A program made the position numbers and the translations under genes. Source: Spizellomyces punctatus DAOM BR117 (lineage: Eukaryota). From it: 64,000 bases of DNA. The stretch lies in NCBI GenBank assembly GCA_000182565.2, contig KQ257454.1, one strand, 5' to 3'. Below the pieces are notes generated by a model, which was given only the letters and a program-made list of their open reading frames with translations, was not told where the DNA came from and made no database searches. The first letter of the stretch is position 1; the number at the start of each line of letters is the position of its first letter. Shown here piece after piece: positions 1 through 64,000 of this stretch.

Positions 1-542
1 CGTAAATTGAACATTACGTCCAATTGCCCTCGGAAATGATGATACAAGTGTGACACTCAAGTGTAGCGGACCATGCTGCCTTTGTCACTCAGATACACAC
101 AATCGCAAGCCCTTGGCACTGGACCAGATTTCTTGTAAAATATGTGTGGCGTGGAGGGAGAATCCCTGCCGCTGCGCAAGCACATTTTCAGCCGAGCGGA
201 GCTACCATCTGTCTTGCCAAGGGCTGGCCGTCTGAGCTTTCAAGGTATTGTCGACGTACCGAATCCAGGGACAGGGCAAGATCCAGGTGTTGACTAGGCT
301 ATCCAGTAACTGAAGACGGAGTTTAATAGCTACCATTGCAGCACAATAGAGAAACCTGCGGTAGAGCACAAAAATCATTCAAAGCCACGGACTCAGTAAT
401 AATTAGCACAATAAACAATGGACTTCTGTATTAATGTTTCCAGAGAAGAAATAGAGTATGTCTACGCCCAATTCGGAGACTAGAGAGGAGGAGTCTGGTC
501 CATTTCAAAGTGGTAACAGAACGTTGACGAACGTCGACCTCA

Positions 543-1734
543 TTAGGCTTCCATCGAAGTGGTATCTATTGGCAAGAACCAATTAAACCGTCAGTCAAAA
601 GCTAACACAAAAACGTAGCTAACGACTCGTCCGATACTCACAATCGTACTCAATCGTGGGCAACACGCTTGCGACAAACTTTAAAAACAACATCAGGTAC
701 TGGTCCACACGAAGCTCCTTGCCACCTTCCTCGGCCCCGCTGTCGACAAGCCGATCAATGATTTTTTTCATTACATTGGCATGTTTGCAAGGGTGGATGG
801 AGGCCATAGAAACAAGCTCGTGCGGGTGAGGTTCGATTGTAACGGTCTTTTGCGCGTGGTCCTGGGAAATGTCTTCAAATATTTGGCTAGAGGTAAGTGG
901 CCGCCGTTGTTCGTCGTACCCAAACAGCCAGACGCGTGGCGTTTGGTAATATTTGTCATAGGTTATTGAGAGGTCATAAGTTCTAATTCGTGCATATAAG
1001 ATGAGGCAAGGTGAAGCACACTTTTGACTTGCCAGGCTTGATGCCGGCAGCAAGGGATGGTCTTACCGTGTTTTTAGAATCTTATCATTTGGTCCAGATC
1101 CTGTATTGTGGTTCTCGGGTGCTCTTCTTACTTCTGCAGAAGTTGGCAATGCCGCCGGGTCCTCCTCCTCCACCACACCCATCCCATCTTCTTCGTCCAT
1201 ATCTGGGATGTCATCAAAGTCTGGGATTTCCTCAGTCTCTGCATTAACCGCATCCGGAACCGGTGCTGCGGTACCCTTGTGAACGTCATCTATTCGCAAA
1301 TGTTTCATCTGGTCGTTCACAACCTCCGCATTCACATCATCTTGCTCCCCTTCTTCAATCTCGCCTATCACTAATTGGTCCTCGCCAGCCGCTTTTCCAT
1401 CTCTATTGGAATGGGTCGCCACCCATCCAAAATCCCCCTCGCCCTCGACTTCCATTTCGTCTTCATTGGCCACCTCGCCATACTCCTTTACACGTTGCAG
1501 AGAGGGGACATTACGGGTTATAAGGTATTGCTTATCTGCCGGGAGGTAGTCGCGGCGTTTGGACGGCTCGCCAGCAGCCCACGACCACGTGGGACACTTG
1601 TACACCAGGAAATCGCCTGCCAAGATAAATTCTTCGGGAGTTAAAACTCCCGTTTCTTTGAATTTCGATGTTTTGAGTATAGGATTCAGGTACTCGCGAG
1701 CAGAGTGAAAGAGTGAGTGAAACGTTGTCGTCAT
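543..1734 (-). CDS. ATG3: Autophagy E2-like conjugating enzyme Atg3 (3 exons)
   Basis: [48 protein letters not shown] and the catalytic SIHPCKHA motif. Introns at about 983-1066 and 566-641. Ends EYDYTTSMEA*. Confidence 0.97.
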
Positions 1735-2538
1735 GTTTTGAGGCCCACAGAAGCCGAAGAATTGGTTAGCCTGAAGATGTTCAAATGGTGCCAACGGTCT
1801 TTATGAATGTTGAAATAGGTTCAAAAAGCCTAAATGTCCTTAATACAAGCGCAGATCTCTCCGTCAAAGTTGGTATCTGCAATGTATCGTCAGCCATGCT
1901 GCTTGGGTCAGTCACCTGAATTAGTGTGGTTGGAATGTATATACCATGTCCATTGCCCATCAGTAATAGGAAAAGATATCGACTACGCTATCGTTCTCGC
2001 CTTTGCGAGTTCTTTAAAGTCAGAAGCAATATGTCAAATACGACGACGACAAGACTGGATCGCTGGGCGCTTGTTAATAGGACGATAGGGCCTACGGTGT
2101 TCACCACAACTGGACTCTGCATCGAATCAGGCCTTGCTTACGCGGTCCCGGACACGTGAACGCATCGACGGAATAATGGTCACCAACTCGGCCGTCCTGC
2201 ATGTGTGCTTCTCCTAATCAAAACTTTGGACAACGACAAGACTGGCCAACCTTGATAACAGACGCACTGGACAGTGGTGTTTTGGAGCTCTCCTTGTGGT
2301 TAGTAAGATGTCTAGTCGCTTTCTTACTATTTTTACGAGCTCTTACCTTCTGCCAGACGGAGACTTTGTTACGCTTTGCCGTTCCTGGACTGCCTGGGAT
2401 TTCTAGACTGACCCGTCGTCGAAATAGCTGTTCATAACCGTATTTCAGACTATAGTCCTTGCTTGAGCTCCTACCAGCTTACTGCAAGTCTCCTTGCACC
2501 GTCTTGCGGTTCCCGAACCAGCCCCAGGAACTCTCAAA

Positions 2539-2935
2539 ATGTCGATAAAAAAGATGCCGGCACCTGCCATCCGCTCGTTGGCTTGGAAGTACTTTATAGG
2601 AGGCTTCCTCTGTCTACCATGGTTATGGTTGGTCAATTTTATCTATGTGTATCCTGAAACAAAGCGAAGAAAAGACTTGGACAAGACGGTTCGGCATTGT
2701 ACGTTTGTGCATACGAATGCATATGTATTGTGGATTGTCATGTACTGATTTTTATTTTCCCTGCACCTTCCTCTGGTATGGTTATAATGGCCAATCAGTG
2801 ACGCTTGCATCTCTAGCAGGATCAGTCTTTTTCCTGTGTGCTATTATAGTTTGGCTCTCTGTCTTCCTAACGCAACGAACAAAATGGGGCAATGCCGGAG
2901 ATCGCATATCGATGAACGTGCCGCTGGGCATGTAA
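2539..2935 (+). CDS. PSENEN: Gamma-secretase subunit PEN-2 (presenilin enhancer 2)
   Basis: About 100 aa with KYFIGGFLCLPWLWLVNF and C-terminal RTKWGNAGDRISMNVPLG, both typical of PEN-2. One intron at about 2699-2798. Confidence 0.9.
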
Positions 2936-3071
2936 AGGTCGTTGATATTGTACATAGATTGGGGCTGGGATTTGTATTTAATAAGTCAAATATGTGCATA
3001 CCACTGCAGTGCTACCACCAGTTCTTAGTGTTTTGCTGGGCGTTTTAGCCACGCAAATGATGATATTGCTG

Positions 3072-3410
3072 TCAGGCATATGATTTATTGATATCGCGCG
3101 AGGGCTTCAGATGAAGTCGGAAGTCTCTGGCATTTTCGTGTGGATGGACACAAAATGAAGGGATATACCTTCGATCGGCTTCTTGAAAAATCTCAGGTAC
3201 ACTTAGATACTCTCTTTCATTAAAAGTCGCCCATTGTTTTCCATGACTCCAGGATGAGTGCGCTGGTACAGGCACTTCACTCTCCGGGCAGCGGAGGCCC
3301 GTCCATTTGTTACGGGATGCTACCACTGCAATGGGAAAAATGGTGTCATATCTTTCAATTTTATCATATAAGTAGATTACTCTTGGCTCGTATGGTGGTG
3401 GTAGTGCCAT
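3072..3410 (-). CDS. Hypothetical 112-aa protein
   Basis: Intact ATG-to-stop ORF filling the gap between PEN-2 and the DUF1294 gene, head-to-head with the latter. No family recognised. Confidence 0.5.
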   Translation of the reverse strand: MALPPPYEPRVIYLYDKIERYDTIFPIAVVASRNKWTGLRCPESEVPVPAHSSWSHGKQWATFNEREYLSVPEIFQEADRRYIPSFCVHPHENARDFRLHLKPSRDINKSYA

Positions 3411-3604
3411 ATGCTTGCTTTTGAGGAGTTGCTGCGTTTCTACTTTGCATACTCTTCGCGAGCAAGCTAGTCAAAAGTCGCCAGCCAAAAGCCGTGCTGA
3501 CCAAACGTTGATCTCATTTATCCACAAAAGGGTAGATTATGGAGACTTTTGTTGTTTCCGACTCTGCTTTCAACTTTGCGTTTACCTTTTAGCGATCTTC
3601 AACA

Positions 3605-4158
3605 ATGCTCCGACAGCTACTTTCCAGAACTTCCACCCGACCTAACGGCGTCACTCGGTATACCTCCTTCCACACATCACGCAATACGCGCGCTTACAAC
3701 CGTCCTCGTCACCATTCCAACCAGCACATACAACCACCAGAAGACGCTCCACCACGCATCCTCCTCTATATCGTCGGGGGTTATTTTGCTGTTATAAATG
3801 CTGGTGCGGTCGGCCTTTTTTGGTATGACAAGAACCAAGCCCTCAAACGTGGGTGGCGTGTGCCAGAAAAGCAGCTGCAGTTGACGGCGTTACTTGGCGG
3901 CTGGGTGGGTGGATTATGGGCAATGAAAACGTTCAGGCATAAGACGGTGAAGCAGAGCTTTCAGCAACCTTATCTGGTAAGTATTGTATCTCAGGATTGT
4001 GGGATATTTCTTGTATAGCGTCTAAGACTTTCTATCAGTTATGCATGGCAGGCAACATTGTCGCGTGTGTTGGTGGGATCGCGGCTTGGAGATTCAACCC
4101 CAGTTTTAGAACGGCAGTAATCAAAAGTTTGGGCCGACAATCTGCTCACATCCGATGA
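3605..4158 (+). CDS. DUF1294 (YsdA-like) small membrane protein with a probable mitochondrial presequence
   Basis: YDKNQALKRGWRVPEKQLQLTALLGGWVGGLWAMKTFRHKTVKQSF matches the DUF1294 pattern (DK..A....WR.PE..L...GG..G...FRHKT.K..F). Arg/Ser/Thr-rich N-terminus. One intron at about 3977-4038. Confidence 0.85.
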
Positions 4159-4606
4159 AATTGGACTGGTGGCTATGGAGATTGATAACATATCGGCAGA
4201 ATACTCGGCAGAGCAATAGTATATTAATAGTGTTAATACAAATTCAACATCGATGAAAGGCATGTCAAATCTGAACCTAGTCTACATCCCGTTGTTGCAG
4301 AATATCCATTGCAATGGTGTGCGTTCAGGTTTCTCCAACGCTCAAGTCGCCTTTCATTCGACCAAAATGACATGATGATCGATTGGTTGTACGTTTGCCG
4401 CGGGTGCTCCTCCAAAACGAGCAAAAAACATGCATCTCCAGCAAATAGCGAGATAGTCACATACGCCCTGCATATGTACCCAACATGGCACACAGACCCA
4501 CTACTGCCAATCTTCTGTAATCCCATCCAGAGTCACTCCGGCGGCCACCCGCCATCGCCTTGTATGTCATGTGATGAAATGTAAATGTGCCCAGCTAGTT
4601 TTCGCT

Positions 4607-5471
4607 CTAATACGACAATAGTTTGTTGGGATCCACTAGCTTCCTAGCCATATGTGCGACCTTTATACCGCAACTAGACTGTTCCCAATGTTTCATGACT
4701 GCAGATAGCACTTTGAATCGCATGTCGCAATTGGCGCATCGGTAGTCGGCAGGCTCATGCGACACAAGATGACCATTGAGGGCTCTAAGAGTAGAAAACT
4801 CACGGTAGCACATGGCACACTCATAAGCGGAGCCGTTCCAACTGCGTTCGGTGGCATACTGAGGTACATCGATATCACTGGGGCCATTCGTAATGCGAGG
4901 AACGAGGAGGCTTCCTTGTAAATTGAGCTGCCTTTCCCTTTCTGAAAGCAAGTGATCTCGAGTTAATATGGCATCATAGTCTCCGACCGAAGCTGCGTAA
5001 CATACTTTGAACAAATTGCTTCACTTGCTTACGTCCGAAGCGCTGCTGGGTACAGACGCCACTCTCAACGTGTCCAGTCAGTGCCGACAAGGTGCTGAAA
5101 GACTTGTTGCAGAAGGGGCACACGTTAGTCTTTGGCCTGTGAACACTGCTTTGCTGATGCTGAACGCGAGAGTGGACGCTGCCAAAGAGTTGTCCACAAA
5201 TGGAACAATGCAGTTCGACATGATCTTCCAGGTCGGACGCATATGAATACTGTTTATCGCAGTACCGACAAACATGGGTGTGTTTGTCCTGTCTGTGGTT
5301 CTGCAGGGCTCGGGAAGAATTGAACGTACGATTGCAATCGTTGCAAGGGAAGGTGTGCACGGTATTCCAGTGCTGCTCACGAGCGCGCCAGTCTACAAAG
5401 TACCGGCCACATTTCTCACAGTATCTATCGTCGTCGTCATCCTCTGAGGAAGAGTAAGAGTAGTAACTCAT
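4607..5471 (-). CDS. Multi-C2H2 zinc-finger protein (2 exons)
   Basis: Repeated CxxC...H...H units. An intron at 4942-5005 (GTATGT..TTCAG) joins ORFs 4974-5471 and 4607-5014 in frame. Confidence 0.88.
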
Positions 5472-5812
5472 TGACGTTGACGGTGCCGCAAATTCCTTGC
5501 TCGCCGAGCGAATGAGTCATGGTCCTCAAACCACATTATATCACGTGCTATGGTTCTGTCACCACTCGAATGCAGAGTCAAATCGAGCATTGGATCTGCA
5601 ACTGAAAGCAACTGGACGTACGTAACAACGGAAGCAGCAGTCGTGCGGGGAGGACGACCAACGGCGACAAAGTTCTTTGGAAAACTACGAGCAAACTTGC
5701 TGGGACTACTACTCGTTGGGTTCTGTGCGGCACGTCTCCCAAAAGCCACGGCTTACCGTGACATTCTCTTGTCATCCCATCACGTTTCTCCCCTGTGATC
5801 TCGCTATCCACA

Positions 5813-7247
5813 ATGAGCTTTGGTCTAGGTTCAACCGTAGCTGCGACCCAAAATAAGGACGTAGAGGTAAATATTAATATCTAATAGGCGCGTGTACGCT
5901 TCCCAATAGAGTGCTCACTATTTTTTTTTTGCAGCTCCCACAACCGCCGAGTGATAGTGTGTCCGAGCTTTCCTTTTCTCCCAAGGCCAACTATATTGCC
6001 GCTAGTGCCTGGGATAATCAAACCCGGATCTGGGAGATTGGACCAAATGGTCAGAGTATACCTAAAGCTGCAATACAGCATGAGGCGCCAGCTCTTTGTG
6101 TGGATTGGTCACTGGTAGGTTCTCAAGATTGGTTTCTTGATGGAACCCGTTGCGGCTAGCATGACCTGGCCTGATCTTGCACTATGGCTAATTTTTGTGA
6201 CGCGTAGGACGGCACCAAAGTGCTTTCAGGAGGGTGTGATAAAGCTGGTCGTATGCTAGATGTCACCACTGGACAACAGGCCCAGGTAGCCGTTCACGAT
6301 GCACCTATTCGAAGCTGTCGATTTGTCGAGGGTCCGGGCAATGCTCAGTTGGCTGTCACAGGTAGTTGGGACAAAACAGTTCGGGTACGTATGTTGGTAA
6401 ATTGTTATTTTGACGAGAAGCCTCTAATAACAGTGCGATCTCAACCTCCATGATGTTGTTTTGGGGCAATAGTTTTGGGATCTCAGGCAACAAAATCCAG
6501 TACATGTCTATCAATTGGGGGAGCGGTGCTACGTGATGGATTCATCAGGTCCTTTGTTGGTGATTGGCTCGGCGGACCGAAAACTGCACGTGTTTGACAT
6601 GAACAATCCCTCGACGCCTTTCAGAGTAAGAGCCCCTCGTTCGTACGCACGATCGCTTGAATGACTCTGGAGATGCTAATGGATGTCTTTTCCAGGTGAT
6701 TGATTCTCCATTAAAATTCCAGACTAGAAGTATTGGATGCTTCACAGTCTCATCGAGTCCAGGGTTCTGCGTTGGGTCCATTGAAGGAAGATGTCAAATT
6801 CAATATATTGAAGAGAAGCAATTGTAAGTGGCCGAGTGATCTTGTACCTGTAGTAAATCTCCATGAACTATTTACTTATGCCGCCCTCTGCGCAGGAGTT
6901 CCTCCTTCTCATTCAAATGTCACAGAGTAGACAAAGAAGTGTACAGCCTCAACGCCATATCCTTCCATCCTACCTTTGGCACGTTTTCTACCGCCGGATC
7001 AGACGGAACCATTAACTTTTGGGATAAGGAGTCAAAGCAAAGGTTGAAAGCGTTCCCGTCTGTAGGATTCCCCATCACCAGCACTGCGTTCAATGCTGAC
7101 GGTAGCATTTTCGCGTATTCCATCGGTTATGATTGGCATAAGGGATATCAGGAGCACCGCCCGGGGAGCAAGGTTGCTATTATGCTTCAGTCGGTGAATC
7201 CAAATGACATAAAGCCAAAACCCGCTGGTATAAAAACCAAACGGTAA
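5813..7247 (+). CDS. RAE1: mRNA export factor Rae1/Gle2 (WD40)
   Basis: PPSDSVSELSFSP, VTGSWDKTV, SPLKFQTR, GSIEGR, YSLNAISFHPTFGTFSTAGSDG and FAYSIGYDWHKG. Multi-exon. Confidence 0.93.
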
Positions 7248-7406
7248 ACTTGGGAAAGGGATGAGCGACGAGATGGAACTTTCATTACGGCAAATATGTA
7301 TTGTATGGAAAGAACTATGTACAGAAACCGGTAGAATATTGCGGTGGACAAAATGATTGCGTGTACAATGCTTTAAATTGCGTTGCCGCTTGACCTTTTT
7401 GTTTTT

Positions 7407-10400
7407 TTACCTCGCAAATGCATCACTTTCAACCCCAATACCACCACCACCACCACCAGAAATTTTCGTCGATACCCGATCGCCTTTTTTCTGCTGGTGT
7501 TGTTTCTTTGCCTCATAGTATTTTTTCTTTAGATCTTGCAGGTTCCTGTTGAGTACCTCTATCTGGTACTTGTATTCGTTGACTTGAGAGTGGTACATGT
7601 TTAGCTCCGATGCTAGGGCCTTGGATATTTTTTTGTTAGATTATTGTGAATAGATTTTGATACAGACAGCACACATGTAGGTATATTTACCTTTGATTCC
7701 CGAACTTTGGTCCTAACTGCCTCTCTGACTACTCGCAACTCTTCCGCGACTTCCGGCCCAGGCTGTCTCTGCAACACTTCCTTGATCTCTTTGTACAGTT
7801 TTTCTTTTTGATGTATAATCAACTCTTTTTCCACCACCTGCTCCGTTTTGGCCAACAACCGCTTCTGGAGGGTTTGAATTTTCGTGACGAGTTCAAATGT
7901 GGAGGGATCTGATCCGGCCAGTTTCCGCCATCGATGAATGTTGAGTGGGGACGCCAATTCCTCTTCAAGAATCTTGACACGGGTACGTTCCCGGAGGACG
8001 TCACGTTGAAGTCTAAAGATTTCTGAACGAAGTCCGTCGAGATTTTGGGTTTCGACTTGTAGTATGGCCTTTTCGCGACGGAGTTTTTTGATTTCGAGTT
8101 TGCAGACTCGGATGTCTTGCAGGCGTTCACGGTATTGAAGTTCGCCTTTGTGGAGGGTTGAGGTTTGGATTTTGATTTTTTCATAAAGAAGGGAGAGTTC
8201 ATCGTTCCGACGGATGAGTTGGGTACCCAGAATGTCTCGCTCTTGGATGAGGGTTTCATAGTCTTTCTTTTGGCGGAGTCGGTCAGCATCCGCTGTTGAT
8301 ATAATGTGACGGAGTTTGTTTTCTTCGGATTGCTATGGTCGTTCGGGTGCATGAGGACATGGGGAGTAAAGTGCGCTCAATGAGATGATGGTTTACCTGG
8401 TTTTGGATCATTTGCTGGGCATCTTCATATTGTTGTTGAAGCTTGCCAATTTGGACTGATAGTGCCTCCTTCTCTTTTTCCAGTTTGGAGTGCTCAAAGT
8501 GTTCTTTAACGAGTGCTGGTTTATTGTACAGGTGTTAGCCAATTCAACTAAAACTCATCAGCGTTCTCATCCATGTGTGGTAAAGATGCTCACCAGCTTC
8601 TTTATTGGCAATCTCCTCTTTGAGCTGCTCGATCTGGTGTGTCATGATCTTGAGTTTTCGCTTCATTTCGGTGATTTCGTCTTGGGTCTCCACAAGGTTT
8701 TTGGAGTAAAGATTACGGTCCGCCCGAACGTTTTCGTAAAGCGTCTAGATTTGGTATTTCAATTAGTATGTGAATACCCACAATCTTGTCAATCCACAAG
8801 TCTTGCAAACCTGCTGTTCCTTCAATTTCCGTTCCAAGTCTCCAATCTTCTTTCGACAATCAAATAGCATCATCTCCCCAATTTTGACTTCTTCCTCCTT
8901 GCCCACCAGTTCCAAGCGAACTTTGCCAGCCTCATTGATATGTCTATCCCGATCTTTTTCCAGGGAGTAAATGAGTTTGCGCATCTTGGCGGCTTCGTCC
9001 TTGTATCCCATGATTTCTTGTTCAAGATTCCGTTTGGTCTGATCGGCGAGCTTGACGATGGTGACTTGTTTTTGGGTTGCCCCCGTGGCCTTTACGAAGT
9101 TCTTTTGCGCAATGTCACGTTCGCGGCTGAGAGAGTCGAGAGTTTTGTGGAGTTGGTCTAGGTCACGGCGGGCTGCTTCGAGGTCGTGAGAGAGGCCGTG
9201 ATTGGCACCCTGTTGAAAGCCAGGGTGTGTGAGGTTTTTAATATTTTTCATCAGAAGAGCGCTCGATAGAACGTACCTTTAATTGATCTCGTTCGACTTC
9301 AGCTTCCAATTTCGCTTCCTCAATAGCCTTGATCCTCTTTTGCAGCGCATCCCGAACCCTCGCCACGCTTCGATACTCCTCCTTGTACTTTGTCAATTCC
9401 TCTTCCCAGCTCTTAATCTCCCCTGTCTGCTGCTGATTCTCACTCAAAAGTCGTGTGGTTGTCAAAACTTGCTCATCATACTCCTGCTGTAACCGGCCCA
9501 ATCGTGCATTCATGTTTTCCTTGTCCTTTTCGCCCTTTTCGATCTTGGTGCGCTCCTCCTTGAGTGCCACTTCCAACTTTTGAATGGTTTCACGGAGCGC
9601 TTTGAGCTCGCCAACTTTGGTCGCCACGAGATCATCTTTTTTGCTGCACGTATCGACTGTTTGCTTGAGAACAAGTTCCAGTTTTTCTCGGGCACGGGCT
9701 TCGCGGTCTAGTTCAGATTTCTTTGTCGCGAGGAGGTCTTTGAGGGTGAGGAGTTCATGGTCGAGGGTGCCGCGCTCAGATACAAGGCGCTCGACTTTTG
9801 TTTGCAGGTCATCGTTCTCAGTGCGGACGTGCTGCGTTTCGGCTATGGTATCTTCATATTGCTTTTGTAGAGCCTCTTTAGCCTTTTGGCATTTATTGAA
9901 AGAGAAAAGGTATCCTTTGTTTACATTCTATTCTCATGCCGCACAACATCATAAGGCCAAACGTTACCTCTGTTAATTGCCGAATCTGTTCATCTTGCTG
10001 AATCTGAATTTCAATCAACTTGTCTCTTCCAAAATTGCTGTAGCCAGCTGCACCAGGCAATCCACCCGCCCCCGATGTCTCTGCCATCTGCTTTCTCAAC
10101 TGTTCCACCTCCGTTTTCAAATTTGCAATCGCATTCTTTGCTCTGTTTTCCTTCTCGGTGGAAACTTCAACCATTTTCCAGGCCTTTCGAACCTCTTTTT
10201 TGAGCGCGGTGATCTGGCTCCGATCATTCTGACTGAGTTTAAGAGCGGCCTGGACTTTGGCTGCATTAGAAGAGAGTTCGGACGCAAGGTCTTTGCATTT
10301 CTTTACGAGAGACTTTTCGTTTTTCCGAGACTGGAGGAAAAGCTTGTGGAGCTTGTCATATTCGTTTCTTAGCCGGAGAAAGTTGGGATCTGCACCGGGC

Positions 10401-10858
10401 TGGCCGGGTATGGAAGGCTGGGCGGAAATAAAATCAAGGGTATTTTGGAGCTCGGCCATCATGGCGGATTCGGCTTCGGTTTCGACGGGTTGGGATTCGT
10501 CTTCCGTGGTAGTTGGTTGTGCAGGTGGGAAGGTATCTGACGAATCCTCGAGTTCCCCGGTTTTTTGAATGACTTCATCGCCGGCATTCTTGGATGTGTC
10601 AATGATCGATCCCAGAATGGATCGAGCAGTTTCGGTTCTCTGTTCTTCATCTTCTTCCTCCTGATCCACTTCACTTTCAAGATCTTGTTCGCTTAGAGGC
10701 TGGTCGTCGTCATCGCCATCTTCGCCCTCACCGGGAGCATCGGTCTCTTGGACTGCATGGAGGGATTCTGTTGTTGAGGGCTCATGCTCCTCGGTTACAC
10801 CTACGTTCAACGATTCACTTTCTTCTTCCCCCACTTCATCGTCAAAATGATCCGACAT
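7407..10858 (-). CDS. CFAP58: Cilia- and flagella-associated coiled-coil protein 58
   Basis: ERDILGTQLIRRNDELSLLYEKIKI, PLNIHRWRKLAGSDP, LQRQPGPEVAE, and N-terminal LRNEYDKLHKLFLQSRKNEKSLVKKCKDL. Multi-exon coiled coil. Confidence 0.88.
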
Positions 10859-11419
10859 TTGTAGTGTATTTTGGGCACTCCTTGTGTATGTAGCGAGTTA
10901 AAATCCTAGTGTGCACCCAGATTTCCAAATCCGATTATCTAATCCAGGGCAAATGATCCCAAGCACCAGACATGCTCTATCTCCGTCGGATATATTGGAA
11001 AGGGGATTTAAAGGAATATGGTTTTACTCAGATCCTGGTTTAGATTGATTGCAAGTAAGTTTGGTATAGCTTGAGGAGAAAATGGTCCAGTCTGGCTGAC
11101 GGAATCAGCGACTCCGACCGACGCGGCTTTTTTACCCAACGACACACAGATCAGAGATTTACAAAATGAACAAGAACGCTGTAGAGCCAATTCCAAAAGC
11201 CACAGGGTATATTCAAAAGACGGAAAGAAACTAAAGATATGATACATACATAATTTATACAGACAACTCCACAACACTACATGCACCCAGGTTGCGACAA
11301 CCAAATCCTAAAATCATCTGGGTTTGAAAAATATCCGTGCCAGATAAAACAGAAATGATGAAACAAGATCTATAGGAAGACTACATGAAAAGATGAAGGA
11401 AGACGGCATCAATCAGAGC

Positions 11420-12766
11420 TTAGCGCCTTCTTTTAGAGGATGATCCTCGCCGCGTTGAGGACCGTCTGGGTCCCGCTGCCGATTGCACCTCCCCGCCCGA
11501 TTTCAACCTCGCTTGCAAATACCACGGCAGCTTCATTTCCTCATCAGGATGCGCATTAATTCGATGTCGATTGCAATCGTATTTACGTGCAAATGTCTCG
11601 TGACACCATCGACAATGGAACGGTTTGAGTCCCTCGTGGACTTCGCCATAATGTGTTTTGAGGTTATATCGGCGGGCATGGGATGATGGACATTGCCGCC
11701 ATGGACAATGGAAGCGTTTGTCTCTTCCTTCGGGAAGTTTAATGATGTTGTTTGTGCGTTCATGTTTGGGGAGGGCTGAGGAGAAGAGCTGTTGTAGCTT
11801 TGGTATCGTGATGCTGTTTGAGTACATTGCGTTGAGGTCAATGTGATCCGGGTCGATGATGGAATCAGATTCGTTGTCATAGGAGGGTATGCGTGGGGAA
11901 AAGGTATCAATGCTCGTGGGTGCTGGTGAGGGAAGACTGCTGGATGACGTGTCGCTGTAAGAAGGCCTCCTTTGAGTTGCAGTGAAATGGCGTTCTGGTG
12001 TTGAATGGACGGGCGTCGATGGTGCTGGTGAGAGTGGTTGCACGTTTATTCCTTTATCAGTTGCGTGCCCGATGAGGATGGATGGTGTCCGCTCCAGTAC
12101 GGGTGTGGAAGGTTCGAGTTTTAGGATGGGACTGTCCCAAGAGGTGAATTGATTCTGGAGATCCTCAAGGGGCTGTATGAGCGGTGTCTGATCGGGCTCT
12201 TGCTTCAGTGTCCCTTGCAGTGTTCCTTGCTGTTGCTCTAGCTGTTGCATGGCACTCTCTTCTTGCTGCTGGTAGAGCGAGGCAAAGAGAGCGTCAACGT
12301 CCGCGGGATCAGGGTCCATTGGCAAGTGAGGCGAGCCAAATGCACTCTCCATTGTCGGGCTGGTGTCAGAAGTAAGAGCGGGAGGCGACGTGGCAGTCAA
12401 GAGCTCCTGAAGCGGGTCCGTTGGAGTAGGCGCACCGATATCCCAGTGTTGCACGTTGTCCACACCAAAGCTTTGAGGATCGAGAAATGTATCCCACTGC
12501 GAGAAATTATCCGCCGTGGCTGCGGGAGCATATGCATCAGGTATGTGAGAAGGGAACGACATGATCCAGTCCTGCAAGTAAAGAGGATCGAGCGACGACC
12601 ACTGGGGATCCGTTGCAGTGAGCGGGATGCCCGCAACGTTTCCTTCTTGCAATATCTTTTGGGTCGGGAGGTAGTCTCCTGCACTCGGATTCTCCAGCTC
12701 GAGATCCGGATCACCGGTGGAAGTATCTGGGTCAAACAAGACAAAGTCGGCGTTTCCGTTGTTCAT
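11420..12766 (-). CDS. C2H2 zinc-finger transcription factor, 448 aa, intronless
   Basis: Acidic, Gln- and Pro/Ser-rich N-terminus. Two C-terminal fingers: FHCPWRQCPSSHARRYNLKTHYGEVH, linker EGLKPF, then CRWCHETFARKYDCNRHRINAH. Basic tail. Confidence 0.88.
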   Translation of the reverse strand: MNNGNADFVLFDPDTSTGDPDLELENPSAGDYLPTQKILQEGNVAGIPLTATDPQWSSLDPLYLQDWIMSFPSHIPDAYAPAATADNFSQWDTFLDPQSFGVDNVQHWDIGAPTPTDPLQELLTATSPPALTSDTSPTMESAFGSPHLPMDPDPADVDALFASLYQQQEESAMQQLEQQQGTLQGTLKQEPDQTPLIQPLEDLQNQFTSWDSPILKLEPSTPVLERTPSILIGHATDKGINVQPLSPAPSTPVHSTPERHFTATQRRPSYSDTSSSSLPSPAPTSIDTFSPRIPSYDNESDSIIDPDHIDLNAMYSNSITIPKLQQLFSSALPKHERTNNIIKLPEGRDKRFHCPWRQCPSSHARRYNLKTHYGEVHEGLKPFHCRWCHETFARKYDCNRHRINAHPDEEMKLPWYLQARLKSGGEVQSAAGPRRSSTRRGSSSKRRR

Positions 12767-13142
12767 TGTATGTTATGCAAAAAAAAAAAGTGTTGTTGTG
12801 GTGGTGGTTGATGGTGGTGGTGGATGAAAAGACAAATTAAAAAAATAGGAAGAACGAGGAAAACTGCTGCTGCTGCAAGTCCTTTATATCCTTTGAAATT
12901 CCCAATTTTTTTTTACTAAAACCAAACCCTTTTCCCAAGTATAAATGCAAACTTCCGAAAATAACAAATCCCTTTTTCCTTCCATTCCTCCTCCACACAT
13001 CGAACATTTCCTTTAAAATACGTGGCCATTCGTTAATGGGGGGGAGCAAGTCACGTATTGGAAATGTCATCGGTCTTTTGATGACACATCCACATGCGCC
13101 ACGCTTTGCCACGCGATTTGTCATGCGGGTGACACCCAGAAG

Positions 13143-13571
13143 GGACGTGCGGAAGAGGCTTGACGCTTCTTGGCTTGACCAGATGTTTCTGTCGGTTTTT
13201 TTTATAAACGGATAAGGTTTTGGCCCACCCCCGGCTCTTTCGTCGGAGCATCTCATTTGGGGATGCAACTGTCGGAAGATCCGCAACCGATCGGCTTTCC
13301 ATAACAGAGTTTGCATGAATCAGCCTTGCCCGAGCATCGCTACGATACAAAATTCCTTCAGGTAACGGACTTGCGGAAGAGGCTTGACGAGATGATTCTG
13401 TGTTTTTTTTTATAAAGGATAAGGTTTTGGCCCACCCCCGGCTCTTTCGTCGGAGCATCCTACTTGGGGTGCAGCCGTCGGAAGATCCGCAACCGATCGG
13501 ATTTTCATAACAGAGTTTGCATGAATCAGCCTTGGCCGAGCAATGCTACGATACAAAATTCCTTCAGGTAA
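13143..13571. repeat. Tandem direct duplication of a ~205-225 bp unit (about 13143-13365 and 13367-13571)
   Basis: Both copies run GGACxTGCGGAAGAGGCTTGACG ... GGATAAGGTTTTGGCCCACCCCCGGCTCTTTCGTCGGAGCATC ... CTACGATACAAAATTCCTTCAGGTAA. Confidence 0.95.
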
Positions 13572-13872
13572 AGGGGCGCTACAGAAAAAGGGCTGGGCGC
13601 TAGTAGAATGGCCCGGGCGCTCACAAAAGGTCCTCACCGCCTCTTCCTTTCACCAATCCTACGTGGCAATGTTCGTATGGAAATTTCCAACGTATTCCTA
13701 GTGTCTGCTGTCCATTGGGGGCTTTGCCAAGAAAAGTCCGTCTCCACAATTTCATGATGAGACATGACGACGTTCGTGTCACATGACTGCGCGTGAAAGC
13801 GTGACTCATGCTTTGCATCCCAGGGCATTCCTTTGGGAAATATCGCAAGACACAAATCTCTCGATCTAGACC

Positions 13873-15405
13873 ATGGTGCCTTTAGAAATCACTCCGTTGA
13901 ATAATGCAGGTGGGCACGCTTTATCCCACAGTGTCTCATTTAGGATGGATAACAGCCTGACCCATTCTGTCTATGGGTGTACAGACTGGAAGCCGCAGGC
14001 TCGGCTTGACAAGCTTCAGCAGCAACATCCAAATGCCTCCCTTCCCGTCTTGGTCATAATGGTAGGTCGTTAGGGTAACCATGCACCGTGAAAGGAACTT
14101 CCTCCCATTACCCGCTGACACTATATGTTCCGCATTCTAGGCCTTGCTGGACATTATGAAAGACAGTAAAGGTTGGTGGAGGATGGAACTTTTTGGAATT
14201 GTGTCTGGTTCGCTCAACCGGAAACTTGGACACAACCAGCCTCTTCTACATTCGAGTTTCTGGAACATGCGAAAGCAGCCACCACTGCTTTCAAGCAGCT
14301 GCCCGAAAAGAATGCCTCCATGATCGCGGGCGCGGACCTGTTTCTTCACCCGTTAAAGACACACTCGGAACACATTCGAGTACGTAAGTTCCGATGCACC
14401 CTTTGACAACCGTACCTGACTCGAGATCTGTGATAGGACGTTGAGGATTGGAAAAAGAGCATCTTTGCTCTTTTCGAAAAACGCTTAGCAGAGTACGCCA
14501 AGTTTAGGGAAAGGGCCGCAGACAAAGGGCTCCAATTTATCAAGGATGATGCTGTGAGTAATGATCCCATCTCGTGTTCCACGAGTGTCTGAAAAAGGAG
14601 CTGATGGCTGGAACTAGGTTATTTTGGTGCACTCATATTCCCGCGCTGTGATGATGCTACTGCAAAAAGCCCGGCAAGGGAATAAGCGATTTAAAGTGTT
14701 TGTCACGGAAACGAGGCCAACGACAAGTGGGTAAGCAATTCTTGCATCAAGATATTAGCGGTTGAGGTGTGCATAATTAAAAAGTACCACAGTACGAAGG
14801 CCGCGGTGGAATTGAGGGCAGCAAATATTCCAGCAGAATTAATTTTGGATGCTGCCGTGGGATCCGTAATCGACCGAGTTGATATGGTTATTGTTGGTGC
14901 TGAGGGCGTTGTCCAGAATGGTGGCGTTATCAACCAGGTATGTATGTTGTGCAAGTTACTGCCCCTTTTCCGTCCGCGATCTCACGACAGATGTCCCTGT
15001 AGATTGGAACGTACCAAATCGCAGTTGTGGCAAAGGCAGCCAACAAGCCCTTTTATGCAGTGACCGAGCAGTACGTTGGAAAGGAAAGAGCACTAGGTAC
15101 TAGGATGTCCAACACTAACACGGCTTTGCTCAGATACAAGTTTGTCCGTCTCTTTCCACTAAATCAAGAAGACCTTCCCATTGCGTCACCGCCATACTTT
15201 GCCAGCTCGGAGGACAGAAATACAATAGTGGTATGTGAAATATTGTTATATGTGGAAATGTTGCCCGACTGACGCTGTCCGTTAGGCGAAAAATCCACAA
15301 ATAGATTACACCCCGCCACGGTATATCAGCCTTTTGTTTACAAACATCGGCGTCCTCACACCATCTGCTGTCAGCGAGGAGCTTGTAAAGTTTTACATGT
15401 CATGA
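13873..15405 (+). CDS. GCN3: Translation initiation factor eIF2B alpha subunit
   Basis: [68 protein letters not shown] and [28 protein letters not shown]. Many introns. The start is inferred from splice continuity. Confidence 0.92.
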
Positions 15406-15625
15406 TTATCAATTGTACATTAATTTATCATATGCGCTTCTCTGAGTATTCTGGTCGTTTTGCCCGTTATTCAAAACCTTTGCTGATTTAACTGAGATCA
15501 ACGCGTAATCAAAAGACAGCAGTCGTGAGTCATGGCAGCCATGGTAACGCCTTGACAAACTCGGGGTTTCGCGGTCTTTCAACCAGCTTCGCTGTGCTTC
15601 CCTGTCGTTCCCTTCAATTCACACC

Positions 15626-16570
15626 ATGCTCTTCCGCGCCGCCTCCCGCTATGCATGCTCCCTTCGGCCCATGATGGCTATTGCCGCACGGGCGCAAGTC
15701 CCCCGTGCGCGAGCTTTCACAGTCACCCCTTTCGCTCGCATGAGCCAAGGAGTTGTGGATCGCGATCTTGAACAAAAGCTCGTAGAGGAACTCAAGTACG
15801 AGAAGGAACAAGTACAAGGTGAAGAGGTCCCGAGTTTCCTCAAAGAGTTCCAGAACAAGGGGATCTGGAAGGTGGAAGACAAGCCGGGAGAGAAGGAGAT
15901 TTCATTGTCGAGAACTTTTGGCAACGAAAAGTATGTTTCAAGTCTTTTACGTTATCCTTACTTGTGGTAAGCAGAGGTTGATCCATTTGGGATTTTCAGG
16001 ATCACATTGTTGTTCAGCACCGACGCGCTAGTTGAGGCTCAAGAGTTTGACGAGGGAGCTTCGGAAGAGGTACGACTGTCATTTCTGTGTATTGACCTTG
16101 TGGGCAAAAGCTGATGCGCGCACTGATCAAATAGGAGGAACGCACATTGCCAGTAAATCTTTCGGTGATCATTCAAAAGCAGGTAGGTGTCGAACCATAT
16201 GGTGGATGTGCTCTCTACGCAATCTTCCTGATAATTTTGGCTCTAGTCCGGATCCACAGATCATGGTGCCCTAGACATCTCCGCCACCGCCCAAGACGGC
16301 TCATTTTTCATTGAAAGCGTTGCTTACAGCCCCTCTTCCTTCCTCGTCGTCGACCAAACTGCTGAAGGTGACTGGCAACGACGCGGCAGATTCGGCGGCC
16401 CCGTTTTCGCCGACCTGGATGACTCCCTCCAAGAATTGTTCCACAACTACCTGGAGGAGCGTGGATTGGATGAGAGCCTTGCTTCTTTTATTCCGCAGTA
16501 TGTGGAACACAAGGAGCAGAAGGAGTACACTAGCTGGTTGGACAATGTCGCAAAGTTTGTTAAGCAATAG
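15626..16570 (+). CDS. MAM33: Mitochondrial acidic matrix protein Mam33/C1QBP
   Basis: Mitochondrial presequence, EISLSRTFGNEKITLLFS, GGPVFADLDDSLQELFHNYLEERG and KEQKEYTSWL. Confidence 0.92.
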
Positions 16571-16749
16571 AAATGGGCCATAATCGCATATCGAATAGGA
16601 TTTTCACATTTGTGCTTTTTTGCATTATAATATCGTGATGCTAGTGTGGTTTTGCACACAAAAGACTGTGTTTATCACAAGCAAATGGCGTAAGCAGATC
16701 GAAGCCACGACTGAGTCAGACAGGTTGCAATTCCGCCTTCCCGATCGTC

Positions 16750-17831
16750 ATGCCCGAAACTTCGCTGTCGAAAGAGGATTGGCTACTATGGATGGTATCA
16801 GACTCTGCGCTTCCAACAGGCAAGCTCTCTGCTCACAGTATTACCAGCTCCTCGTATGCCTGGTCTAACGTAACCAGGAGGTTATAGGAGGCTTTGTCGC
16901 CTCCGCGGGTCTTGAAGCCGCCGTCCAAGCAGGCCACGTCCGTTCCACCCCCGATGGCTCTTCCCTTGTATCCTTTGTAACAGCTTCCTTACATTCGTAC
17001 GCTCATTCAGCTGTACCTTATGTACGCGCTGCGTGGCAGGCGTTGGACGAGACGGGCTTAGATGCGGACACGGATTCACTGCCTACGAAGCGAACAGATC
17101 GTGTGAAAAATGTGGTACAGAAGCTCCAAGTTCTGGACGAAGAATATGATGGGCTGACGGGTAGCAACCATGTAGCGAGACGTGCATCTAGGTATAGTGC
17201 TCCACTCATATTGGATCGAAATATTGAATCCTAAAGGTGGCCATATGAAATGCGCGAATTCAAGAACACAAGGCGCGGCGTTTTTGACGCTGCTTGTTAG
17301 AGGATTCCCTGCTGCTCACGGTGTAGATGTGGTTTCTGTGTTCAAGACGGAAGTCAGGGTATGCGTGTGGCTCGGGAGTCGATATTTTGTGTGTGTTTAG
17401 TAATTTGTTCTCTCATAGGCTTCACGAACGGCCGGACATTTACCGATTTGCTTTGGCGTAGTCTCCAATTGCCTTGGAATATCTTTAGGTGCGTTCTTGC
17501 TTGGTATGAGTTTGTGCCATCATGAAAATTCCTGAATTAAATGCCTGCTATATTTGCATCCTACACAGAACGAACGTCGCATCTCTTCCTCTTTCTTCAC
17601 GTACGCGCCATCCTTTCTGCCGCGATTAGACTCAACCTCGTCGGCCCATATCAGGGCCAACAGCTCCTCCTCACTCTTCAAAAGTCTGTTGAAAGCGTTT
17701 TAAAAAAGCAATGTGAGATAAAATCGGGGGTGGATGAAGAGATTGGGAGAGGAGCCTGGCAGACAGCGCCTGTTGTGGATATTTTGCAGGGTCTACATGA
17801 TCGACTGTATTCTCGAATGTTTAATAGTTGA
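16750..17831 (+). CDS. ureF: Urease accessory protein UreF
   Basis: WLLWMVSDSALPTGGFVASAGLEAA (joined across a GC-AG intron), ARRASRTQG, GHLPICFG, LFLHVRAILSAAIRLNLVGPYQGQ and QGLHDRLYSRMFNS*. Confidence 0.92.
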
Positions 17832-18233
17832 GATGTGGACTGGGAGATGATAATGTGAATTGACTGTTTGATGGCTTGGAATACCAAACTCGGTTGATTT
17901 TCAGATGTGGCATATGTTAAAAGAATCGACGCTGATACATTCTGAGCAAACCACAACGGTCCTTAGAGGGCGGAGACGGATATCGTTACCTGGCAAAACA
18001 TCGTAATGGGAAGTCATGCGAGCGCGTGGCTTTTGAATGATCGGAGCTTTTATATTGGCTAGAGAGCAGTGAACGAGATCTACATACCCTAGAGTTTTAA
18101 CTTGAACGCTCTATAGCTCTTTGACTTTTAAAAAGCAAATGAAGGGAAACATCATCAGAATCGTACTCTCCAAACGATAGAACGTGCAGCATCATATACA
18201 CACGTCTGCAAGATCAGGGTAGATCACTCCACC

Positions 18234-20099
18234 ATGACCATGCTATTACGCTCAAGATTCTGCGCCAATCTCCGCCTACCCCTCACCCTACCTTCCTCAA
18301 CTCGCCTCCTCACCACTCCAACATCTCATAATCGTGAACACGGGCATGCCGGAAGAGTATGGTCGTGGGGTATCGGGGTGTGAGTACTTGTCAAAATAAA
18401 CACATTTTGATATCGAAAGGCGGTAATCGTGCTCCTTTTGGTTTGACAGGGACGGTAAACTGGGACATGGCGATCAGAGTCTGGTGACGTGTCCTAAAAT
18501 TGTGGACGAGCTGGATGGGTGTCGAGGTATGGCATCTGTAAATGGGGAAATGGGCATGTCAAAGAAGGACGTTTGTGTGAATTGTGACAATTAGTTCAAG
18601 CAGTCTCCTGTGGAGCGACGCATTCTGTTGCGCTTTTGAAAGGTGTGAGTAACGGCCAGGTGTTTGCTTGGTATGTTGAGTTTGCGTCTATTTCGCTTGG
18701 AAGGTTAACTTGTCGTTTTGGCAACAATGTGGCTCATATATATGATGTTTTCCGCAGGGGCTCCAACTTTTATGGTCAGGTAATGAGCGAGATAGGGCCC
18801 ATCGATCATTAAGCCTTCTATACCGGCATTTGACACCCAAGTTCCAACACCTTTCAGGCAGGCTACATCCCAGAACATTCGGGATTTTTTGACGAAGACG
18901 ATGACGATCAAGTTTCGCTTCCCACTCGAGTAAAGGGCGAGCTGACGAACGAGGACGTTGTTGATGTTGCGTGTGGGGACTATCATACCGTTGCGTTGGC
19001 GAAAAGTGGTAAAGTCTATACCTGGTATGTACTTGCGCCATTCTCGTTCCGATGCAATCCATTTAACTGAACCGATGGGTGTATGATCAATAGGGGAGGA
19101 GGTCTTCTTGGAAATGCAAGCGAGCTCAACGACTCCAATCCCCAACCCCTAACTTTCTTTCACGACATTGGACGACGTGTCCTTTCCATATCAGCTCACG
19201 GACCCACTACAGCCGTCCTTGCCGTCCCATCCGGGAATCTGACAGCTCCTCTTGAAGTGTATGCATGGGGATACATTGCTGCCCCCAACGGCACGTTGCT
19301 AAAAGCCACCAGCCCCGTGTTGCTCGCAGGGGCGTTAAAGTCGCGGGTTGAGAGCGTCGTGGCTGGGAGAGGGTGTTTAGGTGTGATAAGTGTAGATGGT
19401 CAGAAGCGGACATGTACGGTATTTGGAGTTGGGGGAGGACGAGCGCCGAGAGATTTATTTGTAGAGCAAAAATCGGAGAACGTTGTGGACATTTTGGAGG
19501 GGCAACAGAGCGGGGTGGTGCATTGGGGAACTGGAATGAAGAAGATTGCTTTTGGGGATGGTGAGTTTTTCTTTTCCACACTGGCTTTCCGCGCATTCCT
19601 TAAACCTGACTTTTGCCTATGATGCATCAGACTTTGGCTTGCTATTACAAGGTATGGGAAGCCTAGAACGTTGAGTCCACGTCAGTCCACATAGCAGCTC
19701 ACAAATTCTCTCCACACAGAGAATGGTACCCTCAACACCCTTCGCCTCTCAAGCACCGCAACTGTATCAGATCCCGAACCGCTGCAACTAACCAACATTA
19801 TCGACATGTCCATCGGACCACAGGCAGTCGTCTGTCTTGATTCTGCAGGCCAGATATTTGCCTGGGGCGATGAGTTCTTGTTTTCCCAATCTAAACAAGA
19901 CGAACCAAAGAGCTGGTGGGAAATTTGGCGAGATCGGGGACAAGAGCAGCATAAAGAACAAGTTCAGAAAAAGTCGTTAATTGACAAGATTGTGACGGAG
20001 GAGCCGAGACGAGTTGGGGTTTGTCAAGGGGCGCGGGGTGTTGCGGTTGGCTGGGATCACTTTTTGTGTCGTGGATTGGATCAAGCGGGAGACATATGA
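18234..20099 (+). CDS. RCC1-repeat protein, probably mitochondrial
   Basis: VWSWGIG-DGKLGHGD, VSCGATHSVAL, VACGDYHTVALAKSGKVYTW and VAVGWDH repeats. Arg-rich N-terminal presequence. Multi-exon. Confidence 0.8.
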
Positions 20100-20569
20100 T
20101 GGTGCAGTTTGGCAGACTTTTGCAGGTTTCGTAAGTTATTTAGAGCAAGTAGTAATAGAGGGTGAAAAAGATGTGAATTTTGCAACAATATCATGAAATG
20201 GTGATTGGAATGTGGTGGTAATGATGCCGAGTCTGTTATAACATCAATAAACACCTGATATACATGATGGAAAGGAAATAAGAATATGTGTTGTTGTACG
20301 CATAGGAAAGAAGACATAAAAAAGACATATGAGAATAGTGATATGATAGCGCACAGTTTCTTTGACATATAGGAATATCTCGAGAAAACAATGACAAATG
20401 AACGTTCTCCAGTCAAATCCATATGTTAAGAGAACGCCAACACACAATGAAGACAAAAAAAAACAACAGAAAGATTGTACAATACAATGTGTCAGAAGCC
20501 CACCAACCCAAAGCTAGATTCCTGCCCGATTTCTCCCAAGGTCCACTAAATGAGCTATATATGAAATAT

Positions 20570-21041
20570 TTACGTTAGGCAGTCGAGGCAGCAGCAGAGA
20601 CAAGCTCCAAGGGCACTAAACAAAGCCAAAAGGTTAGCAAAATCGAGTAACCTCAATGATAGCCACAAAATAAAAAGACCTACCATCCATAGCAAAGTGA
20701 ATTATCTTTCTTTTGCGGAGGAGGCTGAGCGATAACAACCGAAGGTCCTGGCTGAGCATAGTAGCCACCTTGAGCGTTTGGATAACCACCTTGCTGAGGG
20801 TAACCTCCTCCCGGAGGTTGTTGGCCTGGGTAGCTTGGACTAGGATAGGGGGGTTGATTTGGTGCGCCGTATTGTTGGTAAGGGGGATACGCTCCGCCTT
20901 GCTGTGGAGGTGGATAGCCTTTATCTGTACGTTATTGTTTCGCAGTTAGTTTTGCTTCCTTGGGAAATGACGGCCAGATCTCTGCTTACCTTGGGAAGGC
21001 TGTTGTCCTTGATTGTAGTAGTAAGGCGGCTGGTCACCCAT
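20570..21041 (-). CDS. CYSTM-type cysteine-rich tail-anchored small protein (3 exons)
   Basis: Spliced product MGDQPPYYYNQGQQPSQDKGYPPPQQGGAYPP...QPPPQKKDNSLCYGCALGACLCCCLDCLT*. P/Q/Y/G-rich body plus a CLCCC tail. Absent from the ORF track. Confidence 0.85.
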
Positions 21042-21345
21042 AGCTGTGTGCTGCGGACGTACGTTGGGAGGGATGAGAGATAAAAGGGAAGGTTGAAGGA
21101 ATGGTGCGAAAACGACGGACGAGCAAGCCTTTATATCTGAGCGTTGCCCAGCCCAAAAAGCCGCACAGCTGAACTTTCCAACTTGGCGCGGCACAGTCAC
21201 TTAAGAAACCAGCCTCAGGGCGGCCTCAATGGGATCGCGCCGCTTGCGGCTTTGTTTACTTTGATAGGACCAGCCAGGCCCATCTGCTTGAGGTATAAAG
21301 TATATTTACAAAACATTACTATCCATGGCTCTCCCCGTTTGTTTA

Positions 21346-21885
21346 TTAAGCTCTATCCTCGAGTGCATAGCATTGTGCCAGCGCTCGTTGTATGTGTGCT
21401 TTTTGCTTTCCAGGCGTGCAGGCATTCCTCGCGCATTGTTGGACTATCCCCAAAGGGTTAGAACTAGAAGCATGAATAGGAAAATGGAGATGGGACTTAC
21501 GTGATGGGAGTTTGCTCAAGGAAAAGTGCTCAAGGGAGGCGGTACAATCGTAATAGCGGGATATAGGGCGGTAAGTGTTCTCAGAACTTTGGTATGGGTA
21601 GCTATCCCTGTCCTTGGATTTGTCGTAGGCTTCTGGATATGAAGGGGGCATTTTGTACGCAGCTTCTTCTTTCCCGCCCCCGTGATCTGCTTTTGCCGTA
21701 GACCTGAGATGTGATACTTTTGGTGCGGTGTAGTGACTATAATGCACTTCTATCGTAGTATCTTTGTATTCGCAAGCATCTCCACATCGATAATTCCAGT
21801 AGGATGGTTTACTTGTGGGATTGGATGCAGCCATCGCGGTCGTAAGGAGCGTGAGCCCGATCAGCGTTGTTGCATATAGTAGCAT
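21346..21885 (-). CDS. Small secreted protein of unknown function
   Basis: Signal peptide MLLYATTLIGLTLLTTAMA and 6 Cys. Probable in-frame 57-nt intron at 21444-21500 (GTAAGT..CTAAC..TAG). Confidence 0.6.
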   Translation of the reverse strand: MLLYATTLIGLTLLTTAMAASNPTSKPSYWNYRCGDACEYKDTTIEVHYSHYTAPKVSHLRSTAKADHGGGKEEAAYKMPPSYPEAYDKSKDRDSYPYQSSENTYRPISRYYDCTASLEHFSLSKLPSRKSHLHFPIHASSSNPLGIVQQCARNACTPGKQKAHIQRALAQCYALEDRA

Positions 21886-23303
21886 ATCAGATGTTCTATG
21901 AATGTTCTTAATGCGGGGGCATCTCGACTTTTGCTTTTATGACTTTGGGTTCCTCGTTGGCTGAATCCAGCCATAGCCATGTCCAACCACATCGTCTTGT
22001 TGAAAGAGTCCGCAGCTGTACCCTCAAAAATGCATATCCTGGGCTTTGATGTGCGGTGAGCCGTACTCAGCCCGCCATCCAAAGTGACGAGGCTGTGGAC
22101 CTCACAACGCGTCCGAAAGATGTCCGAAAGCGAAGAATCATCAGATGGGTTAGAACAGGATGGGGTTGTCGGGACAGCGAATATATTTAGGGAACTGCGA
22201 AGCTCACACCCATGCTTGTTATTGTCAGGCCCCCATATGACATATCAAAGGTTAGTATTACAGTTTGGTATTGCCATGTTTTTCCAAACCCCGTTGGAAA
22301 TTGAATACTCAAAAATTAAGCAAACCAAAAGGAATAAGAATGGACAAGGTACAAACCTACACAAATACATGCAGACACCATCAACGCTCTTGTTCTCAAC
22401 CCATTCAAACTCCAGTTATTGTCATATTTCAGTGGTGTTTCTTCCAAACTACTTGGATTAAAACTGTGCAGTTATCGTTTCATACATGCATAATATTCAC
22501 GGACAAGAGGCCAACTGATAATTAACATTCTCAAGTAGTGTAGAGGTGGCAGAAACTGGCACTAACTACTACACCAGGGAATAAACCGGCGACAACCGGT
22601 TCGGAAAAGCCAAGTAATTCCCTCCTTACAACCAACTACTGCTACTAGGCCCAATTACACATGCAATACATTACGGTTGTTCTAACCGGGTAACTAAGCC
22701 CACCACACGAGAGAAATCCTACTAAGCCCTTGATTCCGAAATTCTTCAGTCGGAGGATGTTTCAGATACTAAGGTAGATCAGAATAATTAGACTGGGAAT
22801 ACGCGTGGGAAAATACAAAGATAATGCATACCTGCGATCGTTGCAGCATAGTAGTAGCAGCGTTTGCAAGGGGTTATGTTGTTGTCGTTGTCGGGTGGGC
22901 GAGGTCCTTGACACCACCACATCTGTATTCTCATGATTCGACCGACAGTCGCGATGAGAAGAGTTGCACAGATGCTTGCGAGTCGAGGATGGGTAAAGAG
23001 GAAAGGGGAAAGAGACAGAAGGTCCCCCTTTTATAGACCCTCGGCATGCGCCTCACCGCAGTTTAAAAAAAAAGTTACATTAGCATGCCACACCGCTGCA
23101 TGCCTCACCGCTTTGGGCGACAGAGGGGGTGCTGATTATGCGATATGACTAACCGGATTAATCCGGATAATAATGAGTTCTAGTGCCATTTTCAATCACC
23201 GCCACACTATGTACAAAGTTTTGAGTACTGAATCTCAGTGTAGCTCATTACTTTACACAGTCTTTGACTCTAAGTAAATGATTGTACGCTAGATACTACA
23301 CAA

Positions 23304-23377
23304 GCTCCGCTAGCTCAGTTGGTTAGAGCGTGGTGCTAATAACGCCAAGGTCACAGGTTCGACCCCTGTGCGGAGCA
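23304..23377 (+). tRNA. tRNA-Ile (anticodon AAT)
   Basis: GCTCCGC acceptor stem pairs with GCGGAGC. D arm TAGCTCAGTTGGTTAGAGC, anticodon arm TGGTG-CTAATAA-CGCCA, T arm ACAGG-TTCGACC-CCTGT. T-run at about 23400 is a likely Pol III terminator. Confidence 0.97.
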
Positions 23378-23460
23378 GTCGGAAAAGTTTAATCCAAACT
23401 TTTTTATCAACGTTCTTGATCGCCTTCCATGCACTCTTTTGTTTATTTGTACACAAATTC

Positions 23461-26400
23461 TTAAGAACGAATGATTTTTTGACCATCTCGGGTATAACTG
23501 ACTTCCCGTCGCGGGCATACAATGCCACACGGCTTGTACATCTTGAGAATAAAATGGCAGAAACGCAGAGATCTGCAAACTGCTGTGAGAAAGACTGCCT
23601 CGCCGTAGGTGAAGCGCAAGTGGATATCTGTTCAAAAAAGGAACACATTAGATTCAAAGCTCTGTAGACAAACAAAAAAGAAAGAGATTATCTTACGTGA
23701 TCGAACCCAGTAGCCTTTCCACAGAGCTTGGATTCTGGCCGCGGCACGATGTCTTGTTCGCACCTTTTCCGCGCGAACCCGCCTGTGAAGATAATTTCTC
23801 CAGGCACTTTGCAGAATATAGGCACCACGAATGCGAAGTAATTCCGCTCTGAAAATTAGAAATAAATAAATAAATACCAATAGAGTTCCTTGGTGTGAAA
23901 TTCGGGTCATACCGATGACGGGCAACAGATTCTCCGAGAGCACGCAAACGCTGCCGAAGATCTGGTCGCAAGAGCTGACGCAAAAAGTATCCTGTTTCCA
24001 AAAAAAATGTTTAAAAATCCAAAGGAATTCCCATCGAAAAATAGAGATGAGCATACCGCGATAGACTCTTTGAATGGTTGTCGCTGCGTGATGTTTCTGA
24101 ACGCAATTTAGAATTAAAAGAATATTCAAGCCGATTTTTTGATGGACATGGATGTTCTTACCTCCCGTAATCTGCGTATCTCGGACATTTTCTTGTGTAG
24201 AGGTCGCCACCAATGAATAATGGTATTGACCGCCCGATTGAGATCTTGTTCACAAAAAGAATCAGAGGTGTATTTCCAAAAAAAAAAAAAATAAAACTAC
24301 AAGCGACATTGTTGGGGTGACATACCTTCGATCCTGGCATTGTATTTGGTTGCGATGGGTGAGTTTTTGAACATGTGCCAGTTGCGCCACTTGCGCTGAA
24401 TAACCGTTGCTGATCGGTGAAGTTCTGGGATAGGTTGCTGGTAGATACAGCCTGGAAGGATACTGCTACTTAATCGCACTGTTCAAGCTGCAATTGAAAA
24501 TCTTGTACCTACGCAACAATGCTGTCCAAATAAACTTTCGTCGGCGCCAATTCTTTTGGATCTTGGCTGCTGCTTCGTTCTTTAAGGCGCGTAGTCTCTT
24601 CAACTTTTTTCTCGCCATCATCTGTATGAGTGTTGCTGCAATGTACTGCTCCTCCCGAATCTTTGCTCGCATTATACGACCGCGGTGTCGTCTCCACGCT
24701 GTGATTGGATCAATTCAGTCATATCGTGGTGCAACGCAAATGCTGTCGCAATTCTGCCACGTACCTCGTTGGATTTTGGTGCATGCTAGCGAACGTCGGT
24801 AGATGGACGGTGGGAACTGTGAGAAGCTTCGCTGCCCCTCCACGGCCAGGGTGGCTCGGAAGATGTTCTTTTCCAGTGCCTGTGCCGAGCAGACGTTTAG
24901 TTTTAAAAGGGCAAGATGGCGATCCTAAGGATATTTCTTCTAACCAGATGCAATTTTTCTTCCTCATCCTGATTGAGCCCTTCTCGCTCAGGACCAACGC
25001 TGTCCAAAATACTGACTGCGTCCAACGCTGGAAAGTCCATAAAATATATATGAGTCTCTCGTGTCTCCTTGTCAGATCAGAATACGTTTGCTCTAGTTAC
25101 CTTTCGGCTGTTGGTGACGCAAATTCTCGTTGCAAGGCTGTGCGTTGACATCGTACGAAAAGGGACGATCGCCAAAGTTGACGCGAATCTGCGGTCGTTC
25201 TGTGTACTGGAGCTCGGTGTCGTTGACTACTCAGTACAATGTTAGGGCGGGTGGATGCAGCTTGCAAACCTCCGGAACCTGTTACCTTTTAACGCAAAGG
25301 TCGGCACCAGTTCAGACGACCAGATAAGCGATCTAGTGGAGCAAGGTGTTAAACAACCAGTCGATATACTCATCGGGAAAGTGACACTCGCCTCTGGCGT
25401 GTCTGTTCCGCCTTGTCAAATGCCGCTGCTCCGATCCCAAAGGCCGGCGGTTGGACCTTCCCGTCCATAACAAGATTAATGTGCCCATCGTAGAGATCAA
25501 CCAATACGCCCCAGGTTCGGAATCCCATAAAGAACAGTGGATCTTCTTGAATTTCTGCGTACCTTTGACGGGCAAACATGCCAAGGTGAGTAATTCTCTA
25601 GAACATAACTAGTGGCAAATGACTGGGACTCACGGGTATTCTTCATCCTTGTAGAAGATATGGCCGGTCGAAGAAAAGCCAAAGCTGTATTCGTCTTGCC
25701 CAGGATATCGTGCATGGGCACTCGCCTGGATACGCCTTGCCATGGACAACCCTACACAATGCAAGTCATTATCGTGGCTCATGTCCCCTTACAAAATGCC
25801 TGGATGGATGCAGTATTTACCTACTCTCCATGCAGTCTTGTCCGGGGTGGAAAACTCAAAATAAAATCTATGCTCGCGCTGCAAGCGATAATTGATCTGC
25901 GCAATGTAACTCAAAGCTGTTCTCGTGTCCAAAATGCTCGAGTCCTCTCCTCCTACGCCAACATCATATCCCAACGCAGCTAGCCGTCTTTTCAGGACGC
26001 TTACACCATAGAGCGGATATGCCAGGACTGCTGCTGGCAGCTGATGTGATGGATGAACAGCATCAACGAGTCGAGCCAGTAGCTGCACAAAAGAATACTT
26101 TTCACTTTGACCGCGGTAGGTGAGAATCTGGTCCTGCGTTTGTTTCACCATCTCGCGAGCCGTCGGGCGAGCCATGAGTCGTACCTTCCAAACTCCGGCA
26201 GTGGCATAGACGCAACCCCAGTCAGCTCGCAGTTCGTCAGCAGGCTGACGTCGGACACCGGCTTCTGAAGAGGTCAATCGGGAGAGATGGAGTTCGAGAC
26301 GATTTGGATGTACAATTACTGCCGTCGGGACAATCGGTGCGGCGAGAAACATCTACACTTCACGTTGAAGGATATTTGCTTTACTCTACCACAACGCGCT

Positions 26401-27343
26401 GTAGCTACTCAAAGATTACTCTTTAGCTTACCTGTCTGAGAAAGTACGAAGGTATATCATCGTCGTTGCAAACTTCTCCGGCAATTTTGTCCTTACATAG
26501 GCGAACCCAGTTGAATCGCTCAAATGACTGCAATGCTTCCAGGGTGGATTCGGCGATGACATCGCCGAAACGACAAACGACAGCTGGCCTGACGGGAATG
26601 ACACATGAGAATACAGTTTCCTGTCGCACCAACATCTCAGATTCCAGATGTACCCAGTTTGAAATAGCTGCCGCATCTCTTTTCGTGAAGTCATCCTCCG
26701 ATTCCAGATAAATTGTGTAAACTCATCTCGGTGCTGCTGTAACGCGGACGACAATTCTAGAGATCCCTCGTAAACTCAATGTCTACCATATTCTTGATGA
26801 ACGTTTCAAATCTTACCCTTTTCATCCGTCATTTTCTTCATCAGTCGCGATCGCAATATTTGTTTACGAGTACTGAAATTGACAATGGACACCACCGCCT
26901 CCATCGCTATTAGGGCCATCTCGTCTTCCTGCTTGGACCTCTCCGTCATTCGCTGCATCAAACCTGTCTCAGCACGACGAACAATAGAACAAAATATACG
27001 GATTTTGATGGATATTACCTTTAAGGTATCCAAGTCATGGAGGCCTTTTAATTTTGTCTCCTTTTGAGATTGCGTTGAAATATTTTGTAGTTGAGCGCAT
27101 ATCTTTTAAATTTACACCAACAGTATTAGTTTTTCATAGAGTTTTGAGAACAATAATTGCAAATGTCGATGGAGACCTCTTTGATGGTTTGGAAATCTCT
27201 CGTGGTCACTGGTGGGGGCGCTTGCCTTGAGCGCTGACCTTGTCTATTCATTCGTGTTAAACCAAAAAGTGGGTACGGCAACCGACATGTATTTAATTAC
27301 CTTTGCCGCAAACCTCCCGCTTCAGCTGCATCCGTCGAGTTCA
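23461..27343 (-). CDS. Large multi-exon protein with multiple C-terminal IQ calmodulin-binding motifs
   Basis: IQ motifs AATLIQMMARKK, AAAKIQKNWRRR, SATVIQRKWRNW, AATTIQRVYRG, ILQSAWRNY and AAARIQALWKGYWVR. Many short introns. The 5' end is approximate. Confidence 0.65.
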
Positions 27344-27815
27344 TTGCATAGCGTCCTCGTTTATCTCAACTGTGTTGCTAATTCCCTGCTTATCCAAGCA
27401 TCGCGCTGGTCATGACACGTGCGCAAAGCCACATTAAATAATCAAGATCAAAAATCAACAGCAAAAAGCGCACAGGAAGATTTCACACTTTTCTCCTTTT
27501 CACGGCACGGGGTTTAAAAACGCCAAAAGACAAAGGATTTTGACCTTGTTTTCCTTGTCCTTTTTGAAAATGGGCCGCTTGAATTTCTCCAAATTCACGC
27601 AATGCCAGCAAAAAGACAAAAGACTAAAAGTGGTAAACAAAACGCATTGCGTACGCCCGTGGATGATTGGATGATTGGTGTCAAAGAAGAAGCACAGAAT
27701 GTATATTCCATCCCGTACGACCAAACGTATGATGAACATCCAAAGTTGAAATGTACAAAGGATAGGGTTCCCTCCCCCACCGCACTCCAGGTTCATCTCT
27801 GTAATTCCTCATATA

Positions 27816-29433
27816 ATGTTGCTTCGCATCCTGAGCCTGGTGCTCATTCTGGCGGTCTTGTTGCCCATTGGCACATTCGCTGCTCCCGCTGCTCAAGAAG
27901 AACGTAGGGACTTTCGAGGCTGGATCAACAGCATTGGAGATTCCATTAGAAATATTGTCCGCCCATCTCCCACTAATTCTGCACATGCCACCTCGACCAC
28001 CACTCCCTCTCGTTCCTCACCTGCTCGACCTTCCGCAAATCCTTTGCTCAGGTCCAACAACAACCTGGCAGCAGCCCATCCATTGAGCTTTGTTCCTTTT
28101 CGTGCCGCGGTCGCTGCCAACTCCGAATCAGACGGGGACTTTGACCCAGCGACAGAGATTCCTTCCCTCACATATCTGGAAACTGCCTTTGGTAAATTCG
28201 AACGTAAATTTGACGCACTTCCAAAATCTGGCGAAGCTCCCCAATTGCCGTGGACAAGCACATACTGGCCATCAACGTATGATGGTATCAACTACCGGTG
28301 GAAGAGCCCAGAAATTGGATCACCCGTCGAGAAATATGCTATTGTAATGTCTCGAGTCCTTTGAATCATTGGAAACTTTTTGCTTACCGTCGGTTTCGTA
28401 GGCGTTCAATATCAGCTCTCGTGCTCTCGGCAACCTTGTATCAAAACAGCAAGGCATAGACGCCCCCTGGCATACAAAGCAATGCGTTGGAGATTTCAGC
28501 TGCGCTAGCGGTGACCGCTGCGTATCCCGGCGTGGTTCAGATGTCAAACTATGCGTAGCAGATTGGGAGGGTATCTGCGACGGATGGACAGCGGCGTCCA
28601 TTATGATGCCTGAGCCTAGATGTGCTGTCACATTCAACGGAGTGGTGCGTTTTTGGATATTCTGAATGATTGATTGAGTATAGTGCCGTAACATTTTTGC
28701 ATACTTTTAGAAATTCAATGTAGCAGACCTCAAGGGACTCATGAGTGCCTTTTTCGCCTCCGATAGCGGAACCCACTACTATAGCATGAGCATGTCTGGA
28801 AGGTGCAACGTCTACAACCCCAATACTGACAGGAATGGATATTATTCGGATCCAAACTGTGGCGATGCGACCGCTGGCATGTTCCATATTTTCATAACTA
28901 ACATGCTGGGACGCTTGCAAAAGTAAGTGAAACTTTCTTTGCTGCTATCTGAAAACATGTTCCTCATGTGCTCTCGTTTCAGGCCTTTTGCCTTTGATAG
29001 AGAGACGACCGGTCAGGTCTGGAATCAGCCTGTCCATGGCTACCAAATCATAAAGACCCAGAACTTGGCCCGCTTCTTTGCCCAGACCAGACTCGGCTTT
29101 AACTACAAGCTTGACCCGAGTGCTGTCAAGTTCGTTTACGTAGAGCTCGCCGTCAAGTGGATCTCGGAAGTCGAGTACTTTGATGAGATGAACCTCAACT
29201 ACCGAGACAACATGGCTGCCTTGCAAAAGACCCTGAAAACGACTAGTTATGAATACGTTTTGGAACTCAACGCTGCCGGTGAGATCATTGGTGGCGGATG
29301 GGTTAATGCCTCAAAGAACAGGCAGCCCGATTTCATGTGGGTGCCTACTGGCGTCGACAAGAGGGCTAGCGCATTCGGCGCCATCAAATTTACTGACCTC
29401 GAGAAGCTATGGGCACAGGCTGTCAACTGCTAG
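27816..29433 (+). CDS. Secreted transglutaminase-elicitor family protein (Phytophthora GP42/M81-like)
   Basis: Signal peptide, PWTSTYWPSTYDGINYRW, SPVEKYA, WEGICDGW..ASIMMPEPRCAVTFNGV, DLKGLMS, GMFHIFITNMLG, VWNQPVHGY and YEYVLELNAAGEIIGGGW..PDFMW. 3 introns. Confidence 0.9.
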
Positions 29434-29614
29434 TTCTTTTACAATACCTCATATAAACCGTCCTACTGGTGGATAGAATATGCTAGATTTGTCATACCAA
29501 AGATAGAAGGTAGATCTTTCAAAGGTCGATCAAATAATAGAGCTTCTTACCAAGATATATACAGATAACTACAGATAACTACTAGTAGACCTCGATGGGC
29601 CAACATTCCCGTAT

Positions 29615-30401
29615 TTAAAATCCCAAAAGGCGACTAAGCTGCTCGTGCATGTCTCTTATCCGCGCCAACGCTTCGTCACATTTATCGTCTCCCATTTCCT
29701 CTCGCATCTCGTCAATGGATGCATAACTCGTAGGATCGAATTCGCATATTTCCTGGGTATTTCGTAATGGAATGGTTACAAGCGGTGTAGGTGGTGGCTC
29801 GTTCGAACTTTTGCTGTACGAGCGGAGTGTCATCCGACGGGATGATACGGTTGAGACCGAGTCTCTGGAATCCGATGATACTTGTCGGCTAGAGGCAGGA
29901 GTTTGAGGGAGGTAGTGGCTGAATGTGGGAGGATGTACCGGCTGATACAGTGAACGTTAGTTTGATTGACAAACGTTGAAAACCTCGAAAAGTAGAGGGA
30001 CATACTTCAATCTGTTCAAAGTCTCGCAAGGCTGTTCTTCCACCGCGCACTCCTTGACTTGCCTTTGCACCATTACCACTTCCCTTGTTCATCGACTTCA
30101 AAAAGTTGTTCAAATCTCCTCCGTACTTGACACAAAAAGTCTCCACGGTCATATTTCGAACTTCCATCGGGAGCATGGTCCAAGCTTCTTCACAGTGAAA
30201 GAACAAGGATTCTTCCAGACGGGCAGTCTCATCTTCGTACTTTCGGCGTTTGTCTTCCACTGTAGCAGAACTTTAGTACCCGGATATTACCGTTCACGAT
30301 GTTCAAAAGACCTCACATTCGATCTGGAGATTATTTATCAACAAGCGTTTATAGGCAGCGGAGAACCTGTTTTCAGCTGGAGACGCCTCTGTTCGTGTCA
30401 T
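29615..30401 (-). CDS. Borealin/Nbl1-like chromosomal passenger complex subunit
   Basis: KRLLINNLQIELEDKRRK...TMLPMEVRNMTVETFCVKYGGD fits the Nbl1/Borealin N-terminal domain. Short C-terminal helical domain. Confidence 0.72.
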
Positions 30402-30824
30402 GCTTATGCCGGTTGATGTTGACACTCAAGAAGCGTTTTATCAAGCCTCCAAGGAAGCGAGAGCAGGAGGATGGCTTTTTGCTCTCGCGAAATGGCACCC
30501 ACCCTGGTTGTGCAAGTCGCAACACTCAAGTCCGAAGTCACGTGGAACCGCGCTCGATTGGGCTCCGCGCGCCAAGCTCACTGTTTACATTTGCATTTTG
30601 GACCAGCCGGTCGTCGATCTTAACAGCATTTCAAAAGCAGGCAGATAGAACTTTTCGCCACCGGTCCGCATTCCCCGTTGTATTTCAGGATTCGATACGG
30701 AACAGGAACTTCCACGAGTGAGGTCGGCCTCTGAAGACCTGCTATCACCTGCCATTCCAGCAGTTTCTGCCTGGAGCACACACCCGTCATACTCGCCGTT
30801 TTCTACTGCAATCCCGAATACAAG

Positions 30825-31684
30825 ATGATGGACTTTATATTTGGCTCCCGGAAAACCCCGGCAGAGCTTCTTCGACAGCACCAACGTGCTCTCAATAGGG
30901 CGCAACGCGACCTTGACCGCGAGCGCTCGAAACTAGAGCAGCAGGAAAAGAAGCTTATTGTGGACATTAAGAAAGCTGCTAGGGCCAATCAAATGGTGAG
31001 TTTAGGGTGCGGGAGTACTTTTGGACTTGGGATAAGTGTAGAATGTATGACAGTGCCACGCCAACTGACACTATCCACTGGTCTAGAATGCATGCAAAAT
31101 CATGGCAAAGGACCTGGTCCGAACACGCCGGTACATTCAAAAGTTCTACCAAATGCGAACACAACTACAGGCAGTTGGATTACGGATACAGGTGAGATTT
31201 GACCTGGCACATGAATCTTCAAGTATTGACACCCGTCATCACAGACACTCCGTTCAAACCAACAAATGGCGGAAGCTATGCGTGGCGTAACCAAAGCTAT
31301 GCGTTCCATGAATAAACAAATCAACCTTCCAGGCATCCAAAAAATCATGATGGAGTTTGAGCGTGAGAGCGAAACGATGGACATGAAGGAGGAAATGATG
31401 AACGATGCCATTGACGATGTAATGGAAGAGGAGGATGATGAGGATGAAAGTGATCAGATTGTCAATCAGGTCTTGGATGAGATTGGCATCGGTTTGGATC
31501 ACTCGGTGAGTCACGTTGCATTCTCGCCGTCTTGGATGTGTAGCTCATGCCAGGGATTTCGTAGCTTCCCGAAGCGTCAAAGGCAAGAGTTGGTGGTGCC
31601 GCGGTAAAAGAATCGCAAGCAGAGGCACTTTTAGCAGATGATGCCGCTCTACAGGCGCGGTTGGATAACTTACGGAGAGAATAA
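30825..31684 (+). CDS. DID4: ESCRT-III subunit Vps2/Did4 (CHMP2A)
   Basis: KTPAELLRQHQRALNRAQRDLDRER, MAKDLVRTRRYIQKFY, IMMEFERESETMDMKEEMM and DDAALQARLDNLRRE*. Confidence 0.96.
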
Positions 31685-31892
31685 GATAGATTGGAATTAT
31701 TTGTAATATGATTTTTGATTGCGTTTCATGCCTTGTCAGATTTCTTGCACACATTCGACCACAATTTGGTGGCTTTGTCGACTTGTACAATGACGAATTC
31801 CGAATGTTCTGATAGTCGATTAAGTATGTTACATTGCGTGTTCACCATTGAAATAGGGATAGCTCTAGAAAGTATAACAGTGCGGGTATCTA

Positions 31893-33062
31893 TTACTCAG
31901 TTGGGTTGCCTTCCGCATCGGGCATTTCCTGGTTGTTAATATCCTCGTCGTGCGTATCTTCTGTTATATCCATAGACTCTGCCGCATTCGAGGTGGTTGC
32001 AGGTTGAGCGGGGGTCCACATGGAGGCTGCGTTGGCTCCGCTGCGCGGTCGAATTTCTCTACGAACTAGGTCCAGAAGTTCCTTAATGTCGTAGTCGTTG
32101 CTATTATATATTGGATTATGTGAATGGAGTTTGACACCTCGATTAATGGAATGGGAGAGAAGGAATAGGAACCGGGGATTTCTTACGTTGGTGAACCCAT
32201 GAGTGTCTGCGCAACCCCCTCGGCTTGAGCCTTGTCAATACTGGGATCCTGCTCTGCAAGATACTGTAGGACTTCGATGACCGAACTCAAACTGACGCGA
32301 CCGTTGTCACCGAGAATGCTCGTCACCGTCTCCAATGTAGCTGTCAGAGTCTGCAACGGTCGTCGTATGGCATTCAGATGTGCAATGTCAGACGTGAATT
32401 ATGTGTTCTTTTTAACTTACGCCAGCTGTTGAAGCCACCAAAAGAGCCCAAAATTTGAGCCATGGGATTTTGTCGCCGGGCCAGCCGCCGAGTCTACCAG
32501 TGAGCTGTCGTGAGTGGAATGTTGTGATATGCTCCCCGGTACGACCGCCTCAACAAGTGCAGATGCTCTACCTCATAACGTCATTTACATGAGCCGGAGT
32601 TATATTGACAGCATTGCAGGCGTCATCCACCTCGTGTTTTGTCACCACTACCTTATCCGTGCGGTCAAACTACAGACAAAAACAAAAGATGGGTATAAAA
32701 CACAATCAAAAATGATGACCAAAGACATTCAAGCGTATATTGAAAAGAGTGGTTTACCTTGGTGTAAAACGCCTCCAACTGCATGTTGTTGAGTCGTTTT
32801 GCCCCACCGCCGTCATGACGCTGCTTTGCTAAGCGCCCGAAATAACTGTGAACCATAGGACACCACCCATTATCAGCCCAAGCCATTCTCATGATCCGCA
32901 AGGCTACTCGGACCAAACATACTCTGCAGATGCTTCAAGAATATTTCCCGGTTGCGAGCGTATGATATGTTTTGTGTACTTTTTCAGAATGTCTGGGAGC
33001 TCTGGCGGAATCCGGATCTGTTCCGCGGTATAGAGAGGCACAGGGTTTGAGTCCACTTCCAT
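31893..33062 (-). CDS. ROPN1L: Ropporin-1-like protein / radial spoke protein 11 (RIIa D/D domain)
   Basis: LYTAEQIRIPPELPDILKKYTKHIIRSQPGNILEASAEYF and IPWLKFWALL. Multi-exon. Confidence 0.85.
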
Positions 33063-33473
33063 TTGTTGATCCTCAACTGTAGTAGAAGTTGCAAAAGATG
33101 TGAAATGCAAAAACAATCTCGCTGGAGTGTTCAAAAACTTGTCGAGCGGCGGAGCCCAAAAACCTTCTTGATCTGTAAGCTCGCCTCACCCGCGAACGGG
33201 GAGGGGTTGGCCTGAAGGGTTCGCGTCGATCGCATTTCGAGCCAAACGTTCCAAGTAATATAACATGACTGTGCCAGTTATACATGGCACAGTTTTCATC
33301 TATAACGCATGTGACAAACTCAAATGCGCATGATCATTTTATCCAGATGGGAGGCGTCCTTTCCACAAAGGCCAGCACGGAATTTCGAGGTTTTTCGCAT
33401 CAACCTCATTTCGCTTTTTTTTGATTATAAACTCATTTGGACACTCCTTCACAACCGCAGCATCAGCACTAGC

Positions 33474-34851
33474 ATGCCATCGCCGCCAAAGCCGTGGGAA
33501 AGAGCAGGTGCCGCGGCGCAAGCTGGTCCCGCCCCCACTGCAAGCGCCTCGACACCCGCAACTACAACATCCTCCACAACCGCTCCCCCTGCCATCCCAG
33601 CTCGTCCTTCTACATCTACCATGAACACTACAATGACATCAAATACCCTGAATAGACCAGGTAAAAATCTTAATAGGGTCGATTTTCCTGTTTTGAGCGG
33701 ATTTCAAATGCAGTCTTTCTTTAGGTTTCGGAACCGGTGCTGGATATAATTCTTACACTACGGGGACGGGCTATGGAAGTACATATGGCAACTCGTACGG
33801 TGGAAGCTCTTACGGGTCTTACTCCTCACCATATAATCGCTATGGTTCTGGGTACGGAGCGGGAGGTTATGGTTCGACATACGGGTCCTCCTATGGCGGA
33901 TATGGTTCATATTCACCGTACAATCGCTATGGAAGTGGCTATTCTCCATACAATCGCTTTTCCTCTCCATACGGACCTGGTCCAGGTGGTCCAGGTGCCC
34001 CAGGAGAAATGCCTCTCTCTGCACGCATGGAGCAGTCAACCCAAGCAACCTTCAACACACTCGACCAAATCGTTCAGGCTTTCGGAGGGTTCGCGCAAAT
34101 GTTAGAGTCCACATTCATGGCTACTCATTCGAGTTTTATGGCAATGGTTGGAGTAGCTGAGCAATTTGGCAATCTCCGATCATATTTTGGTCAGATTTTT
34201 TCGCTCCTTTCGTTGTACCAAGCGGCGCGACGACTAGTGTGCAGACTGACTGGACGACAGGCACCTGTCGATGCATCGCAACTTGATCCAGACGAATTCA
34301 AAGCGTTTGAAGACCGCAAGAAAGCAAGCAAGAAACCAATATGGGTTTTCTTGTTCTTCACAATCGGCATCCCTTGGTTGATATCAAAACTTTTCCAAAG
34401 ACTACAGAGACAGCGTCTTGAAGCCGCTGCTGCTGGTGCTACTGCTGACCCTTTAACAACAGGCCTCATCGGGCCCGACGGCCGCCCATTACATCCAAGT
34501 CAAATACGTGATCTAGAGTTTTGTCGCGCTGTATATGATTTCGCTGGCGAATCTCCTGCGGAGCTATCGCTGAAGAAAGGGGACATTGTGGCTGTGCTCA
34601 GCAAGTTGGATCCAGCGACTGGACAGCCTGGAATGTGGTGGCGAGGCCGATTGCAGAGTGGGGAGATGGGCATGTTCCCATCCAATTATGTGGAGATCAT
34701 TCAGAAACAGGGAACGGCGCAATCATCGCCACCATTGCCTCCTGCTGGCGGGCCGGCCGGAATACCAATGCAAAACGTTCCGGTACTCGATCCTGCTGCC
34801 TTCAATCCTGATGCAATAATGGATGGAGACTTTGGGCCAATCATGCAGTGA
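33474..34851 (+). CDS. PEX13: Peroxisomal membrane peroxin Pex13
   Basis: SPPKPWE start, YG-rich region, STQATFNTLDQIVQAFGGFAQMLESTFMATHSSF and a C-terminal SH3 domain. Confidence 0.97.
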
Positions 34852-35265
34852 CGTTGTGGTGGAATTTGGGGATGAACGTTGGGGCTTGAATTTCCTTGTA
34901 CATGGTTCTTAAATAATACGGCATTTCTCTGTTCGTTGTTGTGTTCTGTGCTTCGAGTGCGTCTGTGTGGGTTACTTTGTTACCATCCTAGCATTGTAGG
35001 GGTTTGTGAACTTTTAATGGGTATTCTCTCTGAACTGTGTTTGTTCAGGTCTCTTACAGTTGATTAACCCAAGCAATTAATTATTCCACTTGATACGCAT
35101 ATATGATAAAGTAAAAATCTTATCAATAGTTGGAGAAGTAAGATAGATTCTCATCAATAAAATACTCTTCTTATGAAATACTGCATCTCAATATGTATTG
35201 ATTCAACCTCCGTCTAATATCCCGGATTAAATATTCTTCGAGTGATAACAAGCTAACATGACCAA

Positions 35266-38200
35266 TCACGGTGGATAACTGGCCATGTTTCTTCTTACAC
35301 TCTCCATTGCAGCGAGGAGATCCTCTCTGCCAATCTAGGTAGCGAGCTTTATTGAGGACATTGTTCACATTAACCATGAGCGGAGAAGCAGAACCAACCA
35401 TTTCACTCGTTAAATCTATTCTTAACCTCGACAACGCCGCCTCTCGACATACATTCTCAATGTCCGCACCTTAAAGAATCTGGTTTCAGAGTCGTCCATG
35501 GACATATATGGGTTCCGTACAACTCACCAGTATAACCATCTGACAACTGCGCCAAATGACATAAGTCGGTGGTCTCCAGATTATTGGGAATCCGTGACAA
35601 AAATCCTTGAAATATTTTATGTCGCGCCTATCACACAGCAGATCAAACACGAGAAGGACTTGATCAACGATTACAGTGGAATATACCTCTGCATTGGGAG
35701 GCGGTATGTAAATGTGCTCGTCTAATCGACCGGGCCGCAGGATTGCCGCGTCAATGACATCTGGGCGGTTCGTTACTAGACCATGCATGATATAAATCAT
35801 CCATTTGACAAAAGGATAAACTCGTAGTCATCGTGGATGGAAACGCAACTTACCTGCGATGATAAACACTGTTCTGTTATCGGCTCCTGCAGATTTGGAC
35901 AAAACCCCGTCCATCTCTAATGACGATGGATTAGCAACGATGAGATGAGAATGCCGTTAGATTAACATGTACCAGTGAGAAAACAAGTGACAATCCTTTC
36001 GCCTGTATTTTCGGAGGACATGTCCATCCCGCGTCGGGGAACAAGCATGTCAATCTGATTACAGAGTGATTAATAGTCCAGTAACCTGTCATGGTCTCCA
36101 TACATGCATACCTGATCTATCAATAGTATGGATGGAGCGCTAGATCTGGCCTGAGCAAAGATTTTTGTAATATTTTGCTCAGATTCACCAACGACTTTTG
36201 ATCTTATTTTGGGACCCTATTACAATCGTTACTAATTAGAGAAAATGGCAAATGCGACATAGTGACCTACATCAACGTAAATACAATTAAATCCAGCTTC
36301 TTGGACGAGAGCATAGCTGAGAACACTCTTGCCGACCCCGGCAGGTCCGTGCAATAGGACGCCCCTTGGAGGATTAATTCCAAGCGCGGCATAGCGATCG
36401 AGATGCTTGAAGGGACGCAGGACAGACGTCTGCAGATATTGGTGATGAGTTTTCGCAGTATGCTGGAGGAACGCTTGGGAAATTGAACTAGCACCTGAAC
36501 GTGTTTGATCACATCCTCCAAACCAAAGAGGTCTGAAAAGTGTCTTTTCGGGACCTGGTACATGGAACAGAGTCATTAGGATTCTGTGTCGCAAATCGCA
36601 CGTCAAAATGCATAAGCACCTGAGCGGTGAGTTCCAAAAGATTCGCCGGTTTGACTGTTTTCAGAGCCAATAGAAAATGGTCCAATGTGATATGTTTTTG
36701 CGTTTCCGTCTTTCGAATATTGATGAGCGCCGGCTTTGGGGAGGTGCGCCGGAAAATCATAACATATACATACATTCCGCTGCCAATGCATGAAAGCAGT
36801 GTGGCATAAACTTTCCAAGTCGGCTCCAACAAATCCATGTGTGGCTTCGCTGACCGACCGCAGCATATCGTCGCTGGCATTCGGGTCCATTGGTAACTCT
36901 GGATACATTGTCTGCACAGTTTAGGCGACGATGTAAAAAGTGGTTCACTCTGAACATCCGAACCTTTGCATAGGTATCGTAATATTGAATATCTCTGCCG
37001 CGCATCCACGATATCCATTTCCAGGACCTGATCGAGCCGACCGGATCGTAACAAACCGGGGTCCAAATTGTGCAGACGGTTGGTTACACCTATGAGATGT
37101 CGTGAGGATATGCCATAGCCCATATTTCGGTCAACCGAGAAGCTCTTCGAGAACCCACCTATTATGAACACACCGCCCTTAGGCGTGTCATTGAGGGCGG
37201 TGCAAAGATGAGCAGAGGACAAGCTTGGGTCCAGCAAGCTCGTGAGGACGGCGTAAATCCGTCTGGCCATTCCTAGGGGGAAAAGTAAGTGGGGACACGG
37301 TACAAAGAGAAATGGTAAACGTACCCTGTGCCGCCTGCTTCGGCCCAGTTGAGGCAATAGCATCCAAGTCATCGAGAACCACTATATGAGGGCCCTCAAC
37401 GGGGACGTTGATCATGCTATGAAGGTAAAGTTCCGCATCTCCTTCACCTGAACTACTGTTAAAAGTCTATTCTATTGTGTATATCATGGTCGCGCAAATG
37501 AGCCACCTACTGAATTTGAGAAAGTCCGCACAGTTTACAATGTTCCAAGAAACGCCAGAATTTTCTGTTTGTGATATATAGCATCAATATTTCAGAGAGG
37601 TGACAAAATTGCGAATGATTCTTCACACAACTATCTACATGCTTAACCATCTCTCTTGCTCTATTATACGCTATATAAAGAATGACAGTCTTACCAGCAA
37701 AAGCTCGAGCTAACCTCGTTTTTCCAGTCCCAGATCTCCCGCTCAAAAGGACACCAGCTGTGAGAGCTGGAGCCAAGTTGTGCAGGTTTGTAGGATTACA
37801 AATGTTGTTGACAAAGCAGTGAAATCGTTCTATCAATAGGTTGACTGTTGCATCCACTCCTGCTATCTGCCCGCATACTGCTGGAGCCCAGATATCGCAA
37901 GATTTTAGCCGCGCGCGCGCGCGACTCACGCAAAAGCTCGATTCCTCAAAGACGTAGTCAGTTTCTTCATTCAGCTTGGCGACTCGGGACTCCAGAAGCT
38001 GCCCATCCCCAAATGGTACTATTGATGCGACTATGACTGAGATCTGGTGACCATTCTTCAAAAGGGTAAGACTTTGCCCAACGGTTGCATATTCGCCAAG
38101 CAAGGCCTGCCCAATTTCTGTTCCACTCAGGCGACGGTGATCCAATACTGATCGCTTGTATTGACCAACTGAATGCGTACGCCAAGCCATTGTTAATCTG

Positions 38201-38626
38201 ACAAGCTTTGCGCGAGGCACGGAGGCGGACTGGTGTTCAGAATCCCGCATAAGTCGTCACCATGGTATGGTAGTTAGAATGATCACTTACGGTAAGGTGG
38301 TGTGATACTACTAGAACCTCGCCTTTGGAGGTACGCAGTGCTCTTGAAAGTGAGGAAGATAGAACACAATCACAGTGTGATACAGTGCACGCTGCGGCTG
38401 TTGATGACGCTAACGATATATGTTTAAGGTTTTCGCGAGAAATATCGCTTCCGGGACTGAATAATCTGACTTTTGCAGCTACATGCTGTCTCTCTTCAGA
38501 AGCCTTGACACGCAGGCACAAAATATGGCCAGATTTAACTCGCACTCCGTTGAAAGTGCAACTTCTTGGGAGCCACAGAACATTCTCCAAGCATTCATCC
38601 GCTATATCCACGACGGTGAGCTCCAT
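35266..38626 (-). CDS. Tandem AAA+ ATPase, Cdc48/AFG2(SPATA5)-like, with non-canonical Walker B motifs
   Basis: D1: [29 protein letters not shown]2: [65 protein letters not shown]. Confidence 0.85.
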
Positions 38627-38859
38627 GGTCCACTATATCACACAGTCAATCCACTCTGTCGCCACGCTCCATTAAACGCTTCCTGTCCCAAGATCGGCAG
38701 CCCATGCAAGATCTCCACACGATTGATTGACAAGGCGGATCAAGCGGGCTCTGCTGCGCCACGACCCAGTGAATCACGTGACATTGAGAAAGTTCACCCG
38801 CATCGAGGCAACCAGTTAGTTGAGGTGAACGAAGTCATCACCGACAGCCGTTGCGTACC

Positions 38860-40380
38860 ATGCTTGCAACAAAGCAGTTGACAGTGTCGGCGTTGAAGCG
38901 CTCATCTTTGACCGCGACAGCTGTCGCTGCGCGCTCCGTTCAGCCTCGTGCAACCTTTGCAACTGCTGCCCCTGACCCATCACCTAACCGCACGTACGGA
39001 AACCTCAGCGATGAAGACCGCATATTCACTAACCTTTACGGAAAGCACGACTTTCGCTTAGCGGGTGCACTCAAGCGTGGTGACTGGTACAAGACCAAGG
39101 AAATTATCTTGAAAGGCCATGACTGGATCATTAACGAGATGAAGACATCAGGCTTGCGTGGACGAGGTGGGGCTGGCTTCCCCTCTGGCCTCAAGTGGTC
39201 ATTCATGAACAAGCCAGGGGGTCCAGATGGCCGTCCACGATACTTGGTGGTAAATGCAGATGAAGGAGAACCGGGTACCTGCAAGGACCGCGAGATTATG
39301 CGCCACGACCCTCACAAGCTTATTGAAGGTTGCTTAGTGGCTGGTCGCGCGATGAGCGCCAACGCAGCCTACATCTATATCCGTGGTGAATTCTACAACG
39401 AAGCCTCCAATCTTCAGGAAGCTATCAATGAGGCTTACAAAGCGGGCTTGATTGGCAAGAATGCATGCGGCTCTGGTTACGATTTCGATGTATATGTGCA
39501 CCGTGGTGCTGGAGCTTATATTTGCGGAGAGGAAACAGCTCTTATTGAATCCATTGAAGGAAAGCAGGGAAAACCTCGTTTGAAGCCTCCATTTCCTGCC
39601 GACGTGGGATTGTTCGGTTGTCCCACAACTGTGGCGAATGTGGAAACTGTGGCTGTGGCGCCGACTATCTTGCGTCGTGGAGGTTCATGGTTTGCAGGTC
39701 TCGGCCGTGCCCGTAACAGCGGCACTAAGCTGTTCTGTATTTCCGGTCATGTGAACAAACCTTGCACTGTGGAAGAGGAGATGTCTATTCCCCTCCGAGA
39801 CCTCATTGACAAGCATTGCGGCGGTGTTCGCGGTGGATGGGATAATCTTTTAGGTATCATTCCTGGCGGTTCTTCTGTTCCTGTTCTGCCAAAGAAGATC
39901 TGCGAGGAAGTTTTGATGGACTTTGATTCTCTTCGTGATGCGCAGTCTGGGTTGGGCACTGCAGCGGTGATTGTCATGGACAAGAGTACCGATATGGTGC
40001 AGGCGATCTCAAGGCTAAGTGCGTTTTACAAGCATGAGAGTTGTGGACAATGTACACCATGTCGTGAGGGTACGGGTTGGTTGGCCAACATGATGGCACG
40101 ATTCGAAACCGGTAACGCGAAGAAGGCTGAGATTGACATGATCGAGGAGCTTAGTAGGCAGATTGAGGGGCATACCATTTGTGCATTGGTGGGTTTCATC
40201 TGGTCGATACATGGAATGGCTACTGTATATACTAACGTGAACACTTCTTTTACATAGGGAGACGCAGCGGCTTGGCCTGTGCAAGGTCTCATCCGCCATT
40301 TCCGCCCGGAGATTGAAAAGAAGATTGATGAGTTCCACGCGCGTCGGCGGCTTGAAGAGCCTGTGGCGGCACAAGCTTGA
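38860..40380 (+). CDS. NDUFV1: NADH:ubiquinone oxidoreductase 51 kDa flavoprotein subunit
   Basis: [60 protein letters not shown] and TICALGDAAAWP (one late intron). Confidence 0.99.
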
Positions 40381-40664
40381 GAGGGGATATGAAGAGTGGA
40401 TAGAGTTGTCATCGCAAAATACATTATGAATATTGTATCATCCGTTGCTCGGATTGCCTGTCAATGACGTGCTAGCCATGCCAGAGACCAGTATTTTTTA
40501 GCCTCATATGCCTATCGAAATAGCGCACATTGCCCTCAGAATCTCGACTATCCGCTACCCACTAGAACAGTCGCAGTGAACCAATAATACACTTCAATAT
40601 TCTACAAATACGACGAAGCAAACATTATCTACATGCTCTTCTCAAGCAGCGTAATAGACGGCGA

Positions 40665-41206
40665 TCATATTTTATCTAATGCTTCCATAACGAGAACAGA
40701 GTTTCCTCGGATGACCTGGTGGAAAAAGGTACTGTTAGCACCTCCTCATGTAATCTATCCAGGTTTCCTGCCAAGTACTGACCACACTCCCGATCTCACG
40801 CTTTTCGGATTCGGAAACTTCTTCGACAGTATCCTGTTGGATATGAAATATAAATACAAAACTTCCGAGTTGACCACCAAGAGACCAAAAGCCCACCTCC
40901 AATACCAAGTTCATGAAAGGATCAAATCCTGCGAAAATAAAGAAATCAGTTACATCTTAAAAAATAGACTTCAAATGCACTTATTATTCTGTTGGCTAGC
41001 TTACCACGAAGAATTCCAGTAACTTTACGATCTCCGTTCAGTTGGATGAACAGTCTCTTGTCCATGTACCTACGCAGAAAGGGCAAGTTAGAGATCAGTT
41101 TTCGTAAAGTTACACGCAGGCGAAAAGGGGGAGCAGGACTATACTGAAGGTATTGCGCTTTCATGGGTACTCACTTCTTCAATTCTGGAGTTGGTGCCTT
41201 GGACAT
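40665..41206 (-). CDS. SNRPG: Small nuclear ribonucleoprotein Sm G (5 exons)
   Basis: Spliced product [41 protein letters not shown]...VIRGNSVLVMEALDKI*. Confidence 0.95.
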
Positions 41207-41404
41207 GATGCAAACAGTTTTACCAGATGCAGTACTGTGGGCTCGTACGGGTCGTCACATCCACCCCGTACGAACTTGGCCCATGCGTTGTTTCTATGGA
41301 AACACTGTATCACGTGAGAAAATGGGATCTGAGTTGAATGGCAGCAAACAAGGCAACTGAGATTTCGACACCTTTTATTCCACAGATCACAGTCACCTAC
41401 CATA

Positions 41405-42443
41405 ATGGACGGAGGTGACCGAGAAGCAGCCAGATTATGGCGAGTGTTTCGTACAGTGAATGAAATGGTCAGGGATCGGGTAGGTACTGGTTCTGTTGTT
41501 GGAGTGACTCCCACTTAAATGCCTGCGATTCACGGTCTATCTTTGAAGGGTTACGTGGTGGCTCAAAGAGATGTTGAAATACCACTGGATGAATTCAAAA
41601 TGAATTATGTAAAAGGCGGTGTTGTAGAGTATGTCTTCAGAAAGTGAACCGATTTTGTACGGATGGAGCAGTCCAGTTAACGGTGCTTTGATATGTTAGC
41701 CGCCACTCTATGACTTTCTTGGTTACAATGGAGGACCGACCGAGTGATTCCCTTCTGGTGTTCTTCGCAGAGGATGAATCTGTGGGAATCAAGCCTATCA
41801 AAAAGTATGCTCCCTCTAGATGACCTTACAGAAGACGATATGATCGAGCTGATTCTTGCTTGCTGTAGAATTGCGGAGCGTATGGCAACACAAAATATTT
41901 TCAAAGCCATTGTGGTAATCCCGAAAACAATGACTCCATCTGCCAAAAAGGTATGGCATTCTGGTAGTGTTCAATTGACTCTTCACTTACTAAGTGATAT
42001 TGGCACATCTCTCCAGGTTATTCAAGAGATGGCACCGAAATATAATATCGATCAGTTCGCTGAATCAGAGTTGCTTGTCAATATTACCAAACACGTCCTA
42101 GTCCCTGAACACGAAGTTCTCTCAGATAGTGAAAAGAAGACATTGCTGGAAAGATAGTCAGTAGCATTCGCACTTTGAAATCGCAATGAGGAAGCTCATT
42201 GATACTTTGTTGCTTCTTTATTAGCCGACTCAAAGAAGCTCAATTGCCACGTATACATCCGACCGATCCGATTGCGAAATATTATGGCATGAAAAGAGGA
42301 CAAGTGGTCAAAATTATCCGACCGAGTGAAACCGCTGGAAAGTAAGTGGTCCTCCCTGATCAATTTCTTTTTTTTGTATTCATTGGCTAATGTGCGATCT
42401 ATTAACGCTATACAGATACGTCACCTATAGATATTGTTTTTAA
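41405..42443 (+). CDS. RPB5: RNA polymerases I/II/III common subunit Rpb5
   Basis: [53 protein letters not shown] and [18 protein letters not shown]. Confidence 0.97.
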
Positions 42444-42953
42444 TTGCTTCTGTCTTGACAGCTATGCGCAAGCTGCCGTTACTGAAGCCAATGTATATTT
42501 TGTATGTAACCGCACCAATATCGGCTGTGTCCGATCTAAAATAAAAAACAAATTCGACTTGGGAATGGAAAGACCTCAGCCTACCCAAATGATAAAAGTG
42601 TCACATAAGGTCGCATACTAGTAAGCAGAGGACGAACGGTACCACGTGAGCAAGCCAGAATTGGGTTGACGCGTAAGGAGCTATTCTATTCCTCATCAAC
42701 ATCGCCGTCTACTCAATTGAGAGGATCTACAAAAGGATCTACTCTCGTTGGTAATTAGTGACACCGCCTGCAAATATCTCGCGTGTGTAGATGACTAACT
42801 CTTGCAATTGTAAGCGGTTGTGTGCTAGGGGTGGCGTCCTGGAGATAACTTCTCTTCTGCGTTGAGCAGTTCATTGAATGCGGCAACAGCATTACTGCTT
42901 ATTTACTCTAACGGACATTCGATCAGCATATTACCGCTGTATTTCACCCTCAA

Positions 42954-44112
42954 ATGGTACGTTGGTTTTGCCACTCTCAACACGGCATGTAACGATACCG
43001 TTTGGGGAAGCAGTGCAACGTACATTATCAGCTTCTAACTTGATTTGATATGCTATGCAATCGCAAAGTCTTCTACAAACCAAAACAATGGAGCAAAGAA
43101 GGTGGGCCGTCTATCGGCACGGCTCGGATGGACTTTTTTGATATTGATGATTCTCGCGTAGATAATTGGCCTTGAAGAATGGGAACGAAAATTGGCGGAA
43201 GTGAAAGTTAGCAAGCAGTATGTGTGATGGTGATACTTTGGATGACACTGCGTCGTATGATAACGCGCTCACGCGATATGCTCTTAATTGAAGAGATCTC
43301 AACAAACTCATCATGAACTATTTGGTCATCGAAGGCTATAAAGATGCGGCAGAAAAATTTAGTCGAGAATCTGGGCTACAGCCGGGAATTGACCTTGCGT
43401 CGATAGAGGATCGCATGAATATTAGAAATGCGATACAGTCTGGAGATATCGAGGACGCTATCGAACGCGTCAATGACCTAGATCCTGAGGTATTGCGATA
43501 TAGTGCACATTTGACTTCTACGCGATTTAACAACTTTCCGACTCATCATCCATGATCCAGATACTCGACACAAATCCAAAGCTCTACTTCCACCTGCAAC
43601 AGCAACGGTTGATCGAATTCATACGAGACGGAAGAGTAGGAGAAGCCATCGAATTCGCGCAGGAAGAATTGGCGCCACGAGGGGAAGAAAACGTATGATC
43701 TTGCCCATAATACTCTTCAATCCGGAACATTAGGATAACACTGTACGTTTTTATCAAATGCAGCCGGAATTTCTTGAGGACCTGGAGCGCACAATGGCAT
43801 TGCTAGCATTCGAGGACACTAGCGTGTCACCTGTTGGATACCTATTGGACCATGCACAACGACAAAAGACGGCAAGTGAACTCAATGCAGCAATCTTGAC
43901 AGCACAATGTCAAGAGAAGGATCCAAAACTCCCGTCATTGCTGAAGATGTTGGTATGGGCACAGGTATGGCATCGGAAAGGCTCCTGGACGATCCAACAC
44001 AAGTCACTCACACACGAGCACATAACAGAATCAGCTGGAAGAAAAGATGCTCTTTCCAAAAATTAGAAACCTTGTAACCGCTGAACTAGAAGCACCTGCA
44101 CCCAGCGGATGA
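42954..44112 (+). CDS. GID8: GID/CTLH complex subunit Gid8 (TWA1), LisH-CTLH-CRA
   Basis: [51 protein letters not shown] and [14 protein letters not shown]. The start is inferred as an ATG-only first coding exon. Confidence 0.93.
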
Positions 44113-44399
44113 TAAATCCTCGCACCGTATATGGAACGAAGGATCATCGATAGCTCGAACGCTCGTAAACACTCTTGGACCTAATTCTGGTCGTGTACAT
44201 ATCTTTACTAAAACTGGCAACTTTCACCATGGCAATTTTCACATATCAATGATATATTTCCCAGAGGTCAGGTTTTGATTCAAATCGTGATTTTGTCAGT
44301 TTCTATACACAAAATACCGCCAATATCCTAAGTTATCTACATGTAAACTTCCTGCTATCTGTACAGATGAACGAGGTTCTTGTATCTGCTGGTCCACTA

Positions 44400-47300
44400 T
44401 TAAGTTTGTGATAAATTTCTATCACTGGTTATCCTTAGCACGTCTCCTATTAGATTGTGGAGCTCACGTTGGATTTGAAGCAGCTCGCTATATGAAAAAT
44501 ATTCAACAAGGACGCAAATTGCTACTAGATTCCGACTCAGGGCTTACCGGACATCCATCGTTTCCAACTCTTTTGAACACTTTTTCAAAGACGTCAAATG
44601 GTCCATGAATCCCCATGAAGCTGCTTGGTCTGGAGCATCAGCCTCAGATCTTTTCCGTTTCAATACAGGCGTTACTGTTATTGGACGCTCGGGTGGGGTG
44701 TTCCGGCCCAGTTCCTTGTCGCTAGCTGTTGGAGTCTTCATCTCTTCGGAATGCGATTGTGATCTATCCATTGTCTCATACATCTCAGCGGGTACCACTT
44801 CACGCTCCGCCCTCTTTTCCTGTGAATGGCTTCAGTCATGATGTAGCGCCCCGGAAACTGCCATCCTGACAACGTACCATTTGTCTTGGAGTTAAAATGC
44901 GTTCGTCCTTTGCTTGCATCTCCATTTTTTTCTTGTCTGTTATTTGCACGTATTCCATAAGATCTCCTAACTCCTAGTGTTAGCTAGTGATTGGACATTG
45001 ATGATTCTGATTTCTCACCTTCAGAGTTTCCGTGAGATTTAGGAAGATCAGTTAGATTCTCCTTTCTGGGAGAAGAATGATGGCCATCGCTTGACAACCG
45101 ATTTATTATAGTCTGCGTTCTGCGATGCTGGTTCTCAATGGGCGATACATCTTCCGCAACTTGATACTGTGGATGACGAAGGATATCTGAGCCTGGTACA
45201 ATGCACACCCCCGTTGGCTGAAGTCAAAGTACCTGAGCAGCAAGATCTGAAAGAAGAAGTTGCATATTTTTCCGTCCAGAGCCTTTTATCTCTAGGAGTT
45301 TCACAAGCTTGCTAGCCATTTTAACTACCGCTTTGGCATGTCGATATTGAAGTTCTTGCTGCTCAGCTTCCAAACGACCAGCGGGCTCAGGTATTTCGAT
45401 GCGGAACATCTCAGCAAGTTTCCTTGAGACTATATTATAAAACGATCAGATATCGGCAGCTCCATTCACCATGGACTTCTTCAAGTGATGTTGGCAGTCT
45501 GTGCACCTACATTCAGTGAGCTCAGTTTTGACAGAGGTTTTCCATAGGAAAGATATTGCGTCTACTAATGGGCTGAGGTTTCGCTCATGGTCAGCTATGG
45601 AATCGTTCACATAAGCGACCACATGTTCCCACAGGAGTTGCACCTTCGGGATAAGCTATAGACTGATGTTACTGTGCATACTTCTGTGATCCACCAACAT
45701 GTTGAGAGGTACCTGTTTCGACACCTTGCAGCGATCGATCGCCATTTCCATTATATACAGAAACACCTTGTAGTCTGCCAGAGACCATTCGCCGGATGGT
45801 AAATTTGCAACAATGTGTTGTAGATAAGGACCTATCATTGGTTCATCCATGTATGATAGTGACTGCCGCAAATCAAAGTCTGCAGGTACGGTGTGCAGTT
45901 TTCCAACAACATTTATAATAACGGCCGTCAAAAACACATCCACCAATCGTCGATCCTTTCTGATTTCTTTCGCGACAGGGAGCACTGTTGACTCTGTGAA
46001 GGATAGCAGTGCGGTCGCATAGCTCAGGTGCACGAGCAGAAAGACGTATGTTTTCATGCATTCCATTCTGACCGTCGCTGCCTTTTCGTATTTGAATCCA
46101 TTCAAGAGAGGTAATAGCACAAGTTTGACTCGTTTATCGTGAATGAGATGGTCTGCAAGATTGGGCATCTTTGAGTAGGGCTTAGTGTCCGTCTCATAAA
46201 TTTGATCTATACCTTTCTGAGCGAAGTTGATAATCAATCTTCTCCAAACTCGGAAAGCGGAAAGACGGTTTGCGGGAACAGACGAATTGAATCCATTCTG
46301 TACAGACGTCCCCACCACTTGACTTAGCAAGAGTGTGTCATGTAAGCAAGAGCAAGGCAAACCGACTAACCTCCACAACTTGCAACAGGGCATTCAAATG
46401 CTGAGTACGATGCAGCGTTGAACCCAACATCAGCATAACATGTCCCCATGCGTTGTAGACATTTGTATGGTCGATGTTGTTTCGCAAGATTTCGATGAGG
46501 GTCTCCACTTTCTCATTTGTCAATGCCTAAGATTCCCGTTATTTTGTCAGCTCTCAAAGGCTTAACGAGCACAAGACACATGCATACTTTAATATGCATT
46601 TCGCACTCTTTCCGCAGGGCAACAAAGTATTCTACTGCAGCTCGAAAGAAGGTATTTGCCGCGTCTGCAATCCGTGCGGTGCTCGAGAACATTAGTTCTA
46701 ACACTACTCGTAAAATGATGTTCAGTGTCGCTGTGAGGAAAGTATGCCTTATGTTGGTTTAGGGCCACATACCTGGAACTACCCAGTTACGCGACTCTGC
46801 TGGAGCTAGTTTTGGGACTCGCTTGAAAAGCCTGTCCAGTGCCTTAACAGGTTGAATTAGCAGAATGTACGCTGACTATATCCAATGGAATCATACTTAC
46901 ATTCAATAGCTCAATTGGCAATACCTCCACAGTTCCAACGTACTTCATCGCTGCCATCAAAGCCTCGATGATGGCAGGTCCCATCTCCGCTAATACTTCG
47001 TCGTCCTCCACCCTTTGGACACTCAGGCACCACACCCCTAAACAAGTGAGTTTTGGATTTCGCTCCTTCACAATATGTTTACAGATCCCTTGGAGCATTC
47101 CCCGCCATTGTTCTCTTGTTGTCCCTGGTATTAAGTGTCCCCTGTGAAGAAATAACGCTGCACAGCGCAATGCTCCTCGGACCCTGCAAGATGGGTCAGG
47201 TGACTCAGTAAAAAATGACAAAACGCAAGAACCAGAATGCTCACAAGGCATCGTCAGTCGCATCCTTTTTTTCCTGCGGCGCCAGATCACGATCAATTGC

Positions 47301-47465
47301 CAAGATCAAGTCAGCGATCTCGTTTTCAGTCAAAGGTCCAGGGTCGGTTCCGTCTCTGTCTGCGGTTCGGTAAAGGTCCAGCAAATCGACCCAAGCTTGT
47401 ATCCTTTCCTCAACGGATCCCCGTACAACGACATCCAGCGTAACAGTCAGTGAAGGCTTCGTCAT
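44400..47465 (-). CDS. RIF1: Rif1 (replication timing/telomere factor) with N-terminal HEAT domain
   Basis: LGVWCLSVQ, AWGHVMLMLGSTLHRTQHLNALLQVVENGFNSS..NRLSAFRVWRRLIINFA and KRVKLVLLPL resemble Rif1_N. Disordered C-terminal half and a short terminal helix. Confidence 0.75.
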
Positions 47466-47665
47466 GGTGTTGCATTCATCACATTCCCGTCGGCCAAAGC
47501 AAGCCAATCCAGGAGCGCGTAAGTCCGGTCCTTCGAACAGCACGTGATTGCTGAGGTCAGATCAGGCTTGCGAGTCACTTTGCGTTGCACCAAACGTTCC
47601 ATGACAACGCAATTGAAGTTGAGAGTGCTGCAACTGCATTAACACTTTGCTCACGAATCTCCAAC

Positions 47666-48115
47666 ATGTCCAAGGCCGGAGCAAAAGCCGCCGTTGCTCA
47701 AAGTCTCCGTCTTCTAGTCCCAGCCGGCAAGGCGGCGCCTTCACCACCAGTTGGTCCGGCGCTAGGTCAACGTGGTGTAAAATCAATGGATTTTTGCAAA
47801 GCCTTCAACGACCGAACAAAAAAATTGCTTCCGGGCATTCCGATTCCTACGAGTATTACAATTGAACCCAACCGAACATTCACTTTCATAACGAAAAACC
47901 CCCCGACAACATGGCTACTGCTACAAGCGGCTGGTGTAGAAAAAGGAAGCTCAAGACCCGGGGACGTAATTGTGGGTGAAGTTAGTTTAAAACATATTTA
48001 CGAAATTGCAAAGATAAAAAGCAAGGATCCAGCGTTTCGGGGGACGGGACTTAGAGAGGTTGCGTCCCGGGTGGTTGGGACAGCGAAAGGAATCGGGCTT
48101 AAAGTTGTATACTAG
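47666..48115 (+). CDS. MRPL11: Mitochondrial ribosomal protein uL11m
   Basis: LRLLVPAGKAAPSPPVGPALGQRGVKSMDFCKAFNDRT and VSLKHIYEIAKIK. Confidence 0.96.
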   Translation: MSKAGAKAAVAQSLRLLVPAGKAAPSPPVGPALGQRGVKSMDFCKAFNDRTKKLLPGIPIPTSITIEPNRTFTFITKNPPTTWLLLQAAGVEKGSSRPGDVIVGEVSLKHIYEIAKIKSKDPAFRGTGLREVASRVVGTAKGIGLKVVY

Positions 48116-48399
48116 AATGAAAGGGTTTAGTGACCGGTCGAAGCATATTTTGATTCCGTTAATGCTTGGTTCTTGTGTGTGTGCATTGTTCGCAAATGTC
48201 GTCAGGCTGCCGTCGATTCGATCTGGCATGTTTTCTGATTATATCGTGAAGGTTGGCGAAGGCTGGTAACATCAGATACAACCACTGGTCAGCCAGTCGG
48301 TTTAGATAGGCGGGTACTGGCACATAGTCATCACATAATGCGGACATGACCCAAAAGGCCTTGGCCATCTTCAGTCTTGACAATAAGATATATCCAGAT

Positions 48400-49229
48400 C
48401 TATTTGAGTAACGATCGCGCCAACTGCTCTTGTGCCCTCTGCCACACCTGCGTCACAGTTTGTTCCGAAAGCGGAATGTCTGCTTCGCTTCCCTTTTTAG
48501 TTACCCGGGAGGCCACGTTATTTGGATCCGACTCCAGAATAATGCTGTTAACAAATAGAAGAACGATTTAGTGGTTGCGTAGTGTAAACTGAACATAAGA
48601 TGCGTACCCTCCGTCTACTGTTTCATCAAGCGCAAGAACAACTACGTCAAAGCTCTCTAAAATGGCTCTCTTTTCAACTTGGCCCCTGAGATGTGTAATA
48701 AACGCATTAATATCTATTCATCATCCTTGCTATGTACGATGTCATACTTCAATAAGATTGATAGCGACTCGTAAAAGGACGATAGTAGGTGACTCAAAAT
48801 TAACTCGTTCTCATCGGCAGATCCCAGAATGTAGATGAATACGTCGATAGAGTTCTTAAACACGATAATTTGGTTATCAAACATGATGATTTCGCCTGCA
48901 GAACAAACAGAATGGTTAAGGGCAGTTGAGATTACTAAATGCTTTTCATTCCACTGAGAGACATACTGGAGCTCTTCCTTGTCTTGTCAAATAGAGATTT
49001 CTCGAAGACTTTCTGTTCTTTCAGTGTTGGGTAGTCATTCGTGTAGTATTTTGAAAGCATCCGTTTGCCTTCACTATCAAGTATGATGACGCCCTTAGTC
49101 GTGTAGAGACTCTAGAGAAGCACATCCTCATTAGCATTTCCATGGCCATTTACAGGAGAAAGACAGATCCGGACATGAAAATGTCAGATTTGGAGGCTTC
49201 GACCTTACCGTTCCCTGTGCCTTTACCAT
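48400..49229 (-). CDS. RET3: Coatomer subunit zeta
   Basis: LYTTKGVIILDSEGKRMLSKYY, KEQKVFEKSLFDKT, GSADENELIL and VLALDETVDGGIILESDP. First exon uncertain. Confidence 0.93.
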
Positions 49230-49676
49230 CTTTTGAGATGACGTGAAGGTGTAACGAGATGAAATTGCTACCGTAACGAGTTATGCGCTCTAATCTTAGC
49301 GGCCAGTTAGCGCATGCCACGAATTCACTGCACAGCTCTAATTCGGGCAGGAGCGTACTTACGAAATGAGGTTTGGTCGACTCTTGCCGTCCTGGCGGCT
49401 CTGGCTTCATTGTTCACGTGACTAACGCGTCGTTGGGTCTGCGAGTCGCGAGCGCGTTCTGCACACCTTTTCCCAGCAGTCCTTGGGCTGGAATCATAGA
49501 TCACCTTCAAGATTCTAGAACTAGCACAGGTGGGCAAAGCTTTGAAAATGGTCACCTTTGGCGAAGGAACTCTGTAGCCTCATTGTGCTTGTGTGGTCGC
49601 ATAGGGTTGAGGCATACACCCCATTTCAAAGGCTTTCAGGTTACATCCTTCTTCGGCCAGGCTATTCCTTGCAGCT

Positions 49677-51456
49677 ATGTCGCTACGTAATTTCTTCGTT
49701 TTGCACAAGTCAGGAAGGACATACTTTGCAAAAAATTGTGGGTAGATAGTAGCTTTATAGCTATTCATCAGATGCGAACACAATATGCTCACACATTGAT
49801 CCCTGTAGTTCATGGAGATGCCCTTGATCAGAGGTAAGTGTGAACCTCTTGCTTGAGAGACGGAAAGGGAATACATTAAATGTTAACTTATTTCTCTCTC
49901 GCTAGCTTGGTGGTCGGCTTTTCTTCGTCTGTCTCGAATTTCGCCCGCACCCTACTTGGAGAGGACATCCGCGAGGTTATTTCACTAAAAGGAAGGATAC
50001 TATACAAAGAATTTGGCGACGTATGTTTGTAACTCCACTTGCTGAATGAGTGGGAAAGTAACTAATATAACTGGCTTTACGCAGTTCGTATTCGTAGCGC
50101 ATAGTGACTTGCAGACAGGCAGCACCATAATTCAATCCATTCTACGGGATGTTGGCGCCATGTGCGAGGTATGTGACCTAAACCATAAGGCGGTTAGCAT
50201 GGTTGAAATAACTGATAGATTTCAGACTGTTCATCTTTCTGTTGATATAGTTTCTTTTTGGCTCACATGAGTATTGGGACGAAGACTTCTTTGACTTGAA
50301 AGGAGCACAAGTATGTTCGCCCTTGCAAATGGATGAAATGTGGACATTCGTTTCTGATTTTGATATGACAGGACATTATATCGACCTACTTCTCGAAGGT
50401 CGCGCAAGACCCAAGCACTGTTGTCAATGGTGTCAACCAGGTGAGTCCACTGTGCTCACAAATATCAATGCCAGCTGGCATTGGCTCACTATCATAATTC
50501 GTAGATCTTTCTTGAATTAGAGATATGCGAGCGGCTCGATAAGCTTCTAACATTCCTGGAAAGCCAGGAAGGAGTATGCGGAAACGGCACTATGTTGATA
50601 CTCGGTGATTCTGTCCTGTATTCACGATTTGGCCTTCATGAGACCAGAATGGTCGGTGTGCAATCAATTATCCAGTCTTTTACTGTTATCATTTGTCATT
50701 GACGCGCATTTCAAGATACTCCAATACCACAAAGCCCGTCCTCTGGGCTTCAACTCCGTTCGCTTTACCCCTGTTTATTGTCACGGCGCTTGGCAAAACT
50801 TATACCTCATTCGGCTCCAAAGTTATGTGCTCGTTGTTATGGCGTATATAGACAAACCTTTCGCACCGCTTCAAAGCAAGATTGAAGAATTCCGCATATC
50901 TTTTATTCAGTCCCGACTCGAAATCCCAACTGAGGTATATTATCAAAACCATTGATTGACGGCATACCCGTACTAAACATCCTATTAGGAGCCACCAGTA
51001 CTTCTTCGCCTGTTTGCAAAGCGAGAGACACTAGCAATGTTGTACCATAATATCAAAACCGGATGTACCATTTTCCCACAACTTCGACCTGGCCCGGACG
51101 TGCAGCAGAGGGAGATTCTGTCGTCTTTCTGGGCGTTTTTTTCTGATGCAAGGTATCTTTCTACTTCCTGTTTTGATCTCATCGGACATTTTGACAGATC
51201 GCTTTTCCAGTGCGAGCCTGCGTGTACCTGGCGTCACAGAGTTTTCTATCACCCGGGACCAGTACCGTTTTTATGCAAGGTTAGTTGCATCGTCTGACCG
51301 CTGTCCACTGAGTGTTGCTGAACATGTTCTCATAGATCGGAAGGAGTTCATAAACTTTACATTCTTATGGCAACGGACTCGGTATCCTCCGAAGCTATCC
51401 CTTCCATAGCCTCCGATGTGTTACGAAATCTACGAACATTTACCCCCGAAAGATGA
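49677..51456 (+). CDS. Divergent tri-longin domain protein (Fuzzy/Mon1/HPS1 superfamily)
   Basis: Spliced N-terminus MSLRNFFVLHKSGRTYFAKNFHGDALDQSLVVGFSSSVSNFARTLLGEDIREV..ILYKEFGDFVFVAHSD fits a longin fold. Two further beta/alpha units follow (VRFTPVYC..LYLIRLQSYVLVVM; YRFYA..HKLYILM). Confidence 0.6.
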
Positions 51457-51588
51457 AATACGGGATGTAACGTCAGTCTAGTATTCTTCACTGTACCATA
51501 CGAATTGAAGATGTGAGTTATCAATGGAAATACGTGTCCAGGCGAAGTAATCATGAAAAGCATCACAAAATGCTGGGATATCTTCATT

Positions 51589-52227
51589 CTATTCGTCCAC
51601 TTGCATTCCCGTTATGCTACTTATACTATCTGCTACGTGCGCTCCTTCTGTTGGCGCCCCTTTAACGGGATCCGTTGTTGAAACAGGCCGTCGAACTACG
51701 ACGACTTTTATGCGACCGAGCCCATTATAATCACCCTCCCATGATCTCAAGATCGTCACATTCTTCGCATCAGTTAGCACCGGTATTTCTACAAAACAAG
51801 TCATAAATTCCTCTTTCAAAATGACCAGTTATAATTTCATTGATCACCTACCAATACCATTGATGTACTCTTGTTCGTCCTTCGATTTTAGATTCTCAAG
51901 CAAGTCCAACCGGGACGGTCTTGGTCGCCCTTGCCTCAGTTTGCCCCTAATCTCCGCAATCTCTTCCTCGTTTCGCGCAATGTACTGCTCTATTATGTCG
52001 TGCACCAATTCATTCGTGGCTATGCTTATGTCCTCTGGAAGTGCATATTTGAACCACAGCATTCGCTCAACTGTTCTCGTTTTCTTTTCGTCACTAGCCG
52101 ACTTTTGCTTAACGAGTTTATCTTGCCGATTTATGGCTCGTCGCATTTGGACTGCTTTCCGTGAGTACGGGTGAGCCTTATCAGAGGCCTTTATTTTTGA
52201 AAGCTTGAGTTTCTTATTGTTGGGCAT
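51589..52227 (-). CDS. TMA16: Translation machinery-associated protein 16
   Basis: HPYSRKAVQMRRA, LRQGRPRPSRLDLL and EIPVLTDAKNVTILRSWEGD. Confidence 0.9.
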
Positions 52228-52437
52228 GACGATGTTTAGAGGTTGGAAATGCTAATTGGTTTTGGTGCAAACTTCAAACAAGTCCAAAAATAAACAAATG
52301 CGTGTGTAGCTGTGCCATGCTGTGCCTCTCCAGATTGCATGTGACATTTTTTTCCATTCTGCATATTCTCACCTGCCACCACCGCGGACGACCTTTCCTT
52401 CTTTCCGGTCCGATTCCCAGTAGATACATTTTCAAAC

Positions 52438-53372
<935 letters not shown>

Positions 53373-53605
53373 ACTCTGCATTTGCTTGTACATCGTTCAA
53401 TATATGTGATCCATGCGCGACCCTACAGCTTTTGAAACAGGTCAAAGTGCAAGATACAGTTTAATTTCTTAGGCCACAACCCTCAAGGACACCAATGTGC
53501 ACTTACTGTAAGCTGCGCCACATCTGATTACCCAATCAGCGCGGTTATGACCTCTCGGACCTCAACAGTTTAGATGATGCTCAATTGTAGAAGCACTTTG
53601 TAAAT

Positions 53606-56600
53606 ATGGCGTTGGCCCAGCACTCTCCACGCCGTCACCGTTCTCCCTATTCGTCGTCATCTCCTATGTATACAATACCACACTTTGGAAGAGCCTCGGA
53701 TGTTATAGCCGAAGCTCGAGCGTCACTGAAACATCCTACAAGACCTTTTACACCTGCACCAAATAAGAGAGATAGAGAAAAAGGATTGATCTGGAATGAG
53801 GGAAACAATATAGATGAGGCAGATTATCGTAGATTTATAGCAGGCAGAAGGTTAAGCACAATCCTCTGAGACTGAAGCGATTTGGCTGTTTTGTGTTAAC
53901 AAATATCCACAAGCCAGAACCGTCCCGATCGCTCATCAATCTCCTCATCGGCCTCTTGCCTCCCCTCTTCCGCGACGTCTCGAGCCTATTTGCTCAGCCG
54001 ATCGTTTGCATGCGGCAACGGCAACTGAATCTCAAGATGACGCCGACGACGAAGCGGGTTATTATCCCTCCAATAAGCTTAGTGTCGATCATGCGAGTGA
54101 GAGCATCCAGGTAGATGAGAATCATACAGTGACTTACGTTCTTGTGCCCTAATTCTGCGGCTTAACGAACAATGTATCTTTACAGTATTTTCCGACTCCG
54201 GCCATGACACCAATACCACCAATGGACTCTCCAAGTTCCTCGCGCCCAGAAACTGCTTCACCCCCACGGTCCAAGATCGATGAAGACCAGCATTGGACAT
54301 GTATTATCGATAAGCTGCGCGCTCTTACATCACAAGGATCAAGCAACCTCCTGGAGCGGTTTTTGGAAGTTTGCAGCGCAATGAGTGCTGCTCATTGGCT
54401 GCGACATGGGCAAGACAAGACACAGGAACGACGACAGAGAGAATATGTGATGAGAGAGATCATAAAATGGATGGATACTGCCGGTGAGCCGGAGGTGGCG
54501 ATAGCCGGATGCAAGATCGTTCTAAATGTCGGTATGGTGCACTCACGATACAATCGAGTGCTCCCACCAAATTGACGACTGTTTACCTTTCTCGGATATT
54601 TTTTTGATCGCAAAAGATCACACGACATGATCGAGTTTTGGCCAACGCTTGCAAGCTTCTTTTCAAGCTCAGTAAAACGGAAAGAAACGATGCATTTTTT
54701 GCCGACTATCAAGTGTCTGGTAGGTCAATCTCATGCTCTGAATTGACGTATGTTTAGTACGAGTGCTGATTGCATTATACAGACGGCCTGGTCGATTTCA
54801 TCTCTCGATACTTGTCTGGCCTCCGGCCGCCTAAAACCCTATTTGGTCCTCGATGTGCGCTCCTCACGTATGCAATAGCAACTCTGAGAAATATCTCGCA
54901 CGGGGACCAGAATGGAAAGGCTGTTGTAACGGCCGGGGGAGTGAGAGCTCTTGGGCGGGCTATGAAGATGATAACGGTATGCTCGAGGAATCTTGGCGGC
55001 TGTGAAAGTTAGTTCTAAGTATGCATGCCAACAGGAGCTGGACCTTCGACATCGGCCTGATGATCAGTTTATGCAAGCTATCCATCTTCTCATTCAAGTA
55101 TGTTACGTTGCTGGCACTTTTCAGTCAGCCTAAAAGCTATCTCATGCCCACACGCTCACCAGACTACAGCGGCTCTACGAAATCTTATATCGTCTCAAGA
55201 GCACTATATATGCTTTCTTCAAATTGTCAGCAAAGGAGACTCGCAAACAGTAGTGGAAATATTGGTGCGGCTACTCCATCCGGACGTAGGATTACATGAT
55301 TCCCCAGAGATCATGTTGAGCGTATGCCGGATTTTGAGGTTCGCATTGTATTTGCTCCATGACCAATTTCTTAGACAGATATTAAGTAGTGCTCGATTTT
55401 AGTAAACTGTCGCTAAACCCCGACTTTCTTCCCTACCTCGGCGGTTCACAAAACATTGACGCATTCCTGCACCTTCTTGTAAAGTATCAAGCTGACAAGG
55501 TAACATGACACCCAGTGTCACGAATACCAACGCCAACTGCATCTAATGCATCATAGCACAACCTACAGCCGCTCTTGGTTCGTATCTGCTTCATCCTGGG
55601 AAATCTGACCACAACCCTGTCCACCGACCATGCGCATTTGAGAAGCGGTATATCGGATTTGGTTGCCTTGTTGGGAATGTATATTTCTGTTGAGGTTGGA
55701 ACCGACAGCGAGGAAGAGGAAGAATATGGAGCATATCAGGGAAAGGAGACGGAAGAGGTGTTGATAAAGGTAATTATGAAATTCAGCTCGTTTTCCGATA
55801 TCTGAATAATCCAGTTGATTATTATCACATCGTTCATAGCTCATCCGACTCCTTGCCAACATCGCCATCGATCCCGTTGGTGGGCAAAGGATCGTGGAAA
55901 TGATCGAGATTGAGGCTCTGGTGGACTTACTGGGTACCTTTAAATGCACACCCATCACCGTTTCCGAAAACTGACTTCTTTTTGTTGAAATTCCTAAGGT
56001 CATAAACCTGTGACCGACCACGAAGAGCTGGTGCTTAATATTGTTGGAGCCCTCGCGAACTTTTCATTTTACCAAGAAGTGAATAACTACGTTATTTCAC
56101 GAAAGGTGGAAATAGCAAAATGTACGATTTTCATATTTGAGGTTACATGTACTTGGTTTCAACACATTTTTCCGCATATAGATATGATTAACCTTCTCTT
56201 GCACAATAACCCGGAGGCGGTGGTGGAGGCGTTGAGGATATTGGCGAATCTGTCGCACTACTCTGATGTGCGATCAGTGATGGCGAAACAACGAGGTAGG
56301 AAGTCTCCAGTACAATTTAGTGGACCGCAAGCAGCAGCTGGATCTCGTCGCTAAACACAATCAATATAGGCACGGAAATTTTGACGATCTTGCTCGATCA
56401 TGCTAATCGAAGTGTTCTATATCAAACCTGCGGCGTCTTGATCAATGTGGTCTCCCCATCAACGACTCCTGGAGGTGGATCATGCATCCACCGTTCCATC
56501 ATTACGCAAAACGATGGAGTCGAAAAGTAGGAATTTTGCCCCAAGTTCTCACTGAGATTTATTCTTCTGATATCCTCAACTTTTTCAGATTGGTTGAGTG

Positions 56601-56700
56601 CATGGAAGATGCCCTGGCGAAGGATGACTACGACCTAGCCGCAGTTGCAGAGAAGGCATTGCATAATATTGAAATGTGCTCTGCCTGGTCACAGGCCTAA
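53606..56700 (+). CDS. ARMC2: Armadillo repeat-containing protein 2 (radial-spoke transport adapter)
   Basis: ASDVIAEARASLKHPTRPFTP, LLVRICFILGNLT, EEVLIKLIRLLANIAI, EELVLNIVGALANFSFY and VEALRILANLS. Confidence 0.85.
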
Positions 56701-57162
56701 CCAGTATAACAGATCCTGGCTTCGTTTATAAAACAATTTATTATCCGCCCATACCTTTCACAAAACATATCATACCATACCAGATCGACGTAGTATCTAA
56801 GTATGATGGATCTTTTGTCAGCGTGACCTACACACTAGAACAAATACGAGGGTTGTCACTCATGATAAAACTTTCCAACATCATCGAACACGGCTAGCGG
56901 TTTCGGACTCCTGATGCTGCCACAAATGTTGTGAGTATCCTTGATTTGCCATGGCCGTCCAACACGCTATACTGTAATTTACATTCCAGGAAACTCAGAA
57001 TGGCGATGATCGGCATGAGGAGCGTCTTCTTCATGAGTGCGGTCCAGCGCTACTGTACATTAATGTAATTACAATCGTTCACCTGCTGATATAAGATCAT
57101 GCAAATATTCAAAGTCTTTAGCCACTGCGTTGTACAAACGAAAAGAACACAAATGGTCATAC

Positions 57163-58165
57163 CTAAACATCTGCTTTCATTCGCTTAGCTTCAGACGTAA
57201 CCTCCGACGCACTTCGCTTTCCCAGACCGGTGGGAGTTGGATGAGCTGGAGCCGCCGAAGGATATGCATAAACATCTGGATACGCTGAGTAATATCCAGT
57301 GTCAGAATACCACTGTTGGCCATATCCATAAGCATCATAACCCTCTCCGTAATATTCCGTTCCATACGATGCTTCCTGAGGATAAGTATGGTATGATGCA
57401 GCATATTCGGCTGCCGTGTAGCCATAATGCTGTTGCGAATCCATGGGGGCATTGAATGTTTGCCTAGTTGATGTAGAAATTGCACTGCTCGGTGGAGCAA
57501 AAGATGCAACTGCAGGTCCCTGATTCTAGTACCGTATAACACAACAGTATTACATGAGCAAACGAATGCCTTCCTATGCGACCCACCAAATCTTACCGGT
57601 GCCTTTGGTCCAATTGCATTCGCTTTTGCCGCTGCCTCCTCTGCTTCCTTCTGGAGTTCGGCTAGTTGGTCGTCCCAATTGAATGTCTGTCCCATTTTTT
57701 GCGTAACAGTTCCGATACTCGCCGTGTGACCATCCCAGATAACTTTTCGACGTTCCGAATCCTTCTGTTGCTGCTCTTTTATTGTCTTTTCAATATTAAA
57801 CTCGTCACCAACAAATATATCCGGCCGAGTGCGTGCGAGTAGCTTTAAATTGGTTGATACAGTAGCATTATCAAGATTGGAATCCTTGTGCTTGTCACGA
57901 GCCTTGGCCCTTTGCTCCTTCCACTTTGGATCTAAAAGCTCGATTCGCACATGCTCTGCCATCTCTGAGGCAGGAACTGGCTGATTACACCGAGGACAGA
58001 TTTGCGAAACTTGCTTCACCTTCAAACCTCTAGCTGCAGACAAAAGAGTGTAAGTTCAACCCGTCAGCACGCTCTACCCGTGTGAATATTCGGAAGCCTA
58101 CCTTTTGGGACATAGTTTGTCCTGATCTTCATGCCAGGAAGCGGTTTGGGAATGGGTTGAGTCAT
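57163..58165 (-). CDS. SF3A1/Prp21-like protein, C-terminal half only (no SURP or UBL domains)
   Basis: MKIRTNYVPK, CPRCNQPVPASEMAEHVRIELLDPKWKEQR, NLKLLARTRPDIF, KVIWDGHTAS and IGP. GCCGCCATG start context. Confidence 0.85.
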
Positions 58166-58473
58166 GGCGGCGGTTAATCGGGAACGGTAGATTCCCCACA
58201 GAAAACGACGGATCCGAGACCCGCAGCGCAAGCTTGGGCAGGGATTGATTGAAGGTGGAAGCGCCAAGAATAGCATCTATTGAGTCACTGTGCCACTATA
58301 ATGATGCCAAGTAAAGACACAGCCTTGCAATCGTGATGATGCAATCGGAAATGCGCGTGGGTAAGCAAATGGCCGATTGTTTGCTCACCTGGGGCCATTT
58401 CTTCCATTTTATTTACAAGTACTTGCTTTTCAACTTCTCCTCACCATCAACACTACAAACAGTATTCGACGCT

Positions 58474-59737
58474 ATGGGCAGAATTAAGAACCTCAACCCT
58501 CACGTTCCAAATGTTGCCAAAGTCGGTCGGGCAACCATCCACTCTCCCCTTCCAGACAACCTGGCTGCCGACCTGGCAAAGGCAACGTCCATTTTGGAGC
58601 ATTTTATCAAAGGAACCAACCAAATGGATGCTGCACTAATTCCACCAAAGATTATTGCGAATGCTAAAGGGTAAGGTATCCTGTTGAAAGGGTAAGGTGG
58701 CTATTGTTTATGGGGGTCAACAATGAGATAGAGCGAGAACATACACTCACTTTTTCGTTCTTTCTGCGGCTATCCAGTATTGCAGTCATTACGATCTTGA
58801 AAGCGGGTTTCCTATGGTCGGGCCGGGCGGGATCAGGCATTGTCGTTGCAAAGCTTCCTGACGGACGGTGGTCTGCTCCGTCAGCCATCGCTGCAGCGGG
58901 AGCAGGTTTCGGAGCCCAAATCGGTGCGCAATTGACGGATTGTGTGTTTATCCTCAACAATGATGCTGCAGTCAAAGCATTCTGTCATGGTGGAAATTTG
59001 ACTCTTGGCGGCAACATGTCAGTTGCTGCAGGCCCCAAGGGCCGTGCTGCAGAAGCGGCTGGTGGTGAGTGCGTTAATGTAGATGCATTTCAAAGGACAA
59101 GCTAACTCATCCGCGATTTGAAAATTGTTTCACAGCGGTCGTTAATTTTGCCCCCATTTACTCCTACTCGAAAACGAAAGGTCTTTTTGCGGGCGTGTCC
59201 CTAGAAGGATCCGTCATACTCACCCGCAACGACGCAAACAAGGAACTTTATGGCCGAAAGGTTTCTCCAAAAGAGCTCTTGAGCGGTGAAGTTACACCGC
59301 CAGTCCAAGCTGAGGGTCTCTACAGAGTCCTAAACTTCAAATTCGGCAGTATGGGCACAGGCGTACCTGTTCCCCATCCAGTCGCACAACGCACATCCAC
59401 GAGGACAGCAGCAAGTGCTCCGGCAAGCAGGGGTGGTAGCGTAAACCGCGTAGGAACGATATCGAATTCGACAGGAGACATACCGAAATCAGCAGTAGTA
59501 GCGGATAGTGGAACCATATCAAAGCGTGCCCCTCCACCACCCCCGCCAGCCGCTGTAAAATCTGCCACCACAAAAGCGACAGCTTTGTATGACTTTATCG
59601 GGGAAAGACCTTCTGACCTATCCTTCAAGAAAGGAGATCTTATTACCATTATAAAGGCCGGAGGGCCGAATGATTGGTGGGTTGGGAGTCTTAATGGGAA
59701 GGAAGGTGATTTTCCAGGGAATTATGTGCAGGCTTGA
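58474..59737 (+). CDS. YSC84: Ysc84/Lsb3 (SH3YL1) SYLF-domain plus SH3 actin-binding protein
   Basis: IPPKIIANAKG, KAGFLWSGRAGSGIVVAKLPDGRWSAPSA, YSKTKGLFAGVSLEGS and a C-terminal SH3 domain. Confidence 0.95.
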
Positions 59738-60195
59738 TTGCGTCAGTATTTGCGTAGTGATTGACATAGCTGGTGGAGTTTTGAGCGTTGGACAACACGA
59801 GCGAGTAGCATTCTAGTACACAGATTTGTCACGTTTCATATAAGAACCATTCTTGTCCTCAATTTGTGTCCCTGTACTTACCTGACCACCGTAGAAGGGC
59901 TTCAACTTGGATATTGTTTGCACAGTTAGACAACATACATGGGCATTGTGCTCGCAAGCGACTTTAACAAGCCCTCCAAGCACTCCACACAGATCCATGT
60001 AATGGATCTCCCCTTATCAGGTGGGCTTCAATAGCAGAAGAAATTTGACAAAGGTTCCCTCTTGGTACGTCACAGGAGACTTACCGTACACATACGAACT
60101 TACGACCGGTACAGAATGTTAAAGAAATGCCATCAAATCTCAATTTCATTATGAACGTTATGCATATACACTAGGAAACACAAATGGAAAATATC

Positions 60196-62037
60196 TCACA
60201 GCAGACCTTGCCTCTTGAGATCTGCAAACACAAATCAAATTATGAGCTCACTCTCCATAAATAGAGCAGAAAGGAGCAGAGACCACATACCGTCATATGT
60301 CTTCTTATTAAACACATTCCCATCCGCGTCCTCGAACTCTTCCATAAGGTCAGCCCGAAATTGCTCCGTTTTCGAACCTTGTTTCAGGCGCTCCCAAACT
60401 ATAATGAAATGATATGCATGTTAACAGAGGTATGTTCAGGTAAGACTGATATAGCGCGAGACTTACGTGCATACGCATCTTCGATTAATGTGATCTCGTG
60501 GAAATGTCTCGTGTTGGGTATACCCAAACACCGCATCCCGTGTGCATGTCGCCATTCTTGGAAATGTCGATCAAATGCTTTCCGACCCATATATACGAAA
60601 TTTCCGCAAATCTCGCAGGGGTATTCCACACCGAGACCGTGCAACTTGTACAACCAGTAAGGAATGGGCTTGCCATCCCATCCAAGTGGTAGCTTTAGGG
60701 GGTTATAGATCTTCTCTTCTTCTTCTTCCTCCTCCTCGCTAAGTTCGATTTCCTCCACAGCATCTGCCACCTAGATGAAATAGATTATTTACTTACGATA
60801 TCTGAACGAAGTTGTCGTATGAACTACCCACCAGTTCTTCCGTTGTTAGGGTTTGCTTCCTCTCCACATGCGCTTTTGTCTCGTCTCTTTGTGCTGAAAG
60901 TATTGAAACATATTCCTTGACCAGCTGCTCGGCCATCGCAATCGGCTTCATCTTGTCTCGCTCCTCCTTTTCCTTTGCCAATCGAGCCTTTTTCTTTTCC
61001 TCAGGACTGATTTCTGTCACACCCTTTTCCAACAGCGCTGACGCGGCCTTTTTGTGCTTCTTTCCAGTGAGGTGGGCAGTGTAAACACTCTTTTTTGAGA
61101 ATTGTTTGTTACCTACGCAAGAGCACAACTAAGCCAAATGTCTTGTAGATTACTTTGATCATGAATCTGAACTTACAGGCCGGACAGAAGAGTTCTGCGT
61201 TCTGATCGATTTCCATTGCACCATCCTGCCTCCAGCCCACCACGGTTCCTGCCTCCCAACTTGGTTCAAACGTTGCCATCACCCCTTGACGAGTCTCACG
61301 GAGATCAAACAAGGGTTGCGACCGTTCGAAGAAACTCTCCAGATAGGTTTGCAAGGTTTGTAGGTATCTGCGGGGCCACAAAGCTTTTAGTCCGCTTCGT
61401 TGTAAAACAGCTATAGTAACGACAGAATACTGACGTTGCATATGCTGGTGATGACTTTATCTCTCGCGGGATGCTCTCAAACTTTTGGAATTGATCCAAG
61501 TACTTTAGGTAGTTCACTTTGTTCACCTTCTCCAAGTTGACATACTGATCGAAAGCTTCATGCATATCGAGATATTTGCCTAGAGCTTCCTCTCCTGAAA
61601 ACATCTTCTCAAGCTCTAAAGAGGAAAGAATTAAGGGCATTGTCAAGCTTAGCACTCGAGAGGAAAATGAGCCCACCTTCCTCTTCCTTCTCCAAGTCTC
61701 TTTCTTGAAACTCCAGCTCCATAGGCTCTACTGCCGCATGAGGATACCGTCTATGGTAATCCTTGATATCTCTCAATCTCGCATAGAACTCTCCAAAATC
61801 TGACGCCCCAGTTATCGCATCAATTTCAGCCTTTCGTGACCCATCAACATCCTGATACAGGTCCAGAAGGTATTGGCTTCGTTGCTGAACACGTTCTACA
61901 AACGTTTTCACCCGGTGTTCCTGGACTAGTTTCTCTTTGTGGGCTTTGGGTTTCGTAAGGAGTTCCTGGACGGTAGCTTCTTCAACTCTCTCTATTTCTT
62001 CGTGCGCCTTTCGTTGAAGTTCTAGTATTGAATTCAT
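60196..62037 (-). CDS. SF3A3: Splicing factor 3A subunit 3 (Prp9)
   Basis: [72 protein letters not shown] and DLKRQGLL*. Confidence 0.98.
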
Positions 62038-62278
62038 ATTCAGTGGCAGAGGGAAGCGATGGGAGGGTGGTTTGTGCGAGGCGGATGTCAACGGTGGAGA
62101 GCTCTTTAATGAGATGAAGCTTCGATCGCAGATCGCAGATCAACCAGCCTTGCAAGAGCACTTGGTCTGCGCAGCGATTGGTTGCCATAGCAGCAGCTGC
62201 ATCCCAATTCAACTGTTCACATCGCAAATTGCTCCATTGCTCCTATTTGACTAGCTACCCAAGAAACATACCTTCAAA

Positions 62279-62692
62279 ATGAGCATGGGTTCGAGGTAGA
62301 TATCGTTTGTTAGCTCGTCGCTTTTTCCTATCTCACACAAGAACTTCTCATTTATCAGCTGGCAACGCTTTTCCCGGCCGGACCCACCGGAACGCGGGGC
62401 ATTCCCGCTGGACCTCAACGGCGAATGCAAAGACCTAGTAAAAGTTTACTTGAGCTGCGTGAAACAAGCAAAAGGAGATAATACGAAATGCAAACCCCTA
62501 GCTAAAGACTATTTGAAATGCCGAATGGACCAGTTGAGTGATTTGAATATGCTCTTGTTACTCCAGTGTACATATATCTCAACGAGATATGTCATATCTA
62601 GCGGTTTAATGACAAAAGACGAGTTCACAAATCTAGGATTTCATGATGAACTTGCAGCACAGAAGAAAATACCTAGCGAATCAACGTCGTAG
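62279..62692 (+). CDS. COX19: Cytochrome c oxidase assembly factor Cox19 (twin CX9C)
   Basis: PPERGAFPLDLNGECKDLVKVYLSC..KCKPLAKDYLKCRMD..LM...FTNLGF. Confidence 0.94.
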
Positions 62693-62829
62693 TCACCTAA
62701 TCCCCGTGTACATAAACCCTTGTAGATAGAGCAATTGTATGTAAACTAATTCACTACTTGATCTTGACTCGAGATATCGAATATACAGTCTATTATGAAG
62801 CAACGTGAAGTATCTACATTATCTCAAGC

Positions 62830-64000
62830 TCAAGCTTTGCTACCACTACCAAGGGCCTCCAATTGCTTCATAAAAGCCTTTGGCGTGACCAATTCGGTTG
62901 ATCCATATGTAATCCGCTTTCGCTGCACGGACGCTCGCTATTCAAAACACATTCATTACTATGGCCAACATGTTTCGGTCATCAACGTACTAAGCGTACC
63001 TGAGTGTACTCTGTTAGGTTTTGGTACTCCAGATAATTTCCACCCCCCACAACAAACACGATGGCCTCCTGGAAAGGCGTTCGACTACGCTGCTGCTTAG
63101 GAGCAGCACCCCGTGGCAGTTTGGGGTCCAGATAAAGATACTCCTCCGTGTCGGGTCCATCTTTGTGTTCCATCATCGCATCCACTATCCGAGTCGCAGG
63201 GCAGTCCTTGCGAAGAGGGAGCAAATTCTTCACACCAGACACCAAGTTCTCAAAATGGCCAGACACCCCCGCATCTTTCAAATGATCGGTAAGCTACAGT
63301 ATCGTTACACATTTAGTCCGTGAACAAGAAGTGCACCATAACATACGCCTGCACCTTAGACCCAATTGAAGTAAATCTGCCCAGTAGATCATTAGCCGCT
63401 GATTGCTGTGGTGGAGGCACATTCGCAACAGTATTCATTCGGGAGAATGCCCGTACCCTTGTAATATCACAAAGCCTTGGTTACACGGGTGACGGTCGGC
63501 CAGCACAGACTGTTTACTCACTGTTTGAGATAGTGAACGGCGTTCACGTTACAACCCGCTTCTGCTAAGGCAGTCTCGTATTCGCCCAGATCTTCTTTTG
63601 AGACAGCTTCGGTAGACAGATAGTAGACACTGAACAGTCGAAGTTTATCGTCGGGAGATTTCTTCGGATCTCTTATGGCTTCCATTATGTTGCCCTTACT
63701 CTGCATATTTCGGTGCCATTGTTACAGACAGCTTCTTATTGCCAATTTCTCAGTCTACGACGATACCTGTTTTGAAATGGACTCCTCCATGGAGAAGAAC
63801 TGATCGAGATGTCGCTCCTGAATCGTCCGTAGCAAGGCCGTTGCAATGTTCATATGCATATCCAATAGCCTCTTTCGCTCCGTCAATTCCGGCAGTTGCT
63901 TAATTGCTGACGTCAGTCCTTTGGCACCGCTGCTAAAATCACTATAGACGATGGAAGTTAACAACGGTCATGTCGCCAGGCATTTGATAAAGCCCTCACT
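62830..64000 (-). CDS. SLY1: Sec1/Munc18-family protein Sly1 (3' part, runs off the window)
   Basis: LPELTERKRLLDMHMNIATALL, DKLRLF, GVKNLLP, YLYLDPK, EAIVFVVGGGNYLEYQNL and ITYGSTEL. Confidence 0.95.

Follow-up and report, generated by a model that had tools for sequence, protein, structure and literature searches.

A GP42-type TGase_elicitor gene resident in the chytrid Spizellomyces punctatus belongs to a family with a single eukaryotic origin

SPPG_03366 of the chytrid Spizellomyces punctatus DAOM BR117 is a resident, intron-bearing chytrid gene and a new member of the already known PF16683 (TGase_elicitor) family. All eukaryotic members of this family have a single origin beside Myxococcota/Bdellovibrionota-type bacterial genes, and the Spizellomycetales form the earliest branch of the eukaryotic clade. 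Taken as a whole, the combination of this identity, a wall cross-linking function assigned by homology, an altered active-site motif and a shared eukaryotic origin is in our judgement the best explanation of our observations, and probably the correct one.

The gene occupies positions 27816-29433 on the plus strand of the window, by which we mean the whole stretch of 64,000 nucleotides that was analysed, and runs through four exons and three introns from an ATG at 27816 to a TAG stop at 29431-29433 (Table 1). All three introns are of the GT..AG type, and the spliced translation agrees letter for letter with the database protein P0001 (477 aa) of the same strain, so that the four-exon model bears out the original prediction of a real gene with three short introns. 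The prediction that these introns share the style of those in neighbouring genes fared less clearly: GT..AG introns of 43-148 nt would link up the coding regions next to the gene, yet each junction offers several candidates. The encoded protein consists of a signal-like N-terminus, a disordered linker of about 80 residues and a single GP42-type papain-fold transglutaminase domain. The N-terminus is hydrophobic, MLLRILSLVLILAVLLPIGTFA being followed by A in a cleavage-like TFA/A site. All the sequence motifs listed in the original prediction are present, although the gap between YWP and DGINYRW is three residues and not two.

Table 1. Features of the SPPG_03366 gene in window coordinates
Feature	Position	Strand	Residues and remarks
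Exon 1	27816-28343	+	residues 1-176; Pfam PF16683 profile 3-59
Hydrophobic signal-like N-terminus, exon 1	27816-27881	+	~residues 1-22; read from sequence
Disordered Ala/Ser/Pro/Arg-rich linker, exon 1		+	~residues 24-105; composition; pLDDT <50 over residues 15-98
TGase_elicitor domain start, exon 1	from 28170	+	from residue 119
Intron 1	28344-28401	+	58 nt, GTAATG...TCGTAG, phase 0; excision yields the database protein exactly
Exon 2	28402-28644	+	residues 177-257; PF16683 profile 61-144
Four-Cys loop, exon 2			C204, C210, C216, C227
Predicted catalytic Cys235, exon 2	28576-28578	+	aligned with the 3tw5 active-site position
Asp236, exon 2	28579-28581	+	directly after Cys235 in WEGICDGW
EPRC motif with Cys250, exon 2			Cys250 specific to the eukaryote clade (character table)
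Intron 2	28645-28710	+	66 nt, GTGCGT...TTTTAG, phase 0
Exon 3	28711-28922	+	residue 258 to codon 328 bases 1-2; PF16683 profile 145-212
Exon 3 residues			D263, Cys289/Cys307 pair, D309, invariant FH motif (H316), N321
Intron 3	28923-28982	+	60 nt, GTAAGT...TTTCAG, phase 2
Exon 4	28983-29433	+	codon 328 base 3 to residue 477 and TAG; PF16683 profile 216-361
Pep-13-equivalent strand VWNQPVHGYQIIK, exon 4	29017-29055	+	residues 340-352
Further exon 4 motifs			YEYVLELNAAGEIIGGGW, PDFMW, C-terminal Cys477

The gene sits on a contig of 1.54 Mb, with genes for an IQ protein, Snf7, Pex13 and NDUFV1 on its two flanks within the window, and its coding GC of 0.51 is like that of the neighbouring coding pieces (0.42-0.51). 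Together with the spliceosomal introns, this setting agrees with the full integration that had been proposed for the gene. Contamination, in which a piece of bacterial or oomycete DNA had strayed into the chytrid assembly, would account for the odd taxonomic distribution described below and for nothing else. It conflicts with three GT..AG introns on a contig of this size, with eukaryotic housekeeping genes on both sides and with orthologues in three other Spizellomycetales genera; we consider it refuted by the introns and the flanking genes, its residual probability being negligible.

Membership of the family follows from sequence and predicted fold alike. An HMM search, suggested as a check alongside the original prediction, returned a full-length match to the GP42 family PF16683 (E 8e-79, 265.5 bits, profile positions 3-361 of 361; cut-off 25 bits), and the four exons each exceed this cut-off singly and in colinear order. 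In a phmmer search of the PDB the sole match was 3tw5, the structure of GP42 (E 1e-53). The AF2 model of SPPG_03366 (pLDDT 80.4, pTM 0.75), compared by Foldseek with 350,542 PDB chains, retrieved 3tw5_A (E 6e-32, TM 0.88, rmsd 3.1) and this chain alone at E <= 0.001, the second-best match having an E of 0.04.

As to who carries the gene, word-index homologue searches, each scoring 8000 candidates over a limited sampling of taxa, gave named fungal matches in four genera of Spizellomycetales, in Quaeritorhiza and in Catenaria only, and a further search with a profile of seven fungal proteins (again 8000 candidates scored) added no other named fungi. Within these searches, the view that this is not a standard fungal gene stands. 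Among 73 matches there was one S. punctatus protein. The gene is carried by Spizellomyces (Spizellomycetaceae) and by Geranomyces, Fimicolochytrium and Thoreauomyces (Powellomycetaceae), at 49-51% identity; the order has carried it since its ancestor at least, and the ancient presence originally proposed finds its support in this occurrence in both families. The accompanying description of the family as one of oomycetes and certain bacteria, Vibrio for example, is too narrow. The PF16683-type family comprises 2438 cluster representatives and is abundant in Myxococcota and Bdellovibrionota; bacterial genomes hold at least 580 stretches encoding relatives, and Myxococcota account for 70 of the best 80 loci. 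Identity to the chytrid protein is 29-38% for proteins of Myxococcota and Bdellovibrionota compared with 31-37% for those of oomycetes.

Our main tree (46 rows, IQ-TREE with LG+C20 PMSF and a careful search) was computed without Vibrio homologues, and without redundant rows and long-branch rows such as P0212, P0163, P0110, P0207, P0178, P0166 and P0160. In this tree, seven fungal rows, six oomycete rows and nine rows without an organism label form a eukaryote clade (100/99), with all 16 named bacteria on one side of a single branch of the same support. The clade adjoins Myxococcota, the nearest bacterial clades being Myxococcota/Oligoflexia, and it recurs with an SH-aLRT of 92 in an 85-row tree obtained by a quick search only. 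Because many of its rows have no organism label (9 of 22 among the 46 rows, 26 of 39 among the 85), our use of the term eukaryote clade relies on the rows with a name and on Cys250, which is found in 39/39 eukaryote-clade rows and in none of the 46 others. Two further characters follow the same division: a Cys at the Cys477 column occurs only in eukaryote-clade rows, and an insertion of two residues, relative to the closest Myxococcota rows, is present in 26/26 of the aligned eukaryote-clade rows shown.

Let us consider, however, a direct acquisition from bacteria by the Spizellomycetales, independent of the oomycete and the other fungal genes. A FastTree analysis of 285 rows would favour it, placing the Spizellomycetales beside short, Bdellovibrionota-type bacterial proteins (local support 91) and apart from the other eukaryotes. 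Identity to Myxococcota/Oligoflexia proteins, reaching 38%, is at least as high as that to oomycetes, and the C-D motif discussed below also appears in six rows outside the Spizellomycetales, all lacking an organism label, of which P0085 groups with the named bacterium Nannocystis and P0069 with named Bdellovibrionota. Given the C20-PMSF trees and the discrete characters, we set this placement aside as probable long-branch attraction, since the Spizellomycetales stem measures 0.9-1.1 changes per site. With a site-heterogeneous model and the long rows removed, the eukaryote clade receives 100/99, and Cys250, the Cys477 column and the two-residue insertion all join the chytrid gene to the other eukaryotic ones. 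An independent bacterial acquisition thus appears very improbable to us.

Within the eukaryote clade, the Spizellomycetales (100/100) are sister to the remaining 18 rows (97/88), and the oomycetes, Catenaria and three unlabelled rows form another group (100/100). The AU test rejects the seven fungi as a single clade (p 3e-58), a result in keeping with the view that this is not a standard fungal gene. Joining the Spizellomycetales with the oomycete clade costs 14.6 lnL (p 0.028), and reciprocal monophyly of the chytrid-like and oomycete-like rows gives p 0.026, values near 0.03 that are marginal and concern groups picked after inspection of the tree. A test holding six chytrid rows as one clade led to rejection (p 5e-5) but was set aside, being confounded by the unlabelled P0104, which is closely paired as a sister with Quaeritorhiza P0013. 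The Spizellomycetales are not nested in the oomycetes, and the label 'oomycete-type' does not suit their gene: it branches outside all other eukaryotic rows and retains the Cys289/Cys307 pair, which is present in 4/4 Spizellomycetales, 13/14 rows of the mid-grade and 44/46 bacterial or other rows, and in none of the 21 oomycete/Catenaria rows.

These observations bear on the transfer of the gene from an oomycete donor to the ancestor of the Spizellomycetales. Such a transfer would fit the expansion of the family in oomycetes, three Phytophthora species having 14-17 PF16683 proteins each (PMC7285336), against the single S. punctatus protein found; it would also fit the common origin of the chytrid and oomycete genes, and the root within the eukaryote clade hinges on a long branch. 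The sister position of the Spizellomycetales, the cost of joining them to the oomycetes, the retained Cys pair and an identity to oomycete proteins of just 31-37% weigh against it, and on the tree position, the AU result and the Cys pair we disfavour an oomycete donor as improbable. Since the Spizellomycetales form the earliest eukaryotic branch, we infer that the chytrid gene did not come from the sampled oomycetes, although the same long-branch pull could have made the Spizellomycetales falsely basal in the 46-row tree. The rest of the distribution would be explained by movement of the gene between zoosporic fungi and oomycetes, possibly from fungus to oomycete. Tentatively, we may join these elements into one history, possible but doubtful in its entirety. 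A single transfer from a Myxococcota/Bdellovibrionota-like bacterium, and not from Vibrio, would have brought the gene to eukaryotes, with zoosporic fungi as its first hosts; a chytrid-like fungus would then have passed it to the peronosporalean oomycetes, from which an oomycete-type copy would later have gone back to a fungus, Catenaria. In the Spizellomycetales the most ancient eukaryotic version would survive, with a Cys-Asp or Cys-H316 site in place of the Cys-His of GP42.

The active site sets the Spizellomycetales apart in one position. Residues C235, H316, D263, D309, W341, N342 and P344 are invariant in 25/25 aligned members, and yet the 'CH' motif of GP42 is replaced in SPPG_03366 by Cys and Asp. 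The residue after the catalytic Cys is D in 4/4 Spizellomycetales, the Cys itself being kept. The W.G.C motif is present in 276 of 285 family rows, and in these the position after the Cys is occupied by H (252 rows), D (10), N (10), P (2) or E (2). With Asp in the place of the CH-motif His and the other invariant residues kept, the chemistry in the Spizellomycetales would involve a Cys-carboxylate or a Cys-H316 arrangement, or else be altered, and SPPG_03366 may, judging from this substitution, be no transglutaminase at all. If the enzyme is altered or dead, cross-linking would give way to wall binding, a structural role or hydrolysis, the last by a protease or deamidase activity. This alternative bears on function only and can stand beside the evolutionary account. 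It draws on the presence of D236 in all four Spizellomycetales at a position where His prevails in the family, on the description of that His as catalytic and part of the GP42 active site (PMC10318531), and on the loss of the nucleophile elsewhere in the family (Ser in P0178, Gly in P0166). Conversely, in lineages dispersed over the family, D, N or E recurs there beside an intact Cys, and the retention of the nucleophile and every other invariant residue across four genera only about 50% identical argues for a conserved active site. We regard the altered enzyme as possible, if on the unlikely side.

Assuming that the enzyme is active, its mode of action may be sketched by homology. The SPPG_03366 protein would be exported to the wall or the extracellular space, where Cys235, located where a helix begins, would serve as the nucleophile, forming a thioester with a protein-bound glutamine that a lysine amine would then resolve. 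The outcome would be cross-linking of wall proteins during wall deposition at encystment or germling growth. The suggestion that the protein acts in the cyst or the wall of the cell follows by analogy from what has been proposed for the Phytophthora enzymes: in P. infestans, family members are located in the cyst and appressorium wall, and the inhibitor cystamine or RNAi leads to deformed germ tubes and appressoria (bioRxiv 10.1101/2021.11.23.469665).

Irrespective of the details of function, the family has a greater age and a broader distribution than a picture of oomycetes plus Vibrio allows. Literature searches, with supplementary tables outside their scope, found no paper naming SPPG_03366 or treating a transglutaminase in Spizellomyces, none, among the matches listed, on chytrid or fungal members of PF16683 (TGase_elicitor, IPR032048), and none linking GP42, horizontal gene transfer and fungal members. 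The passage of a review that bears on the subject confines the homologues to oomycetes and some Vibrio and has the oomycete ancestor acquire the gene from Vibrio (PMC4915311). In place of this picture we find a large family whose closest bacterial kin, among the named genomes that we scanned, belong to predatory Myxococcota and to Oligoflexia, and in which zoosporic fungi have deep-branching members of one eukaryotic origin with the oomycete genes. With these members, gene flow linking fungi and oomycetes can be put to the test on a specific example, that of a wall-building enzyme. S. punctatus is transformable, and it would provide a non-pathogenic host in which to probe the role of the fold and the need for a His beside the nucleophile.

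GP42/Pep-13 is the textbook oomycete pattern sensed by plant immunity, and W2 and P5 are the residues of Pep-13 that Brunner and colleagues reportedly identified in 2002 as critical. The corresponding strand of SPPG_03366 is identical to Pep-13, VWNQPVRGFKVYE (PMC9879208), at 7 of 13 positions, including the first six residues, VWNQPV, and hence W2 and P5. The Pep-13 core is not specific to oomycetes, a Myxococcales protein being identical to it at 11 of 13 positions.

Among known systems, Phytophthora sojae GP42 (3TW5) and the P. infestans M81/Pep-13 enzymes share with SPPG_03366 the full PF16683 domain, the fold (TM 0.88 to the model) with an identical position of the nucleophile Cys, the four-Cys loop, Cys250, the terminal Cys and, as read here, a secretion-signal-like N-terminus. 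They differ in being only 31-37% identical, in having the CH-motif His where SPPG_03366 has Asp, in the Cys289/Cys307 pair, lost in oomycetes, and in copy number, which is 14-17 per Phytophthora genome in the data cited above from PMC7285336 and one in S. punctatus as found here; the host is an oomycete for GP42 and a chytrid for SPPG_03366. The Myxococcota/Oligoflexia proteins (Nannocystis radixulma L006, Archangiaceae L066, Oligoflexia L002), 29-38% identical over residues ~128-475, share the four-Cys loop, the Cys289/Cys307 pair and the invariant residues of the catalytic region. They lack Cys250, a Cys at the Cys477 column (0/46) and the two-residue insertion, nearly all have C-H in contrast to the C-D of SPPG_03366, and they are intronless and in many cases longer (400-1200 aa) or equipped with extra domains. 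Quaeritorhiza haematococci P0008 and P0013 and Catenaria anguillulae P0017 are zoosporic-fungal members with the eukaryote-clade characters. Unlike the C-D Spizellomycetales, they have C-H, score 430-539 bits against the Pfam profile compared with 261-287, and branch apart, Catenaria lying inside the oomycete clade and without the Cys pair. Lastly, the minimal transglutaminase of the Bacillus subtilis Tgl type works with a Cys-Glu dyad. As a papain-fold cross-linker whose nucleophile Cys has no canonical His partner, Tgl is a mechanistic analogue only of SPPG_03366, belonging to a different family with a different fold decoration.

SPPG_03366 is a resident chromosomal gene of the chytrid Spizellomyces punctatus, and it encodes a protein with the fold of GP42, the cell-wall transglutaminase of Phytophthora sojae. 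Four open pieces between its start and stop codons are parted by three GT..AG introns (see the table), and scripted splicing yields a 477-residue translation identical, letter for letter, to P0001, recorded as 'uncharacterized protein SPPG_03366 [Spizellomyces punctatus DAOM BR117]' on a 1.54-Mb contig. Coding GC is 0.512 and GC3 0.559, with 0.42-0.51 for each measure in the adjacent coding pieces, and the introns have a GC of 33-41%. These introns, the coding GC near that of the neighbours and the eukaryotic genes on either side rule out a contaminant. For the introns of the neighbouring genes, GT..AG candidates span 43-148 nt, several of them fitting each junction. tblastn found no further copy of the gene within the 64-kb window. 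Just 3' of the stop codon, at 29560-29582, the 10-nt unit TACAGATAAC stands in about 2.3 head-to-tail tandem copies. Elsewhere, 8001-10000 has a strong A/T strand asymmetry (AT skew -0.297, the remainder of the window lying within about 0.10), and 20001-22000 carries a local GC-skew peak of 0.154, above the window background.

Features of SPPG_03366 and matches of neighbouring open reading frame pieces (window coordinates)
Feature	Position	Strand	Remark
Start codon ATG	27816	+	window sequence
Intron 1	28344-28401	+	58 nt, GT..AG
Intron 2	28645-28710	+	66 nt, GT..AG
Intron 3	28923-28982	+	60 nt, phase 2, GT..AG
Stop codon TAG	29431-29433	+	window sequence
IQ-motif protein match	23632-24246	-	ORF piece
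Snf7 match	30735-31199	+	ORF piece
Peroxin-13 match	33697-34848	+	ORF piece
Complex I 51-kDa subunit match	38824-40254	+	ORF piece

Membership of the protein in the PF16683 (TGase_elicitor) homology family is secure. The family HMM search that the original prediction had proposed gave a match over nearly the full profile (E 8e-79, 265.5 bits, positions 3-361 of 361), and each of the four exons singly exceeds the 25-bit cut-off, in colinear order. All the motifs listed in that prediction are in the protein, the first of them (PW.S.YWP..DGINYRW) with three residues rather than two separating YWP from DGINYRW. A sequence search of the PDB matched one entry, 3tw5 (GP42; E 1e-53, residues 118-454). 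The AlphaFold2 model, built from a 25-sequence alignment (mean pLDDT 80.4, pTM 0.75), is disordered at residues 15-98 and confident in the domain from about residue 105; with Foldseek against 350,542 PDB chains it retrieved 3tw5_A (E 6e-32, TM 0.88) and nothing else below E 0.04. A putative signal peptide (MLLRILSLVLILAVLLPIGTFA/A) opens the protein, ahead of a linker of some 80 residues in which Ala, Ser, Pro and Arg abound, and the C-terminus lacks a hydrophobic tail. The domain holds nine Cys (204, 210, 216, 227, 235, 250, 289, 307 and 477), and C235, D263, D309, H316, W341, N342 and P344 are among the residues invariant in the 25-member alignment.

The nucleophile and the family core are thus intact, and the departure lies next to the nucleophile, where Asp replaces His. 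C235 aligns to the Ser of the WFGISHAW stretch in the 3tw5 chain, the crystal being reportedly of the C290S mutant. A survey of the papain superfamily (PMC10318531) describes GP42 as having no canonical His, the His right after the Cys (the 'CH' motif) contacting instead a strand Asn or a helix Asp. The S. punctatus motif is WEGICDGW, with Asp where the 'CH' motif has His, and the proteins of Thoreauomyces, Fimicolochytrium and Geranomyces have Asp at the same position. Among the 276 of 285 family rows with the W.G.C motif, 252 have His after the Cys, 10 each have Asp and Asn, and 2 each have Pro and Glu. Because all four Spizellomycetales have Asp, and 10 of 276 rows do, the change is order-wide in Spizellomycetales and unusual, and it recurs in other parts of the family. 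The retention of His at that position by 91% of the family speaks for a catalytically altered or dead protein, a reading we regard as possible though rather doubtful; the chances that the C-D protein is an active acyl-transferase are perhaps even or somewhat better. Two rows of the oomycete clade, P0178 and P0166, have Ser and Gly, respectively, in the column of the Cys235 nucleophile, and P0166 also has FY where the family has WN; these are likely pseudoenzymes within an expanded oomycete family.

With P0001 as query, a word-index search gave 73 proteins; the named ones comprise those of Thoreauomyces humboldtii, Fimicolochytrium jonesii and Geranomyces michiganensis (Spizellomycetales, 49-51% identity), two from Quaeritorhiza haematococci (34-37%), one from Catenaria anguillulae (34%), six from oomycetes (31-37%), and two with bacterial names, a Bdellovibrionota MAG and an Oligoflexia/Methylotenera-labelled protein. 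In NCBI taxonomy, Spizellomyces and the three Powellomycetaceae genera belong to separate families, so that both families of Spizellomycetales have the gene; Quaeritorhiza is Chytridiomycetes incertae sedis and Catenaria belongs to Blastocladiomycota. A search with a profile built from the seven fungal proteins brought no fungal names beyond these, and since both searches scored 8000 candidates each, absence from other taxa is weak evidence. When 1.84 billion cluster representatives were searched exhaustively with HMMER, 2438 relatives reached E <= 1e-3, of which 1479 reached <= 1e-10 and 239 reached <= 1e-30. Scanning bacterial and archaeal genomes, one per species, gave at least 604 pattern matches, 580 of them confirmed; the best 80 of these match residues ~128-475 at 29-38% identity, and 70 are from Myxococcota and 2 from Oligoflexia (Bdellovibrionota). 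In two Oligoflexia proteins of ~1200 aa, L002 and L003, the PF16683 domain lies at residues ~590-920. Among presumably bacterial proteins, P0030, P0031 and P0066 join ankyrin repeats to PF16683, and P0021, P0023 and P0026 join it to PF01483 (P_proprotein).

For phylogeny, matches were trimmed to the domain and 285 of 301 rows kept (domain coverage >=75%), without Vibrio homologues. FastTree on all 285 placed Spizellomycetales (100) beside a 52-row clade of short bacterial proteins (91), with the remaining fungi grouped with oomycetes, apart from Spizellomycetales. A quick IQ-TREE search (LG+C20+F+G4, PMSF; 85 rows) made Spizellomycetales sister (SH-aLRT 92) to a 35-row clade of Quaeritorhiza, Catenaria, all six oomycetes and 26 rows without organism label. 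With the longest branches removed (46 rows), a careful search was completed; it gave a 22-row clade (seven fungal, six oomycete, nine without label; 100/99), divided into Spizellomycetales (100/100) and the other 18 rows (97/88), among which oomycetes, Catenaria and three unlabelled rows group together (100/100). Together with two Myxococcota clades, one of them containing an Oligoflexia protein, this clade makes up a three-way split that is not resolved (98/95), and all 16 named bacterial rows fall on the same side of one branch (100/99). The Spizellomycetales gene is therefore early-branching, not nested in oomycetes. AU tests on the 46 rows rejected monophyly of the seven fungal rows (delta-lnL 137.8, p 3e-58) and of the six chytrid rows (p 5e-5, confounded by an unlabelled sister row of Quaeritorhiza); for groups defined after the tree was seen, p was 0.026 for monophyly of all eukaryotic rows outside the oomycete clade and 0.028 for Spizellomycetales plus the oomycete clade.

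Discrete characters were scored on the 85-row alignment. Between EKY and W.G.C, the eukaryote clade (the clade that holds the fungal and oomycete rows) and the closest Myxococcota/Oligoflexia clades alike have the four-Cys loop, which is thus not peculiar to eukaryotes. All 39 eukaryote-clade rows and none of the 46 others have Cys250, the C of the EPRC motif; Cys in the C477 column is confined to eukaryote-clade rows, some others having a Cys one or two positions off (alignment A1); and behind the AF... motif all 26 printed eukaryote-clade rows are two residues longer than the nearest printed bacterial rows. These three characters speak for one eukaryotic origin that takes in the chytrid gene; in the tree, that origin lies beside Myxococcota-type genes. 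The Cys289/Cys307 pair, present in 44 of 46 bacterial/other rows, all four Spizellomycetales and 13 of 14 intermediate-grade rows, and in none of 21 oomycete/Catenaria rows, gives the tree its polarity, with a derived form in oomycetes and the bacterial state retained in the chytrid.

The idea of an ancient horizontal acquisition, now fully integrated, stands; the label 'oomycete-type' attached to SPPG_03366 does not suit an early-branching gene that has kept the Cys pair. The simplest account would be a single transfer from a Myxococcota/Bdellovibrionota-like bacterium to a eukaryote, residence in zoosporic fungi, and passage between fungi and oomycetes. Topology and the Cys pair suggest the direction fungus to oomycete, but do not establish it, given the long stem of Spizellomycetales and the many rows that lack an organism label. 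The label does fit the Catenaria protein, P0017, because it lies inside the oomycete clade (100/100), adjoining Lagenidium (91/42), and has likewise lost the pair, its two positions being Tyr/Tyr, a state found also in Lagenidium, Globisporangium and P. infestans. P0017 looks like the product of a separate transfer from an oomycete to a fungus. Catenaria and Lagenidium both parasitise invertebrates.

By analogy, the S. punctatus protein would be secreted and act on the cell wall, perhaps cross-linking Gln and Lys of wall proteins as the wall-less zoospore forms its wall. A preprint on P. infestans locates relatives in cyst and appressorium walls, reports their high expression in zoospores and cysts, and describes deformed or burst germ tubes and appressoria upon cystamine or RNAi treatment (bioRxiv 10.1101/2021.11.23.469665). 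The SPPG_03366 protein is already public with PF16683 precomputed, and the domain assignment as such is therefore not novel; a literature search of main texts found no paper on chytrid or other fungal PF16683 members, on SPPG_03366, or on the Myxococcota relatives. We rate the finding as an undescribed active-site variant in a known family.

The plant-sensed GP42 peptide Pep-13 (VWNQPVRGFKVYE, PMC9879208) corresponds in SPPG_03366 to VWNQPVHGYQIIK, 7 of 13 residues being identical. The Myxococcales protein L035 has VWNQPVRGFRVTQ, identical at 11 of 13, and the Myxococcota/Oligoflexia loci L002 and L066 also retain VWNQPVRGY; in sequence, therefore, the pattern that plants sense is not peculiar to oomycetes, and the motif is a core strand conserved across the family rather than something that oomycetes invented. 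According to the published view, only oomycetes and some Vibrio have homologues, and the gene passed from Vibrio to oomycetes (PMC4915311, which cites Reiss et al. 2011). The original prediction likewise called the family typical of oomycetes and certain bacteria such as Vibrio; oomycetes do carry it, as do zoosporic fungi, and no Vibrio is among the best 80 of the at least 580 confirmed bacterial loci, most of those 80 being from Myxococcota. On these data, the published view is too narrow.
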